A stretch of 10,182 bases of DNA, taken from Vitrella brassicaformis CCMP3155 (lineage: Eukaryota > Protista > Chromerida). Position numbers and translations under genes: made by a program. The DNA lies in assembly GCA_001179505.1 (NCBI GenBank), contig CDMY01000930.1, positions 1-10,182 of the forward strand, read 5' to 3'. This document shows, piece after piece, positions 1-10,182 of the stretch; the stretch's first letter is position 1; the number at the start of each line of letters is the position of its first letter. Below the pieces are notes generated by a model. That model did not search any database, was not told the origin of the DNA, and worked only from the letters and a program-made list of their open reading frames with translations.

Positions 1-2519
1 GTCCAAACGTGCATGCGACATTCATCATATACGTGCATGCGCAGGTGTGCGCACACAGACATTCATCATATACACCCACTCTAAGTCGACACGTGCATGC
101 GCAGGTGTGCGCACACAGATATCCATCAGATACATACACCCCAAGTCCCCAGGTGTGCGCACAGAGACATGCATCAGATACACACACCCCAAGTCTAAAC
201 GTGCATGCGACATTCATCATATACGTGCATGAGCAGGTGCGCACAGAGACATGCATCAGATACACCCACTCCAAGTCCAAACGTGCATGCGCAGGTATGC
301 GCACAGCGACATTCATCAGCCACACACACCCAAGTCCAAACCTGCCAGAGACATTCATCAGGTACACCCACTCTACGGCGACACGGGCATGCGCAGGTGT
401 GCGCACACAGATGTTCATCAGCCACATACATCCCAAGTCCAAACGTGCATGCGCAGGTTCGCGCACAGAGATATGCATTATACACCCACTTCAAGTCGAC
501 ACGTGCATGCGCAGGTGTGCGCACACAGACATTCATCATATACACACACTCCAATTCCAAACGTGCATGCGCAGGTGTGCGCACAGAGATATGCATTATA
601 CACTTACTTCAAGTCGACACGTGCATGCGCAGGTGTGCGTACACAGACATTCCTCAGATACACACACTCCAAGTCCAAACGTGCATGCGCAGGTGCGCAC
701 AGAGACATGCATCAGATACACCCACTCCAAGTCCAAACGTGCATGCGCAGGTGTGCGCACAGCGACACTCATCAGCTACAGACACTCCAAGTCCAAACGT
801 GCACGCGCAGGTGGGCGCATACAGATATTCATCAGATACACCCACTCTAAGTCGACACGTGCATGCGCAGGTGTGCGCACAGAGACATTCATCAGATATT
901 CACACCCCAAGTCCAAACGTGCACGCGCAGTGTTCGCACAGCGACATTCATCAGCTACAGACACTCCATGCCGAGACAAGAAGCGCCTCTGCACTGACTG
1001 TGTCAACTGCAAGCGCGGTACGTGCACAAAGTGATGATGGGGCGGGGATCGATCTCTCCTCTTCTGGCTGAGTGTGTTTATGGGACCAAAATTCATGAGT
1101 CATACGGACACACAGACAAGTGTTACGGTCAATGCAAGTTATCTCTCGCTACAGACACCCCAAGTCCAAATCTGCATGCGGAGGTGTGCGCACACAGACA
1201 TTTATCAGATACGCACACCCCAAGTGCAAACGTGCACGCGCAGTGTGCGCACAGCGACATTCATCAGCTACAGACACTCCAAGTTGACGCGTGCATGCGC
1301 AGGTGTGCGCACACAGACATTCATCATATACGCCCACTCGACATCGACACGTGCATGCGCAGGTGTGCGCACAGAGACATTCATCAGATACGCACACCCC
1401 AAGTCCAAACGTGCATGCGACATTCATCATATACGTGCATGCGCAGGTGTGCGCACAGCGACATTCATCATATACACACACCCCAAGCCCAAACGTGCAT
1501 GCGCAGGTGTGCGCACTCAAACATCCATGAGATACACCCACTCCAAGTCGACACGTGCATGCGCAGGTGTGCGCACACAGATGTTCATCAGATACATACA
1601 CCTCAAGTCCAAACCTGCAGCGCAGGTGTGCGCACCCAGACATTCATCATATACACACACCCCAAGTTCAAACGTGCATGCGACATTCATCATATACGTG
1701 CATGCGCAGGTGTGCACGCAGCGACATTCATCAGATACACACACTCTAAGTCGACACGTGCATGCGCACCCACTCCAAGTCCAAACGTGCATGCGCAGGT
1801 GTGCGCATAAGGACATTCATCATATACACACACCCCAAGTCCAAAGCTGCATGCGCAGGTGTGCGCACACAGACATTCATCATATACACACACTCCAATT
1901 CCAAACGTGCATGCGCAGGTGTGCGCACAGAGTGCGCACACAGACATTCCTCAGGTACACACACCCTTAGTCCAAACCTGCGTCCAAACCTGCATGCGCA
2001 GGTGTGCGCACACAGACATTCATCAGATACACACACCCCAAGTCCAAACGTGCATGCGCAGTGTGCGCACAGCGACACTCATCAGCTACAGACACTCCAA
2101 GTCCAAACCTGCATGCGCAGGTGTGCGCATACAGATAGATATTCATCAGATACACCCACTCTAAGTCGACACGTGCATGCGCAGGTGTGCGCACACAGAC
2201 ATTCATCAGATACACACACCCCAAGTCCAAATGTGCATGCGACATTCATCATATACGTGCATGCGCAGGTATGCGCACAGAGACATGCATCAAATACAGC
2301 CACTCCAAGTCCAAACCTGCATGCGCAGGTGTGCGCACACAGACATTCCTCAGATACACACACTCCAAGCCGACACGTGCATGCGCACACCTCAAATCCG
2401 CAGGTGTGCGCACACAGATATTTATCAGATGTGCAGGTGTGCGGACAGACACACTCCCTTCAACTCGACGCTTCCGTGTAGGTGCAGGTGAGCGCACAGA
2501 AAGTCTCATCATATGCAAC
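1..2519 (+). repeat. Satellite block A (forward orientation)
   Basis: Monomers read ...CCAAGTCCAAACGTGCATGCGCAGGTGTGCGCAC... on +. They degenerate over ~2380-2519. Confidence 0.93.
969..1147 (+). other. 179-bp non-satellite insertion inside the array (captured genomic or mobile-element fragment) flanked by a 15-bp direct duplication
   Basis: Unique sequence lies between GCTACAGACACTCCA (954-968) and GCTACAGACACCCCA (1148-1162; 1 mismatch). The first 16 codons encode CRDKKRLCTDCVNCKR, followed by G|GTACGT (donor-like, 1018) or read-through GTCTK-stop (1032-1034). Confidence 0.85.
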
Positions 2520-3818
2520 GACTTGGAGTGTGTGTATAGACTTGGAGTGTGTGTCTACGATGAGTCCCTCTATGCGCACACCTATGCATGCACGCGTCGA
2601 CCTGGCTGTGCGCACACCTACGCATGCACGCGTCGACCTGGAGTGTGTGTATAGGAAAAATGTCTCTGCGCGCACACCTGCGTATGCACGTTTGGACTTG
2701 GTTTGGACTTGGTTTGGACTTGGAGTGTGTGTATATGATGAGTGTCTCTGTGCGCACACCTACGCATTCACGCGTCGACCTGCGGTGTGTGTATAGGAAA
2801 AATGTCTCTGCGCGCATACCTGCGTATGCACGTTTGGACTTGGTTTGGACTTGGAGAGTGTGTATATGATGAATGTCTCTGTCGGCATACCTGCGCATGC
2901 ACGCGTCGAATTGGAGTGTGTGTATATAGAAAATGTTTCTGCGCGAACGGCTCCGCATGCACGGCTCCGCATGCACGTGTGGGCTTTGAGTGTTTGTATG
3001 CGATGAATGTCTCTGTGTGTACACCTGCGCATGCACGTTTGGACTTGGAGTGCGTGTATATGACGAATGTCTCTGTGCGCACACTTACGCATGCACGCGT
3101 CGTCTTGGAGTGTGTGTATATGATGAATATCTCTGTGCGCACACCTGCGCATGCACGCGTGGACTTGGAGTGTGTGTATATGATGAATGTCTCTGTGCGC
3201 ACGCCTGCGCATGGACACTTTGACTTGGAGTGTGTCCGCTGTGGTTGTTTGGGCTTGGAAAGTACAGATATGATGAATATTTCTGTGCGCACACATGCGC
3301 ATGCGCCTTTGGGCTTAGGATGTGCGGATATGATGAATATCTCTTTGCGCACACCTGCGCATGCTCGCGTCGACTTGGGGTGTGTCTACATAGTGAATGT
3401 CTCTGTGTGCACACCTGGCATGCACCTTTGTCCTTGGAGTGTGTGTATATGATGAATGTCTCTGTGCGCGCACCTGTGCATACACGCGTGGGCTCGGAGT
3501 GTGTGTGTATATGATGAATGTCTCTAGCGCGAATGTCTTTATGCGCACACCTGTGCATCTGCTGTATATGATGAATGTCTCTGTGCGCAAGTGCGCGTGG
3601 ACTTGGAGTATGCGCAGGTATGCGTGAACTTGGAGTGTGTATATATGATGAATGTCTTTATGCGCAGGTGCGCGTGGACTTGTAGTGTGCGCAGGTCTGC
3701 GTGAACTTGGAGTGTGTGCCACCTTCATACACCTGTGCATGCACTTTTGGACTTGGGGCGTGCGGATATGATGAATACCTCTGTGCGCACACCTGCGCAT
3801 GAACACTTGGACTTGGAG
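2520..3818 (-). repeat. Satellite block B (inverted orientation)
   Basis: Monomers read GACTTGGAGTGTGTGTATATGATGAATGTCTCTGTGCGCACACCTGCGCATGCACG on +, the reverse complement of block A. The block begins with GACTTGGAG (2520-2528) and ends with GACTTGGAG (3810-3818). Confidence 0.93.
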
Positions 3819-3937
3819 CAAGTCGACGCGTGCATGCGAAGGTGTGCGCACAAAGATATTCATCACATACACACACTCCAAGTCGAAGTCCAAGTCGAGG
3901 CGTGCATACCAATACACTCCAAATGCAAACGTGCATG
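3819..3937 (+). repeat. Satellite block C (short forward-orientation terminal segment, ~2 degenerate monomers)
   Basis: CAAGTCGACGCGTGCATGCGAAGGTGTGCGCACAAAGATATTCATCACATACACACACTCCAAGTC... Homology to the monomer ends at GTGCATG (3931-3937). Confidence 0.88.
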
Positions 3938-3938
3938 T

Positions 3939-3993
3939 ATACTCTGCGTCAGGAATGAAGAACGAATACAGCTGGCCCAAATGTGTCAACATC
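3939..3993 (-). CDS. REI1: REI1-like exon 5 (MLTHLGQLYSFFIPDAEY), abutting the satellite
   Basis: Acceptor GTATAG at 3994 after a 130-bp intron, and the phase matches exon 4. It ends either at donor GA|GTATAC (GT at 3942) or reads into the satellite. Confidence 0.85.
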
Positions 3994-4832
3994 CTATACA
4001 TATACACGAACGCGCGCACACCAACACGCAGCGACCGACGCATACACACGTCTCGCTCTCGTACGCACATGTTTCTCCTCCAGACCTCCTCCCTCCCTCC
4101 CTCCCTCTCCCTGATTGACTGACTTGTCTATGGTGTCGTGGTCCGTGCCATCGAACAGGCACTGCGTCACCTTGTACTCGACGCTGTGCGGCCGTGTCTG
4201 GCTGACAGCTGACAGTGCCTCGGCGGTACTGGACGATGCCGCACTCTTGTCGTCTTTCTCCCTGCCTCCCTTCCTCCTGTCGGTCTTCTTCAGATGACCA
4301 TCGCCCTTCACTGCGGCCTGTATGTGTAGATGTGTGTATGTACGTATGGACCCATCCACACACAGGGAGGAAGCGACAGGGGCGCGCTGCCTTGTGAGTG
4401 AGTGAGAGTACGTAAAGCCTTTCCTGGCGGCTGGCTGGGGGTCATGCAATGGCTGAATGACTGACCGTTCCGATGCAAGCAGCTCCAGCTTGCGCTCGAA
4501 CATCTGCAGAGAGATGGGACCGATGCCTGACATACTCATGTGCGAACGTAGGGTCACACATAGACGCACACACATACGGGTGTGGCTGGCGTGTGCATTA
4601 TGTATCCTCACCCACCTACTTATTCGCCACTTTGCGCTTGAGGTTGTATCTCTGCCAGTCTGTCTTGTAGTGGCTCCGCTGGTCCTCCCCATTGTCGAAC
4701 GTCGTCTGACACGCCGTGCACTGCATCATGCGATGCGTGCAGCACGACACACGCACGAACGAACACAACAAAGATTCCCTGCTTCACACAGACGGATGTC
4801 GTGTGTGTTCTGACCTTCAGAGGGCCCTCCAT
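3939..4832 (-). CDS. REI1: REI1/ZNF622-family cytoplasmic pre-60S maturation zinc-finger protein, 5' part only (5 exons, ~147 aa to PDAEY); intact versus pseudogene status unresolved
   Basis: Spliced model 4832-4815, 4720-4620, 4534-4462, 4317-4124, 3993-3939 gives MEGPLKCTACQTTFDNGEDQRSHYKTDWQRYNLKRKVAN...GPISLQMFERK...TQCLFDGTDHDTIDKMLTHLGQLYSFFIPDAEY. This matches the family signatures CxxC..F....QRxHYKTDWHRYNLKRKVA..PIS..F and CLF...HM...HSFFIPDxEY (recognised from memory of ZNF622/Rei1). Confidence 0.88.
4091..4111 (-). repeat. (GGGA)n intronic microsatellite with five G3 tracts
   Basis: CCC tracts on + at 4091, 4095, 4099, 4103 and 4109, inside REI1-like intron 4123-3994. Confidence 0.85.
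4124..4317 (-). CDS. REI1: REI1-like exon 4 (charged linker plus TQCLFDG...IDK)
   Basis: Acceptor CATACAG at 4318, donor GTCAGT at 4123 (phase 2), GC3-rich open frame. Confidence 0.85.
4462..4534 (-). CDS. REI1: REI1-like exon 3 (MSGIGPISLQMFERKLELLASERS); boundaries uncertain
   Basis: The homologous PIS..F.RK motif is in a GC3-rich frame. Keeping this frame needs a GAG acceptor (4535) and a GTCATT donor (4461). Confidence 0.6.
4620..4720 (-). CDS. REI1: REI1-like exon 2 (N-terminal zinc finger CTAC...HYKTDWQRYNLKRKVAN)
   Basis: Strong motif match. Donor GTAGGT at 4619 (phase 2); an in-frame TAG follows if unspliced. Confidence 0.9.
4815..4832 (-). CDS. REI1: REI1-like exon 1 (MEGPLK)
   Basis: ATG at 4832-4830, donor GTCAGA at 4814, 94-bp phase-0 intron to the CAG acceptor at 4721. 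An alternative start without this exon is ATG ATG at 4729. Confidence 0.65.
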
Positions 4833-5061
4833 CGTCTGTGCTGTCACTATGGCCGGTGCTTCCTGCGTAAGCCAATAAAAAAAGCGCACGAATCTTGCGA
4901 GTTTGGGGATAGTGACCGTCCAACCGTTCTCCTGCGAGCTTCGGCGTTGCAGTCCCACTGGAAGACTTCTGTCCCATCGGTCCCAACGACGAACGAATGA
5001 ATGACACCGCGGAAAGACCCTTCGACCTGATCACAATAGTGCACACGACGTGGCCGTCGCC
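4833..5061. promoter_or_regulatory. Short divergent (head-to-head) intergenic region, probable bidirectional promoter plus 5' UTRs
   Basis: There are 229 bp between the REI1-like ATG (4832, -) and the RetSat-like ATG (5062, +). No specific element was identified. Confidence 0.6.
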
Positions 5062-5413
5062 ATGGCATTTGGCGTGAGGATGGATCTGCCCTCCTGGGCT
5101 ACGGACTATCGTTTCATCGGCTGCTGTGGAGCCATTGCAGCATCTGCTGCCCTCATCAGAGCTTACCTGTCCCTCCGAGCGCCTAAACGCCACCGCACAG
5201 TGCGATGGCAGCTGCCGCCCTACGCGGAGGACATGACGCGATATGCGTACAAGGCCGCTCGTTTGCCCAAGGAGCCCACCGATTACATCGTTATTGGCTC
5301 CGGGATGGGCGGGCTTTGGCTCGCGGCTGCCTTAAGCAAATGCGGGTATACAGTGGTGGTGTTGGAGCAGCATTACATTGCCGGCGGATGCTGTCACACG
5401 TTCACGGAGAAAG
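5062..5413 (+). CDS. RETSAT: RetSat-like exon 1 (membrane anchor plus Rossmann GxGxxG)
   Basis: ATG 5062 (alternative 5080); donor GTAGGT 5414, phase 1. Confidence 0.88.
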
Positions 5414-7679
5414 GTAGGTACCTAGCAAACACAAACACACACGTGTGTATTCATACATGCACGCATAGCCTCAATGAGCCGACGATGCCTGTTTGTATTC
5501 TAGTTGCGTCAATTGCTGTGCGCGCGTGTGTTCAGGTGCATGTTTCGACACGGGTATCCACTACATTGGAGACTTGAAGGTCGCCGCGAATCTGATGGAG
5601 GTGGCGGGCGACCCCGCTGACTACCCCGTGCAGTTCCAGGAGGTTGGTCGGGAGAATGAGGACACCAGGGCAAGGGATGGGACCGGCAGGGGCCTCTACG
5701 ACGTTATCAAGTTTGGCAACGACACGGAAATCAGGTAAACAAACATACGAGCGAACCAGTCAGACAGATGGGCAATTGTGCGGATGTGTATGTGTATGTT
5801 TATGTGTGTATGTGTGTGTGTGTGCGCTTGCATGTGCATACATATGTGGGTGGGCGTTTGTTATGTGTGTATGACCATATATACCATGTAGGCTGCGTGC
5901 TGGCAAGGAGGCGTTTATGAGTGAGATGAGTCGCCACTTGCCTGCTCAGTTGGTGTCTGACTGGGTCAAGACGGTCAAGCAGGCCACCAAGACCTGGCGT
6001 ATGCTGGCCATGTCCAGGGCGTTTTCGCCTCTCGTTCAGGTCCGTCCTGCTGTTCCTACCTACCTACCTACCTACCTACCTACGCACAAACCAACCAACA
6101 ACAACAGAAGAGTGCGGTCGTCGTGTGAGTTGTGCTTACATGTCATTGTGTGTGATGTGTTGCATGCAGTGGTTTTGGCTGCGCTTGCTGGGCAGCGGGG
6201 CACTCAAGTGGGCACGGAAGACAACACGACAGGTGCGTCCTTCATCGCGCAAACAGCCCCCCCCCGTATGCATGAATCTACATACTCATGGGTATTTTCA
6301 TATGGGACGACGTGCGGGCGTGGGTGCGGTGCGTGGATGTGCATGTATGTGCAGGTGGTCCAGGAGCTTAATGGCGATATGAAGGCCGAGGGGATCCTGT
6401 CAGGCCAGTGCGTGGACTGGGGGGAGGTCCCATCAACGGCCTGCTTCCTCCTGCAGGCAGTGATCCAGCATCACTACATGCATGGCGCATGCTTCCCTGT
6501 CGGCGGGCCGCTTAGCATTGTGCGCACGCTCATCTCCACCATCCACAAGGCGGGCTCACGCGTGTTTGTGAGAGCCAAAGTCGAGAAGATCCTGGTCAAC
6601 AAAGGTACACACGTACATACATACATACATACATACACACGTACGGACAGACAGACATGCATGCATCCATATGACCTCCCAAGACAGCAGGGTGCTTGGT
6701 TGGTTGTACATGTATGTATGTATGGGTGGAGTCTTTTTCCCTGTGTGTGTGTAGGTGTGGCTGAGGGTGTGGTGCTGTCCAACGGTGACACGTTGAGGAG
6801 CAGACGGGGCGTCGTCTCGTCGGTCGGCCTATCTGCCACATTGGTAGGGAGGCAGGCAGGATCACAACACGTGCAGGCAGGCTACGCATGCAACAACATG
6901 TGCATGTATGCACTTCCCAAGCCTCTCGCTCCCTTTGACATGTGTGCGTGCGCGCGTGTGGGTGTGTGGGTGCGGTGTATGGTTCACACAGGGTCATCTG
7001 TTGTCGAGTGAGGATGTCGATCGATACATGTCGGCAGAGGCCAGGCTGCTGAAGGATGTGGGTGAGGGGGTCAGCAATGTGTGCGCGTTCGTCACGCTGC
7101 AGGGCAGCTCAGATGAGCTGAGGCTGCCCACCAGCAACCTGCACTACTGGCCCGAAATGCCAACAGAGGTGAAGAGTAGAATGAAAAAGGCAGACAAACA
7201 GACAGAGGCTGGCTAGGGCAGTCTATGGGTGCAACTGTTGTGGGTTGGTGTCTGTCTGTCTGTCTGTCTGCTTTGTGCCTTCATACATACGCACATACAC
7301 ACCTATATAGGGTCGTGGTCTTGATGCCGTGGCTGTCAAGTACGCCGAGGCGCTGCTGGACGTCGACGCACACGATGCAGCGTACTTCATCTGTGAGCTG
7401 GCTGGCTGGGTGGCTGCATGGATGGACGCACGCACACACGCACGTGTCTTGTCCTATCTGACTTGGTGTGCGCATACATGCATCCATCTACCAATCAGCA
7501 TTTCCTTCCGCGAAGGACCCTGAGTACGACGCTCGTCACCCTGGCACGTCCACATGCGAAATGCTCATGGAGACCACATCAGGCATGTTCGAACAGCTAA
7601 ATGAAGGTAGGTAGAAGGACGACATCCGCTCGCTCGTGTGATGCATGTTCGTATGGTTGCATGGATGAATGCATGCATC

Positions 7680-7716
<37 letters not shown>

Positions 7717-8416
7717 CTCTTGGAGGCGCGCGCACGACCCGTCGCACGGCAGCGTACAAGGACGTGAAGAAGCTGCTAGTGGACAAGTTCAGGAGGTGTT
7801 TGACCGAGCACTTCCCTCACTTACAAGGTGACCCCGGATACTAACAACGTCGTCCATGGATGCCTCACTAGATAGCTGTCTGTGTTCCTGAATGCCTGTC
7901 TTCCTGGCTGCGCTGCCTGCAGACAAGATCGTGAGCATTGAAGTGTCTACGCCATTGTCGATGCACCACTACCTTCAGCGTTTCTCCACCTACGGGCTCC
8001 GCCACACGCCCGAGCGCATAGCGAATCCGGTGCCGCGTGTGGGGACGGGCATAAGGAGGCTCTACCTCAGCGGACAGGACCTCATCACAGAAGGCTGGAT
8101 GGGTATGTATGTATGTAAACACACACGCACATTCAGGGCAACACACTTGGCTTGCTTCACGTGTGTGTGGTGTGGGTGGGTGGGTGGGTGGGTGGCTGGC
8201 ATCCCTCACTCAGCTGCCGTGTATTCGGGCATGGTTGCTGCCACGCACCTTCTCGGCTACACGCCTTGGGACCTCGTCAGCGGCCGTTTGTTCCTGGACG
8301 ACCTGGCCAAGATACCAAACCCGCCATCCATCGCACAGCTAGAGGAGGCAGCAGCGGCAGCGGCAGCGGTTGGCGGCGACAAGAAGGGGCAGGAGGGAGC
8401 GCGAGTGGGGGCTTAG
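5062..8416 (+). CDS. RETSAT: Retinol saturase-like (all-trans-retinol 13,14-reductase / phytoene dehydrogenase-CRTISO superfamily) FAD oxidoreductase, 12 exons, 653 aa
   Basis: Exons 5062-5413, 5536-5734, 5892-6039, 6170-6232, 6355-6604, 6755-6843, 6992-7168, 7311-7392, 7499-7606, 7717-7827, 7923-8102 and 8214-8416 sum to 1962 nt. All 11 introns are GT-YAG with matching phases. Motifs: YIVIGSGMGGL..AA.L...G..V.VLEQHYIAGGCCHTF..KG..FDTGIHYIG, HY..GA.FPVGG, FISFPSAKDP, STPLS..HYL, LYLSGQD. An N-terminal hydrophobic anchor is present, and an upstream in-frame TGA lies at 5002. Confidence 0.93.
5536..5734 (+). CDS. RETSAT: RetSat-like exon 2 (FDTGIHYIG)
   Basis: Acceptor CAG 5535; donor GTAAAC 5735, phase 2. 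Confidence 0.92.
5892..6039 (+). CDS. RETSAT: RetSat-like exon 3
   Basis: Acceptor TAG 5891; donor GTCCGT 6040, phase 0. Confidence 0.85.
6055..6082. repeat. (CCTA)7 microsatellite, RetSat intron 3
   Basis: Direct reading. Confidence 0.95.
6170..6232 (+). CDS. RETSAT: RetSat-like exon 4 (63 nt, WFWLRLLGSGALKWARKTTRQ)
   Basis: Acceptor CAG 6169; donor GTGCGT 6233. Symmetric phase 0 with flanking introns of 130 and 122 bp. Confidence 0.75.
6355..6604 (+). CDS. RETSAT: RetSat-like exon 5 (LSGQCVDWG...HHYMHGACFPVGG...AKVEKILV)
   Basis: Acceptor CAG 6354; donor GTACAC 6605, phase 1. Confidence 0.92.
6614..6637. repeat. (TACA)6 microsatellite, RetSat intron 5
   Basis: Direct reading. Confidence 0.95.
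6755..6843 (+). CDS. RETSAT: RetSat-like exon 6
   Basis: Acceptor TAG 6754; donor GTAGGG 6844, phase 0. Confidence 0.88.
6992..7168 (+). CDS. RETSAT: RetSat-like exon 7
   Basis: Acceptor CAG 6991; donor GTGAAG 7169, phase 0. Confidence 0.85.
7311..7392 (+). CDS. RETSAT: RetSat-like exon 8
   Basis: Acceptor TAG 7310; donor GTGAGC 7393, phase 1. Confidence 0.83.
7499..7606 (+). CDS. RETSAT: RetSat-like exon 9 (SFPSAKDP)
   Basis: Acceptor CAG 7498; donor GTAGGT 7607, phase 1. This exon is absent from the ORF track. Confidence 0.92.
7686..7713. repeat. (TG)14 microsatellite directly before the intron 9 acceptor
   Basis: Direct reading. Confidence 0.95.
7717..7827 (+). CDS. RETSAT: RetSat-like exon 10 (RRTAAYKDVK...FPHL)
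   Basis: Acceptor CAG 7716; donor GTGACC 7828, phase 1. Confidence 0.9.
7923..8102 (+). CDS. RETSAT: RetSat-like exon 11 (STPLSMHHYL...LYLSGQD)
   Basis: Acceptor CAG 7922; donor GTATGT 8103, phase 1. Confidence 0.92.
8173..8195 (+). repeat. (TGGG)5 microsatellite, RetSat intron 11
   Basis: Direct reading; GGG tracts at 8174, 8178, 8182, 8186 and 8190. Confidence 0.95.
8214..8416 (+). CDS. RETSAT: RetSat-like exon 12, with low-complexity poly-Ala tail
   Basis: Acceptor CAG 8213; stop TAG 8414-8416; EEAAAAAAAV encoded by GCA/GCG repeats. Confidence 0.88.
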
Positions 8417-10023
8417 CTTGATAGATGGGTAGGGGCGGGAGGTGGACTCGGGAGCTAGCTATGCATGTGTTTGTTCAAGCGTTCATGTACAATACACAGG
8501 GCTGTGTTCGTCGCGATCGATCGGCAAGTAGTTTTTAAACAAGATTTTGTCTCAAGTACGCGCATGCGTTTGCTTTGTGTTCATCTACGAGAGTGTCGAT
8601 AGAGGGAGGGGTGTTGGAGGAGCGGATTATCTTTTTGAAAAAGCGACGGCGTCTTTCGCTCGTAATTGTGTGCGGATGTACGTGGGAGCGTATCCTTCTT
8701 TGCTTTAAGTGGCATCCAGCGGTCCCTCGCAAACAGACAGGCAAGACACATGCATGCATGCATCCATTCCTGAATGGACGACATCCACCACACCATCATG
8801 ACCACGACCATTAAGAGAGTTCATGTCGAATCGTCTTACGCGTGCGTGTTGCTTCCATACCACCCATCCACCCATGCGCACAACTCACTGACCAGACCAG
8901 CCAAGCAAGCATACTACTCACCTCGCCCACACACACTCCTAGCTGCTACTGCACGTCTGTCTGCATGTCTACTGGTAGGTCCCATCCATCCATCCATATT
9001 CGATGCTTCGCAGTTACTCGTCGACGCACGCAGGAATGCAGGCAGTCAGGGGGACGGGCATGCATCACACTTCAATTCCTTTGTCTTCCAATCGACCAAG
9101 CACGGACACGCACGCACCAGCAGACGGACCGACAGACAGACACCTGATCATTCATGCATGAATGCATGCATGTAGCACGCACGTATGGCAGCGTCATGAT
9201 ATGATCGCTTGGAGAGAAGACGCCCGCAAGACGCGTTTAAAAACAGCACTCATTCACTTGCCAGCCACACGCCCACACACACAGCACACGCACGCAGACG
9301 GAGGGACAGTTAACACAACCAAGAAGGCAGGCAGGCAGCAAGCAACCGTACAACACGACACGACACACAGGCAGCCAGTCAGTCAGGCATGAGAATGTCT
9401 TATCTCTGGACGGGTCAGTGCGTAAGCTTGGTTGATTGACGGGACGAGCCGAGTGAGTAGCGAGACAGAGAGGCAGCCAGGGGCACCGGCCGTGTGCACA
9501 CATGCATGCAGTGACTGGCACATCCATCTATCACGCACGCACACACGCAGAGCCAGTGGGTGCATGAGCGCAGCGCGGACCCAGTTATTACTCACGATCG
9601 ATCGGCAGGTCGGAACCAACACAAAAACGAAAGACGGGAGACTAGAAAACCAGCCAAGACGGTCGAGCGATGAGGAACACAGTCGCGCCCGCGTACTCAC
9701 GCATCGACAGACACATCAAAAAGACACGACAAAACACATACACAACACACACACGGGCAAGACAGCCAGCCAGGAGGAAGGGGTGGGTGTGTGGGTGAGT
9801 GTGTCGTGAGCGTACGTGTGGTGGGTGGATGGGTGGGTGAGTGGGTACGGACCCACCTCTCTGTGTGTGTTCGGACGGACGAACCCAAAAAATCACTTCG
9901 ACCGAGTGACTCACTGACCTGTGTTGCGTACCTGTCCTACCATCATCCATCCATCCATCCACTCATGTATGTATCCGTGTATCCCTTGTGTGTGGCCTGC
10001 CTGGCCTGCTTGAAGGCACTTAT

Positions 10024-10065
10024 CGACCGACCGGCCAGCCAGCCGACCGACCGGCCAGCCAGCCG
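10024..10065. repeat. Perfect 20-bp tandem duplication (CGACCGACCGGCCAGCCAGC)x2.1
   Basis: 10024-10043 is identical to 10044-10063. Confidence 0.93.
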
Positions 10066-10182
10066 TTCCTTGCTTGCTCTGTGTGGAAAAAGATCACGCA
10101 ACGCTGATAGACGGTAGGTGGAGTGATTGGTGGTGCTTGCTGTGGTTAGTGGGATGAACGGACGTACAGTGTGTCTGTCTGC

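What the first reader, a model, noticed from the sequence alone, without database searches (positions are those of the whole stretch)
3315..3993. REI1/ZNF622 gene runs into the satellite: giant satellite-filled intron or truncated gene-satellite fusion
Seen: the conserved SFFIPDAEY motif ends at 3939 and satellite sequence starts at ~3937. The expected continuation of the family (recalled as L.D..GL..YL..K plus a further CxxC finger) is not in the window. Two readings fit. (a) Donor GA|GTATAC at 3942 opens an intron of at least 3.9 kb made of satellite, 25-40 times the 94-157 bp introns elsewhere here, which would need splicing through an inverted repeat. (b) The gene is broken, and the frame stays open for 207 more codons of satellite-derived His/Arg/Thr-rich sequence to a stop at 3317-3315, giving a chimeric protein. 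Established: Rei1/ZNF622 is a conserved 60S maturation factor, so either outcome is notable.
Basis: partly seen in the sequence, partly recalled or inferred. Interest (0 to 1): 0.75.

Follow-up and report, generated by a model that had tools for sequence, protein, structure and literature searches.

The report
Truncated second REI1 copy beside satellite
This is the front third of a spare copy of a ribosome-maturation gene (REI1/ZNF622) in the alga Vitrella brassicaformis, cut in mid-exon by a common 60-bp satellite at the end of a short-read scaffold; a complete REI1 gene sits on another scaffold, so the case is fairly ordinary.

Summary
On the minus strand, REI1-like exons end with SFFIPDAEY at 3939. 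A 60-bp satellite starts at about 3935, and the frame stays open to the stop at 3317-3315.

The context changes the reading:
- The window is the whole 10,182-bp scaffold C930 of the short-read Vitrella brassicaformis CCMP3155 assembly, and the satellite runs to the scaffold end.
- A complete 396-aa REI1/ZNF622 gene (P0001) lies on scaffold C425.
- The window copy matches P0001 residues 9-145 only, at 75% amino-acid identity.
- Similarity stops 27 nt before the paralogue's exon ends, and inside the PF12756 domain.
- Residues 150-396 have no second copy anywhere in the assembly.
- dN/dS between the copies is 0.16 and their amino-acid rates are equal. The window copy was therefore a constrained second paralogue for most of its history, not a dead-on-arrival fragment.
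- Open runs of 150 codons or more occur in all six frames of the satellite, so the open frame says nothing about coding.

Best reading (0.6): a recently truncated gene remnant. Rivals are a 3' half missing from the assembly, which includes the giant-intron reading (0.22), and an expressed short or chimeric protein (0.13). No RNA evidence could be reached.

The parts
4620..4729 (-). Exon 1 of the REI1-like copy. It reads MMQCTACQTTFDNGEDQRSHYKTDWQRYNLKRKVAN and holds the N-terminal C2H2 finger, with Gln in place of the last His zinc ligand.
   Evidence: yeast Rei1 E 3.8e-10; human ZNF622 E 2.7e-9. In one search, all 8 homologues have His where the window has Gln.
4535..4619 (-). Intron 1 in the only frame-keeping model (donor AA|GTAGGT, acceptor catgAG|T). 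The ancestral donor G|GTGAGG at 4612|4611 is now preceded by an in-frame TAG (4618-4616).
   Evidence: Sequence reading compared with the C425 gene. This is inference; no RNA data were available.
4462..4534 (-). Exon 2. It reads (N)MSGIGPISLQMFERKLELLASERS and carries the conserved motif that follows finger 1.
   Evidence: The stretch 4488-4532 is 91% identical in DNA to C425.
4318..4461 (-). Intron 2 (donor TCA|GTCATT). The ancestral-type donor CG|GTCAGT 4 nt upstream is out of phase because of a 1-nt difference from C425.
   Evidence: Sequence reading. This is inference.
4124..4317 (-). Exon 3. It holds the linker and the start of the PF12756 region (AAVKGDGHLKK...VEYKVTQCLFDGTDHDTIDK).
   Evidence: 72% amino-acid identity to C425 exon 3, E 6e-23.
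3994..4123 (-). Intron 3 (donor AA|GTCAGT, acceptor tgtatag|G). It sits at the same position and phase as in the C425 gene.
3939..3993 (-). Exon 4 remnant ((K)MLTHLGQLYSFFIPDAEY). It equals P0001 residues 128-145, and the paralogue's exon goes on for 27 more nt.
3935..3940 (.). Breakpoint between the gene and the satellite. Similarity to C425 ends at 3940 and satellite similarity begins at 3935. There is no N and no clear microhomology.
3315..3938 (-). Read-through open frame in the satellite (207 codons plus stop). It has no similarity to the rest of REI1 and is treated as non-coding.
17..3935 (.). Array of a 60-bp satellite that occurs genome-wide, in four blocks: 17-968 (+), 1148-2430 (+), 2540-3818 (-) and 3819-3935 (+). 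It runs to the scaffold end.
969..1147 (.). Non-satellite insert inside the array. It is made of pieces of two dispersed repeats and is not a REI1 exon.

Best explanation
Vitrella brassicaformis carries two REI1/ZNF622 paralogues. The complete gene is on scaffold C425 (P0001, 396 aa) and presumably does the 60S maturation work. The copy in this window was a second paralogue that stayed under purifying selection for most of the time since the duplication.

As assembled, this copy keeps only exons 1-4, equal to P0001 residues 9-145. It is joined in mid-exon and mid-domain to an array of an abundant 60-bp satellite. The most likely cause is a non-homologous rearrangement or deletion in a satellite-rich region, which removed the last two thirds of the gene. 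What was lost is most of the PF12756 domain, the canonical C2H2 finger, and the C-terminal part that in yeast Rei1/Reh1 enters the ribosomal exit tunnel.

The remnant is most likely a young pseudogene. The open frame through the satellite is a by-product of a 60-bp, stop-poor repeat.

Shown: the anatomy, the paralogue, the absence of the 3' half from the assembly, and the past constraint. Inferred: the mechanism of the break, its recency, and the loss of function.
For: - The window is the whole scaffold C930. The assembly size of 72,700,666 bp in 1064 scaffolds matches the Vitrella CCMP3155 assembly (PMC4501334), and P0001 is named as Vitrella.
- P0001 is a bona fide REI1: PF12756 scores 101.5 bits and yeast Rei1 matches at E 3e-32.
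- The window copy aligns to P0001 residues 9-145 only. Similarity stops at window 3940, which is P0001 residue 145. The C425 exon continues there, and all 8 homologues continue with L.D..GL.
- An own-genome search with P0001 finds residues 150-396 only on C425. Searches with exons 5 and 6 give the same result. Controls with exons 3 and 4 recover C930 at 72% and 70% identity.
- dN/dS is 0.16 (bootstrap 0.10-0.26) with dS 0.8 over 133 codons.
- Derived amino-acid changes are 7 versus 7 against the Chromera outgroup.
- Signs of relaxed constraint: the invariant zinc-ligand His is replaced by Gln. The ancestral splice sites of introns 1 and 2 no longer keep the frame.
- The satellite gives at least 325 matches on more than 30 scaffolds, often at scaffold ends.
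- Open runs of 150 codons or more occur in all six frames of the satellite.
- No second Vitrella REI1-like protein appears among 5.8 billion proteins.
Against: - No frameshift or unavoidable stop lies within exons 1-4, and a canonical frame-keeping splice model exists. The remnant is therefore not demonstrably dead.
- Equal amino-acid rates mean the truncation must be recent. That is a coincidence in time, which makes an assembly problem or continued function harder to dismiss.
- The scaffold comes from a velvet k=75 short-read assembly with gap-filling, and it ends in the satellite, so what lies beyond is unknown.
Confidence: 0.6

Rival explanations
1. The paralogue is intact in the organism, and its 3' half is missing from or misplaced in the short-read assembly. 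One version is that the satellite sits inside the gene as a very large intron. Another is that the exon-satellite junction is a local mis-assembly or gap-filling artefact.
For: - Strong past constraint and equal amino-acid rates fit a gene that is still functional.
- The scaffold is only 10 kb and ends in the satellite.
- The assembly was made with velvet k=75, SSPACE, GapFiller and IMAGE. Scaffolds under 1 kb and 620 'bacterial' scaffolds were dropped, and 0.93 Mb of N remains.
- A GT (GA|GTATAC) lies at the break.
Against: - No second copy of residues 150-396 exists anywhere in 72.7 Mb, although 70-72% identical exons were readily detected. A 3' half adjoining unique DNA should have been assembled.
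- The break is in mid-exon relative to the paralogue and in mid-domain relative to 8 homologues. An intron here would have to be new and at least 25 times the local intron size.
- The junction has no N. I saw no gene-satellite sequence in common longer than scattered 5- to 6-mers, read by eye only, that could mislead a k=75 assembler.
- No full-length second protein appears in the protein database.
Confidence: 0.22
2. The truncated gene is expressed and useful. It would give a short protein with finger 1, the GIGPISLQMFERKL motif and the linker. It would end either in satellite-encoded His/Arg/Thr-rich sequence or at an early polyadenylation site, and might act as a 60S-binding or regulatory fragment.
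For: - The ORF is intact through exons 1-4 under a canonical splice model.
- dN/dS is low, including in the 18 codons of exon 4.
- The frame is open for 207 further codons.
Against: - The open frame is expected by chance in this satellite.
- A third of a PF12756 domain is unlikely to fold, yet it shows the same constraint as the rest. This points to a domain that was complete until recently.
- The last zinc ligand of finger 1 is lost.
- No protein of 128-693 aa carrying these exons is in the database.
- The tail has no similarity to REI1 or to any Pfam family.
Confidence: 0.13
3. The copy is a dead-on-arrival partial duplicate: only the 5' part of REI1 was ever copied next to the satellite, and it has drifted neutrally since.
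For: Only the 5' 37% of the gene is present, and no synteny with C425 is seen around it.
Against: Neutral drift on one branch would give dN/dS of about 0.5 or more. The observed value is 0.16, and none of 2000 bootstraps reached 0.5. The window copy shows no excess of amino-acid changes. At dS of about 0.8, no frameshift has accumulated in four exons.
Confidence: 0.04

Closest known systems
Yeast Rei1/Reh1 and Arabidopsis REIL1/REIL2 paralogue pairs (cytoplasmic 60S maturation factors)
   Same: It has the same family N-terminal finger and RYNLKRKVA motif. As in yeast and Arabidopsis, there is a second paralogue beside the main gene (PMC13732680, PMC11791190, PMC7844247).
   Different: The second copy here lacks two thirds of the protein. 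[quoted passage not shown] The duplication is specific to the Vitrella lineage: the copies are 75% identical to each other, against 44% for P0001 to the Chromera protein.
Truncated genes and gene fragments at satellite or repeat-island borders (unitary or duplicate pseudogenes made by rearrangement)
   Same: A coding sequence is cut at an arbitrary point and joined directly to tandem repeats in a repeat-rich part of the genome. The same satellite was noted by this scan at other cut-off coding pieces (s1-218439).
   Different: The fragment shows long past purifying selection and no clear disabling mutation, so the break is young or the picture is incomplete.
Vitrella brassicaformis REI1/ZNF622 gene on scaffold C425 (P0001)
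   Same: It shares 75% amino-acid identity over 133 aligned codons, and three intron positions and phases are the same.
   Different: The C425 gene has three more introns in the shared region (before Cys9, in Trp30, in Arg52). It keeps the zinc-ligand His and has all 396 residues.

Membership tests
REI1/ZNF622/REH1 (cytoplasmic 60S subunit biogenesis factors) | N-terminal C2H2 finger followed by the (W/F)H(R/V)YN(L/T)KRKVA motif | tested here: met
   exon 1 matches yeast Rei1 residues 8-40 at E 3.8e-10 and human ZNF622 at E 2.7e-9. One caveat: the last His ligand is Gln in the window copy, while it is His in all 8 homologues.
REI1/ZNF622/REH1 (cytoplasmic 60S subunit biogenesis factors) | Complete central zf-C2H2_2 domain (PF12756, two fingers) | tested here: not met
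   Only the part equal to P0001 residues 114-145 of the 114-212 domain is present. The exons give no Pfam hit (in one search my exon-3 reference was one base out of frame, so one search is the valid test). P0001 itself scores 101.5 bits.
REI1/ZNF622/REH1 (cytoplasmic 60S subunit biogenesis factors) | C-terminal region, including the tail that enters the 60S exit tunnel | tested here: not met
   P0001 residues 150-396 match nothing on C930 and nothing elsewhere except C425. The read-through frame has no similarity.
REI1/ZNF622/REH1 (cytoplasmic 60S subunit biogenesis factors) | Binding to pre-60S particles and a role in Arx1/eL24 steps | not testable with these tools
   This needs biochemistry.
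Satellite DNA (non-coding tandem repeat family) | Head-to-tail units of fixed length, in many arrays across the genome, with no consistent coding frame | tested here: met
   TRF gives a 60-bp period with higher-order periods. There are at least 325 matches on more than 30 scaffolds. Both orientations occur with head-to-head switches, and all six frames show long open runs.
Mobile element carrying the satellite (transposon insertion into the exon) | Conserved terminal sequences or target-site duplications at array borders | tested here: not met
   78 array flanks of 200 nt share no common terminus. Only one border is visible in the window, so target-site duplication could not be tested there.
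Processed (retro-) pseudogene | Loss of all introns and a poly(A) tract | tested here: not met
   Three introns are kept at positions and phases shared with C425. However, three other introns of the C425 gene are absent from the window copy.

The most novel reading that the evidence does not exclude
The truncated paralogue is a living gene. A REI1 N-terminal module (finger 1, the GIGPISLQMFERKL motif and the linker) would have acquired a new C-terminus encoded by satellite DNA, or would be spliced across an intron of at least 3.9 kb made only of inverted satellite. Either would be an example of satellite exonisation or a satellite-filled intron in a chromerid ribosome-biogenesis factor.
Probability: 0.1. 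Interest if true: 0.6.

Novelty: new member of a known kind. Interest (0 to 1): 0.22.

Why it matters
The main value is for annotation. Vitrella has an intact REI1 gene on another scaffold, so this locus is not a broken essential gene. The satellite-encoded 'protein' should not be annotated.

One modest point of interest remains. The fragment records a second REI1 paralogue that was kept by selection for a long time, as Rei1/Reh1 are in yeast, and that now ends in a satellite. If long reads confirm the junction, it is a dated example of a satellite-rich region destroying a gene in a chromerid. If they do not, it flags a mis-assembled scaffold end.

Tried and rejected
- **Pfam on single exons.** Exon 1 gave only a weak zf-C2H2_jaz hit and exons 2-4 gave nothing. 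In one search my exon 3 reference was one base out of frame; I repeated it correctly.
- **The 179-bp 'Cys-rich exon-like' insert at 969-1147 as the missing next REI1 exon.** Rejected. It has no similarity to P0001, and it is made of two dispersed repeats with more than 40 copies.
- **PF12756-like hits on C249 as the missing 3' half.** Rejected. They are generic U1-type C2H2 fingers in another protein.
- **The C40 hit.** It is only an N-terminal Rei1-like finger in another gene.
- **A mobile element with fixed ends carrying the satellite.** No shared flank was found.
- **Dating the junction from a near-identical parent array.** None was found. Matches are of unit length at 82-94% identity and break at the inversion point 3818/3819.
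- **A newer long-read Vitrella assembly.** The literature search found none.
- **Joined spliced model.** Exons were searched one by one by reference, and codon statistics were summed piece by piece.
- **Searches left unused.** I did not use the third word search or the large representative search. The family and the absence of a full-length relative were already settled.

Full report
**Where the window comes from.** The window is the whole scaffold C930 (10,182 bp) of an assembly of 72,700,666 bp in 1064 scaffolds. These figures are exactly those published for Vitrella brassicaformis CCMP3155 (PMC4501334). The closest database protein is named as coming from that organism. The assembly was built from short reads with velvet at k=75, then SSPACE, GapFiller, IMAGE and REAPR. 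Only scaffolds above 1 kb were kept, and 0.93 Mb of N remains. The window itself contains no N.

**The observation.**
- On the minus strand there is a four-exon REI1-like reading frame. Exon 1 is 4729-4620, exon 2 about 4534-4462, exon 3 4317-4124 and exon 4 3993-3939.
- Exon 1 matches yeast Rei1 residues 8-40 at E 3.8e-10 and human ZNF622 at E 2.7e-9.
- Exon 4 reads MLTHLGQLYSFFIPDAEY and ends at 3939.
- A satellite probe maps to 17-968 (+), 1148-2430 (+), 2540-3818 (-) and 3819-3935 (+) (periods).
- The frame then runs open to the stop at 3317-3315.

**A complete paralogue exists.**
- A Pfam PF12756 search of the genome pointed to scaffold C425. Reading that locus showed a full multi-exon gene.
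- Its annotated product P0001 has 396 aa. It scores 101.5 bits on PF12756 and E 3e-32 against yeast Rei1.
- Its nearest relatives are REI1-type proteins of Chromera (44% identity) and Perkinsus.
- The window copy aligns to P0001 residues 9-145 only.
- In C425 the exon that holds SFFIPDAEY continues for 27 nt (LVDIKGLLR) before its donor site.
- In all eight aligned homologues EY is followed at once by L.D..GL, then by the C..C finger.
- DNA similarity between the copies stops at window 3940.

The break therefore lies inside an exon and inside the PF12756 domain. About 32 of the 99 domain positions are left.

**Is the rest of the gene anywhere?**
- Own-genome six-frame searches with C425 exons 5 and 6 found only C425. 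A search with the whole of P0001 gave the same result.
- The same kind of search with exons 3 and 4 recovered the window copy at 72% and 70% identity. A diverged 3' half would therefore have been seen.
- The weak PF12756 hits on C249 are unrelated U1-type fingers.
- The C40 hit is only an N-terminal finger in another gene.
- No second Vitrella REI1-like protein of 128-693 aa is in the 5.8-billion-protein collection.

**History of the copy.**
- Over 133 aligned codons, treated exon by exon, the two copies are 75% identical in protein and 80% in DNA.
- dS is 0.80, dN is 0.13 and dN/dS is 0.16. The bootstrap interval is 0.10-0.26, and none of 2000 replicates reached 0.5.
- With the Chromera protein as outgroup, derived amino-acid changes are 7 on each copy. 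Two of the seven window changes are alignment artefacts at the start of my exon 2.
- The window copy was therefore under purifying selection for most of the time since duplication. It is not a dead-on-arrival fragment.
- It does carry blemishes. The last zinc ligand of finger 1 is Gln, although it is His in all homologues.
- The ancestral donor of intron 1 is now preceded by an in-frame TAG.
- The ancestral-type donor of intron 2 is out of phase by one base.
- A frame-keeping set of canonical sites still exists, so none of these blemishes is decisive.

**The satellite.**
- It is a genome-wide family: at least 325 matches from one probe on more than 30 scaffolds, and 936 from another probe. Matches are frequently at scaffold ends.
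- Arrays of 0.2-4 kb often switch orientation head-to-head. The inverted arrangement in the window is therefore typical.
- Array flanks share no common terminus. I see no sign of a defined mobile element.
- Because the unit is 60 bp and poor in stop codons, open runs of 150 codons or more occur in all six frames. There are 15 such runs, the longest of 343 codons, and 6% of random entry points read 207 codons or more.
- The read-through has no similarity to REI1 or to any Pfam family.
I confirmed only that the arrays are there.

**Reading.**
- *Truncated remnant (0.6).* The evidence best fits a second REI1 paralogue that lost its last two thirds through a rearrangement in a satellite-rich region. 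It is now a young remnant, and the C425 gene supplies the function.
- *3' half missing from the assembly (0.22).* The giant-intron reading needs a new intron at a mid-exon position. It also needs a 3' half that is missing from the assembly. I group it with the general possibility that the 3' half was not assembled.
- *Dead-on-arrival duplicate (0.04).* This is disfavoured by the codon statistics.

**Limits.**
- The splice model rests on sequence and on comparison with the paralogue only.
Exons were handled one by one by reference.
- Reads were not available, so the junction at 3935-3940 is unverified.

**Verdict.** The feature is real and correctly observed, with an ordinary explanation: a truncated duplicate gene at a satellite border on a short-read scaffold end. 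It is a new member of a known kind, of low to modest interest.

Noticed in passing
window 969-1147: The non-satellite insert inside the array is a mosaic of two dispersed repeats. Bases 5-66 of the probe match at least 10 loci at 87-96% identity. Bases 67-183 match at least 30 loci at 74-77%, many within a few hundred bases of scaffold ends. It is not a unique captured exon.
   Followed up: partly
L006 5600-6130 (C425) versus window 4462-4729: The complete REI1 gene has three introns that the window copy lacks: before Cys9, inside the Trp30 codon and inside the Arg52 codon. The next three introns are shared in position and phase. I did not resolve whether this reflects intron loss in one copy or gain in the other.
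   Followed up: no
alignment of P0001-P0008: In the chromerid and Perkinsus homologues aligned, and in most of the unnamed relatives aligned with them, the first finger of the PF12756 domain is degenerate. It reads C-L-F-D instead of C-x-x-C, and Y-M...Y/F-S-F-F instead of H...H. The 'missing' ligands in the window copy are therefore a lineage trait and not decay.
   Followed up: partly
window 5050-8416 (+): A multi-exon gene lies head-to-head with the REI1 copy. Its first exon shows a typical FAD/NAD(P)-binding GxGxxG start (DYIVIGSGMGGLWLAAALSKCGYTVVVLEQH), like phytoene-desaturase or retinol-saturase type oxidoreductases.
   Followed up: no
loci L014-L033 (scaffolds C508, C703, C622, C492, C771, C630 and others): Arrays of the 60-bp satellite cluster in repeat islands, and adjacent blocks often meet head-to-head in opposite orientation. 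Several small scaffolds consist mostly of this satellite.
   Followed up: partly
G000:C40:23294-23428 (-): Another gene carries a Rei1-like N-terminal finger, 40% identical to P0001 residues 7-51. Since Vms1 also matched in the PDB searches, it may be the Vms1/ANKZF1 homologue.
   Followed up: no
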